Positions 1-64,000 of a DNA stretch of 64,000 nucleotides are shown here, one piece after another. Positions within the stretch are counted from its first letter, which is position 1. The number at the start of each line of letters is the position of its first letter. The notes beneath the pieces were generated by a model that was not told where the DNA came from, made no database searches, and saw only the letters and a program-made list of their open reading frames with translations. Position numbers and translations under genes: made by a program. Source of the stretch: Podarcis filfolensis (Eukaryota); assembly GCA_964270895.1 (NCBI GenBank), contig OZ185449.1; one strand, written 5' to 3'.

Positions 1-629
1 TAAGCCACACTTACTTCACAATTAAGCTGAGTTGTGTACATATGAGACTGCCATTGCACATGTTTAGATGATAGTGCATGGACAGATGATGGCTTCACAA
101 ATAGGAGTTGGGAAGGTTGCAGGAATGGGGAAACAAAGCAAGTAATGCACAACAGATAAAGATATTCCTGCTCCATCTCTGGTTTGTGCAACAATGTGCC
201 AATGCAACTTAAAATGCATTGGGGAAAACAGCCTCACTCCATTTTAAGCTGCTAATGTGTACCTAGGCACAGTTTCCCAAAGATTTGTTTTGTTTGCATT
301 TCTTGGTTTTATAAATACTTTAAATGCATAAATGATAAATAAAAGGTTTATATCTTAACATTATAAGTAAAACAAGCTTTAAAAAAAACAGCCTCAAAAA
401 GTATGAGTACTTGAACACACGCTTCTGGTAATACCTTCCATTCAATCTCCATTGAAATAAATGGGAGCTCTGTTTGCAAGAATATGTGCTCTTTCCAGCT
501 CCCAGACATATTAGTGGGGTCTACATGCGAGAGATTTTTTGTTACCTTTCTGTTTTCCTGTGGTGTTTGTTTGAAGGCATAGGGAGCATTCTCCGTAACA
601 CTAGTGAAAAGTGAGTAATTGCAATTGGG

Positions 630-656
<27 letters not shown>
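630..656. repeat. (GT)n microsatellite
   Basis: Direct reading. Confidence 0.98.
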
Positions 657-661
<5 letters not shown>

Positions 662-2520
662 CTGTGTTGTGGTTCATAGATGGGATGCCAGAAATTTAAC
701 CACATTGCCTAATTTAGTTCTTGGACAGCGATTCACATTCATGCGATGATGTTAAGATTATATATACAGTAGGTTTCCATTAGCTTGAATATTATGTGTG
801 GGACAGAACAAAACAAAGGGTTCCTCTAAATATTTAGGGGCATGACATAATACTTGGAAGTGGGACAAAACATGAGTAATTTAAAAATGTTTTTTTCTTA
901 AAACAGCTTCTAATCTCCACAGAGGCCTTTCTAGCAACAGTGAGCAGTATTTACATACATTTTGGTACAGGCCAACCTTTGCTCTTCCATTTGATCTGAA
1001 TGTCCATTTTCTAAGTAGCTGTGCTGTTTTTAGCTACAAATGTATTACAGTACACCTTAGAAAGACTGAGTAGCAGGAATCAAAATAAAGAGGAAAGGGG
1101 GGGGCGGAATCAGAGTTTGACAAAGTTCTCAGAATGAGGCTGAACCCTCTAGACATTTCTTTGGAGGAATACAGACCCTACATGACCATGTTTGTTGGCT
1201 CAGCAATGCAGGTTTTTCTCTGCAGGTGGTCTTGGAATGGCATCCAGACTGTGTCCTGCGCTGGGTTTCTTTTCTGTCTCTGTACTGATTCTGAAGGTAT
1301 GAATTTCTTTAAATATTCATCAGAATCTCTTCCTCTTGGATAACTCAATCCACATACTATTTGAATTTCTCCTCATTTCTGGTGCTGTGCCAAAAGGATG
1401 CATAAGCCCTGTAGAGATAGCAAGCACACTCAGACCTTATAAGGGGAAAAAGGCCTCTCGACATTCTGTCTTCATGCCTTTTTTATTGAAACAGGAGCAT
1501 TCGTTAGACTCAGGAGGGGCTACTTCTTATCCTTGGCAGAATGTAAGATTCATCCTTGTATAATATTACTCCGTTACAGGAAATATACTGGAAACTTCCT
1601 CCAAGCCTGTCTCTTCTGGCTGAAATCTCTGCAGAGAAAAAGAAAGAAATGCTTTCTTTGTTCCATTTAGTGGGCCTTTCTATTCCACGCATCTCTTTTG
1701 TAGAAGAAAATTGTATTGACCAGCCAAGTTGCATAGATATATTAATACTTTTTTAAAAAAATCTGCAGTCTAGCATTTCCACCTATATGTGGAGGGTTCT
1801 GGAGCATAGACAAAGCCAAGGTGCTCATGGGCTCCTTTCTTCCAACTGCCTGGGGGTCTACTTCCACAGCTACTTTGTAGTTATATAATGTGGGATGAAG
1901 GCAACCCTTTGCAGGGCTGAACATTTGTGCAAATGGGGCTTTGGTTTCCCCTTGCGTTACACATTGCACAGACCTATTTTAGGCATATTTCTGAGATGAT
2001 TTTAAAGGAAAGGTCTGTGGTTTATCATTATTTTTAGGGTCTGTTCTCTGTCTAGTCTCCCCTGCTATACCAAGCACCCCACTCAGATGCTAAATGTAGC
2101 TCAAACACCCTGCCCGGAAAGCTTCAGTTTCTCTATTTCCACCTTGACTATCCACTGAACAGCTGCAGAACAAATTACCAGCTAGTGCCTGTGTAAGCAA
2201 TACAGCTCTTGAAATTGTGTTGACCTTGGAACATTCATTTCTTTCCATTTCTTCAGTCCTCAGCCTCCCAATTGGATTCCTCTTTTCTTTAGGTTTCAAA
2301 TGCAACCAAGCCTCTCTGCCTCTAATTGACAACTTCAAGTTGGCAAGGCCCAGGGAACCATCTCCTTCATGACTGGTTTCCCAGCAATGTGAATTTATTT
2401 CAGCTTCCCACAGAGCACATTTGAGCTTATCTAAGCAACAGATCCTAGCATCTTGTAGGAGCTGTAGCAAACAGCATCTCTGCTCTTTGCCATCAATAGT
2501 TTTTGTCCGATGTGGAAAAA

Positions 2521-2889
2521 ATAGCTTTTGAGAAGGTAAAGCATCTGCTTGGATGCAGAAGGTACCAGATTCAATTTCCAACATCTCCAGCTGTGACTGG
2601 GAGAGACTCCCTGTTTGAAACCCTAGGAAGCCACTGTCTATCAGTGTAGACCAGGGGTAGTCAACCTTTTTATACCTACTGCCCACTAATGGTGAAATTT
2701 TCCTTACCGCCCACCAGTGCTCGATGGAAGGAGGATTCAGCTTGTGCCGTAGAACCCCCTACCGCCCACCTAGAATCCTGAAACGCCCACTAGTAGGCAG
2801 TAGGGACCAGGTTGACAACCCCTGGTGTAGGCAATGTTGAGCTAGATGGGCCAATGGTCTGACTCCACATAATGCAGTTCCTCTGTCCT
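2521..2889 (+). mobile_element. tRNA-derived squamate SINE (Squam3-like) interrupted by a hAT MITE
   Basis: gcatctgcttggatgcagaagg...ctgggagagactcc...gtgtagac [insert] aatgttgagctagatgggccaatggtctgact follows the recalled consensus on both sides of the insert. Confidence 0.75.
2652..2824. mobile_element. hAT-type MITE (173 bp)
   Basis: TIRs caggggtagtcaacct / aggttgacaacccctg (15/16); 8-bp TSD gtgtagac / gtgtaggc. Confidence 0.9.
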
Positions 2890-4291
2890 TTTTTGATTTT
2901 GGTCCTGTAGACACTGAAAGTGGGACAGCAAAGGCAACCCTCCTATGTCTTGGAGAGGCTAGACTGTAGTCAGTCTCCTAGCCCAGGTTTACCATGTAGT
3001 TGTGGGACACAGCAAGCACCTCCTCTCTTGGGGAATAGTGCTCCTATGGTTCATCTGTACAAAGGGCTCTCTTCCACAGACTTCAAATCCAGAGGCCTGG
3101 GAAGAAATTGTGGGAGAAGTCAAAATTATGTAGCAAAGGAATGCTTTTCACTAACAGAATTCCTCAGGTGATTCAGCGTGCACCATCTCACATTCATTCA
3201 TTCAATTTATTACAGTCAATAAGCTGGAAATAAAATAAAAACATAAAGCATACCAGAATCTAATAGCAAAACAGATTCAGAACTGTGACATAATAACAAT
3301 TATATAGAACTATTATAATCTCTGCTTAGTCTTAGTCCAGATTCAGGTGCTGTGTTGTTCGTATGTTTTCACAGCTACTGACAAAACTTTAGCCACTATC
3401 AATGATATCCTTGGGATTTTATCTTCCATCAGATATTTAAAATAAAGTTGAACTGATCTTCCTGGTAATTTGGTGAGCAAAGGGTTGAAAAACAAAATGA
3501 TTTGCTCTAAAAATTCTGCTTCCTGATTATTACATGGGCATAACCTTGAGTAAAGAGGGGTGCAAGTGTATCTGTCTCGAAGCATTTGAGATGAGAAAAC
3601 ATGAAATCTGGGCAGAGTAGAAGCTCTGTAGTATATAACTACAACAGATTTGTGAAGTAAATAATCAATGAAGCAGCTATGAGTTAATTAATTGTATACC
3701 ACCATGATAGTGGTGTTGAATAGTGGCAATTTACAAACAAACTAACTAATTGTGCCTGGGAAGCACCAGCCAGCCTCTATTTCCAGCCATTATTGTTGTA
3801 TAAAGAGCAAACTTTGTAAACAACTGAACTGTTCCCCTTCAAATAGCAAATTTACACTTAGCTATATTTAGAGTTCCATTAGTCACAGAAGTCTAGGAAG
3901 CCACTTTTAGCACTTACACTCAAAAGACATGTGAAACTATTACCCTTTAGTTTGTTTAATTGGTCACAGATGCAGGATGGCTAAGAATTAGCTACTGCAT
4001 AAGACAAGAAGAGTAATTAGAACCTTTCACTCTTCCACCTTCTCAACAATTTACTTCTTCCTACTTTGCTTGCTCTCTGAGGTTGTATAGTTGTTTCAGA
4101 ATAGCCATAGGAGCAAAGGACTTGATTGTTTAGTTAATGGCTATGGTTTGTTCTTCTCAGAGTAGATCCATTGAAATTAAAGGGCATGGCTAACATGAAT
4201 ACATTACTTTAGATGAGTCTACTCTGAATAGGACTAGCCTTGGATCCAGCGCTTTCTCTTTTTTTCTTCTCTTCTCTACTTCATTGCTAAA

Positions 4292-4646
4292 GGGACGTGG
4301 GTGGTGCTGTGGGTTAAACCACAGAGCCTAGGACTTGCCGATCAGAAGGTCGACGGTTCGAATCACCGCAGCGGGGTGAGCTCCTGTTGCTCGGTCCCAG
4401 CTCCTGCCCACCTAGCAGTTTGAAAGCACGTCAAAGTGCAAGTAGATAAATAGGTACCGCTCCAGCAGGAAGGTAAACGGCGTTTCCGTGCACTGCTCTG
4501 GTTCGCCAGAAGCAGCTTAGTCATGCTGGCCACATGACCCGGAAGCTGTACACCGGCTCCCTTGGCCAATAAAGCGAGATGAGCGCCGCAACCCCAGAGT
4601 CGGCCACGACTGGACCTAATGGTCAGGGGTCCCTTTACCTTTACCT
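4292..4646 (+). mobile_element. Full-length Sauria SINE (Podarcis-type)
   Basis: tRNA-like head with B-box (ggttcgaatc), Sauria core, (ACCTTT)n tail; flanks ctacttcattgc / ctacttaattgc resemble a TSD. Confidence 0.92.
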
Positions 4647-5294
4647 ACTTAATTGCAGGAAGTAGAGAACTGAAGTCTTCTGCAGGGTTTCATACAGATC
4701 AGAGGGGAAGACAGAGTAGAAATAGGATAATGAACTACCCTTGTCTCTACCTTACCATAAAGACTAGAGAGACTGTTGGTTAGAAGGTACTTCTGCTCTG
4801 AAAGCATTAGCCTGTTAAAAAATTCTGAGGTTAATTTCCTGCCAACAAACACTCTACATCAAGACACAAAGAAGGGAAGGGATGTTAAAATTCTTTCTTT
4901 ACATTAAATTTTATGTCATTAAGCTTTTGAAACAGGGCCTTCTTGGTTGTTCCATAGCCTGCAGAGATCTGTCTTGTGACAACCAGGAGGAATGCCTTTT
5001 CTATTGTGGCATGCAGCCTGTGGATTGATTGCTCCTCAGAGATAAATTAAGTACCTACTGCTTTTTTGTTTTTGGTGCCTGCTAAAAAGTTATTTATTCT
5101 TCCAGGGCTTTGCTGACCATTTGTACCAGCATGTTTAGTTCATCCTAACTTGGTTGCTATTGTGTTCATTGTTTTTGTTGTATTTTTAATGTTTTATTAT
5201 GAACCTGGTTGATTTATTTTTTATGGTAGGTGATATAAAAGTATTTAAAATAAATAAATATCAAGGGGGAAAGAGCAACCTAAAAAGAAAGTTG

Positions 5295-5832
5295 ATACCA
5301 CGGGGGGGGGGGGAGGGAATCTTCTTATATGCAAGTACAGCAGCTAGAGTAGTGATTGCTGCTAAGTGGAAGTCACAAACTCTACCCTTAAGGGAGGAAT
5401 GGATTTGTAAACTAAATGAATATTTAACTCTGGCAAAACTAACAGCTATTATAAGAAACTAATCGAATCAAAATTTTAAAAGGAGTGGGAATGTTTTGAT
5501 GAATATATGGTAAAATACTACTCAAAAAAGATGTGCTAATATGCCTAGATTAAAATGTAAAGTATCTGAGGGAAGATAAATTCGTAAGGAAAGATCGGAA
5601 GAATATACAGAAGATTGGAGAAGATTGTAAAATGCAAAGATAAATGTAATCTCAGAATGTAGAGGAAATCGAGTGGGGGCGGAGGGAAGCTGGGGGAGGG
5701 ACAAAAGAATATTAGGTTTGATTGATGGATATATGGGAGGATGGGGAGGATGTGGTGATGGCTTTGGTTTATTTGTATTGTGTAATATGGAAAAAACAAT
5801 AAAATATTGTATTGGAGAAAAAAGAAAAAAAG
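5295..5832 (+). mobile_element. 5'-truncated squamate L1 (ORF2 C-terminus, G-rich 3'UTR, A-rich tail)
   Basis: FLYASTAARVVIAAKWK..EEWICKLNEYLTLAKLT resembles lizard L1 ORF2 ends; candidate 12-bp TSD aaaagaaagttg at 5283-5294 and 5833-5844. Confidence 0.8.
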
Positions 5833-6086
5833 AAAAGAAAGTTGTTGTTGTAAACGTTAGCTGACATACTGCTCGCAACTGATTCATTTCTTTTCTTAAT
5901 CAAATAGGCTTCATGTTTACCACTACCTTTTCTTACATTCTTTTAAGTTGAGAGTCACCTGAGAAATGAGCCTTCAATCACCCTTCAAATCACCCTTCAA
6001 AATTTCATAAAAATGTTGCATGGTGTGCTGTGGTCCCAGATGCAGTGTCTTCAGGTCTCTTTGAATCAGTGTAATTGATATTAGAG

Positions 6087-6222
6087 CAGGCTTCCTCAGC
6101 CTCGGCCCTCCAGATGTTTTGAGACTACAATTCCCATCATCTGTGACCACTGGTCCTGCTAGCTAGGGATCATGGGAGTTGTAGGCCAAAAACATCTGGA
6201 GGGCCGAGGTTGAGGAAGCCTG
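6087..6222. mobile_element. Palindromic hAT-type MITE (136 bp)
   Basis: Long TIRs caggcttcctcagcctcggccctccagatgttt / aaacatctggagggccgaggttgaggaagcctg; 8-bp TSD tattagag / cattagag. Confidence 0.9.
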
Positions 6223-7997
6223 CATTAGAGCTACTGAGTATGGTCAGACATTTTGGTATGAATTTCAGTCTGGTGAAATTGTCAAAATAATTTCCTGTAA
6301 GGTTTGCACTATTTACATTAGGCTTCGGAGAACAGCTCTTGCAGCTTGCCGAAATTAACATGTTTTGCTAAAGACAGAGTCTTCCCCTATTTTGTGATAC
6401 AGTTTCATATTATCAGTTTTGGTTTAAACAGGTGCTTGCGTTGTAGGTGGATAGAGCTATGCAATAAATATGGTGCCTTCTTTGTTTTGAATTGTCAGTA
6501 GTAATTTAATGAGATGCTCAGTGTATTTTCTTTGTGTTTCTAAATTCATAAACTGTGAATAAAAATAAAGAGTGTTAAGGGGAAATAAATCAGTGAACAT
6601 GATCTTGAACCTACACACAGATTTTTATAAAACTCCCCCTTACTCTTTGCTTGCCTGGAATGATTAGAGAGACATCTCAGCCAAATGCTTAACAAATTGT
6701 AAGTAGTTGAACTTTAAGCACAACTGATAGACGTATTCTGTGCCAGAGGGTAGCGTGCCATGCTTCCTCACCAGGGCACCCGTCTGGGAACTGAATTCTG
6801 CTTCCTCAGTTCTGAAAGTTCAAGTAAGAGTAGTGCCAAATCAAACATCAAATGGTTTCTCCAAAGTTTTTTCTTGCTTTTCCCCCCTTTTCCTTTTTCC
6901 TTTTAACAAAACCACCTGCAGAGGTACTAACTGAACTATGTTCTCCATTTAAGTTCCATAGAGTGGAGTGGAGTTTCTAATATTTAGGAACACCAGGCAG
7001 ATATCCAGGCCAGTAATGAGTGGCAAAACCCACTCCCGCCCTTAGGAAACAAGATATACATGTTTGGGATAATAATAATTTATTGGCCCATAAAATCTCT
7101 TGAATAATCAGGTCATGGACCAAGACTCTGAGAATAATTTTGTAGGCTTGAAACCAGAATGAAATACCGATGGAACAAATTTTCAGGATTTGGACCAGGA
7201 TATGATTACAGTAGGTTACAAACTCAGTTGTTGACATTTAAAAAAGGAAGCAAGAAGTATCATCACAGTTTAAGAACACTATCCAACTTGTCAAAAGCAC
7301 TCAGTGGGTGTGGAGAAGAACCATTGAAGAGGGTGGCATGGGTTGTGGTTTAGGAAGAGTCCCAGGGGACTGGTAGAGAGGTTTGGAGGACTGCATTTGT
7401 CCCCTGGGTCTCGGGTTCCTTATCCCTGCTACAGTTTTTTTATTCAACCAATACGCATGTGTAGCAGATGTCAGAGAGCAGGGCTGTAGGATACTCTGTT
7501 AAGTAATGGAAAGAAAGAGGAGGGACTGGCTGGACAAAATGACTGGTGGAGTGTGAGGGAAGAAAAGGAGGAAATGGGAAGGAAGGAGGCAAAATGAATG
7601 GACTGAGGGAGAGAAAGAGAAGCAAATTCCAGAGAAGGGTTAGATATCAATAGAAAACAACCACAACTGATGAGTCCAAACTCAACCTCCCCCACTTTAT
7701 GACTGGCTGTGCCCCTACACCATCATTTTATGACTGGTGGGTGGGCCACAGTAATTCTGAACTAACTTTGGATACATTGCTAAACCATATTTTGAACTCA
7801 TGCCAAGATCCAGCTAACATACATTCAAACAATCTGGAGTTTCTTTCACTGTCTCCTCCTTTCTCTCTCTTTAGAATAATTGATTGGTTTCATAGTAAAA
7901 TAGTACTGAGCTACTCCAACAAAATCTGTGGAGTATCACATGCATCAGTCTCATGTAAGAAAAAAAATGAGTGAGAATACTGTCAAATAATTGAATA

Positions 7998-8242
7998 CAG
8001 TGGTACCTCTGGATGCGAACGGGATCTGTTCCGGAGCCCCGTTCTCATCCTAAAGTGAACGCAACCCGTGTCTGCGCAGTCACGATTCGCCGCTTCTGCA
8101 CATGCGTGTGACGTCATTTTGAGCGTCTGCACGTGCACGAGCGGCAAAACCCGGAAGTAACACGGTCTGTTACTTCCAGGTTGCTGCGGAGCACAACCCG
8201 AAAACGCTCAACCCAAAGCTACTTCAACCCAAGGTATGATTG
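7998..8242. mobile_element. Tc1/mariner (Tigger-like) MITE
   Basis: TA|cagtggtacctc ... aaggtatgattg|TA; CpG-rich interior related to 17882-18100. Confidence 0.75.
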
Positions 8243-9927
8243 TAATTAAATACATCACTAGGGATTCAACTATCTGTGACATAGGCTCTCTCTAGTAAGC
8301 ATGAGTGACCAGAGGTCTTACATTAATGTCACTTTGGATGCAGTGCTAAACCATAGTTTAAACTGGTGTTGAACAAGCCAAGATTCAGCTGACAGACATT
8401 CATTCAAACTGCAGTTTGTCTCACCAAGTTCTGGTTTGCTGTCTCACCACCTCCTCTGTGACTATCCAATACCCACCATGAATCCTTTTGCGTTGTTGGA
8501 GGACTGACAAGGCGTTACAATGCCACCAGTTCTTTTAATGCTGGCTAACTGCAAAAACAGGATGGAAAATGCTGATACTCTCCACCTCTGCTTGACACGC
8601 CCTTGAGCAAAAAGCCCAAACATATCTGAAGCTTCTATCCCTTCCTTCTTTCACTCCCAAGCCGTGCAAGGAAAAATAACAGTGATGCAGCAGCAGATAG
8701 GGGAAGTAGAATCAGCAAGTAACTTCAGAAACAACAGCAGCAGCAGCAACAACAACATTAAATTAATTAAAGTTTTCTTCAGGAAATGCTTCTCCAGCTC
8801 TGCACTCCAAACTACTTTTGACACGAAAACTGAAATGAGCACAAATGCAGGGCAGCCTTATACTACACTGTTGCCATGACTTTCACTTTGGCCAATATGC
8901 AAGTAATTGTGTGAAGTGAATCCAAGATGAAGGAAAAAATGCCTCATGTGTAAGTTTTTTAAATCTTAGATTACACCCTGAAACTGCACAATTGTCCAAG
9001 ATCAGCCAAGAATCTGTTCCAACAGGAGGCCTGAAATAAACTCATAAAACCTTTTCATAAAGAAAACAGTCATCCAGACTGGATAAATAAACATCTGGAA
9101 TAGTATGGAAAAGGCCAGCCTCCAAAGCTATATGAGGTTAAAAGAGGATCTGCACAATAATGAATTGACAATCACTAGAACACTTGTATAGCCACCATAG
9201 TGGATGAAGGTCTATTTCCAGGGACAGGATGCTATGAAAGCTGTTAGATTATTTATGCGTGTTTTGGGCAATTCCCCAAAGATGAGCATTTAATTACATC
9301 AAGTTTAAAAACTTAAGATTGTGGGGGGAAACCTCCCCTCTAAAAATTCCTTTAACCACATCAGAGGCGGTGTGTTGTGGGCTGTATTTATTGTAACTTC
9401 CTCAGCATTGCTTGCTTTTTACAAGAAGCATGTCGTCATTTTTCAGATGCTGAAATCCAACAAATGGGAATTTAAAAATATGTCTTTTGAGCTTTTCCTT
9501 CCATGAAAATGAGGGATTCATTTACAATAATAACTTTATAAATAACAAATCTATACATTTTAAAGCCTAAGATAAGAGTCAGTGCAAGACTATCCACTGC
9601 ATTTGTGTCTTTAATCTGAATGTCTTAACTTTTTATAAAACTGAAACTTGGGTAATAGATTTGCTCTGTGCTCAAGTAGTTATTGTGGGACCAGTTCTTC
9701 ACAAAGTTCTCATGCATAAACCATTGGTTTGAATGAGAGCCACACAATAACTCTCTTTTACATCTTTCATTTTAATGGGGCTTGAGCAGGACAACCTCCT
9801 AAGATTGTGTCATATATTTTTCACATTGAATTTTTAACCAATGGCAGATTTTGGTGGCCCTAATTTCCCAAACACACTGCTTTTCTTGATGCTAGATGCA
9901 TCCTTCCCACCCACTGAGAATGTTCAC

Positions 9928-10645
9928 CAGGGGTCGGCAAACTAAGGCCTGCGGGCCGGATCAGGCCCACTTGGGTTGTAAATCCGGCCTGCGCCGTGAA
10001 GATGGAACCCGTCATGAAGCCAAGACTCCCGGCGATGCAGCTCTGCCACTCAATCACCGCGCCTTGTTTACCTCAGTGTGGCGTGGGATCGTCTCTGCCA
10101 ATCAAACGCTGCGCCTGGTTTACCTCAGCGGCATTTGATTGGCAGAGACGTCCCCGCACCGCACTTAGGTGAAGCAGGCGCGGTGTCTGATTGGCAGAGC
10201 CGCTGCCACTCAGCCTCTTCCTCCTGTCGCAAGGAGGCAAGACAGCGCCCACTGCCTGCTCTGGCTCCTCCCCAGCTCTAGAAGTCCGCTTTCCCTTTCC
10301 CGCCTGCTTCCACCTGCGCCGCCAGGAGATGCCACATCTTGGCGTGTAGCCAAACCCTGCCCTGTCGTTGGATGCATGGACACTAAGAGCCCTAAAGACC
10401 CACTTACTCACAAGTAAGCCGCAGTCATTTCAAGGCCGTTTGTTCAGCGCCTGAAGAACTGCTGAGAATGAAATGTGCTACGGATCGTGCCCCTGGGAAG
10501 GTAAGCACAATGGTTGGCCCCCCTCGCCTCTTCTTCCAGCTCCCTCTCCCCGCCCCACCCCCACCCCCCGTGCTGCTTCTCCTGCCTGCCACAAGGTCTG
10601 AGGGACAGTGGACCTGCCCGCAGTTAAAATTTTTGCCGACCCCTG
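9928..10645. mobile_element. Non-autonomous hAT element (718 bp)
   Basis: 14-bp perfect TIRs caggggtcggcaaa / tttgccgacccctg; 8-bp TSD atgttcac / atgttcat. Confidence 0.92.
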
Positions 10646-11451
10646 ATGTTCATGAATTGTAGACCCAGCTGGCCTGAAATGGAATTGTACATGAAATGGT
10701 TTGTTTGTAAGGCTCCTAAAGTTTTCTTGTTGCTGGACAAACATTTAAAAGCAGCACAGCCCTTCCTACATGCTTGCAGTCTAATAAATGGACTACATTT
10801 AAGGCATTTACTGTTATTGCAATGACCTAAGTGGAACAGCCATTGAAAGACTTGAGTTGAGTTGCTGCTGAGCTTGCAGCCAATTAAAAAAGAGTTCTTT
10901 CTTGGAGATTGGAAGCAAATGAGACACTTCTAGTACCAAGGCTACACTAGGGAATTTTAACCGTTGTGAATGGTGTTCTTGATGGGGCCACATTTCCTCT
11001 GAAGGAACAGATTTGCAGCCTGGGTATGCCCTTGGATCACCCTTGTCACTGGTGGCGCAGGCTGCCTCCACAGCATAGAGCAGCTCTACTTGCTTAGTTT
11101 GTGCGCCAGATGTTGTCCGTACTTTGGCAATTTTTAGAAGGCTTGGTTGGACTCCCTATAAACAAACAAGGGTCATAATAACACCACTGGTATTATACCA
11201 GTTTTAAAAAACCACTGTTCCTGGTGACAGGTACCTAACCATCTTATTTTGACACCTGGGAAATTTATAATTTTTTGCAGTTTGCAGGGGTATCTTACAA
11301 ATGCCTACAGACTAGAACTGAATCTTAGAAAATGGAACATTTCCAGCATTGTTATCACTCCTTTTCTGGAGTATGACAACAACCATAACTTCAACATTTA
11401 GCAGAGCAGGTTTTATGTTTTAGAATCACATTTATATAGTACTTAAACAAA

Positions 11452-11452
<1 letters not shown>

Positions 11453-11496
<44 letters not shown>
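11453..11496. repeat. (GT)n microsatellite
   Basis: Direct reading. Confidence 0.98.
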
Positions 11497-11500
<4 letters not shown>

Positions 11501-11547
11501 CATTCAAAATAGCCCTCTGGGTATTTCTCTACTTAGTATAACTAGTA

Positions 11548-11795
11548 CTGTATTTTTCGCTCTATAGGACACACTTTTTCCCCTCCAAAAATGAAGGGGA
11601 AATGTGTGTGCGTCCTATGGAGCGAATGCAGGCTTTCACTGAAGCCTGGAGAGCGAGAGGGGTCAGTGCGGGTTCCCGCTGGGCTCCGAAGGCTTGTGGA
11701 TAGCAGCCTGCAAAGAATTTTTTTCCCTTTATTTCCCCTCCTAAAAACTAGGTGTGCCCTATGGTCTGGTGCACCCTATGGAGCGAAAAATACGG
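11548..11795. mobile_element. Tc1/mariner (pogo/Tigger-like) MITE
   Basis: TA|ctgtatttttcgctctata ... tatggagcgaaaaatacgg|TA. Confidence 0.85.
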
Positions 11796-12067
11796 TAAAT
11801 CCTGCCTGCAAAAAGAAAAAAGAAAGAAAGCACAAAAAGAACCCAGTTGCAATGCTATACATACTTGCCCTGAAAGTAAATGCCATTAAATACAGTGGGA
11901 CTTACAGGGGGAGTGAATATGCAGATGTCTGTGTTGTAAGAGTGATATTCATTAATTCCCCCTTATGCTCTCACAATAAGAGCAATGCAAGATAGTATGA
12001 GATAGCCACAGCTTCTTTCTTATTCTCTAAAGAAATGAAGGAATGAAAGGGATACATGCTATTAATC

Positions 12068-12115
<48 letters not shown>

Positions 12116-12117
12116 AA
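12068..12117. repeat. (GAAA)n microsatellite
   Basis: Direct reading. Confidence 0.98.
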
Positions 12118-12165
12118 TTAAATTACTAAAATAGTCCAAAAACAGAATCAAATGAAAATAGTTGG

Positions 12166-12166
<1 letters not shown>

Positions 12167-12211
<45 letters not shown>
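12167..12211. repeat. (ATT)n microsatellite, probably a LINE tail
   Basis: Direct reading; followed by ttgaggcaatttaca. Confidence 0.95.
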
Positions 12212-12213
<2 letters not shown>

Positions 12214-12577
12214 TAAACTGTAGCCTTGAGGCAATTTACACTTAAGATAATTTAAAACAGTTAAAAACAAAGAAGCAGTCAATGTTTGAATAAAGAATTG
12301 GTTGTAGTTGCTGTTTCAAAAGTGTATAATCCTCTTCGTTGTGTGTAAAACTCTGCAAAGCTCTTCTCTTTGCATAAATTAGGTTATTGGTGAGTCCTAG
12401 ATTAGTCATGCCTAACAAAATGCTGTGGGGGGAAAGGGGGTAATCAAAATTTCATTCAGCTGCAGTAACAATGCCCTTGAACTTTGTGCTAAAGACAAAA
12501 AACAACATCTTCAGGGAACTTCCTCTTAAAGGTAGCAGGAGGTTAATCTGTATTCCAGAGACAATCTATCTGTTGGC

Positions 12578-12705
12578 NNNNNNNNNNNNNNNNNNNNNNN
12601 NNNNNNNNNNNNNNNNNNNNNNNNNNNNNNNNNNNNNNNNNNNNNNNNNNNNNNNNNNNNNNNNNNNNNNNNNNNNNNNNNNNNNNNNNNNNNNNNNNNN
12701 NNNNN
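12578..12705. other. Assembly gap (128 N)
   Basis: Run of N characters. Confidence 1.
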
Positions 12706-13227
12706 CCACACCATTTCAGAAGTGGAACAGGTTGCATGTTTGTCTGGCCTTACAGAGTGAATGTTTGTTTCTCTCAAATAATGATCCACACTTGTCAACA
12801 TATGAATATAGCTCACCAAGACTTGGGGTAGTCTTAGCCAGTGATATTCTATTGCTTTGCAGTGTTTGTGAGTTATACATGAAGACTGTGACAACTGAGA
12901 ATTAATAGAATATGTTCAAGGGTCTGCTGAGAGAATATGTAGCTATTAAAGTTATTTAATGCTATTTGTAAGGAAAAGTGCATTTTCATGAATGTCTTCC
13001 CTGCAGACATGTGTGCATAGCTCCTACTTTGGGGGTGGGCAGTGTTTTGATAATGTTGCACTTGACGCTAGAACTCTGGAACATGAGCTGGCTTATTACA
13101 ATGCATTCTTTGTCTTTTGTGTTTCCCTTCTCTTTCCCTTCTCATCTTTCTCTGCCTGCACAGGACCCCACCTCTTGCTTCCCCATGGTTAAAATAACTT
13201 TCATATGAGAGTGGCAGTTTACAGCTC

Positions 13228-13572
13228 CATACCCTCCAACATTTCTCCGATGAAAATAGGGACATTCCATTCCATAATGATAGTTTTACTATTTATACCC
13301 CACACATCTTACTGGGCTGCCCCAGCCACTCTGGGCAGTTTCCAACATATATAAAAACATAATAAAACATTAAACATTTTTAAAAACTTTCTTATACCGG
13401 ATTACCTTCAGATGGCTCGGGGGTCAGATAACTCTATACTCTCTAACATTTCTCCAATGAAAATCAAGACATTCTAAGGAAAAGTGGGACATTCCAGGAT
13501 CAAATCAGAAACCAAGGCAGCTTCTCTAAATCAGGGACATACCTGGAAAATAGGGACACTTGGAAGGGTCTG
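13228..13572. mobile_element. Composite MITE (CATACCC...GGGTCTG ends) carrying a LINE 3' tail; 6-bp TSD cagctc
   Basis: Same architecture as the inverted copy at 49419-49751; TSD at 13222-13227 and 13573-13578. Confidence 0.85.
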
Positions 13573-14399
13573 CAGCTCACTTCTGGAGGACTATAAACCA
13601 GGCTCTTAATCAAGTGTGTAGAGATTTGTATCAGGAATGCACACATCAGAGGCTATCTAACTACAAACCTCAAGCTTCTTGTTTGTCAAACCACATACCA
13701 CCTTCAGTCCCTCCAGAACAAGATCTATTTTCATGTATACATGTGCAGTTTTCCCTGATGCACAGTGATGCTTTTTTCTTTTTCATGTTTACTTCAGTCA
13801 GTAGCCCACATTTTCCCAAGAGCAATGACAAATAAATATAGAAGACAAGGTCCTGTTCTGGAAAGAGGAATGGTAGGAAGAAAGAAGGGCAACTGGAAAA
13901 AAACAACCAATCTGCTGCTGCCCAGCAAGCCAGAGGATCAGTGGACAAAGGAGTGGAGATATGGCCTCCTGGCAATTCTCATTACAGCAGTTGCCACTCC
14001 CATCACATCTCTTTTGCCTCTTTGTTTGAAATTTTGCTGTCAGGAATCACTTTTTGGGGAGTGGAGGCAGACTGGTTCCAATCACTAGTTACCAATCCTT
14101 ACGCATTACAGTATAAGCAAACAAAAAGGGCTGTTTTTCATTCATGTCTTACCTAGTGTTAATGGCTGCTTAAACATCTTCTCAGTAAAGATCTGTGTTT
14201 ACCAAGTGTAAAAAATTCTGTTGGGCTTCACACTGCAAGGATTTAATACTTTAGTATGCACCCGTCATATCCAAAGAATGTAAGAGATGTCCAGGCTAAG
14301 CTAGATTTCCTGCTTTCAACCGATAACATAAAAAACGTTTATCCCTTTGCTTTTGTTAAGCTATTTAATTCCTGACATGTCACCATTTCTCTTTTCTAG

Positions 14400-14467
14400 A
14401 TTATCCTTAAGAATTGAGCCAGGAAACAGCTCTCCGCGACTGGTATCTTCAAAGGAAGATCTTGCAG
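14400..14467 (+). CDS. RALGPS1: RALGPS1 coding exon (68 nt, phase 2 to 1): [22 protein letters not shown]; end of the CDC25 GEF region
   Basis: ttttctag acceptor and G|gtatga donor; the peptide matches the recalled human RALGPS1 segment [22 protein letters not shown]. Upstream exons were not found in the window. Confidence 0.95.
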
Positions 14468-15626
14468 GTATGATTAAATTTATTGGGAATGTTAAGAACC
14501 TTACAACATAGCATTACTTAACTCTACAATTTCACAGTCTTTTTGCTATTGGTCAGGGCTGCACACCATTTTCTATCCAAAGACCACCCTGGTGATTCCT
14601 TTTTCATAGGCGCCCTGATGTTTATGTGGTTGTGACACACACTTGGGCCTGTTTGTTTTCCTTTGACAGATGTCCTCAGATGCTGAAAAGCTATTTCTAA
14701 TGTATAGTGAAGGGTCAGATTCCACAGTGTTTATGGAGATGAGGTGAAATTACTGGAGTGTTTCGTAGCATTCAGAGCTACTGTACTGGGACTATGGTTT
14801 TCAGAAAGCCTTACTGCAAAAGTTTTATCTTAGATCAATAATGGTTGAGAAGACTGGTTATTGCATAAGACATAAAATCCATTGATCAATAGTCTGATCC
14901 CAATTTGAGAAGTGTGCTTTCTCTGTCACAATCAATATTCAAAATTTAGTGATCAGTGGCATTCACGTGTGAATGCTTGACAATGCCTGATAAATTTTGT
15001 GAATGCCTGAGCCTGAAAATAGATTTCTGTTTCTTCAGTTCTTGGATATTAACAAGTAAATGCTGACAATGATATTAACCTGAGAATTACTTATGAATTC
15101 CTTATAGTGATGATGCTTCCTACTGGAAGGAACAAGCAGGGTCTACTGAAAGCTTTCTTCTCCTCTCTAGGAGGAGGAAGAGTCACCCTTCTCACCTGAC
15201 CAGTTCTGGTGATGGTTGGGGCCGTGGATGGATGGTTAACCAGCACAGATTTGAGCTTTCAGAACATTGACATTTATCAGGGATTGTCAACATACAGTGA
15301 TTGTTCGTATTCACTATTGTAATTCCATAATTTTGAATATTTACCAGCCAACAAACTTGGGTAGTTGTGGTAGTTTTTGCATTTTGAATGTTCACTGCAG
15401 AATGTATAAAAAAATGACAAAGCTGTCTTCATTCATTTTACAAATAATAATTAGGATTATAATATACCTGAAACTTAAACACATATCTTAGCAATTCAGC
15501 TGTCGTTAAGAATAGACTTGCATGCAAAAAACAAAACAAAACTCCATTTGTGAATAGGAAAGTAGGTTGGAAAATGATTGGGAAACTGGATAGGTCATTT
15601 TGTGTGTTGCGTTGGAAGAGACTTAG

Positions 15627-15965
15627 TATTATTATTATTTATTCATTTATACACTGCTTATATGCCAAAATGGCTTCTAGATGGTTTTCAACTATAAAAC
15701 CAATTAGAAAAAACATACATAATTAAAATATACAATAACAATTCCATTAGGATATTAAAACACCCATAATTAAAATGCACCCTAAAACAACCATTTTAAA
15801 AGCATGATACTGTAATTAAAACAGTTGAACAGTTAAGACAGTAAGATCAGAAGTTGAGTTCGTGGAACACTTTCCTAAACAGGTTTTTCTTCAAGAGCTG
15901 GCAGAATGACACTAATGATTGGTCTCTCGTATTTCTGTAGGGAGAGCATTCTATCATACTGTTGC
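15627..15965 (-). mobile_element. Old L2-like LINE 3' fragment
   Basis: (ATT)n/ATTT tail followed by AT-rich 3'UTR and ggagagcattc..gttgccacc, as recalled for L2 ends. Confidence 0.45.
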
Positions 15966-16409
15966 CACCAGTTCAGAAACTATAATGGCTATAACAATGT
16001 CCATCAGTGGAGTTACATGCAATAAGCTGGAGTGCCTTGAGCAGAATAGCTCAAGAGAACACATAAAAGTGAACTGAGACCAAGCCAACTCCATGCTGCT
16101 AAACACCATTGTGTAGCAGATACACAATGCAGATAAATGTTTGTATATAGAATATATACAATAGAGGGAAGAACAGAAGCCGCCACCAAAATATATAGCA
16201 AATATGAAACAATAGGCAGATGTGTTGGAATCTCTATAATATAAACTTTGCATTTTTATATTAAGGTGGCTTTTAAAAAAACACCCACTCATACATAGGT
16301 TTCTATGCTTGCCTTCTGCAATGGGTTTTAGTACTAGTTTCATCTTTCAGCTTGTTGTCATAGCAGCAGCAGTGTGTGTCTTCAAGGTGCCTGGGGCAGG
16401 CGGGCACAT

Positions 16410-16679
16410 CAGGGGGATATGGAGGGCGATGTGAGGAGGATGCAGCGGGGCAGGCATACACCCTTAAAAACAGTCTGATTGGGCTGATTGGAAGGGCACA
16501 ATTCTGTTGTGTCCTCCTGACGCCCTGCCAGCCCCACACTGCTTTGTGAGGCTGAGATGAGGGTCAGACTTGCAAAGCAGTGCAGGGCTGGCAAGGGCGA
16601 CGTGAGGAGTAAAATGCACCCTCAAAAATCCTGTGCCTGTGGTGACGGCCCCCCTCACCCTATCCATGCTACACCCCTG
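16410..16679. mobile_element. Decayed hAT-like MITE
   Basis: cagggg ... gctacacccctg ends; no clear TSD. Confidence 0.4.
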
Positions 16680-16697
16680 TGTCATAGAATACATATA

Positions 16698-16844
16698 TTG
16701 TATTTTTCTGCCTATAAGACGCCCCCTATTTTGGGGGACTCAGATTTAAGAAAATGGGGGGAGATGGCCCAGAGTATAAGACGCCCCCTAATTTTTGACA
16801 TTATTTTTAAGGGGGGGCCTAGTCTTATACACGGAAAAATACAG
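16698..16844. mobile_element. Tc1/mariner-type MITE related to 11548-11795
   Basis: TA|ttgtatttttc ... ggaaaaatacag|TA with internal tataagacgcccc repeats. Confidence 0.75.
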
Positions 16845-17881
16845 TAGTTCAGCTTGAGTAGTTTTGAAGAAGTAGAGCAAACTTCTGAACCACACAGAGA
16901 GTAGCTAGAAGCATAGGTTGTCAGAACATGTAAAAGTTTTTCATATATATATATATATGGTAAATTGGTAAGAGTTTTAATCCAGTTTCTCTCTCTCTCT
17001 CTCTCTTCTATCTCTTTCTCACATGCACACAAACATGCACGATAAAATGGAACTGTTTCTAAATCTGTGGGCTTGGCCAGAACAGTTTGGCACAGGGGCA
17101 AGATTAGCTAGCCAAGCCCACCTCACCAGCCCCCATGGAGACTGCCAGAGACCAGTTCTCCTGGGTGGCATTGATTCAGAGCCTCGTTGTTAGGTTTATT
17201 TCCACTGTGCATCCCACTGGTTTGAACAGGAGATGATTTTAAAAACCCAAACTGCTGTTGTATAAAGGAACATAGCCATGGGGTAGAAGTGAATGCTCTG
17301 TAACTACCATAGTTTGATGTGCTTGAGGTTGATTATATACATTTACCTTTTTATCAGCCCCTACCAACAAATCAGAAAGCAAGGCAATCTCCCATGACAT
17401 GCCTACTTCAGGGTTTATAACTATTTAAATTCTTCTTTCTTTGAGAGCTGTCTAAGTGGTTCTTGCATGAAAAATCAGCGTTGTTAAATTGGTTTAGCAT
17501 GCAGTATAAATGTTGCCATGCTGATGTGTTCATACTGTTGTATCTTTCTCAGTAGACTTAATACTGGCAATGAGTTTAGCTAACTTTCACTTGTGCTGAG
17601 GCATTATGTTATAGGACACACCTCTTACGCCTGATATGTTAGGGCATGCTCTTCTTAAGTGTTTTGCTCCTGCAGTTAAGCTGATAGTATCCCATCCTAT
17701 CAATATTTCCATAGTTTGTTTGAATTATACAGTATCTGTCTTCTGGGTCTATGCAACTGGACAAACATGCACATCCATAGGGCATGCAATAGATAAATGC
17801 AATTGGCAGACTTGAAGTAAAATTACTTCCAGTACCTGGCATAGAAAATGCAATGGAAGATACCACTAGATTCTTCGAATA

Positions 17882-18100
17882 CAGTCATACATTGTGTTAC
17901 AAACGCTTCAGGTTGCATTTTTTTGGGTTACGCACCCGCGTACCGGAACGGGTTACTTCTGGGCTCTGGCGCATGCGCAGAAGCGCTAAATCATGCTTTG
18001 CGCATGCACAGAAGTGTTGAATCGCAACCCGCGCGTGTGCAGAAACGCCGCTGCGGGTTGCATCCCGCACAGATTACGTTCACAACCCGAGCGTCCACTG
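17882..18100. mobile_element. Tc1/mariner (Tigger-like) MITE, opposite orientation to 7998-8242
   Basis: TA|cagtcatac ... gcgtccactg|TA; internal gcgcatgcgcagaag motifs. Confidence 0.78.
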
Positions 18101-21100
18101 TACATTCCTCAGGATAATTCTGCAATATTCCCACCACAGTACATCAAAGGGAGATACAGGAAAAACATCTTATGAGTAAGGCTCCACAGATTACATCTTT
18201 GTGTAAACCAGAGAGCTGTAATCTAGTTCAGAATGACTGGTCACTTTTCACAAGAATGTTCCCTGTCTCAAATGACAGTAAATCCTGCATTTTCAAGAAC
18301 CATTTTTATGTGTGTGAGTGTTATATAGTGGCCATGAATCATCGAGCCTTAGCCACAAACTCATCTGATAGGCAAAGTACAGCTTCTCAGCCTCATTCCC
18401 ATCCCCTCTTCTCCGCAGTTTTGGAAATGCTGACCTACCTGATAAGATTGCTGTAATGATTACTAGCAACATTTGTGAAGTGCTAGGCACAGTCAAAAAA
18501 TTCCTCAAAAATCCGCATTATGACTAGAGGCCAAAATCTTGCAATTTTGGGGGTAGATAGTGATGCTATCAAAGAAAGTTACCAAGCTACCTTAATATGT
18601 GGCACCAATAGTTACCTCCCACTGCTGACATCTAGATTAAATAGTGTGATTTCTAGGCAGTGACACAGGTCCTATCAATTTAAAAATCAAATACTGACTA
18701 GTTATTCTGCAACTTTACTGCTAGCTTCAGGGTCTTGGTTTGTACAAAGTCCTCTTCCTAAACTACACCTTTGAAGATTGCCCATCCTATGGAAGTGAAG
18801 CATTGCAAAGATAATTCTATAGATACAATCACCTTTTGTTCATTGTTTGCTCTATAAAAATATCATGACTATTTTTACTGAAATTGCTTAATTCCATTCA
18901 TGACAAAGTTCACAATATATGCATATTGACTTCCCCCCCTCTGAAACAGGTATCTGTGAGATTTTCCTGACATCTAGAATTCTAGAATCTAGAATTCATA
19001 ATGAGCAGAGGGTTGAAATAATAGATTTCTGAATTGTTGCTGACTTCATTTTCAGTGTTTCCTCATGAGCTTCCATTTGCATTCTTAAGTATGTGTAAGT
19101 GATACCCAGCTCCCTGTAATTGCCAGTTGACTGAAGTGTCCAAATTAACTGTGCTGTATCCTGTTTCTGTGATATGCATGGACAAGAGGAATGTGGTATG
19201 CACAACGTTCCTAATTCCCTAATTCAGAAGTTCGTTTTGGAACACGAGAGGTAGTATAAATATGTCTTTAAACCAGACTAAACAAATCAGGACATGCAAA
19301 CTGATATACCAGCTATTATCCTGAAGGCAGTTTCTGTTCAAAACTGTCATTGATGTGCCAGCTTTGTGTTTTGCCATATTTACAGAAATAAGTTTAACTG
19401 CTTTGGAAGTACCCATGTAAGATATGGAGGATTTCACTTGATGTTTAGAGGTGCTTTTGTATGAGTTTGTCTTGTATTTCAGTGGGAACTATTTGAACAT
19501 ATTCCTTTGTAAGAAGAAATCATTGAATTTACAAAATGTGTCTGCTTCTGATTGCCACATTTTCCTTTTCCTTTTTCGTACAATCCATTGCTGCTTTTAG
19601 ATCATCATAATGTTACAAAAGTTGGGTGCGTCCCCCTCTTTCTGCTGAGCAGTAGCAAGAGTCCATGGGGTTCCAGGCACTCCCCTGGGGTCTGTGTTCC
19701 TTTGGAGAACTGAGACACTGTTGAAGCTTTAAGAAATATAGCATATTCACTTATTTACACCTGCATGGAGGGAGTCCAGATCATACAGCATGGTCATTTC
19801 ATGAGAGGCTTGTCCCCCCACAGCAGTGCAGCCAGCCTTCAGCCAGCCTGCCAAAGATGGATTCTTCCTCCTTCTTCTCAGAACACCCTACTAAAAACTC
19901 TCTTTTCCTCTAAACCCAGTTACACTAGCAACCTTCTAAACCCCCAGTCTCTGTTCACACCTCAGGGCAAGGAGGGAGGATAGTTCTCTTGCATTGCCAA
20001 TAGATTTCAATGACCCTGTATTGTCTCTTAATGGCACTAGCTTGGCCAGGTCATTTTGCATAGGCTAGCTCAGGAATTCCTCTGCAGATTGTATCTCTCC
20101 CTTCACATCCCAAATAATAAAAACGCTACCATTTATTAATTTCTGGGGTTCAGGAGGGTCCCTCCAAAATCTATAACACCATCACCCCTTCAGCAGAAGG
20201 GACTGCTTTCCACAGGTTTGCAAGAAATAAAAGAAAAGTTACTAACAGTATTCAGAACACAACATCAAAGTAGATCAAAGAAACATGACACATTTAAAAA
20301 CACAATAACAGCTCCTCTTCAAGCAATCTCCAGCTTCCCTGGAATCCTCCAGGCTTTCTCTTTCCTCTTGGGGTACACTCTGGTCACTGTTCCACATCCC
20401 AATGCAGCTTACCCAATCGCCTACACTTGGCAGCGAAGATGATGGGTTTCCCCGATATATTTAAGCCAGGATGCCAGTTGTCTCACCCAAAGGCCCTTCT
20501 TTATCGCTATCATAATTACTAATCAGAACAATTTGTAGGGTTGCAATATGTCCCCTCTTTCCTGGACACATCCTCTTTTTCAATATTAAAATGATCCCAG
20601 CTTTGCAAAGCTGCACAGGGCTCTGATCATATCCTCTCGCCCCCAGCTTGGGCAGGGTGGTGCAAGGACACCATTCACCCTTCAATCCCTGCCCCTCAAG
20701 GATGAAGTTGGGATTGAAGGGCACATGACATCCTTCCCTGAGCTGCTTTGTGAGGCTAGGATCTGATCAGTTCTGTGTCACATTCACTTTTTCCTCTGGC
20801 CCCACCCATCACTGGCATGCAGCCCATGGAAATTTGCCTAGAAGTGGATATGGCCATTGGGATGAAGAAAGTTCCCCACCCATGATAGAGATTAATACAT
20901 TGAGACAAATAAGAAAAGTTCAGTGGAGCCAAAGACCTGAAATACATGGAGTGGTAGTAGGTCTGCATCATGGAAATACACGGCCCCAATGAATTCAAGA
21001 GAGCAAAAAAGTGGTCCATTCACAATTGTTGTCACTGATTATCAAAACTTACTAGCTATGTTGATTCAACACTGGTAAAAGAAACACAAAGTGCCAATTA

Positions 21101-23524
21101 AGTCCCAAACTGAATTAAATTCACTGATTAAATAGTTCAGCTATTTCATGCTGGAACCTTCTTTGAACTCTTGCTGTTGAAAAGTGGTGGCTTCTAGATT
21201 AACAGTAGAGTGTTATGGGAGACAGAAATGTTTTCCCACTGGTGTCAGAATGTTGCCACTTCTTATGCCAACCTTTACATTTTTCCTCTTGCATGGCCTA
21301 TTTGTCTCATGTAGACAGGAGAAGGGCAGTGTTGTCAAGGGATGGTTTATATCAAGTTGGAGGATGTGCAGATGAGTGAGCCACTGATGCTGTGGTTGCT
21401 GGTTTTGAGTTCTGTAGCTGAGTAGATTATGTGGGCATAGTTGGCATTTGCTTGTTGCAGGGTCTATATCGCAGGTTTAACTATCTGCAAGGTGATTAAT
21501 CATCTAGCAATTTTAGATTAGAGTGTTCTTCCTTGCTGAATCTTACAGCCTGCAGAGACTTCTTTTGGTTCAAAAAAAAAAGTGCCAGAATAAAGATACA
21601 TGCACCTGCTTGTAGTTTGGCCCTCCCGCTACTGGTTCCCTGGAGTTTGTGGATATTCGGTAAGTTATGACACTCAGTTAATATGTTAGTGCATAGCCAA
21701 TGGCTAGGAATGATGGGAGTTGTAGACCAATAACATCTGGAGGACCGTAAGTGTTAATATTATAGTAGTTTGCCGAGAAAGCTTACATATATATACATAT
21801 ATATTCCAAGGTGGAAGTCACTTTACCGTTCTTCATTTAAGCTTGCAGGTTTTCTTCTCTGTAGCTAATAGCAGCTCCAGGGGGTGTGATCTGAGCCAGG
21901 CTGCAGCAACAGTTATCTCCCACCCCTCAGACCACAGACTAAGGGTTCTGCAATTGTTTTTACAAAAAGAAAATTAATGTCAGAAGCACCAAAATTATTG
22001 CTCCAGTATCACATGTAGTTTGGCCCACATTGGCCCTGTTTATTTATTTTTAAAATAGTCCTCAAGTGCATTATAGGAATGATGAAAGAAAGTTCAAATT
22101 TAAAAAATAAAGTTTTAGAAAGAAATGTTGAGCTGGATGCAAAACAGGATCCTTTGACATTGTTGTATCCAGGAAAGATTATCATCCATCTCTTTGGGAT
22201 CAAAATCCTTTGGAACAGGATGAGTGTTTATTTTGTCACATAAGTGAATAATTCCTGAAAAACAGATTCTTTGCAAACTGTGAGCTTTATCACTTTGTCA
22301 CCATAAGCTTTCAGTAGCATCTGTTGTGGTTGGGCTTGATCAGGCCCACGTCTCTCCCATATAAGCTTTTTGTGGCGGGGGGGGGGGGGGAGGTAGGTTT
22401 GTTTAGTTGAAGGCTGCCCACAGTGGCCTTTGGAAATACTCCTGTAGCTCCATTCTTCCATTAGGTTTTCCATCTGAGGCTGGCTCTAGCATGCAGTTTT
22501 GACAGGCTCACCACTGCCTTTTGGTCCTTGCCCAGCTGGAAAGCTCTAATCTGCTGCCAATAATACAATAAATGCCATCGGTTTTTCATACGTATGTGTG
22601 TTAGTGCCCACTAAACAAGAAGCACTTATAGGACTATAAAAGTGTTGTTAAACAGATCAAGAAATGAACATTTCTGAAGCTTAAATGCATTCCTGAACCA
22701 AGTTGTTTAAGCAGAGTTGCTTGTGTGGTGTGATACTGAGGACAACTAAATAAACACAAAAAATTCAGCTGTTGCCCCAGCAACAAAAACGTTCAGTGTG
22801 GTCAATACATTGTATAGTTGGAACTGGAGCAGACATTTTTTGTTAAGGTGTTCCAAGATATTTCTATTAGAAATCCCTATTTTTAGTGGCTCATAACTTT
22901 CCCTTAGTTCATGCTGGAATATCCTGGACCATGGAGCTTATCTCAATCACTACTAAAAATGAAGAGAGGGGGATTTCTTTATTGTCTCCATTCTTTGGAT
23001 TCTAGATTTGCAACGTGGTAGGGTCAGCGTGTCCCTTTTACATCAGCCGTACTGGCTTTTGCAGCATGTGTGAAATTCTGCCCAGGGTCAGCCAAGTTAC
23101 AGTCCTCTGAAAGACAGGGGTTAGTACGTGTTCAGCAGAGAGGGTTATTCAGTAAAGTTCCATTCCACTAAGACTGTTTTCAGCTTAGAGGAGACACAAT
23201 TATTCTTTCCCTCTGCCCCTCAGCCCTGGCAGTGGTTCCTTCAGTCCACCAGGGGCTACCTGATTATGAAAACTGTTTTCTGTAATCTTACTCATACTGC
23301 AGAAGACAAAGAGCTTTCACAGAAATAATAAAAAGACTGGGTTTCTGGTACTAAATAAAAAGCAGTGTGTGCCAGTCAGGACTGCATAGGGGCATATAGA
23401 CTCATTAACCTGGAAAAAAAGGAAACTACCAAAGGAAAGAGACATGGGAAAGTTGAAGGTTGAAAAGGAAGATCATTATCACTATCATTATCATTTATTC
23501 CCATCAGATGTCAAGGAGATAAAT

Positions 23525-23670
23525 AACTACAACCTTCAGAAGACATCTGAAGGCAACCTTGTATAGGGAAGTTTTTAATGTCTGGTGTTTTATTTTGTTT
23601 TTATGTGCTTTGGAAGCTGCTCAGAGTGGTTGGTTCAACCCAGCCAGATGGACAGGGTATAAATAACGAC
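23525..23670 (+). mobile_element. L2-like LINE 3' tail (same family as the tail inside the composite MITE)
   Basis: catctgaaggc..tatagggaagtttt..ggaagctgctcagagtgg..cagccagatggacagggtataaat. Confidence 0.6.
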
Positions 23671-23689
23671 GTTTTTTGCTAAAAAAAAA

Positions 23690-23964
23690 TATAGTAAAAA
23701 ATTGGGGGTTGTCTTATACATGGATGGTGAATGCACAGGGGTTTGAGCTCTGGCGCAGGTGGCCTGGGCTTGGGTTCAGACTCTGATGCGGGTGACCTAG
23801 GTGGCCCAGGCTAAGCCTCTTGAAATATGGCAATCCAAACTTTGGGCCACCTCCCACCAGAATTATTCTGTTTGATTTTTAAAATACTGATTTCTTAATT
23901 TTATGTTAAAATAAAATAGGGGTTGTCTTATACATGGGAGCATCTTATACACACAAAAGTACAG
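23690..23964. mobile_element. Partial Tc1/mariner-type MITE (16698 family)
   Basis: Repeated gtcttatacatgg and terminal aaaagtacag|TA. Confidence 0.55.
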
Positions 23965-26834
23965 TAATAACATTATTATTATCATCATTATTAATAAAAT
24001 GTCTGTGCTGAGGTCACACATGGGGTGTTCTGTAGTGCTAATGAACTGAGTTATCATAATCCATTCAGGTGAGCAGCAGCTTCTTTGATTCCTTTGCTTT
24101 AGTGAAGTTTGTATGTTGGCCATCTGATGACTGCAGAATTAAGGGTTCGTTCCTACCCATCTTTAGCAAATGCCTGCTCCTACTCCACTGAAGATTATTT
24201 CATTGAAATGTGGTTTTCTTGCAAAGTGTCCTGTGACAACATGAAACTCAGTCAGTACAGCTTTATTCTCCGACAATTTTGGCTTTGACATGTCAGAGCA
24301 AACCAGCTGTCTGCTTGTTTGCCAACCAGCTTTCCAGAAATCAGACCAAGTGATGGACAAGAGACAGAAGTACTTTTCACAACAGAGTAGTTTTATATTG
24401 ATGGCTGGTTTTCTGTTTCTGCTGCCACCATTCATGCTAAATTCTGAATGCTACCCATAGAGTAAAACTAGCCCATTAGTACCATTTATATGTAGTAAAA
24501 AGCTTTCAAATTCAGGGTTGTACAAAGTACCTACGTTTTTAGAAGTTGTAGAATTCTAATGGGGACATTTTAAGTTCTTTAGTGGTGCCACAGAATCATG
24601 AGGACTGGGAGACAATATCTATTTGGACAGCATTTAAAATATTTCAACTGTTCACATTTTCCAATCAAGTGTCTTATGATGAAAAAAGCCATCTGTGTTC
24701 CTGTAACGTAGACGAAAAGATGTCCAACATGAGCACCATAGCCAGCAGACGGATTGTTTTGGAACATGTGCTTCAATAATTTTTCCCAGAGAATGTTTTA
24801 ACGTAATACAGAGCAGAAATTGTGTATGTTCCCAACATCTGATAGCTCTTAAATGTAGAAAAGTGTTAAAGAATTGTCCTTATTCCTAAAACCTCACCAT
24901 TAAGTTTCTAGCAGCTTTCCGTGTTCCTCAGTAATGCATTTTGGTCTGATGCAAACCTGCTTTGCATTTTTGCTGTATGCATTTCAATACGATCAGTGTC
25001 ATTTTAAGAAACCAAACATATTAGTGGATACAGTACATATAAGACTCACTTCACACAAGTTATTTTCTTACACAGAAATAATGTCAGTGATGAAGTTAAA
25101 ATTGATTTACTGGCTACTGTATATTTTTAGAAAGAAGTATTAATTTAGGTGCAAAAACATGACCCAGGAAGCCAGGGTCTGCATCAGCATCACAATCCAT
25201 GTCCTTGTGATTAGAATAAAAATCCAACCCAAAAGACAGTGTACACTCTCCACACACCCCTCCCTTTGTAGAGATTATCTCACCATAGGTAAAGCATTAT
25301 CTGTGAAGCATTCCATAGTCTGGACTGTTGTGTGTTAGGTCTTTGCACTGTTTGACCCTTGAACTTCCAATACAGTCTCTAGGAAGAATCATGGAGGATA
25401 GAAGAAAATGGCCAATCATTACATACACTGTAGTGTTTATTTGAGAGGTGAAGGACTAGGTCAAGCAGGTCATGTTCTTTTCAAGGCAGTAGGCAGTGCT
25501 CCAGCCATAAATAGATCCTTTTGTTTCTTCAATTTCTTCAGGCTAAACTCCGTGAAACCACATCACTGTTGAGGCCCCATAATACTTCCCGACAAGAGCA
25601 TTCTCGTTTCCATTACCCCACTGTGAATGCAGAAGAGCAACTCCCTTAAGTCAGAGGAATTACATTACCGTAATGAGGTGGAAATTGGCCCAGTCATGCT
25701 CAATATGTCTGACCCTGGAACGAGCTTGCAATGAGCGCACTTTGTTAGATCTGGAGTACATGCAATATAAGAGTTAAAAAGAAGAAAAATGAAAAGAGAG
25801 AATAAGCAAAGATGTTTGTGCATTTATATTCCTTTGGCCAGTCAGGCTACTACACTGGTGACGTAATCCGGATGGAACTTCCTTCATTTTGGATTCAAAG
25901 GAAAACATCGTTTTCCACGTAAACAATTAGTCTGACATTTAGTTATGCAGTTTGTGTTAGATGTAACCTTGGATACTAGTAAATAGCTTTGTTGTGGATG
26001 TTTTAGTAGCAAGTCATTTACTGCAAGCCAGAAGTGCCTAATTGTCATGCCTGTTCTTAATTTTGGTCTTATGGCTTTGATAGCTTATTTTCTGGTAGTC
26101 ATTAAAGAGACAGGAATGAAATGTCCATCAGAACCCTTCCTCCCATCTCTGGCGCTGACAGTGGTACAACTTCAGTAGTTTCCTAATCTTAACAGATGCC
26201 CATTTGATTTATTTCTCTGTGTTTGGGGGCTTGGAATATTGTTTTTATCTGCTCCCAAATTTATTGACAAATTTCATTTGTCTGCTTTAAGCCCAGGTGA
26301 AGAAAGCTTCATGCTGCAACTGAAGGCAGTGCCACCACCAGCGGTAGTTACTTATTAGCATTACTGAAGACTTAAAATCCTTCACCAGACATAAAAACTC
26401 AGAATCCTCTTTTGCACCCCACCCTTGGTGGCAAACTTAGTTCCTCCTGGTATTCAACTACCCTCCCCTTGGTGACTGAACCTATACCTTCGCTAAGCCA
26501 AGGGCTGTCAACATGGCAATGACAGGCACCAGTTTGCCTGCCCAAAAAGGTCTCAGTAAATGTCCCTTCAAAAATCCATGAAGCATGAGAGACTGTTTCA
26601 TTTTCTTGCTCAAATTCTGTTTGTACTGGTCCAGCCACCCCTAATTTGAACATGACCCCTTAAATATGCCCAGATTTCATTGGACTGGAACCCTCCATCC
26701 CTTCTGCTCTGAACAGAGGAGAGGTGGAAATTGCTTTTCTTTGTGAGCAAGTATGGCAGTGGTGGATATAGGTGCTTTCTCCAAGTCTGTGCCTGTGGAG
26801 TAATTGCAGCAACAGTGAGACCATCCCCCCCCGC

Positions 26835-26959
26835 CAGTGGTGTAGCGTGGGGGGTGCAGGGGGGGCCGGCCGCACCGGGCGCAACATCTGGGGGTTAGGG
26901 TTAGGGGGCGCAAATTACTTGCCTTGCCCCGGGTGCTGACAACCCACGCTACGCCACTG
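26835..26959. mobile_element. hAT-type MITE (125 bp) with perfect 8-bp TSD ccccccgc
   Basis: TIRs cagtggtgtagcgtggg / cccacgctacgccactg; TSD at 26827-26834 and 26960-26967. Confidence 0.9.
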
Positions 26960-27324
26960 CCCCCCGCCCCCGCTTATGTACCCTCATTTGATGGGGTGTG
27001 TGCAACCTGAGGCGGCTCCTACATAAAAGGTATCACTGCTGTTCCCTCTTCAAACCCCTCCTGGTACTAGGAAACAGTGGGGTGGGGAATGGCAAGGAGT
27101 CCGCTGGCCCATCCCTTGCCTGAACAATCTCTTCCTCCTCTCCCGACACATCCTGTGTGCCTCCCTCTGTCTCAGATCACTCTGACCCTTCTTCCTCCAC
27201 TCGGCCTGGCTTCTAGCTTATGGGTGGTGCCAAACCCCAGAAATCACTGGATCCCTCTCCTGGTGCCAAACCCAATAAACTCCCATGGCCCCCTGCTTCC
27301 ACCACACACTGCCAGTCGCCGCCA

Positions 27325-27550
27325 CATAGTGCATAGTAAAACCATGGGATTCACTTTGAGAGTATTGATGGCTACCAACTTGGATGGTGTTGAAAGCCAG
27401 TTAGGCATATCCATGGAAGATAAAGCTATCAAGGGCTACTAGCTACAATGAGTATTTTCTGCCTCCATTGTTGAAGGCAATCTGCCTTTGAATACCAGTT
27501 ACAGGGAATCTCATGTGGGAGAATGCTGTTGTGTTTGAGTCCTGCTTGTT
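27325..27550 (+). mobile_element. CR1 LINE 3' fragment
   Basis: MATNLDGVESQLGISMEDKAIKGY-stop resembles the CR1 ORF2 end, followed by CR1-like 3'UTR. Confidence 0.7.
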
Positions 27551-30500
27551 GGTAAAAAAAATCTTAAAATTTGCATTCGTACATGCAATTAATGAACATT
27601 AATGTGAATGTTGTATATTAATTGGAGATTGTAAGCCACACTGATACAACTGCTAAGCTATTACACCTCTTGTTACATCATGCTAGAGCTCAATTGTAGC
27701 CAAAATGAAGCTGTTTTAAAATATAAATGAAGGTACCATTTTTCTTTTAAATGTATGTGACATGTGGGATGCTATTGTGATACTTGTCTAGTTGTTTACC
27801 ACATAAATGTCCACTTGTTTGAGCAGTAAGGCACTTTCCAGTGTTTGGTAGAAGAACATAACAGATGAAGTTTGGGCAACATATTTAAGAGGATATATTT
27901 AAAGCTGGTCAAGGCTAAACTGAGGCACAATAACAGGCTGTTTCATTTTGTCATTTTTTCCCTGGACAAAGTAAATTTTCCTATGGGAGCAAAACCATGA
28001 AGGACATTGACATTAGGAAGGAAATGCTTTCTGTAAACTAACAATGATTTATCTCTTTGGGGAATTTATAATGAAATAGCTTGATCTTTATTTAATGATG
28101 TCATCCACTTTTTAAAGCCTTAGGTCTTTGTAGTTATTTGAAATTAAAGATTTGAGAAGAATCACACTTCAGATTTCAGCATGTATAGATGTATAGGAGC
28201 ACTTCGCATATCACAAAGGGACTTCTTCTGTACAGGTACAGGGTGTCTCCGTTCTTCAGGAATTACCTGCAATACATATCTCTATAAAAAAAAACCGTAT
28301 AACGTTATATACAATAGAGATACGTGCTGAAAAAATGTAACAGAACTAGCAGCCCTCAGAAACCAGAGTGGATAGGTGGCCACCTTAATGGTGCTATATA
28401 TTAAGAAAGTAGAGATATGGAGGGGAGAAATGTTTCTAAGTTACTGAGCCTACTTTGGTGTTTGCTATCATTTGTAACTGATTTATTACCCAGTGTGCCT
28501 TCTTTCATATGCTGTACCATAAGATTCTTTAAAGAGGGCAGAATGGAACTCAAATGTTTATTTCTTACATTTATACCCCTCATTTCTGCAATCATGGAAT
28601 CCAAGGTAACATACCTATGGCCCCCAGGAGCTCTCCATTCAGGCACTGACTAAACCCAGACTGGCTTAGCATCAGCAAAGGTGGTAGCTTCCTGTGCCTT
28701 CAGAGCACACACTGGGACTTTCAGAATGAAATAGCAGTCCAAGGGGACAATTTCCAAAGGGAAAATTGGGGTGGGAGGAGAAGCACCATAGTCCTGATCC
28801 AGATTACGACCCCTATGCCTTCTTTTTATAAATAAAGAAATGTGACCATTTCTAAGCTTCCTAATTAAAAATGCATTTAATGTAATTTGTCCCTCAAGCA
28901 GCGATGACTGTCTGTGGCAGTCTAAAATGTATCTTCCTGGCTCCCTGTTGTTTTCATTGGTCATCTCTTTGCATCTTCTTTCACAGAACTGCCTAGTTAG
29001 AGTCAAAACAGGGATTTGATTTGATTTTTTAAAAAACACCAAACATGTTCCTTTTATTTGTCTCTCTTTGGTGCCTGCAACACAGCAGATGTAACTTGCA
29101 GGCTTTCCACATATTGTACATTTTAATAGACTTTAGTGGGCATTTAGCAAAACACTGAAACAAGGAAAACTATGATTTTGCAATAGCCAGAGCTAAAGGC
29201 TTAACCCTTTTTACAACATGCTTATATTTTTCTTCTGTTTGACAGATTTCTTCTCTGATTTTCTTAAGCGTCTGTTTTGTGCCTGGTTCTTAACCAGGCC
29301 CAGAGTTATGGTTACATTAGCAATTAAGTAGGTAAGTATCTGGCCAAATTTCACATAGGCTATGTAGACCTTTACCCAACTTAGCATCAATAACACTTTT
29401 ATGCACCAAACCCAAAAGTTCCTTTAAAAACTTAAAATGTCTTCTGCTTGTTACTCAGTTCAAACTATGAGATTTGTGGCTCCCCATTCAGTCATTTCAT
29501 CAGCTTGAGATCTATCAGCTCCTGTTTCGTTTTATTAGGGCAAAATTAGTGAACTAAAAGTTTACACTCTGGAGGCTTAATGTGCTAATAAAGGATTGCA
29601 TAAGTTACCATTTGTTTATAGCACTTGAATGATTATTCATGGAAAAATTATGCAAAGGAAAAAACAGTGAGATCCTTGGGGATATTAAAGCTACGTGGTC
29701 AACTTTTCCGAATGTTCCTGCCACAGCTTTCTAAACAGCACTCGTCAGCTTCTGCTGGGCTTTTCTCAAGTTCCCCAAACAGTTTGTAATAATGTTTTAA
29801 TACCTTCTGTATGTTATTTCAGTGTATATGTCAGTGTCATCTTGACAATAATGTAAAGAAATAATGAAAACCAAGCATGTGTATTCCTGTGCCAAGTGAT
29901 TGGAAAATCATGCTAGACATCATTTGTTTCATTGGGAGGTATATGAACATTAATAGTATGCACAAGAAGTAGATAGGGTGGGGAACTAATAAACAGGAGG
30001 GGTATTTGGTAGCAGTTGACATCATTTATTGGGAACAAGCAGCCAAAATTACTTGCTCTCACGTGTATTTAAAAGCTGGAACTTCTGTCAATAAGACCAG
30101 TAACTCTGAAAAGGAGCTACAGAGATTAGTGTGAATACAGAGATTACACAATGTAGCAAATAAATTTTATTTCTCAACTGAGTGGTCTGCTGCTGTGGTT
30201 GAGCAACAGATTTCGGTAAACCCAGAACAGGGTTAACTTCTCAAAAGATCTAAAAATAAAAAAAGCAGCATTTTGATTTATAAGAAAAAGAACAACCAAA
30301 GTGTTTCAATTGGATTATGAGTAAAGCAACAAATCATACCACCTAATCCCTTATACAATAGAAAGGGTTTGACTGTGCAACTAGTTGTTTACTTTGGGTC
30401 AGCACTGAGTTTCCACTGGTTTAGTCACCAGCTGATCTATGTTGAAAACTTAAGGGCCTTGATTCAGGTGCCACGGGAAGCTCATTGTTTTAACTGCATT

Positions 30501-32793
30501 GTTTTGAATAATGCAGTTGTAGGCTGAGCTTGTCTGTGTTCAGCTGCCTCCTCCATCTCTTTGCCTACTGCCATCAAATCAAGTCATAGGGTTGACTTCC
30601 ATTGATTTCTGCACAAAAACAGGATGCTGCACTGGCTTTGCATGCAGAGGTAATGAGCAGATGTTAGTTAACCAGTTACTGGCCTCAGGATACTGTAGTG
30701 GAAGTGATATTGCTTTCAGTGATGTATTATTGTCAATAATGGGGAGCAGTGGCACTCTGTTGCCTTTGGGGCTTGGCTTTCTGTGAATATTTGTTTGTTT
30801 GTTTTGCTTTTATTCTGTGTATTCTGAATTGTATAGCATCAATACCACTCAAATGTTTAACGTATTTTATACTTTCCTGTGTGGCAGTGGAATAAAAATA
30901 CCAAAAAAATGGACCTGATCGCTGCCTTCATTTGTAGAAAATTAGCAACGTAACTGTTTATGGGTATGCATTGCATGCTGGGACTCACTGGTAACATAGA
31001 TTCAGATCACAATAGCACCTGAAGGTCTCCTTCAATCTTTCACTTTTGTTTATGCACATGGGATGTAAACAATACTTTCAGACACCTGGTCATCAATCTT
31101 ATGTAAGAGATAGGGATCATGTTGAAGTGTGTTCTCAGATTTTGGTTGAGGAAATGCTCTCCTTTATTAAAGTGTGACTAGTAAAATCCTGGTGAAACCA
31201 AGTGCTACATTTAGAAAATGTACCACAAAGTTGTCCCAGAACTCATCTTTTGATAAATTCTCCTCACTCTACTCACTAGCCCCATATCTCCCACCATGAC
31301 AGGCTTCAGAATGGATTCATAATCTCTTAACTGACAGTCTGCTACAATGGTATCAACAAGACTGAAGTAGAATGTCTAAGGGCTTATATTGCAGGACTGA
31401 ACCGATGGAACTTTGAGAAGCAGCAGTTAGTACACAAAATTCTACACACACACACACACGACAGTGTTTCTCATGCAACAACTTCTAGTGTGTGGTTCTG
31501 GTTACACCCCTGGACAAGAAATGAGCAGAGCTGCATTTTTGGAAAATGTTCTTGACCTTTTAATATAAGGCCTTCTCAGAAACTGCATAATGCCAAAGTG
31601 ACTCACCCTTCTAGAGTGCTGAGTGCTTCAAACCCTTATTGATCCACCAGGGCAGACATGCAAGAAGCTGCTTCAGTCACGTGTATGTGTGTGTGAGTGA
31701 AAGACAGAGAACAAGAACACATAAAATACACTTTCTTTTTCTGCAGTGACTGTAGCATAGAAATGTCCAAGAGGTTTCATTCCATATCCACTTTAGATCC
31801 TTACACTAGTTTTGTATCCTCCTTTCCAAAACAGGCCTTTCATTCTTCTGCTTATATTTTGTGTCAAATATAAGGCCTGGAGATGTGAAGGTTTGCTTAG
31901 TTTGCTTTCACCAATGGCACAGCTAAAATCTAGGACTTTGAGAAATAAAAAGAAAATAAAAGTAAGTTTCCACGAGAAATCTATGCCTTCTATATTTCTG
32001 TAACTCCAGGCTGGAGACTGGGCATAGAATATAAGTATGGCATAGTACCCTACTTTCACTAGGTGGCATCCAACATCTGTCAGTACATTCTTTATTCTGT
32101 GGGAAAGAGTTGCTGCTCTTTTGTTCACTGTAGTCAATGCCATGAATCCCAGAGTTCAAACTTTTTTTTAAGGAAACATGCTTGCCCAACTTCCCTGCTT
32201 CATGCATGGTTTACCTGCAATTAGCGTATCTGAACCAAGTTTTCACCAAATGCAGAGTAATGTTAGTTTTAGATTAAGGTTCACATATATTTACTCTGAT
32301 GCACTTCATCACTGCTGAAATTGAAACCCACCAATGTGATTTTGGGCCACTTAAAGCATTCAAAAATTCCTACTCAGATAGCACTTTCATATAGCAAGAG
32401 CATCAAACCCATATTTATATTTGTCACATGTTGATTCCATGCATGCCTGTTCCACATGTACAGGCTTTGGTCAGCCAGAGTGAATCCCATCATTGCACTA
32501 TGTCCAGGTTTCACTCTTTTTCATATATGTACTGTTTCCACTGTAGGATATGCAGAAGACTTGAAGCAGTCCTTACCCCTCTCCTCTCAGCTGCCTAAAT
32601 CCTAAAGCCCCTATAGAAACCAGTCCTTTCGTGGAGCTTTTTAGCAGAGTCTGAAATGTCAATAATATGTAGGAGCAGAACTCTCTTTCCATTCCTTGGA
32701 CATTATTGCTTTAGGACCTGTTGTCTCAGCTGAGACAATCTTGTTTCCATCTGGTAGCAATTCTTCAGCCACCTATAGCTAATTCTGTTTCTC

Positions 32794-32830
<37 letters not shown>

Positions 32831-32857
32831 TCATTCTCACACACACACAGAGAGAGA
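32794..32857. repeat. Compound (CT)n(CA)n(GA)n microsatellite
   Basis: Direct reading. Confidence 0.95.
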
Positions 32858-33531
32858 ATTATCTTCAGCCAACTTGAGGAAACCACTTAAAAACTTGATA
32901 ACTCTGTTTCATCTCTGTTGCTTTGCGTGTGTGCTAGCTAAAAATGTGTAGCTTGTTGGCACAAAGACCTTCTCAAAGTTCCAGAGCTGACATCTGTCTG
33001 GCTGTGATTTACATGGAACATCCTTGCGTTTCCCATAGATACTCATGCTACAAGTCAATACTAACAAACTGTTTACAGACGGGTAGGGTTACAAACCAAA
33101 CTCAAAGCATATGTTTTTGTTAGAAATTGAAGATTACGCCCGACATATTGTTCTGGCTCTGTATGTATGCTTTTGACAAGTCTCATTAAAGTAATAGAAA
33201 AGCCAGTATTTTTTGTGTGGGGCTTGGTCTCAAAACTATTCTTGCACATAATTTTGATGACAAATTGCTATTTTTGTTTAATTGGATAGATTCTTAATAG
33301 GAATGGATGGTGTAATTCCAGCAGGCCAGAAGCAGTGTTTGGGGAAGCACCTGCCATTTGAGGTCAATGACAGTCGTCTTTAAGCAGATGCCACTTTCCT
33401 TCCTTTCCCCCCCCACATAATTTCCATCTGTCTCTACAGGGTCATTCAGCTCTTCCAAAAGCAAATAACATGACACCTAGCAATGTCTTTTCTCAGCATC
33501 AGTTTAGCATTAATTGGTGTCTATTTTGTAG

Positions 33532-33658
33532 GTCCGTCAGAGGTGTCAGCAGCTATGAGGTTCAGCAGGAGACCAACTTGTCCTGATGCCTCGGTGGCAG
33601 CCAGCCTGCCAACTCCTCCTGTACCACGACACAGGAAGAGTCACAGCCTGGGAAACAA
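33532..33658 (+). CDS. RALGPS1: RALGPS1 coding exon (127 nt, phase 1 to 2) with the PxxP motif: [42 protein letters not shown]
   Basis: ttttgtag acceptor and AA|gtgggt donor; [17 protein letters not shown] is characteristic of RALGPS1; phase fits the previous exon. Confidence 0.96.
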
Positions 33659-34524
33659 GTGGGTGTTCCAATCTGCATCATCTTTCTCAGCTCTTACAGT
33701 TTACTCAGACATCATTAAGGTTTAATTCAGCAATTGAAAACTTACTGAGAGCAGAAATATTCTTCCCAGTGGTCCCACTCCCGTTTTCTAATCTTACAGG
33801 AGTGACACTCATTACTAGTAAAACATCTACCTCAGAACCTCCTTGTCTTATCTTGCAAGTGCTGGACTTTCTGCCTTTTTAGACAAATTCTAGTGCCATT
33901 CTTACCCCCAAACTCTGTGGGAGTTGGTATATCACCAGATATACCAATTTTTTTTTTGTTTAGTTTCCAATTTACAGGCCAAATAAATTGTGCCTCTGCC
34001 TCACCTAGGCTTTCTGAAATAAGTTTTACCGATAGATTTGGGAAGTTTCAACACAGTGGGAAGCATCAGCTTTTCAGATAAGATTTCCAGCATTCTACTT
34101 ATTCTACCACTGTTAGGAATCTTTGAATTAATACTTATTACTTGCCCAGCATCATCTCATTGAATTTGCTTGGATAGGAATTCAGGACTATTGAATCTCA
34201 TGGCCTGCAACACTGTAACCAAGCAACTTTTGTAGAAACATCGGAGGAAGAACTTGAAAACTCCCAGATCCCCATCCTATGTTAAGGCAATAACCACTTA
34301 AGTATACAGGCTGCTTGACCTCACTTCTTAAATAGATTATCAGGCAGCCAATGAGGAGCGTATTAAAGGTCCCATTAGCTACCTTCCACTTAGGACTTGC
34401 AGACATTTATGATCATCATACAGTGAGATGATGTCCATGTGGAAAAAAAAGCAGGGAATAAATGGATGTTATCAGATTACATAAGAACATTTTGCTTTTT
34501 CCCTCCCCTTTTCCAATTTTCCAG

Positions 34525-34676
34525 TATGATGTGTCAGTTCAGTGTAGTTGAAAGTAAAAGCGCAACGTTCCCAACAGAGAAACCACGCCACCTGCTGGAT
34601 GACAGTGTGCTAGAGTCCCACAGTCCTGTCAGAAACAACACATTAAACTCTGTTTTCACCAATGGTATTTCCATAG
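34525..34676 (+). CDS. RALGPS1: RALGPS1 coding exon (152 nt, phase 2 to 1): [51 protein letters not shown]
   Basis: Strong pyrimidine tract ending ttccag, G|gtaagt donor; matches RALGPS1 [31 protein letters not shown]. Confidence 0.96.
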
Positions 34677-36037
34677 GTAAGTATTCAATGGTTTGGATAC
34701 AAAAGTCTCACTGATTCTCTGCCTGCTTTGAAGCTCAGAGAGGCTCCTAGAAATGCAGAATCAGGAGGTAATAATTTCAGGACTAACAATAATTGGTCAT
34801 TTGGAGAGAAACATTTTAAAAGTAGTGAAGATCTGCTTTTTGCTTGCCTAGAAACCTCACATGACTCACCTCTCTCTTGTTTGTCTCTGTCTTCCTATCA
34901 AGAAGTAACTTGCTAGATTGTGGCAGCTGTGTCATAGGGAGTACTCAGTTCTTTTTCAGTATTGTTCTTTTTCTGTGAGTTGTGGCAGCACTTCTGTAAA
35001 ATAGAGAAATGCTACTGAAGCCAGGAGAGCACAAGCTACTTGTAGGAATGGTCTCGGTAGGAAGTGGAAAGGTGTTTCACAAAGCTTAGCATAAAGTTTA
35101 ACTTTGGCTGCAGATAAAATACATTATCAGCTGTTAGGAAAGAAACAGCTATTTTGAGGGGTGTTTAATGGCCAGCACCTTTCAGTGTGGATTTTAGTGG
35201 AGTAAAAACTCTTCTGATTTAGACACTGAGGAAAACTTGTCTGATTTAGAGGCTGGTTCCCAGGGCATGAATTTCCGTTTGCAAGAACCTACTTCGTTGG
35301 ATGCATGATGCACTGTGCTTATCACTTAATAACCTGAATGTGAAAAAGTGCCATTGTCATCTATTGCCTGATCAGCCATCACAGTTCATTGTCATGTTGT
35401 GCAGTTCCTTTGCAGTGGAAACCAACCTGGGATTTGGGAATCTTCTGTTGCTGTGGTGGCTGCTGCTTTACTGAGCACCTGAACAAAAGAAAATCCAAAC
35501 AGTCCAAATTTGGAAAAGCAAATGAATTGGTTACACTGGTAACTTTAAGTTGCCTTTGAGTAAATGTAATGGGAAATTACTGGTTTAAAAAGCTCTGATT
35601 GAGTAATAAGAGGATGAGGAGAAGTAAGGCATCAGGCTGATTTGTCATGGCACCGTCACCTGCTTCATGTTACCTGTCCTGTGTCTTGACTAAAGGGAAA
35701 TCAGTCATATATTTGGTGTTTGTGCTTTCTCTTTGGCTGGTATGATTATGTTTAATCACTGATGTAGCAGTGTTAATCAGAAGGTACTATACAACATGCA
35801 GCTGTGTGAAGATAATAAAAACTGAAGGACAATTTTTAAATATTTTATACCTAGAAAACTGCAGTGCTACATTGGTCAGGGTAACATTTCCCCCAGGAGC
35901 AATTTCTTACATCACTTTCACTCTGGCCTCTTAAGTCTGGCTTCTGTGGTGTATTCTGGAAGTTTCCTAAGGCAAGTGGACTTCTTCTGCATTTACTTTT
36001 TCTTGTTAACAGATCCCTATGTCCTTTTGTTTTGTAG

Positions 36038-36089
36038 GAAGCAGTGAAAGCTCAGAATTTAGTGAGGAGCCTTCTTCAGGACTTGAAAG
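36038..36089 (+). CDS. RALGPS1: RALGPS1 coding exon (52 nt, phase 1 to 2): GSSESSEFSEEPSSGLE
   Basis: ttttgtag acceptor and AG|gtgagt donor; matches GSSESSEFSEEMSSGLE. Confidence 0.95.
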
Positions 36090-38400
36090 GTGAGTGTCCT
36101 CTTTGCCAATAAATAACCTTCAATTAATGGTATAAGATGTTAGTTGCACTGTAGTTTATATGTACTGAACCCATGTTTCAGTTTACTTCAAGGAATTAAT
36201 CAGGTCCTGCAGGGTAATTGTGGCCATAAATGCAGCCATTCTGAGGTTGGGTGGAAGCTCTGTCACTCCAAATATTCACTGTGTGTATCCCCTATATTTT
36301 GTGCTTCCTACACTACATTTAGCTCTTATTATCCCATCAAGCTATAAAATAAACATTTTTCAAACCTACCTTAATAAGAAAACATGACATCTAACTTGTC
36401 AATATTGGGCTTTTGTCATAAACCAGAGTCCACATACCCTTTCTGCTTACAACACCTTCTTAGAAAGCCACAAATACAGCCCCATTTTCATTAAGCAAAT
36501 CATGTTCAACTATGTTGAATAGCTAATTCCTCATAAGAAATTAAGCCAAATACATCTGCCTTGTCTAGCACATATCAGAGGTGAAATCTGGTCCAGTTCA
36601 GACTTGATAGGCCTTAGTGCAAATGGACTGAGTGGCCTTGAGAAGTCCCACAATTTTATTTACTAAGCTGCAAAATTTTCCAACAAAAGAGCTTTGAGAT
36701 AAATAAGAGTAAAATTGTTGAGTCCTTTCCACACTGGAAAAAGGTGTAGTAAAATGATGCGTTAGAAATTATTCAGGAAAATATCTCTCTCATAATGATC
36801 CTTCTTTTGCTGATTTGATCCTTCCAAACAACATTTGGAAGGTCACCAGTAAAGTGTACAGATTCTGGTACCTCATCTTGCCAGTCACCCTTAGGAATGG
36901 GCTTCCCTCCCGCCTGCACACAGTGGCAGGAGCACACCTCCATCAATACTTTCACTGACACCTGCTGGGGAAAATATGTTTTTATGCCTTTTCTGGGGTG
37001 ATGCTTATTTCTTATGCCTACAATCACCAGGCACTATATTAAAAGAGGATGCAAGAAATATTTCATGGAGCACAATGATCGTAGTTTCACACTCTCAGTG
37101 CAAGGAGGGTATGGCCACCATCTTGTTTCATATTTACTGGGTGCACAGTACTTCTGTTTATTATACTGTACATGATATCACATCCTATTTCAAGAAATAA
37201 AATTCAGGTTTTCTTTTTCTTGCTGAATGTGTCCTTATTTAAAGTGCAGTAAATTGGCAAAGGTAGGGAGAGTTGCACTTAGATAAAGCAAATATTATAT
37301 TTTTGAGTTTAGAGCCTTTTGTGTGAGTAACGAAGTCAGGATAGAAAATGTCATTTATAATCTTAAGAGGGTTGGTCTTCCATTGAAACTGTTTGCCTGA
37401 GTTCTGTGTGTTGATAGTTGTAAACTAGGAATAGAAGAAATTGATACAAGGGACACAGTGTCCAAGAACACATTACAAAATCAAGTTATGCAGCTTCAAC
37501 ACAGCCAGATTCATTATTCCAACTGATGAACTAAAAAATAATAATACATTGTTATTTTTTAGGAAATCTCAAATTTTGGCCATGCCATTATTCAGAAATT
37601 TAGCAAAAAAGGGCAGGAGAACTGAAATGTTCACCTCTGAGAAATGCCTTCATTGTAGCTGAAATACATCGCTTGTGCTAGGGATATTCTCCCCTCAAAC
37701 AGAATCTCCCACACTGTAAGGAGTCAGGTACAGCTTGCTGATTGACTCCTTCTGCTGAAGGGCTCCCAACCACCCAGAGCAGTCCTGCTTAGCAACACAG
37801 AAGCTAGATTTTCTTTGAACTCAACAGTCTGATGAACATTTAAGCATGCTACCCCTACCCCACAAAAAATCTCTCCCCAACTGATATATCCTAGGTAGAG
37901 CCTATTACAGGTAACACAGGGAAGTTTTTTTGTGGTGTGCCTTCGGGCTTCTCCCTCCCCTCCACTGCCTGTTTCTCATGACCAGGGCAGGAAAGGAGCT
38001 CATAGATTGCTTCAATTTGATGCTTGGAGCTGGAGGCATATGTTTTGGTATCAAAACCGGGGAGCAAAGGACGTTCCAGCCTCAGGTCTAGGCAGGTGTA
38101 CGGGTTTCGAGCGGAGCTACTAGAGCTACTAGTGCGAGTTATTTTAGATGCCCAGAGGGTGGATTCTTCAGACTGGAGTAATCAGAACTGTTTCTTCAGG
38201 CTCTGTCCTGCCTTTCTCTGATTTAAGAGGGGATAAGGCACATACCCAATTTCTGTTACAAAGATGCTATCCAGCAAGGCATTTAAAAGGCAGTTTCATG
38301 TTTCAACCTTGCCCAGACCACAAATCCTAGGTGCCCTCAGGCAATGAGCAAGGGTAGTAAATGCCTTAAGAACTAATTGGATTACACCGCATCCTCCCAT

Positions 38401-38926
38401 ATCTTGCTTTATTGCGGTCTACACACCCAAAATACACAGTACAACAATAGTAAATATCAACAGTTATTAAGGTGTAAAATTGGCCTTGCTAGCCAACATA
38501 GGAGTTTCAGCCTATACATAATGGTTTCTGATTTTTACTGCCTCTGAGAGGAATTTTGCTACAGCCAGTGTAGTAGTATCAAACTTATCCTCAAGGAGAA
38601 CCTTGACATGAAATGAGTCAGCAATTCCCGGTTGTTCTGTTAGTATTAGATTGATTAGATGCTTTCTAACCCGTTTATATAGACTACAATGCAATAAAAT
38701 GTGTTCCATACATTCAACACCCTGGGAACATGGGCACAGCCTGTCTTAGTATGGGAAACCAGCCAATCTTCCCCTCAGCACTTCAGAACAGAAAACATTT
38801 AATCTGGCTTTGGAAAACAGATGCCGATAGTTAGATACAGTCAAATTCTTAAGGTAGGGAGATGACAAAAGAACCCTGAAGGTATTGGATTCCTGACACA
38901 GATGGACCACAGGGCACATGTGAGCA
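38401..38926 (-). mobile_element. 5'-truncated non-LTR retrotransposon 3' end (clade uncertain, possibly RTE-X-like)
   Basis: Minus-strand ORF2 C-terminus YLKNLTVSNYRHLFSKARLNVF...PY*DRLCPCSQGVECMEHILLHC...TTTLAVAKFL with a CCHC-like knuckle and one internal stop; 3' end gaccgcaataaa. Confidence 0.8.
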
Positions 38927-39027
38927 ACATGCAAATTTGTGAACCATTCCATATTTTTTGTGCTTGCTTGGGCAGCACATAAACTAAAATTGGAGCAATA
39001 CAGAGAAGATTAGCATAGTCCCTGCTC
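38927..39027 (+). pseudogene. RNU6: Circularly permuted U6 snRNA retrocopy: U6 nt 76-107 (38927-38959) followed directly by U6 nt 1-68 (38960-39027)
   Basis: Compared with the recalled vertebrate U6 sequence: 28/32 and 60/68 identity, ACAGAGAAGA box intact, all seven U6 CpGs mutated, no TATA upstream of nt 1. Confidence 0.93.
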
Positions 39028-39030
39028 TTC

Positions 39031-39112
39031 ATACTCAGAGTAGACCCATTGAAATTAACATGCATGACTGACTTAGGTTCATTACTTCCAGTGAGTCTAC
39101 TCTAAGTAGAAC
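39031..39112. mobile_element. Short palindromic MITE family (other copies about 4151-4233 and 50648-50718)
   Basis: ctcagagtagacccattgaaatt ... gagtctactctaag inverted arms recur three times in the window. Confidence 0.6.
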
Positions 39113-39323
39113 TGAGTTTACTATAAGCTTTTGATTGTCTTTGCTGAAAGAGACAAAAAAAGGCTACCACTATGGAAATTTTCACAAAGAAGTTGAGGAC
39201 TTCTCCCTGGGACTGAGAGTCCAATTACAGAATGTTGTGGAGTGGTCTTGTCTACATTCCATCCTCCCTTCCTTTCAAGAAGAAAGCACTTGCCAGATTT
39301 GATTGTTTCCCATTCTAGGCAGG

Positions 39324-40390
39324 GTGAGGAAGTCACTGGACAGGTGGTTGTTAGGGAATAGGCTGTTAGAGAATAGGGGTGAGTTTGGCCACATAACCTG
39401 GCTGAAGATCACTACACACACAGTTCTGTCAGATTGGGGAGCACACATGGGGCTCAGGGCAACTGGAGTAGTCTGAAAGCCAACACAGCATCAACTTTCT
39501 GGAGCTTCATACTGTCTCTTTTGGCCTTCTAGAAAAACCTATGGGTCACCATGTGTTTATTCAATTAGTTCAGCAAACACATATAACAGTGGGATGCAAG
39601 GGGGGGGGTGTTACTCAGCCACACACTCTCCATAAGGAGACCTTCACTGTAATTGTTTGGGCCATATATAACCTGGTATGGAATGACTGAGCAGGACCAT
39701 CATCCAGGAGTCCAAACACTCAAATATTCAAAATGGTGACACAGCCCTTTGGGAGACCCACAGACAGACAGGTCAGAAGCTTTGTATCACAATGCCAGTA
39801 TGTGGAATCAGAATACATAGACTGGCCAGCTGTGTGCCTTTTCCTTCTCTCACCCTGATTCCTATGCTCCTCAGAAAGATGAAAGAAAAGTGGTATTTAT
39901 ACCAATTGAACTCCACTGGTCGAAAAGGCCTTGGTTCTCAAAGCTAGTCAAAATGTCCATGAAACAACATTGGAACATCATGTCCCAGAGACCATTTTTT
40001 CAACAGCAACTGCATATATTCTAGCTGGCAGCATAGATGTTAAGCAAAAGTGGCTAAATTGTTTTTGCTACTCTGATAACTCTTTTGGCATCTAAGCATT
40101 TGTTCAAAGTTACAAGTCTTCCTGGAGAGATTTATAGCCTGCTGTAATCATAAATCCAGTCCATTCTATAATTTTTACAGAACAGACTAGAAATATCTCA
40201 GCACCAGCACTTTGAAAAGACAATTAGCAGTTCTCAACAGTATCTCTGGTATAAAGGATAACCTTTGCAGCCATCCACACATAAATCACTTTCTTAAAGG
40301 GGTAGTGCTGATGAATCCGTCTGCAGACAACCTGTTCCTGAACTAGAACCTCAGCTGGGTTCTGTCAGCTCTGCTGAAGCCACCTATCAG
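39324..40390 (+). mobile_element. Degraded DIRS1-like (tyrosine-recombinase) retrotransposon fragment: RNase H, methyltransferase-like and YR N-terminal regions
   Basis: Frameshifted motifs in DIRS order: ITT..LSDWGAH, AQGNW, SINFLEL (RNase H); FPSLTLIPMLLRK..HWSKRPWF (MT-like); LKRQLAVLNS..SHPHINHFLKG..WVLSALLKPP (YR core-binding region). Confidence 0.75.
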
Positions 40391-42094
40391 AAATTATGAA
40401 CATGATTCTCTCAGAACTTTATTTTTAGCCAATACCTCACCACATTGGTTTTAGAGCTAAGGGTGCTATTAAAAAAATAAATAAATCCTACATTTGGGCT
40501 TATTTTATCTTGGCAAACTGTGTTGAGAGAAACCCATCCTTTCTGCCCAAAGTCAACTTACTGTTCCATATGTTCCATATTCTGCCTTCCTGTCTGAACT
40601 TTGCACAAGAAAACCTGAAAACAGGTTGGATGTGTTTAGGACCCTGGGCATGTTTTTGAGCAAGACCTTGGTTTTTAGAAAGTCTGAAGGTCTTCATTGA
40701 ATTGGCATCTCCCTCCCTGGGAAAGCACCCTTCATCAGGTGATTACAGTTCGTTCTCTAAGGGGGCAGTTATCATGGCTGCTGCCTGGGGTAGATTTTCT
40801 CTGGAAGAAATTTACAGGGCAATCACATAGGCTGTCCAATATTGTAAAATCAATTCTTTTTCCTTAGCAGTTGTGGCATTTGGGTGGATAATTCTTCAGA
40901 GGGTTCTGAGGTCTTTAAATTATTTTCTTTTATCCCACAATCCCACCTTAAGGGATTGTGCTGTTACATGCTTAAAGGATGAAGACTGCCCCCTGACTCT
41001 ACCAGAAAAAAACAAGGATTCACATTTTTGGCATCATGTGTATGCATATTAGCAGAATAACTGGAATGCCTTGTGCAATGATACCATTAGAGCTTGTTGT
41101 GCCACACTAACTTAGGTGTACAACTGTTTGAAGACTATGGAAGCTAGTTAGTTGCTCATGATAGCATACTTTTCACATTCAAACATTAAAGGATCTTGTT
41201 TAGTTCCTGAAAAGTCACATGCCCCATTCACCTAATCAAACATGCACAATTTCATTAAGTAGGGTTCAGCTAAGCAGCCAAAAATTTTGCCATCACAACT
41301 GAGTTGGAGGAATGACTGGATGGGGAGGCTTGGGGCTAACCTTCAGGGCCCTTAGACTAAGTCGGTCTTCCCAAATAGATTGCTTCATCTTTTCTTCAAA
41401 CGTGTTTTTTTTTTTTTTTTTGCTGGGCCAAAGCATTGCATTAAATAACACTTTTATCCATGACCCCAGTAGTAATGTTTTCAAAGAGATGTCAGGGCTT
41501 CAGCCTCCTTGTGAGCAACCGCACCTGATCCCTGAAACCTTGATTTTTTTTGGAGCTAGCTAATGTTATTCATTAATGCTGAAAATGTATCCTTCTTTGT
41601 GTGGTTAGAAGTATACTCTTCATTATTACTTCATATGCTCTGCAATCAGTTCCTGGCTGGTTCTGATCATCTAGAGCTGTTCTTATGGTGGTGCCTTAAT
41701 GTTTTTATTTCTAAAGATTCTTCTGCTTTGCACTGTGATATGATTGGACAAATCCTACTTTCCTAAAACTTCTCTTATTCCCATTCAGAAGATCAATAAA
41801 CATTACAAAAGTCAGTGAGATGGAAGCAGCATCACAAAGATCGGTTCTGAATTCCTTTTTAGACACTTGATTCTTGCCCCCATATTCTTTTGCTCAGCAT
41901 TACTTGCTTTGTTCCTATGTGTTAAAATGAGCATTATTTAATGGGCATTCAGCCCTTCACTAAATACACCTCTCCAATTACTGAGAGCATCAAATACATG
42001 TGTGTCCCATGTTTCTTTGTATGCTTTGTTTTGTTGGATGTTACCACAGTACCTGCACTATAAGAAAAGAACTTACATGTAAATTTATAAACAG

Positions 42095-42175
42095 GGGTCG
42101 GTTGTACGCCACGCTGGGGCCCAACTGGCGGGTACCAATTCGGAATTCTCCCAGAAGTCGGAGCTGTGTCTACAG
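42095..42175 (+). CDS. RALGPS1: RALGPS1 alternative cassette exon (81 nt, phase 2 to 2): RGRLYATLGPNWRVPIRNSPRSRSCVY
   Basis: aaacag acceptor, AG|gtacaa donor, frame-preserving; resembles the recalled RALGPS1 isoform segment RGRLYATLGPNWRVPVRNSPRTRSCVYS; CpG-retaining patch inside an AT-rich intron. Confidence 0.88.
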
Positions 42176-43086
42176 GTACAATTAGGTGGTTGGTTGGTGT
42201 GTCTCTCCCTAGACTGTGGTGTTAATTCTATTTTCAGTCTGTTTTCGTCTTGCTAATTAGGAGAGCTTATTTTCAACAGCTTTTTCATTGTTTCCTTCCA
42301 TCTGTGCAAAGACTTTCCTTCCATTCTCATAAGAGTTGCCAGGAGTAAGAAGATTGTTCATTCATATGCTTTCACCTTCATAAGCCTCACCATATTTATA
42401 TACCACACTGCATATAAATATACTTCATATAAGTGCTGACTGTTCCTCTTCCTTATCATACTGAGAAATGCAGGGTAATTAATGGCACCACCACAAAGTT
42501 AAACACTTTTAAAGCCTCATTGATTTCAATGGAAGCATATTAAGCATATGTTTAACTTGGGGCCCAGTGAATATTCTAGGAGCATTTTGATGCTGCAGAA
42601 CAGCTGAAGCAAAGCCATAATAAATTGCTAAGAACCTTGGTTGGGAACTTACGGAGAGCCCCACCTAAGAGTGTGTGTGAATATATGTATATTAAAGCAC
42701 TGCACCTTATCTGTCCCATTGAAATGAACAGAACTTAGCTTTCATAGGATCATACCATAATTTAAAGGGAGGTTCTCATTTTTAAAAGCAGTTTCTGGTT
42801 TAAATAATACACATACACGTGGTGAAGCTCTATTTTCTTATGCTTAACTTTCGTTATCTTATTATGTAATGAATTACACTGGGTTTCAAGTTGATGCTTC
42901 CTTTTCCAGTCTCATCACAACTCAGTTTGCTGTTTGATGACTTCCTAAAAAACCATGCATTTCCTTCAATAAACAGAGGGGGTTTAAAATCCAAGTGCCT
43001 CAGTACCCTCTTACACAAAAGAATAGCAGAACAACTTAACTCTTTTAGAGTAATTAAACAACTTGATACCTGTGGTTCCACCTGTA

Positions 43087-43445
43087 AAGGTAAAGGGTAA
43101 AGGGACCCCTGACCGTTAGGTGCAGTTGCGGACAACTCTGGGGTTGCGGCACTCATTTTGCTTTACTAGCCAGGGGAGCCAGCGTACAGCTTCCGGGTCA
43201 TGTGGCCAGCATGACTAAGCCGCTTTTGGCAAACCAGAGCAGCGCTCAGAAACGCCGTTTACCTTCCTGTCGGAGCGGTACCTATTTATCTACTTGCACT
43301 TGATGTGCTTTCGAACTGCTAGGTTGGGAGGAGCAGGGACCGAGCAACGGGAGCTCACCCCGTCGCGGGGATTCGAACCACTGACCTTCTGATCGGCAAG
43401 CCCTAGGCTCTGTGGTTTGGACCACAACGCCACCTGCGTCCCATA
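43087..43445 (-). mobile_element. Full-length Sauria SINE with 12-bp TSD
   Basis: Reverse complement of the 4292 family; gttccacctgta at 43075-43086 and 43446-43457. Confidence 0.93.
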
Positions 43446-44931
43446 GTTCCACCTGTAGAACTCCTCAAATCGAACTGATATCTGTGGGAAGCAAAGAAAT
43501 GTGACTTGGAAAGAAATAGTACACTGACGCAAATTATCTTGCAGTCATTCTAACAAGTTTGTTTAACGTTACCCAGAATAAAATATTAGTTTTTTATAGT
43601 GCACCTTCTCATGGCTTCTTCTATTCTTCCTTATACTGTCTTCTATTCCTCTTCATAATTACTGATTTTTTTCGCTAGGCTTGCTTTCTGGTGCAGCCTT
43701 TGGGGGGAAATCTAGCAAAGGTGATGTGAGCAGATATGCAAGCCTTCTAAATCATCTCTTTCAAGCATTTTCCATTTCAATCCTTATTTTGTCTGCTTTC
43801 ATTTCATTATATATTTGTAACTTTCTGATAAATCTCTCCAAAAAATCCTATTTGTATACACCCTGCATTTGCTACGATACTCAGTGAATATCTATGGTAA
43901 GATAGATTTCTAAGAGATATTGCAGGTATGCTTATTTACACATAAAAGTGTGGTGTTTCTCTCTCTTGACACTCAGAATTATACTCCAAACATCTTGTGA
44001 AGTGGGCTCTGGCCCATAAGTGTTTCAGCCATAATCAGTTTACAAGACTCTTTGTTAATTTGCAGCAAAGGCTCCAGACTGTGGCAAGTCATAACAGCTC
44101 ACCCTCTGTTACACCATTAACAGATAAACTTACCTTGTAAAAATGGCAGGTGTCAGTTTGCTGTACAAAAACCAGTTTCCTTCCAAAGCAATTCACTCAA
44201 TCTGCTGTGTTATATATGCTCAACTTCGAAGTATAATTGCAGAAGACTCCTGTTTTATAGAGAAAGAGAGAAATAGAAGAAAAAGGACAAGTATTCAGAT
44301 AATGGCCTTGAACCAATGCACGCAGAAACAAATAGTTATGTGGACTATCTATACAAATATGTTAATAATTAATAGGCTACAGTTCAAACAACTGCCAGTC
44401 CCAGATTCAGCACTCACAGTTTAATTCACAAGCTTGTGGAATTTGGCACATGTCCTTTGTGCAGTTAACACATGCTCATCTCCAGGTGGTTCGCACAGAG
44501 CTGTGAATTGCATAGCCAGTTGCATATAGGCTTAGCAGATGAGGTCAAAGAGAACCCAAGTTAGCTTGTTCTATATGTATTTATTGTCATGTCTTTCCCA
44601 TGACTGAAATAGCTACTCTACTGTTTGCTTAGAACTAAGTGAAAGCAAATATATTTCTGCTTGAATTGGTCCTTTTGTGTTTGACATCCTTATATATATG
44701 GGACTATGAAGTGGTCTTGGCAATGAATGTTTATTAAGTAGGAAATTCCTCCTGGGCAAGCTTCTAACTCAATCAATATTTCCCTGCTGTTAAATCTTCC
44801 AGAATCTAACTTAAGTAATGGATGTGATGGCTGCTAGCACTCATTTAATAACGTAGTAGGGTTTATGGTTCACTTGGCATTGTATATTGGCATCCATAAA
44901 CCATTTAGTTGGCATTCAGTAGCATGACAGC

Positions 44932-44973
44932 TTTATTTATTTATTTATTTATTTATTCATTCATTCATTCATT
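44932..44973. repeat. Compound (TTTA)n(TTCA)n microsatellite
   Basis: Direct reading. Confidence 0.95.
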
Positions 44974-45747
44974 ATTAGGAAAATATACATAAACGGTTTA
45001 ATAAAATAAAAATCTATTAAGAAGTGTGCATAAAATTTATTTATTTATATTCATAATAGTCATAATGACTTAATTGGATGGCAGAAGACAAAGAATGATG
45101 GGCTCAACACTGGCCACGTATCTCTAAACCTTCACCAGCTCACAATATGATGGGGGACATACTTTACCATATGTTGGTCTCTTTCCTGGTTGACACTGTC
45201 TCCACCAGTCTCTTTAAGGATTCCTTCTGTGTTGTGAAAAAGAATCATGTTTCCTGTCCACAGTTATCATAATCTGGTTAATGTGTTTCCATTGTTTTTT
45301 ATGTTAGAAGGTCAGATTACTTGTATGGTTCATATTGTAACATGATCTGAAAAAGTTCTACCAATTTTTTTATTATTATTAAAAAAAATCTATATATTAA
45401 TACAAATTAGTCTTCCTGGGCTCATGTAGCCAAAACTTTCCTTTAAAAAAAACTGTTTTGAAGGGCAGAAACAACCATTTCATTGTCTGCATAGGCTACT
45501 TTCTGGTTCATGCCAAGAAGTTATTTCTAATGTCCTTGTTTATGCACTTCAGTGGAAAACTTACATTAAATTTCTTTTTTAAAACATGTTTACTGTAATA
45601 CTAGTCATGAACTACAAAGTCTGCAGCCAATGTTTAGGACAATATTGATGGCATGAGCCAAGGCCTGTGTAAATTTTTGAACAATTTAATCACTGGATTA
45701 TTTGATTTTGTTTGCTCCCACCAAAGAGTTGACATTTGTTATTTCAG

Positions 45748-45853
45748 TCCAACAGGTGCCTGCAGCTGCGCATCAGGGAGTTCCGTGGGGGTTGTTACCA
45801 TGGAAGGGCCTTTAAGAAGAAAGACATTACTAAAAGAAGGCAGGAAGCCTACA
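45748..45853 (+). CDS. RALGPS1: RALGPS1 coding exon (106 nt, phase 2 to 0), start of PH domain: [36 protein letters not shown]
   Basis: atttcag acceptor and ACA|gtaagg donor; [17 protein letters not shown] is the RALGPS1 PH beta-1 motif. Confidence 0.97.
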
Positions 45854-46019
45854 GTAAGGGGTTCTCCTCCCCCCCCCCCTGCTTATGCTTTTAAACCCCT
45901 CATTACAATTTGAATAATATTTTATGGTTGCTAAAGAAAGCAGTAGAGTGTCAAAAACAGCATGGCAGCTAACTCTGGCTGAACAGAAAGAGCCATGGGC
46001 TATGTCTCATGTTGTTGTT

Positions 46020-46400
46020 AATAATATTTATTTATTCCCTGCCTATTTCCCAGAACTCGGACTTAAGGCACCTTACAAAAATTGAAATGAGCACAACTAA
46101 ACCACAGAAAGCTAAAAACACATAAAAGTAATTACCTTCAAGGTAATTAAACAATAATGGAATTAAAACAATGTTAAGAACAAATTACTTAAACACTACC
46201 ATTTTCCTAAAAAGCAGTCAGCTCCTGAAAGCCTGCCTGAATAAAACAATCTTCACCTGCCAAGGAGAAGGTTCAACAAGGAGGAGGCCAGTCTAGCCTC
46301 ACTAGGATAAACACACTTGAACCAAGCAGACTGCAGGAGAGGACACATGGTCAGGGAGATGCAATCAAGGTAGCCCCACTGCAACTCTGCCTCCTCAACC
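46020..46400 (-). mobile_element. Old L2-like LINE 3' fragment
   Basis: ttatttattccctgcc..cttaaggcaccttaca tail and aaagcctgcctgaataaa..cttcacctg segment. Confidence 0.45.
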
Positions 46401-47777
46401 CCCAAGACTTAGATGCTGTTCTGCAGCGAATCCTGGTTGACAGAGCTGAGAGAAAATAACCTCCCCCGTTTCATCCCACCAGTTTTCTTTAACACAAGAT
46501 GGGTTGGCATGCTTGTCTTGTTGTTTTACCATTTACTGGCCTGGCACTGACCAACAACATTTTCAACCTAAGATGGCTGTCTCCAAGGCTATACATGCTA
46601 TTTGAACTAGTGGACAGTACAGGGACAACCAGCACCCTATTGCAGTACCCTCTTTCATAATAACCCTCTGTATCTCCCTCTCCTTTCTATGGTTCTGATG
46701 TTCTTCTTACAAGTATGTCATGACCAAACCTACAACGGTTGCACATAGTGCCAATAGAGGTGCCTGATTCCCATTGGGACAGGCAGGATGGAAAGCAGGG
46801 AGGCCCAATAGTAGGAACCAGCACTAAGGACAGATCCATGTAACTCTACAGTAGTTTTGTCCTCCTCCCTGCTGACTTCTACAAGAGCAGCATGAGACTC
46901 AGATGGAAGCTGACAGCCAGAAGACACTACCTGGACTAGTTGCAAGTTGTAAGACAGACAGGTGGTGGCTGGCTGGGGCAGACTAGGGTTGGTGGCATAT
47001 GATCAAATGTGTTGCAGGTTGGGCTAAATATGGGTTCCAGATCTGGCTGCTGTTTTAAGAGACGCTCCTGGAAACACCCAAAGAAAAGAATCTGCCACCA
47101 CGCATCCTACACCATATAGAACTTTTGTTTAAATTTCAAAACCAGGTTATATTCCACACCCTGGAACCCTTCTCTCCATAAGCTTTTCTTTTAGAAAAAA
47201 AGGTGCCAGTAATCTGTACCCTTATGTACCCCCAGAAAAAGGCACTGAGTATATATGAAATGGCATTGGTTTGGGAGGAATGGAAGAGTTTTAGGCCAAG
47301 GATTCTTTCTTATATGGCAACTATTTCCTATTGGCAGTAATTTTCACTGCCTTCAAGAGGGTGGGGGGGGGAGGAGAAAGGCAGACATGTACAAGAAAGA
47401 GTACAAAATGAAGAGTACATATCTGCTATTTTTCGCATTCTGTAGGAGAGGACTCAGGCCTTTAGGCTTTGCCCCACATACCGCTACATTTCCTCATGGC
47501 CTTTTGTGAAAATGCCATTACTTGATCCTAAAGGTTTGAAGTGCATTTATTATTATGCTGACTGGAGCTGAATTACTGAGCTGTAATGCATCCATCCCCA
47601 CCAGCAGGGGACAGCACATAACCTTGTTTTTCAAAGTGAAGGCAGAATAGCTGGGTTTTCTTCACCGCAAATGCAGCCTCATAGTTGATAGCATGTCTGA
47701 AGCATCTCACCTTCTTTCATGTTAGTTCTGGAAATTTATGTATGCTTTTGAAAGTTTTTTTAATTTCCTCCTTTCAG

Positions 47778-47870
47778 CTTTCCTCCTGGACTAGATATTG
47801 GGTAACCCTTTCAGGATCTACTCTGATCTACTTTGGAGCAAAGTCATTAAGAGGCACTGAAAGAAAGCAT
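47778..47870 (+). CDS. RALGPS1: RALGPS1 PH-domain exon (93 nt): [31 protein letters not shown]
   Basis: ctttcag acceptor and CAT|gtaagc donor; near-identical to the recalled human peptide. Confidence 0.97.
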
Positions 47871-47989
47871 GTAAGCAAATAATTTGCCTTATTTTGTAGA
47901 CCAAGTGCACATCGTATCTGCAATTGTTTCAGAGAATCAATTGGCTGCAGTATTCACAAAAACACAAAGCAGCCCAGGGTAGCAGAATA

Positions 47990-48481
47990 AAGGCAACTCC
48001 CAACTTGCATGCTATTGCGTACATGCCCGGTGCCAGGAAGCTAGAAATGGAACCTGGAAGTGGGAGTACCCTGGAGAGTCCTTGTGGCTCACAAGAAGAC
48101 CCTCCCCAGACAGCGAGGCAGCAGGTCTTTGTAGAGGCTGCTCAGCCTCCCTGCTTAACAGCTGAGGTGCAGGGCTGCTCAGCTGATGTCCTCTTTGGGC
48201 TCTAGGGAGGGTCTCCTCTGCGGGGCTTTGTTGAGGCTGCTCAGCTGACTTATGGGGAAGCTTTCCCGCATGTCAACTAAGCAGCTCAAAAAAGCCCCAC
48301 TGTGCCTCTGGCTTGGGAGGAGATTCTCCCCAGAGGACATCCTCTTTGGGTTCTGAGGAGGGCCTCCTCACGAGCCACAAAAGGACTCCCCGCTTACATA
48401 AGGGTGCTCCCCACTTACACACATTTCAGTTATGCATAAGGGGCCCGGAATGCAACCTTTGCGTAAGTGGAGAGTCGCCTA
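47990..48481. mobile_element. Tigger-like MITE filling most of the 662-bp intron between two PH-domain exons
   Basis: Degenerate TIRs TA|aaggcaactcccaactt / aagtggagagtcgccta|TA; internal inverted segments. Confidence 0.6.
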
Positions 48482-48532
48482 TACTTCACAATTCAGCTCA
48501 TTGATATTCTTCCTTGACTTTTTCTCTTTTAG

Positions 48533-48638
48533 TATAAATCTACTCCGGGGAAAAAGGTTTCTATTGTGGGCTGGATGGTAGCACTGCCTGATGACCCTGA
48601 ACACCCTGATATTTTCCAGCTAAATAACCCAGATAAAG
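48533..48638 (+). CDS. RALGPS1: RALGPS1 PH-domain exon (106 nt): [35 protein letters not shown]
   Basis: ctcttttag acceptor and G|gtgggt donor; near-identical to the recalled human peptide. Confidence 0.97.
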
Positions 48639-49418
48639 GTGGGTGTTTTATTTTTATTTGGACTTTCTTCAGAACAGTAAGTGTGCTAAGTAACAGTAAG
48701 CTTTCCTATCAGTGGCATGCAGTGAAATTTTTCAGAGGGGAACAGTTAAGGCCAGAGGCACTAGCTTGTGTGGGGTGTCAATGTCATGCATGTGACGTTG
48801 CACACGTGAGCATCATGCCTCCCTCCCTAAGCCAGGTAGAAACTTCCCAGGCTTTGTGAAGGAGGCGCCAGGGGAACAGTTAGGGGACTAGCCTAGTCCC
48901 CTTAATCCAATGACCGCACACCATCATTTACTATGCTTTTGTTAAAACAACCAAAAGCCCTGTAGCACAAGCTTTTGTGTACTGTACTAGAGTCTACTTC
49001 ATCAGATAATATAAAGCATTATCCTTGGCTGACGGGTATATACCCACATGGGAGCATTCAGAAAAAATGCTGTTTATAATTCAATTTACATTCAAAACTG
49101 TAAAATGCAAAGGAAACGATCAGGATCTGTTAAAACGGGTGTAGGGAACATCAGGTCTGAGGATGGAATGCAATCTTCCAGCCCTCTCTTATCTAAGCTG
49201 TTCCCCTTTCCAGGCCACGCCCCTCTCACCAAGCCACACCCTTCACTACTTCTCCTCTACAGCTTCCTTAAGTGCTTTTGCCTCATTTAAATGTGTCTGA
49301 TAATGTTTGCTGGGATGAAGGATTGAAAGGTGGGTGTTTGGGTGTGAAGCCCTGGCTTTTGTGTGGCTGGAATGTCTGTACATAATAATAGTCAGATCCA
49401 TTGCTTTGCCCACTTTTG

Positions 49419-49751
49419 CAGACCCTCCAAGTGTCTCCATTTTCCAGGGACAGTACCAGATTTACAGAAGCCATCCCAGTTTCTGATTTGACCCTGGAAC
49501 ATCCTGCTTTTCCTTAGGAATCCCTATTTTCATAAGAGAAATGTTGGAGGGGTTTGGAGTTATCCGACCCCTGAAACATCTGAAGGCAGCCCTGTATAGG
49601 GAAGGTTTTTGTTTAATGTTTTCTTATGTTTTTATATATGTTGAAAGCTGCCCAGAGCGGCTGGGGCAACACAGCCAGATGGGTGGGGTATAAATCTTAA
49701 AATTATTACTATGAAGTCCCTATTTTTATCAGAGAAATGTTGGAGGGTATG
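49419..49751. mobile_element. Second, inverted copy of the composite MITE; 6-bp TSD cttttg
   Basis: cagaccctcc ... ggagggtatg ends; TSD at 49413-49418 and 49752-49757. Confidence 0.85.
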
Positions 49752-50340
49752 CTTTTGCCCTGCCCATACTAACATGTGACCCCACAGAAGGTTCCCCAAA
49801 AGGGAACACAGCCCTCATGTTGAAAAAGTTTCCTCACCCCTCCATTAAACACTCCTCAGCAACAAAAAGGTGCTGGGTTTCCACCCGCAACACAAGTTTC
49901 AGATTCTTTCATAATTGCCCAAGTAAAGTACCACCACTATTTCATTGCCTGTCCAGCTAGCCTGCTATGAACACTGGCAAGGCAGGAGTCAATAAGCTGC
50001 TCCTGCTTCAGCATGCTAAACAGTATATCCCCCAGCTCTTATAAATCAACAAGGTAAATACTGAATACATTCTTAAACTACCAGCTTTACTCAGTAGAAA
50101 CAAAGACAGCGAGGCTGGTTAAGATTTTTAGACTGGTTGGTGTTCTGATCAATTCGTACTCACTCTTTTGAGTACTCTGACATTTCAGACTAAGGTTCTT
50201 CAGTGGTCACCCAAACTGGTCATTACCAAGATCTTCTCTCTTACCAGATAAAGTGTTGGCTTTTTTAAACCTTTCAGCATCTTGTTCTGTTTCTTCCAAA
50301 GCTCAAGGGCTCCTTCTTACCTTACATTTTTAACTTGTAG

Positions 50341-50432
50341 GCAATGTTTACAAGTTTCAGACTGGTTCAAGGTTTCATGCAATACTGTGGCACAAGCATT
50401 TGGATGACGCATGCAGAAGCAACAGGCCTCAG
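50341..50432 (+). CDS. RALGPS1: RALGPS1 PH-domain exon (92 nt): [31 protein letters not shown]
   Basis: acttgtag acceptor and CAG|gtaagg donor; near-identical to the recalled human peptide. Confidence 0.97.
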
Positions 50433-51553
50433 GTAAGGTTTTTCTTCTGTTTCTGTTTGAAGCTAAAATAGTAGCCATGTGGAAACTTTTTGAATGGGGT
50501 TATAACCACAACAAAAGCCCTAGGCAAATTAGGAGTGCTTACACCACCTGCATCTGAGCTCTCAAAGTTTCTCCAAAATTGCATTGTTTGCGAATGGTTG
50601 TAAAATATTATTGTATGGATTGTAACCGATATTAGTTTTATTTCAAGTGTGTCCATTAAAATCAATGGGCAAGGCTAACTTAGATTCATTAATTTCAGTG
50701 GGTATACTCTGAGTAGAACATAGTTGGAGACAACTATTATTTATATATTTAAAGTAGTGTAGTTCAACACACAGGTCATAAGGCCTTTTTTTGGCACCCC
50801 TCAGCAACAATGTCAACATCTTATCACCAAGCTCAGCTACAGCACCTTTGGGCCTGCTACCTCCAGACTGCCTTTTCCAGGGGAAGAGGAAGAAGCAGCT
50901 GGCTTGACAGTGGTCTTGGCTATTTGTATTCATCCACGAGGGTTGTGGGGGAAGCTGCTCTTTTCTGCAAGACTGCATACTAAAAAAGTCGCTTTATAGA
51001 CTTTTGAATCTGCCCTGAGCAGAGCAGGTAGCAAGTGATGGCTGGTGGGTAAGGCAACACATAATCACTGTCCCATGTCTTTGTGCAGTTTCTTATGTCT
51101 TGTGGTGGAGGGATGTTAATTTGCCACACCATGCTTTGATCCCACCTGTCTCTATGCGCCTAGCCCCTCCCTTTTAAAAAATGCTTTATTACACCCCCTT
51201 CCCGGCAAGAGGCACTCTGCCTGGTGCTCCCCAGGGTGTTCCGCCTAATAATGTGTCACGTGCATACCACACTTTTGCTTCCTTGACTCTGGCAGCTGAA
51301 TGTCATTTTAGAGCAGGGGGCAAGGGGAAGGAGATGTTGCTGCACCAAAGCCCCTTACACATAAGGAGCACTGAGAGGACCTGAGCCCGGCCCAGCTACT
51401 TGCTAACTATGCAATACTAGCTATATTGCAAACATTTTAATTTATGATATGGAAATTTAATTCAGTGTGCAGTGCATGGTTTCTCTGTTAAAGTACTCTT
51501 ACTCTTGGTCTGAGATTTTTACCCTGCTCTTCAGCCAAAAAGACTTCCTGAGC

Positions 51554-51689
51554 CAGGGCTTTTTTTCAACCAGAACTCACCAGAACTCAGTTCTGGCACC
51601 TCTCAGGTGAGCGCCATTGCCATTATAAGAGAACAAGGGAGGCATTCATGGTGAGTTCTGGCACCTCTTTTTCTAGAAAAATATCACTG
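51554..51689. mobile_element. hAT-type MITE
   Basis: cagggctttttttc ... gaaaaatatcactg ends, duplicated gagttctggcacctct; TSD-like tcctgagc / tccagaac (6/8). Confidence 0.6.
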
Positions 51690-52078
51690 TCCAGAACCAT
51701 TTTCAGATATCAAAAATAAAGAAGTCCCCACGCTCAGGCTTACAGTTTACACCACAGAAAAGGGATTGGGGTGAGGAGGGGAGAAAGCAAACTCAGCCAC
51801 TCTGGTTAATGATTTCAGAACATGCAGCAAATCACTCAGACCATGCATCAAGCTGTTAATCATACATTCCTGGTTGATGAAACTATTGCTGGTGTACGCA
51901 ACTTCCTCTGGTTTTCTTATGTTTAAATAAATAAATAGCTTTTATAGATGTAGAACCAATTTATAACTTCCTTTTTTTCTTTTTGCATGAGCACTTCCAC
52001 TGCCTTGGGATGCTGACGTCTTCTATCCATGATAGGCTGACCATTCATTGTACTGACCAGTTTACTTTTCTCTGCCAG

Positions 52079-52108
52079 GTACCTGCAAACCTTATGTCAT
52101 TTGAATAA
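52079..52108 (+). CDS. RALGPS1: RALGPS1 last coding exon: VPANLMSFE-stop
   Basis: ttttctctgccag acceptor; VPANLMSFE is the RALGPS1 C-terminus; TAA at 52106-52108. Confidence 0.96.
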   Translation, partial: VPANLMSFE

Positions 52109-55100
52109 CGTGCTCCAGTATGTGATGTGACTTCAAGTGCCAAACTGCAGGATGGGAAAATCATTCCCACAGGAAAATGGAGGAAGGGGACTCTAGAGTG
52201 AGCCAGCTGTCTGTAACAGTGACTTCAGCACTTTTCTTATATAACTTGAAAGTAATTATGACACAGCTTCTAAAAGCAGAAAGTGAATGTTGTCCTTAGG
52301 ACAGGATCTAACTCAATGCACTGATGAGAGAGGTGATTTAGACTGATTGAAGATACAACCTGCTTAGTGCAGGATCCTTGACTTTAGCTTTGTGGTCACA
52401 GACTACCGTGGATTTCTGTTCTGCCACAAACTGTGCATCACATCTTCTGCGGATTTTTTTTTTAACTGCTCTTTTTATTGTTGAGCTGCTTTATGTGACT
52501 GAAGAACATTTAGCCCATGTTGGGTTTTCAATTATTTCTAATGCACAAAATGATGACAGTGTTAACTTTGCTGCAAAGTGTCAATTAGAATAGGACATTG
52601 TGGAACAACGTTTTTATAACCTTAAGTGCACTGAGTTGCTTGGCAATGTGGCTGCCTCAGATTTTGTATCAAACATAGGGACAAACCAATGTTCATACCT
52701 GAGCTATTTGAGAAATGTGTATTTTGGCACAAGATAAACCACCTTCAATTTAGTGTTTGTTTCTTGTAATTGGTTGTGCTGCTTTGTTTTAATTAACTAC
52801 AGGTGCCCAGGCAAATGAAGGGTCTCTTGCTGCTGAAAAATCAGTTGGTGTTAACGCTCCTCCTGGGTTCTTTCACTCCAAAAAGAAATATTTGCCTTAA
52901 ATTATTTGTTTTTCTTTTTACTGTGGGTGCTATTCATCAAAAATGTCTAGCTGTGTGTCACCTGCCCCCGGGTCTTCTGGGGCAAAGGGCATCTGCTCGA
53001 TCAGTTAAGTTGCAAGAGCATTCCTGCCTTGGGACGAGGGGTTACACCCTCTCCCTTTCTCTGGGGGTGGGGGGCGGTTGCCAGTATATCCTTCCTGAGC
53101 CCACCTTTTTTGATACTTCACATACCTTTCTTTCACAGAAAATCAGTGTTAAGGCTGTATTCAGCAAGGAAAGAATACATTGATTATCTCCCTTTCCCTC
53201 ATTTCCTAACATATGAATAGCAGTCAGTAAGCACTCAGCCACTGAACATCTGCAAGACTACAACTGAGTGGTACAGCTTTTAATAAACTTGGGAAGCCAT
53301 TTCAGATTAACAGAACTCTGCATCTGAAGAAAGCTCTGGCAAGGGCATGCTGTCTATTGATCTAATTGGATATTGTTAATCTTTGAATATTTTTATTTTA
53401 AATAATTTCCTTTAATGTTCAGTGTCTGTTGACTGTTTTGTTTTTAAATGTTATGTTGTATGCTTGTGTCATAGATCTAAGACTGAAATCCAGTATGAAA
53501 CTGGCTGTCAAAGAGAACCTAGTTACTGAATCTAGTAAGCTACCCAAAAGGGGCAATAGGCAATTTTACAGCAAGATGTATCCCCAAACACCCTTTTTAC
53601 AGTTGGGAGCTGCACAGCTGGCTTTCTTGCCAATCCAAAAGCTAAATTCATGAGAGTGAGGTAGCTGTAATAGGATATCCATAGGTCTATCAACAAACTC
53701 TTATCATCGGCCAGTGAATGGAATTCTCTTTTCAGACATCACCATCTCATAATGTGTTGGGATACAATTTTGAAGGGTTCTCTTGTACAGAGAGATGGAG
53801 TTTACATGTTTGGATTGTTTTTTCAAGAAGAACATTTCTCTGGATTTGCCATCAAAAGCAAAGGTGTATGATTTTGTAACTTCTCTGCGTATATGTGCTG
53901 ATAATATCCCACCTACCTGCAGGATGCAGAAAGAGACACATCTTGCCAGCTGAATGATGGTTATTAAAAGTCTGATCTCCAAACCTCCTACTTAATGCTG
54001 AAAAGCCAACACCATCCTTTTATACTAAATAATTAGCCTCATCCAGGCGTGTACTCAAGTTTTAAATGTCCGTATTTAAGCCAGAAACTCATTACAAAAC
54101 CATGGATAACATTATCATCACTTCTACAGTTGTAATAAATCAAAGGATCTTTCCGTTGACAGCCCAGCCTGAATTTTATCCTTTGTAACTTCCAAGGATG
54201 CCAAAAATGCAAGGAGCACCCACCTGATGCAGGGAAACTAATAAATGGTTAAAAGGACTAGGCCTTCTCATGCTGCCAAAGACCAAATGCTATAGAAAGG
54301 GAATTATGACATGCATAATTTAGTCACTCCATTGTCAACGAATGGCTTAAGGAAAAACAGTGGTGTTTGGGTTGCCTACCAATCAAATAATCGGATGGAG
54401 AAGAACAATCTGTATGGTAAATTTTACCTCAGTCCCTTAGGGGTTAAAATATGCATTGGTTAGAATACAAACTGTAGCTCTTTCGTCAAAACATATTTGA
54501 AGCAAAATAAATTTGAACTGCTCAGAATAAGTTCCAAGACCTAGTTATATAATGATTCATCAGTAATCCAGGTGCTCACAGTTAGTCAGAAGAGCAACAT
54601 TTAAACCTAAATAATAAATGCTTACACTTACTGGCTTGTTCATAAGTCAGTGTGAACCACAAACTGAAATTACAGTGGCTACATCCAAAAACCATACACT
54701 ATTGAAGGCAAAGGGAGTTTATTAGATGTCTCTGAGTGGACAGAAACAGCTGTCAAACATGAAGGCTGGAAAATAAGGTAAATTATGAGGAAATAAGTCC
54801 CATTGAATCCAGTGGCCTTCTAAGTAAGAATGTGTGGTATTTGGCTGCAAAACTCTTTCAGAACAAACACTTACAGAAAGCAGATCTGTATTTTGCTTTA
54901 TATTTTACTTACTGGATAAACAAGGGAAAATATTTTGGCTTGTGAAGAATCCCCACATCACAAGAAAAATGCCTCCCAAAACTCATCAGCCTCCACCCTT
55001 TTACATCAAGCACCTCAATCCAAAGGAATTTGGATCAGAAATCAGCACAGTCCTTGATAATGACATTGCATTAATGAAAATAACACTTGTCATGGTGACA

Positions 55101-56400
55101 CCCATGAGAGGGGAAATCTCCTTTTGTAATGAATGAAACTTGCATGCATCTGTAGAGGGGGGAAATCTCTTGGAATTAAGCTACTTGAAAGTCCCTCTGC
55201 AAATCTGCATTTGGAATGTTTTGTTTTGTTTTTGTTTTTAAGAAAAGAAAGCAAGAACCAGTGATGCAAATGGCTGGCCATGATTTTGATTTGTTGTATA
55301 TGGACATGGAAAGTTGTACAATAATGAGTTGTGTGATAATGGTGATATGATGCAGTATTCAGCAATATAAGCATCTTTGCTGCAGTGTTTTGAGAAGATG
55401 AAATAAACGAGTGTTAGTACAGTATATGGAAATTGTTATTAGCATAATCCACATTTAAATGGTTCTCGTCCTATAAAAGCATGAAGCTCTACTTAGCTAC
55501 TGATTTTTTTGTGTGTGCACCTTTTACTGTGAATTCAAGTGATGCATATTGGTACTATTTAAAATACCACCTCCCTCAAAGCATATCACAAAAACTGTGC
55601 CCTGGCATGTGTGTGTATGTGTGTGTAAAAATACACACAAACTCACACTCAGCTCTTGTGCTTGAAAACAGTTCAAATAATTTCAATGGTGGCAACAGAT
55701 CCACGTGTGCAAAGGCAAATTGGCTTTGTCCTTTGAAATGAATAGTGGTGCTGGTGCAGGTGAGATAACCTCATACTGCACATCAGTATTCCTATGCCCA
55801 GAACAGACTATTGGATCAGGTCCTAGTGAACAGTGATAATTGTACAAAGCTAGTCTTTTTGTTCAGCTATTCTGCAAAAGGGTCCCTATCAAATTATTTT
55901 CAGGATGACTGTTAATGATTTGTTTAGCTGTATTGAGCAATATTATTTATTATTAATTTATTAGCGTGTATGTAATTTAAAAGTAAACTTAGTGCCAAAA
56001 TGCATGTTTTTCCAATTAGCACTCAGTCAAGGTATAGACAATAGTATTCAATTTTTGACCCATTTGTCACATTGTGATGTAAACCAATTTCTATATTTCA
56101 ATTTGTTTCTTGTGAGAACTGTTGCACTATTTTATTTTATTTTATTTTTACTTTTAGCTGTATTCCAGCAGCCCACTGCATGCCATTTGTGTAAGGCCTC
56201 TTTCTAAAAAATCTTGTGAATTGTCTCTCATAATAACCACTGAACTTTTAACTCTTGTGTGGGAGTCTTTTAGGTTTTTGGCACAGTATTTTGTTACCTC
56301 AGTCTTCTATCAGGTTGCTGTATTTTTCAGCTTGTTACATTGATGATAATTGTTTCACTAATTAAAAACTTTAATGTAAAAATAAAATGTAGTTTTCTTT
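52109..56400 (+). other. RALGPS1: RALGPS1 3'UTR (about 4.3 kb, end approximate)
   Basis: Follows the stop codon; no transposon recognised; AU-rich terminal block. AATAAA at 56381-56386 is followed by a U-rich tract; other AATAAA at 54134 and 55402. Confidence 0.6.
56381..56386 (+). terminator. Candidate distal polyadenylation signal of RALGPS1
   Basis: AATAAA followed by tgtagttttctttctttgg (GU/U-rich downstream element). Confidence 0.55.
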
Positions 56401-58077
56401 CTTTGGCACATATTTTACACATATGGTTTATAACTGCTTTTTGACCCAAAGGCCCCCAAAGCTATGAACATATTAATACAAAAGAAAAATGCAATTAATA
56501 TAAAATAGCAGATCACGATTACACTGGTTGTGCATTCGTCAACAGCACCCATGCTGTCACTTAACATGCAGCTCCCCAGCATTCCACCTTTTGCTTGGGA
56601 GCCAGGTTAACTAACACACATACACCTCTTGCCCAGCTCATCCAATCTCTCACATCCACAAGCAGTCATCCAGCAGCAGTACCCTCATCCTCATCACCCC
56701 CCAAAGGAGTAACACAAAGGCGTGATTTCCACTTGCAGCTACTCACATGCAATAGGTTGTTGTTTACCAGGTGCAGATAAAAAAGTCTGGGGAGCCAAGT
56801 TAGCATTGTCAGGCTCCTGCCGAGGCCCATATTCCTGAAGAGGATGTTTACTGATCAAGAACTTTCTGGCCCTGCTGCTTTTGCCCCTTGAAGTTGCTGC
56901 CCTCGGTGAATGGACAACTAACTACATTAAGTGAGGATATAGAGCAGCACGCCCAACTTGCTTTGCACTCCCCCTCCTAGTTGCTGAGTGGATTGGGCTG
57001 AAAGTGGGGAAGCAAATGGGCAGCAGTGGCAGGGTTAAAGAAGAGACGGCCCAATTCAGAGACAGTTGGTCCACTTGCCCAAGAGTTTCCAAAACCTAAA
57101 AACTTTGCAGAATTAGTGTTCTTGAGGATTTCAACTTCTCTTGTTTTTTAAAAATAAAAGGCTTCTATCCTTTGTGATATCAGTGAAATTTATATTTGAA
57201 ACTGCAATGGGTATTGGCAGAAGCCTCCAGGGTTCAGGAAGTTGAATTTGTTTCTGTTGAGGTTCTGAAGAATAAAAGACAATTCCATAAAGCCTGACAA
57301 GAACAAAATATGTATAAAGAAAACTAGGAAATGTTGGGGTTAAACAATCAGGCAAAAGACTTTCATCAAGCTGTTCACACAAATTTGCTGGCATTTTATA
57401 GTTAATTCTCAACTACATGCTCCCCCCCCCCCAAAAAAAAACCTGAATAGGCAAAAACAACATTAGAAGTGGTCCTTGGTGTCAAGTGAAGCTGTCAAAA
57501 TTTTCACACAGCTCTTGAATAGCACTATACTCAATGATACTGCAAATAGAACTTTGACAGTTATATGCCACCGAATTTCAGGTGTAGGGGATAAATGTTA
57601 GGAGAGAGCTCTTTAATGTCCTGCATGCAGGCTTCCTAGAGGCATCTGGTTGGTTACAGTTTTATGTACATAAAATGTTTTCTCGGGGAAAACTAAGAAC
57701 AGACCAAAGGCCTGCTGAGGTGCCCTCCCATGTGACTATGGGAGCAGGGTGTAAGTGCAATATCCTTCTCCTACTGTTGGTCCCCTGAGAGAGACTAGTA
57801 TCCAGACGCAATGTATCTCTGTTCCCAGAGGTTAGGATATCAGCTGTTCAACACTGCCATGTGTCGCCAGCCAAACATTGTGCTTTGGTGGTATACTGCA
57901 TGTTGAAAAATGTTGAAAAAACATTCTGCATTGGCCTCTGCCCACAAGACACCGGATGAAACTTTTCCAGCTCTCACCTCGAGAGCTGAGGTGGTTTCAC
58001 CGAGGCTTGTACGAGTCTGGGACAATGCAGGTCTCTCCACTGTATGAAGGCAGATTGGGATGGTGGTTTCACCCTTG

Positions 58078-58826
58078 GCAAGGAACTAAAAGCACCACTG
58101 GCCAACTGGAGGGGGTCTTGCAGGGCTGCTGCAATGGAGCCAGTTTTTGGCCTGCGACCTTAGGAGCCAACCCCTAAATACACTCCTGACTTGACCTGAC
58201 TAGAACAAATTATATTGAAAGATAAACAGGCATTCCCCTTTTGCTTTATACTTTTTTAAGCAGTCTTAAGTTGGTGAGTATCACCACCCCTCAGATAAGG
58301 CGGTCTAAAACAGAACATTTGCATGTTGTTTTCTCCTGTCGCTTTTTTTATTTCCTGTCTGGCAGGTTACTTGATTGGATTTCTTGGGGAGCCTGGGCAG
58401 TCTTTTGTAATGATAAGGCTCACACCTTTATTCAAACACAGATTAAGACAGGATTTGTGAAGGAAGAGACAATGGGGAGGCTTTTCCATTTTGACCATGC
58501 AGAGAAACATTTACTCAGTTTAGGAATCAAAATGGTTCCAGGTTGGCTTTCCTGTGCTGATCTATGTACGTGTGGTTATGAACGTTGCCATATATCTAAG
58601 ACCATAAAATTCCTATCACAGCAAGGAACTAAAAGCACCACTGGCCAACTGGAGGGGGTCTTGCAGGGCTGCTGCAATGGAGCCAGTTTTTGGCCTGCAA
58701 CCTTAGGGGCCAACCCCTAAATACACTCCTGACTTGACCTGACTAGAACAAATTATATTGAAAGATAAACAGGCATTCCCCTTTTGCTTTATACTTTTTT
58801 AAGCAGTCTTAAGTTGGTGAGTATCA
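58078..58826. repeat. 206-bp direct repeat (58078-58283 and 58621-58826), 204/206 identical, 337-bp unique spacer
   Basis: Read-through comparison shows two substitutions only (gcgacc/gcaacc, ggagcc/ggggcc). Confidence 0.97.
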
Positions 58827-59859
58827 GCACATCTTTGTGTTAATACATTCCATAGTTTAATTGTATGCTGTCTCCATCCTGAATTTCCCACCATTCAACA
58901 TGACTGGACAACTCTGGGTTCCACCAATACAAAAGACACAAAAAATGTTGCTCTAAAAAAGGTCTTACTCAGCATAAGGTAGCTCCTTCTGTTCATGTGT
59001 AGTTTTTGTGTAACCTAGTAAACACTGTTTTCTCACTGTGCCAATTATAGGCAAGTATTGGGCATCATTTTGCTTTTATTTCTGTAGCTAAATTATACTT
59101 TGCATTCTCCCTTCACTTTCAGAGGCACCATGCCTTCTGAATGTGTTACTGGGAATCACAAGTGCGAATTACCAGAGGCATCTTAAGTGGCCACTACAAA
59201 AACAGGATGGATTAGATTAACCTTTGGCCTCATACAGCATGGATCTTCTTATGGGTTACAATAAATAAAACTAGTGTTTTGGTTAAGTGACTCTGAGTGT
59301 TCTGAGAGGGGGAAGTCCAAACAGGCTTATCAAGGTGAATGCATTAATCCTTTCAGTCAAATTATTAAAGTAGACTTAGGGTGGGAACACTGAACGATTG
59401 AAGACTGGGAACTGGCCTGTTTACGCCTGAGGCCTACTCCTACTGTGCTCTATAGTGCTGGGTGCACTATTAACAAAACAACAACGAAAAATAAGCTAAA
59501 CATTGCAGTTAACACAAAAGGCATATTATATGGCTGAAAAAATCAATACGGCATTAATGATCTCTAAAAAAATACAGTGGTTGGACAGGGGCAGATGGAG
59601 GGGAAGTGAGAGGCTACATTTTGAGGGCAGAACAGAAAAGGGCCCCCAGATTTAAACCACGTGAGCGAAATGAGATAAATAATAATGTTATCTTCTTGAT
59701 CCATTTATCCACTGTCGTCGTCGTTACACGTGTTAATCTATTTAAACTGCTATCTTGATGGCAGGGTTCCCCACTCCATGTGGGGGAGGCCATATTCACA
59801 GTCTAAAAACAGTTAACTTCTTGATCTATTTTAAACTGTTACCTTGAAGAAGATTGTTC

Positions 59860-60240
59860 ATTTGTGTTGTTGTTGTTTTTGCTCCCTAGACGGGTATGTC
59901 CGTTTTCTTTCCATCGCACTCGCCCAGGAGCCATTTCAGGGGAAAGATGACTTGAAGAGGGGGAAAAAGGCGGGAAGCGTCCCTTTAACTGCAGCCTTTA
60001 AAAAAAAATCCCCTCAGGCTGCAGTTAAAAGGACGCTTCCCGCCTTTTTCCCCCTCTTCCTTTTCTTTCTGTCCTCAGAGGCCTTAAAGTGCTGGGAGGT
60101 AGGAGGGCAGGAAGGAGCAGGTCTTAAGTTTCTTTTAAACCGCACTTTCTTCCCCCTTCGTGGCAAATCCTTGTATAAGAGGTAATTCTAACCGCCGCGC
60201 GCCCCGACCCAAGTTGGTGAAAAATACGCTCCCTCGTTAT
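59860..60240 (+). promoter_or_regulatory. CpG-rich candidate promoter or first exon of the GT92 gene (or of the next downstream gene)
   Basis: CpG cluster in otherwise CpG-poor DNA (for example accgccgcgcgccccgacc); possible donors at 59894 (gtatgt) and 60182 (gtaatt); two CACGTG E-boxes just upstream (about 59660 and 59730). Confidence 0.5.
59954..60059. repeat. Inverted repeat: 44-bp arms (43/44 complementary) with an 18-nt loop
   Basis: 59954-59997 is the reverse complement of 60016-60059 except for one position. Confidence 0.97.
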
Positions 60241-61113
60241 GGGGGGAGAGGAGAGCAGATCACAACAACCTTCTATAGCTGGGGAAACAGGCCCCCACCA
60301 CCACCACAAACACACTTTGTATATTGGGGGGGGGGGTCCTGGATCCATGAACAAGGAAGGGAAGCGCGCATATTAATGGAGTGGGGGGGGTGCCATCCCC
60401 TTACCAGTTTGGGGAGCGTGTGGTGACTTTATTAATAGTAGCAGGAATGACCAAACGCCATTTTGAAAGGAAAACGGATAGGAACCCTTTATGAATTGGG
60501 GGTGGGGGGAGAGAGACAGAAAATCCCGAATTTGCAAGAGTTGAGAGGTATTTCTCACAGACTAGGAGGGCGAATGAGAGAAACCCACATAAATAAGTAT
60601 GGGGCTAGCTAATAACTTTATCTTTGGGGTAAGGGATAGCTTTTTAACATGGGTCAGAGAGCTCATCTATAAAGGTGGAGTAACTTGTGTTTTTTGGGCA
60701 GGGATTATATTGTCTTTTTGTCAATACTGTACAGTATAGAAGAATTATCCCACATTTATTGGTGTTGGGGAGGGGGGAGGAGATACAGAAAGTAAAGGGG
60801 GGGTCATTTATAGCAGAAGGGAAGCTTATTTAAATCACTCCCCACTCCCATCCTCTCCAGGAGGACAAAGCAAAGTCCCCCTTAGTAGGAGTGTGAGGAA
60901 CTAAACTGGACTAATTTATGGTTAGGGAGTGTGAATTCCTTTCAAGCACACACTGAGAAGATATTTCATATATGGGAGAGCTGATCACACATAATATCAT
61001 CATTATGAGTTGGCATGTATTCCAGTGTCACAATTATTCAATATTTTAAGGCCTTGTTAAGCATCTTTCTAAGTCTATCCTTAAAATTGGTTTCTTGGTT
61101 TTGAGTAAGTTGA

Positions 61114-61152
61114 TAATAACATTCTCTCCCTGCTTTTCCATTTCAGTTACAG
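61114..61152 (+). promoter_or_regulatory. Splice acceptor (tandem AGs at 61145-61146 and 61151-61152) upstream of the GT92 start codon
   Basis: taataac followed by ttctctccctgcttttccatttcag|ttacag; implies an upstream non-coding exon. Confidence 0.75.
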
Positions 61153-61181
61153 GCACTTTGTTGCAAGGCCAGGAGTTAAAG

Positions 61182-62498
61182 ATGTATTTCTGTAGAAGAA
61201 ACAATTTTATGGTGGTAGTTTCTTTTCTAATTGTACTGTCCTTTGAAGCATACTTGTGGATGATGCAAACCCCTTTGCTGCCACAAACAATACAGTCAAC
61301 GGATCTCTGCAAAGGTGAGATTGCCAATGATACAATAACAGCTTTAAAATATAATAAAACATTTATCATTTCACCGTATCACGATGACAGAGAAGAAAAC
61401 CTAACTCGTGTGATCGCAGTAGTGCGCTACAAGAAAATACAGGACCTTTATTGTTGGTTTTGCTGTAGTCATGATGGCCATGTCTCCATAATAAGAGCAG
61501 CCATAGACATTCACTTGGATAGAGCTGATTTCCCTTTTGGTCCAGCAGATATCGTGTGCTTGGAACCCAGAAAGTGCTCTCCAAAATACGTGTCAATTCA
61601 TTCATCTCCTAGAGGGAAAATCGACAAGCTACCAAGGTTTGAAATTAAGAACCGTGTGCCCGAGGATTCATTTTCTGCTGAATTCACCCTTTGTCTCCCT
61701 GTCATGTTTGGAAACTACAGCAATGTCTTGCAGTTCATACAAAGCATGGAAATGTATAAAATTCTTGGTGCACAGAAAGTGCTGGTCTACATGTACAACT
61801 GCAGCCAACTCATAGAGAAAGTATTGGAATTTTATGTTGCAGAAGGTACCATTGATATTATTCCATGGCCAATTTTTTCATATGTTAATTTCTCTTCTTT
61901 CTGGTATTCTTCCAAAGACTGGGACTATGGGAAAGCTACAGTCCTAAATGATTGCATCTACCGCAATATGTACAGGAGCAAATATGTGGTTCTTAATGAC
62001 ATTGATGAAATTATCCTACCCATTAATCATCTGAGTTGGAAAACAATGATAAGCGATCTTGAGGATCGAAATCCAGAGACAGGCATCTTCTTGTTTGAGA
62101 ACCATTTATTTCCTCAGCATATCTTTTCCTCTACAGACACACTCAACATTTCATCCTGGAAAATGGTCCCAGGAACTAATATACTGCAGCATATTTACAG
62201 AGAGCCCATTAAACTGAAGTTTAGTAATCAGAGAAAGATGATCGTTAATCCAAGAGCAGTGGTTCAGACTTCAGTCCACACCATTCTCAAAGGTTATAGT
62301 AAGACGCTGGTAGTTCCCAAAGAGATTGCAATTCTTTATCACTGCAGACAGTATGTTGAAAAAGAGGTCCCTGGAAAATACCTCATTAGGGACACAACGA
62401 TCTGGAGATACAATGTTTCTTTGATTAATAATGTTAACAACATACTTGAAAAACAATTCCCTAGAAAGAGTTCCAAGTTTAGATGGAATAAATTCTAG
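61182..62498 (+). CDS. Glycosyltransferase family 92 (DUF23; beta-1,4-galactosyltransferase GALT-1-like), 438 aa, type II membrane protein, single coding exon
   Basis: Uninterrupted ORF; ATG at 61182 in aaagATG context just after a splice acceptor; short N-terminal tail plus hydrophobic anchor (FMVVVSFLIVLSFEAYLWMM); GT92-type motifs MEMYKILGAQKV, LNDCIYRNMYRSKYVVLNDIDEII (DxD) and C-terminal YHCR; eight N-X-S/T sequons. Confidence 0.9.
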   Translation: MYFCRRNNFMVVVSFLIVLSFEAYLWMMQTPLLPQTIQSTDLCKGEIANDTITALKYNKTFIISPYHDDREENLTRVIAVVRYKKIQDLYCWFCCSHDGHVSIIRAAIDIHLDRADFPFGPADIVCLEPRKCSPKYVSIHSSPRGKIDKLPRFEIKNRVPEDSFSAEFTLCLPVMFGNYSNVLQFIQSMEMYKILGAQKVLVYMYNCSQLIEKVLEFYVAEGTIDIIPWPIFSYVNFSSFWYSSKDWDYGKATVLNDCIYRNMYRSKYVVLNDIDEIILPINHLSWKTMISDLEDRNPETGIFLFENHLFPQHIFSSTDTLNISSWKMVPGTNILQHIYREPIKLKFSNQRKMIVNPRAVVQTSVHTILKGYSKTLVVPKEIAILYHCRQYVEKEVPGKYLIRDTTIWRYNVSLINNVNNILEKQFPRKSSKFRWNKF

Positions 62499-62909
62499 GA
62501 GGCATTGTAGCTTTTATAAACAGTTGTATTTTTACACATACAAAATTACTTACTAACAAAGTGCTGGTACAATCCATATGCTAAATTTGTAGAACTTAAT
62601 TCTACAATTAGAAATGTACAACCACCTACTGTATGCTCAGTAAAGTTGTAAGGATTTTTTAAAAAAAACATTTCCCCCGGACATCAGTTTCTATTCACTG
62701 TTACCTGGACTTAAATCTACACTATAGATTGCCCTAAGGTCATACTCTTAGAACTGTCATGGCTTTCTTCAAAAAATCCTAGGAACTGTAATTCACCGAC
62801 TGTTTCTCTATTCATCTCCCTTTTCACTGTTTCACTGTTGCTTAACATCCTGTCCAATGAATAGTTTTGAAAAACTTGCTTATCATTTTGTGCAGTTTAT
62901 TTGGTCCTG

Positions 62910-62915
62910 AATAAA
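62910..62915 (+). terminator. Candidate polyadenylation signal of the GT92 gene
   Basis: AATAAA about 410 nt after the stop codon. Confidence 0.5.
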
Positions 62916-63729
62916 GAATTTATCTGATGGTTTCGGATTTTCTTCTTTTTCCTGCAAACTGTGGCTGGAACTAATAATACAAGCTGTGGCAGAAACTCTA
63001 GGAGTCTCTCTGAGTGGAAAAAGAACTTGCAGGGTGTGGGACCAAAAGCCCTTTCCTCTTGTTAGCCTTTACAACCCCACATCTCCATTCTGCATAACTC
63101 TTAAAAATGCAGGAACCCTTTCCTTCCTAGCCGCTCACCCTAGCAAATATGGTAATCAATTCTGTGTGTCCCTGCTGAGAGAGATTTCAGGAAAGGAGCT
63201 GGTGCAAATATCTCTAAAGAAGTGTGAAGCAGTTGGGGAGTGGCCTTAGCTCAGTAGCAGAGTATATGGCACGTGGGAGCCACAGTGCCTCATCCCCTTT
63301 CCCCTATACTGGAAATTTAAAATTATGAGCACAGATCTCCAGATTGCATCTTTTTCAAACCAATCAAGCCAAATACGCTATTGGCTGAGAACATTCAGGA
63401 AGCTTGTACAGTACCTTCCTAAGAACTAGAAACAGGAAGCTGCATTATACTGTGTAACACAACTTATTGACACTTCCTATTGTCCTGCTGCTTTCTCCCA
63501 TGGCAACTGCTATTTAGTGCTCAATCAGAGCAAACAGCAATTCAGGTTTTCCCTGATTGTCATTTGTTCCAATCTATCACTAAAGAGTGGATTTTCCATT
63601 GGAAAGGATCTTGTCAGAGGGAAAACTGCCCCAACCTGCACCTAGAAAGCATGGTTCAAGTGGAAAACTGCTCTGACCCATGCTTTCTAAGCGCAGCACT
63701 AGCGGAAGTGTGGACAAGTCTTTAGTTAG

Positions 63730-63830
63730 ACCAAATCTAACTTGAGTTTCTCTATATTGACTGGCAGCAGATCTACAGGGTTTCAGGCAGGTGTTTTCCA
63801 AAGCCTTACCCTCCCACAAACATTTAAAAG
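63730..63830 (-). mobile_element. Squam3-like SINE fragment
   Basis: actggcagcagatctacagggtttcaggcagg is the reverse complement of the SINE core seen near 2600-2650. Confidence 0.5.
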
Positions 63831-64000
63831 GCTGTAGAATATTAATCATCCAAAGGCTCCAAGCGAACCTCCCTAGGGAGTCACTGCAGAAAAGACTAGT
63901 TCTCATGTTGCCACCTAAGGACATATTTCCTCTATCTCCTGACAAAGGTCATCATGCAAGGCGACCAAAGCAGTTTCTGTGCCAAAACCAGGCCTGAACC

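Follow-up and report, generated by a model that had tools for sequence, protein, structure and literature searches.

A permuted U6 snRNA retrocopy back-to-back with an L2-like LINE fragment in Podarcis filfolensis, probably a template-jump variant of an inverted LINE/snRNA chimera

The 64,000-nt stretch of Podarcis filfolensis DNA analyzed here (the window) contains a U6 snRNA retrocopy in which the 3' end of the RNA precedes its 5' end, lying back-to-back with the 5'-truncated end of an L2-like LINE fragment on the opposite strand (Table 1). The best-supported reading of the locus is a reverse-transcriptase (RT) jump variant inside an inverted L2-like LINE/U6 twin-priming chimera, a type of chimera that has been described, represented by one old copy. 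A single old retro-insertion of this kind, in which each DNA end of one break gave rise to its own cDNA and the RT jumped between U6 ends, is given a probability of about 0.6. The U6 3'-to-5' junction itself, with one T between the oligo-T run and the +1 G, can have been formed only at the level of RNA or of reverse transcription. The first-pass annotation of this DNA had recognized the permutation, which is borne out by the two Rfam alignments in Table 1. It had also treated the copy as a free-standing retrocopy, a view that the fusion to the LINE does not support, and as belonging to no described class. The latter holds for the permuted U6-to-U6 junction, for which no paper was found in the literature searched, but inverted chimeras of 3'-truncated snRNAs and LINEs have been published (PMC4476161, PMC13174262).

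Table 1. Features at the permuted U6 locus, in window coordinates.
Feature	Position	Strand	Basis
5'-truncated 3' part of an L2-like LINE	38408..38926	-	translation, zf-RVT match, protein collinearity
U6 snRNA nt 76-107, 3' end with oligo-U run, decayed CpGs	38927..38958	+	RF00026 model 74-105
Extra junction T	38959	+	sits between the two Rfam alignments
U6 snRNA nt 1-66, exact 5' end via ACAGAGA box to start of internal stem-loop, 3'-truncated	38960..39025	+	RF00026 model 1-64
Palindromic MITE-like hairpin repeat, ~90 nt	39026..39116		inverted arms and other copies

In the whole window, U6 (RF00026) was the only Rfam family found by cmscan at or above its gathering score. This match is to the 5' part of the RNA (model positions 1-64 of 105; 54.5 bits vs. 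a gathering score of 44; whole-window E of 6e-11). A permissive cmscan of the 301 nt from 38850 to 39150 added a second match at 38926-38958, aligned from 38927 onward to the last 32 positions of the model, terminal U run included. Taken alone, the 3' piece scores 13.1 bits, with 25 of its 32 positions identical to the pan-eukaryote consensus, and it lies directly against the 5' part. By chance, both strands of the whole window together should contain 6e-5 32-mers that match this well (at most seven mismatches); this, and the position of the 3' piece exactly against U6 nt 1, excludes a chance match. Since the vertebrate 5' stem-loop takes up two insert columns (two extra bases) relative to the Rfam model, the segments are numbered here as U6 nt 76-107 plus one T, followed by nt 1-66. 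The T could reflect either a longer oligo-U tail or a non-templated addition by the RT ahead of a jump. The order along the plus strand can be read directly: the antisense LINE, running from its 3' end to its 5' truncation, then U6 nt 76-107, the T, U6 nt 1-66, and flank.

The copy holds 98-99 nt of U6 in total, slightly below one unit. Of the two bases right after U6 nt 66, one is a mismatch and one a match, and both already belong to the hairpin repeat on the right. The internal gap proposed in the first-pass annotation does exist, at nt 67-75 (9 nt) rather than nt 69-75 (7 nt). Its statement that all seven U6 CpGs are mutated is correct for six, one of them changed by a C-to-G transversion, while the seventh (C66-G67) was cut by the breakpoint, not mutated; and its view of the insert as an old methylated genomic copy fits the whole-window CpG observed/expected ratio of 0.20. 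The permuted order, the absence of nt 67-75 and the changes at six CpG sites and several other positions are at odds with a functional U6 gene, and the copy is a pseudogene, a dead fossil without function.

By cmscan and sequence comparison, neither U6 part was found a second time in the window or the flanks, which argues against a split dimer. An 18-nt stretch resembling the U6 3' end at 39171-39188 on the minus strand was considered and rejected: it is at chance level (~0.4 expected, estimated by hand) and gives no match in cmscan. The only run of Ns in the window (12578-12705, 128 bases) is far from the U6 locus. Of the words that make up the stretch 38300-39300 (1001 nt), 58-82% recur in contigs carrying at least seven organism labels, more than the 38% possible from the flanks alone, so the insert is shared among those organisms. 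Small libraries, possibly RNA, from another organism contain 14-39% of the words of the same stretch. The region 38300-39300 may lie in a transcribed intron.

To the left of the U6 copy, positions 38925-38515 (minus strand) form a reading frame that is open except for one stop at 38746-38748 and has a CCHC zinc knuckle at its end. Translation places the ORF2 stop at 38512-38514, and the 3' UTR terminates in AATAAA at 38408; no (TGAA)n tail is seen at the 3' end of this copy. The 77-aa C-terminal piece has a weak match to the Pfam family zf-RVT, the sole Pfam match among the LINE pieces. An exhaustive HMMER search with it gave 35 matches, among them proteins of 1084 and 1113 aa with APE endonuclease and RVT_1 domains, where it aligns at the very C-terminus. 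The 59-aa piece immediately upstream in ORF2 is collinear with those same proteins. Against its closest fragments, P0003 (61% identity) and P0017, it remains collinear up to 38895-38916, so the 5' truncation of the LINE lies no more than about 10 nt from where U6 begins, at 38927. A separate homologous-protein search with the 59-aa piece returned no candidates, and in the ESM Atlas the LINE pieces fall only in eukaryotic clusters without names.

A diverged relative of this LINE is present in the window as a 3' fragment at 3130-3611, also on the minus strand, where AATAAA is followed by (TGAA)3. Its C-terminus has 40% protein identity to that of the locus LINE, and at the DNA level the two copies are too divergent for the comparison to fix the 3' end or the age of the locus copy. 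The (TGAA)n type of tail is cited for L2 by Doucet et al. (PMC4476161). The fragment beside U6 is accordingly termed L2-like on its sequence features, with the TGAA tail present only in the related copy.

On the other side, a palindromic repeat abuts U6 nt 66 (position 39025) within 0-3 nt. Its arms, at 39032-39058 and 39082-39108, are 81% complementary. Further copies lie at 4156-4235 and 50689-50720, with the same start point as the one beside U6. Directly downstream of the first of these, 4296-4460 is presumably a tRNA-like SINE head of the Sauria-SINE type, an identification made by eye. The shared start point and the unrelated upstream flanks of the other copies indicate that the hairpin is a separate MITE-like element, which is taken here to be the target-site flank. 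The possibility that it is part of the retrocopy, or that it split a longer U6 sequence, was rejected on that shared start and because no U6 remainder lies beyond it.

The orientations of these pieces suggest how they could have come together. The U6 cDNA would be the minus strand, extended leftwards from the right flank, and the LINE cDNA the plus strand, extended rightwards, which is the geometry of twin priming. Two sources of the break are conceivable: an L2-like LINE engaged in twin priming, or break repair independent of the endonuclease but with the same geometry, a variant that the absence of both a tail and a target-site duplication (TSD) would also fit. We know of no endonuclease cleavage motif for this L2-like family. 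At the left DNA end, LINE RNA would have been copied from its 3' region, ending in a truncation near 38926. At the right DNA end, the RT would have been primed inside U6 snRNA at about nt 66, which we take to be in the loop of the internal stem-loop and hence single-stranded. It would have copied U6 to its extreme 5' end (nt 1), perhaps adding one base, and then jumped end-to-end to the 3' oligo-U end of U6, on the same or another molecule. The nearest U6 3' end may well have been that of the same molecule, whose 3' tail was still uncopied; such a jump would impose a one-unit ceiling on length without a circle. Copying would then have run from nt 107 back to nt 76, and the resulting cDNA would have been joined to the LINE cDNA. 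Non-LTR RTs are reported to jump serially from the end of one template to the end of the next, with non-templated addition (PMC8857657, PMC8594491).

Much of this corresponds to an arrangement already on record. Group IV of Doucet et al. (2015) comprises 3'-truncated snRNAs inverted against 5'-truncated L1s, including one U6/L1 case, which were explained by internal initiation in single-stranded snRNA loops from a top-strand nick (PMC4476161). The published cases are mostly U5, 5S and tRNA, with the single U6 (PMC4476161), and a 2026 catalogue lists antisense small-RNA/LINE-1 chimeras with 5S, tRNA and U5, in which the 5' end of the RNA is at the LINE junction (PMC13174262). As in that class, U6 (plus strand) and the C-terminus of the LINE ORF2 (minus strand) are opposite and adjacent here, with the LINE traced to ~38916 and U6 starting at 38927. 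U6 is likewise 3'-truncated, at nt 66, and its nt 1 faces the 5' truncation of the LINE, with a 33-nt U6 3' segment interposed. A start of reverse transcription inside the snRNA, from the second DNA end, would also be shared. Unlike the published cases, the locus has the last 32 nt of U6 plus a T between nt 1 and the LINE, which would call for a further end-to-end jump; the LINE is L2-like rather than L1; and no TSD bracketing the whole chimera could be shown.

Canonical U6/LINE chimeras are arranged differently, with a full-length sense U6 directly upstream of a 5'-truncated LINE and the U6 3' end joined to LINE sequence. Template switching has reportedly been proposed as their origin, by Buzdin and by Garcia-Perez. 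Moldovan et al. (2019) proposed RtcB ligation instead (PMC6789731). The locus resembles these chimeras, including the U6-L2 and U6-RTE examples of platypus and Anolis, in that U6 is joined, or accepts the RT, at its oligo-U 3' end. It resembles the platypus U6-L2 chimeras further in that the upstream U6 segment is 5'-truncated and a non-L1 LINE clade is involved. In contrast to them, the U6 3' end here joins U6 nt 1, and the two U6 pieces, in permuted order, both run opposite to the LINE. More than one template change per insertion would be a point in common with the tripartite retrogenes ascribed to double template jumps by Gogvadze et al. (2007), but those combine different RNAs in one orientation, whereas here the same RNA species occurs twice and the result is a circular permutation (PMC2104539).

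An exact 3'-to-5' junction could also have been present in the template. In this alternative, the template was a covalently joined U6, either a monomer circle or two copies linked head to tail by an RtcB-type ligase, and it was internally primed in the same two-ended geometry. This is unlikely, though the best placed of the alternatives; from the sequence alone, a jump and a pre-ligated template are indistinguishable. The exact junction and the total length just below one unit would both fit it. RtcB links the 2',3'-cyclic phosphate of U6 to 5'-OH RNAs, and such chimeras have been retrotransposed (PMC6789731). Permuted retrocopies of back-spliced circular RNAs have been described as well (Dong et al., 2016; PMC4897178), and, as in those circRNA-derived pseudogenes, the 3' end of the RNA is joined to its 5' end here, nt 107 (plus T) to nt 1. 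The pseudogenes of Dong et al. differ in deriving from back-spliced exon circles with independent RNA evidence (PMC4897178), whereas the end chemistry of U6 disfavors ligation and no paper on a natural circular U6 was found in the literature searched. To our knowledge no circular U6 has been reported. U6 nt 1 normally carries a gamma-monomethyl triphosphate cap. RtcB requires a 5'-OH (PMC6789731), so that ligation at exactly nt 1 is disfavored.

The near-unit length is weak evidence for a circle. Under a model of uniform random truncation of a second U6, the probability of a total of 107 nt or less is 0.38, and that of a total within 9 nt of the unit is 0.09; the likelihood ratio in favor of a circle is at most about 2.6. 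A jump within the same molecule accounts equally well for the length ceiling, and there is no copy of more than one unit, as a rolling-circle template might leave. The earlier choice between a fossil of circular U6 and one of an RT jump therefore stands as far as an RNA- or RT-level origin is concerned, with the jump the better supported by the geometry of the twin-primed LINE chimera. That U6 exists as a covalently closed circle or other self-ligated form in the lizard germline, with this locus a fossil of its reverse transcription, opened internally and one unit long, is very doubtful; if true, it would provide evidence of circular U6, and of the retrocopying of a small-RNA circle, for the first time.

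The preferred reading, a jump within an inverted LINE/U6 chimera, also depends on whether LINE and U6 arrived together. The abutting LINE end and the orientation of the LINE favor a single event. Counting against one are the lack of a TSD and of a (TGAA)n tail, LINE homology that stops ~10 nt short of 38927, and the existence of just one copy. A search for a TSD of at least 7 nt, comparing 38300-38480 with 39010-39070, gave none; the longest candidate is a 3-nt TGC that stands at the end of the left flank and again at U6 nt 64-66. In platypus L2 chimeras, the U6 segments are 5'-truncated and the TSDs are only 1-9 bp, and Anolis has U6 chimeras with L1, L2 and RTE LINEs (PMC4476161). Given TSDs this short in L2 chimeras, the absence of a long one is not strong evidence against an L2-driven event.

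Separate arrivals are less probable again than a ligated template. Here the permuted U6 would have arisen alone, by RT jump or from a circle, and both its neighbors, the left-hand L2-like LINE and the right-hand hairpin, would be independent insertions that happen to abut it. Such arrivals would be in keeping with the absence of a TSD bracketing LINE plus U6 and with the unmatched last ~10 nt on the LINE side. The hairpin, too, abuts U6, and just as tightly, which shows that elements of this repeat-rich region do come to lie side by side by coincidence. An independent LINE ending within about 10 nt of the U6 edge would nevertheless be unlikely (<1-2%, as a rough estimate), and it would also need the exact orientation of the published twin-priming class (PMC4476161). 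A lone U6 copy primed at nt 66 would, moreover, still require a DNA primer and a second end.

An origin at the DNA level, from tandem U6 retrocopies or genes that deletions or insertions later cut back at both ends, or else from an assembly error, has no positive evidence and is the least probable of all: Pol III U6 genes require upstream promoters, and no gene array yields a T run directly followed by the +1 G; cmscan and sequence comparison found no U6 remnants beyond the LINE on one side or beyond the hairpin on the other; no assembler would make exact end-to-end joints between CpG-decayed U6 halves; and the sharing of words among organism labels noted above also counts against it.

As a single decayed copy, the locus has no functional importance. 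Squamates carry many active LINE clades. If the reading of one insertion with an RT jump is right, the locus would be an in vivo record of non-L1 (L2-like) LINE machinery priming on U6 from a second DNA end. The same insertion would record internal initiation in a loop of U6, and also a template jump from the 5' end of the RNA to the oligo-U 3' end of U6. This last, end-to-end jump would bear on the open debate over the origin of U6 chimeras, in which template switching stands against ligation of the RNAs beforehand (PMC6789731): at the capped nt 1 of U6, a junction would be hard to make via RtcB and easy to make via a jump.
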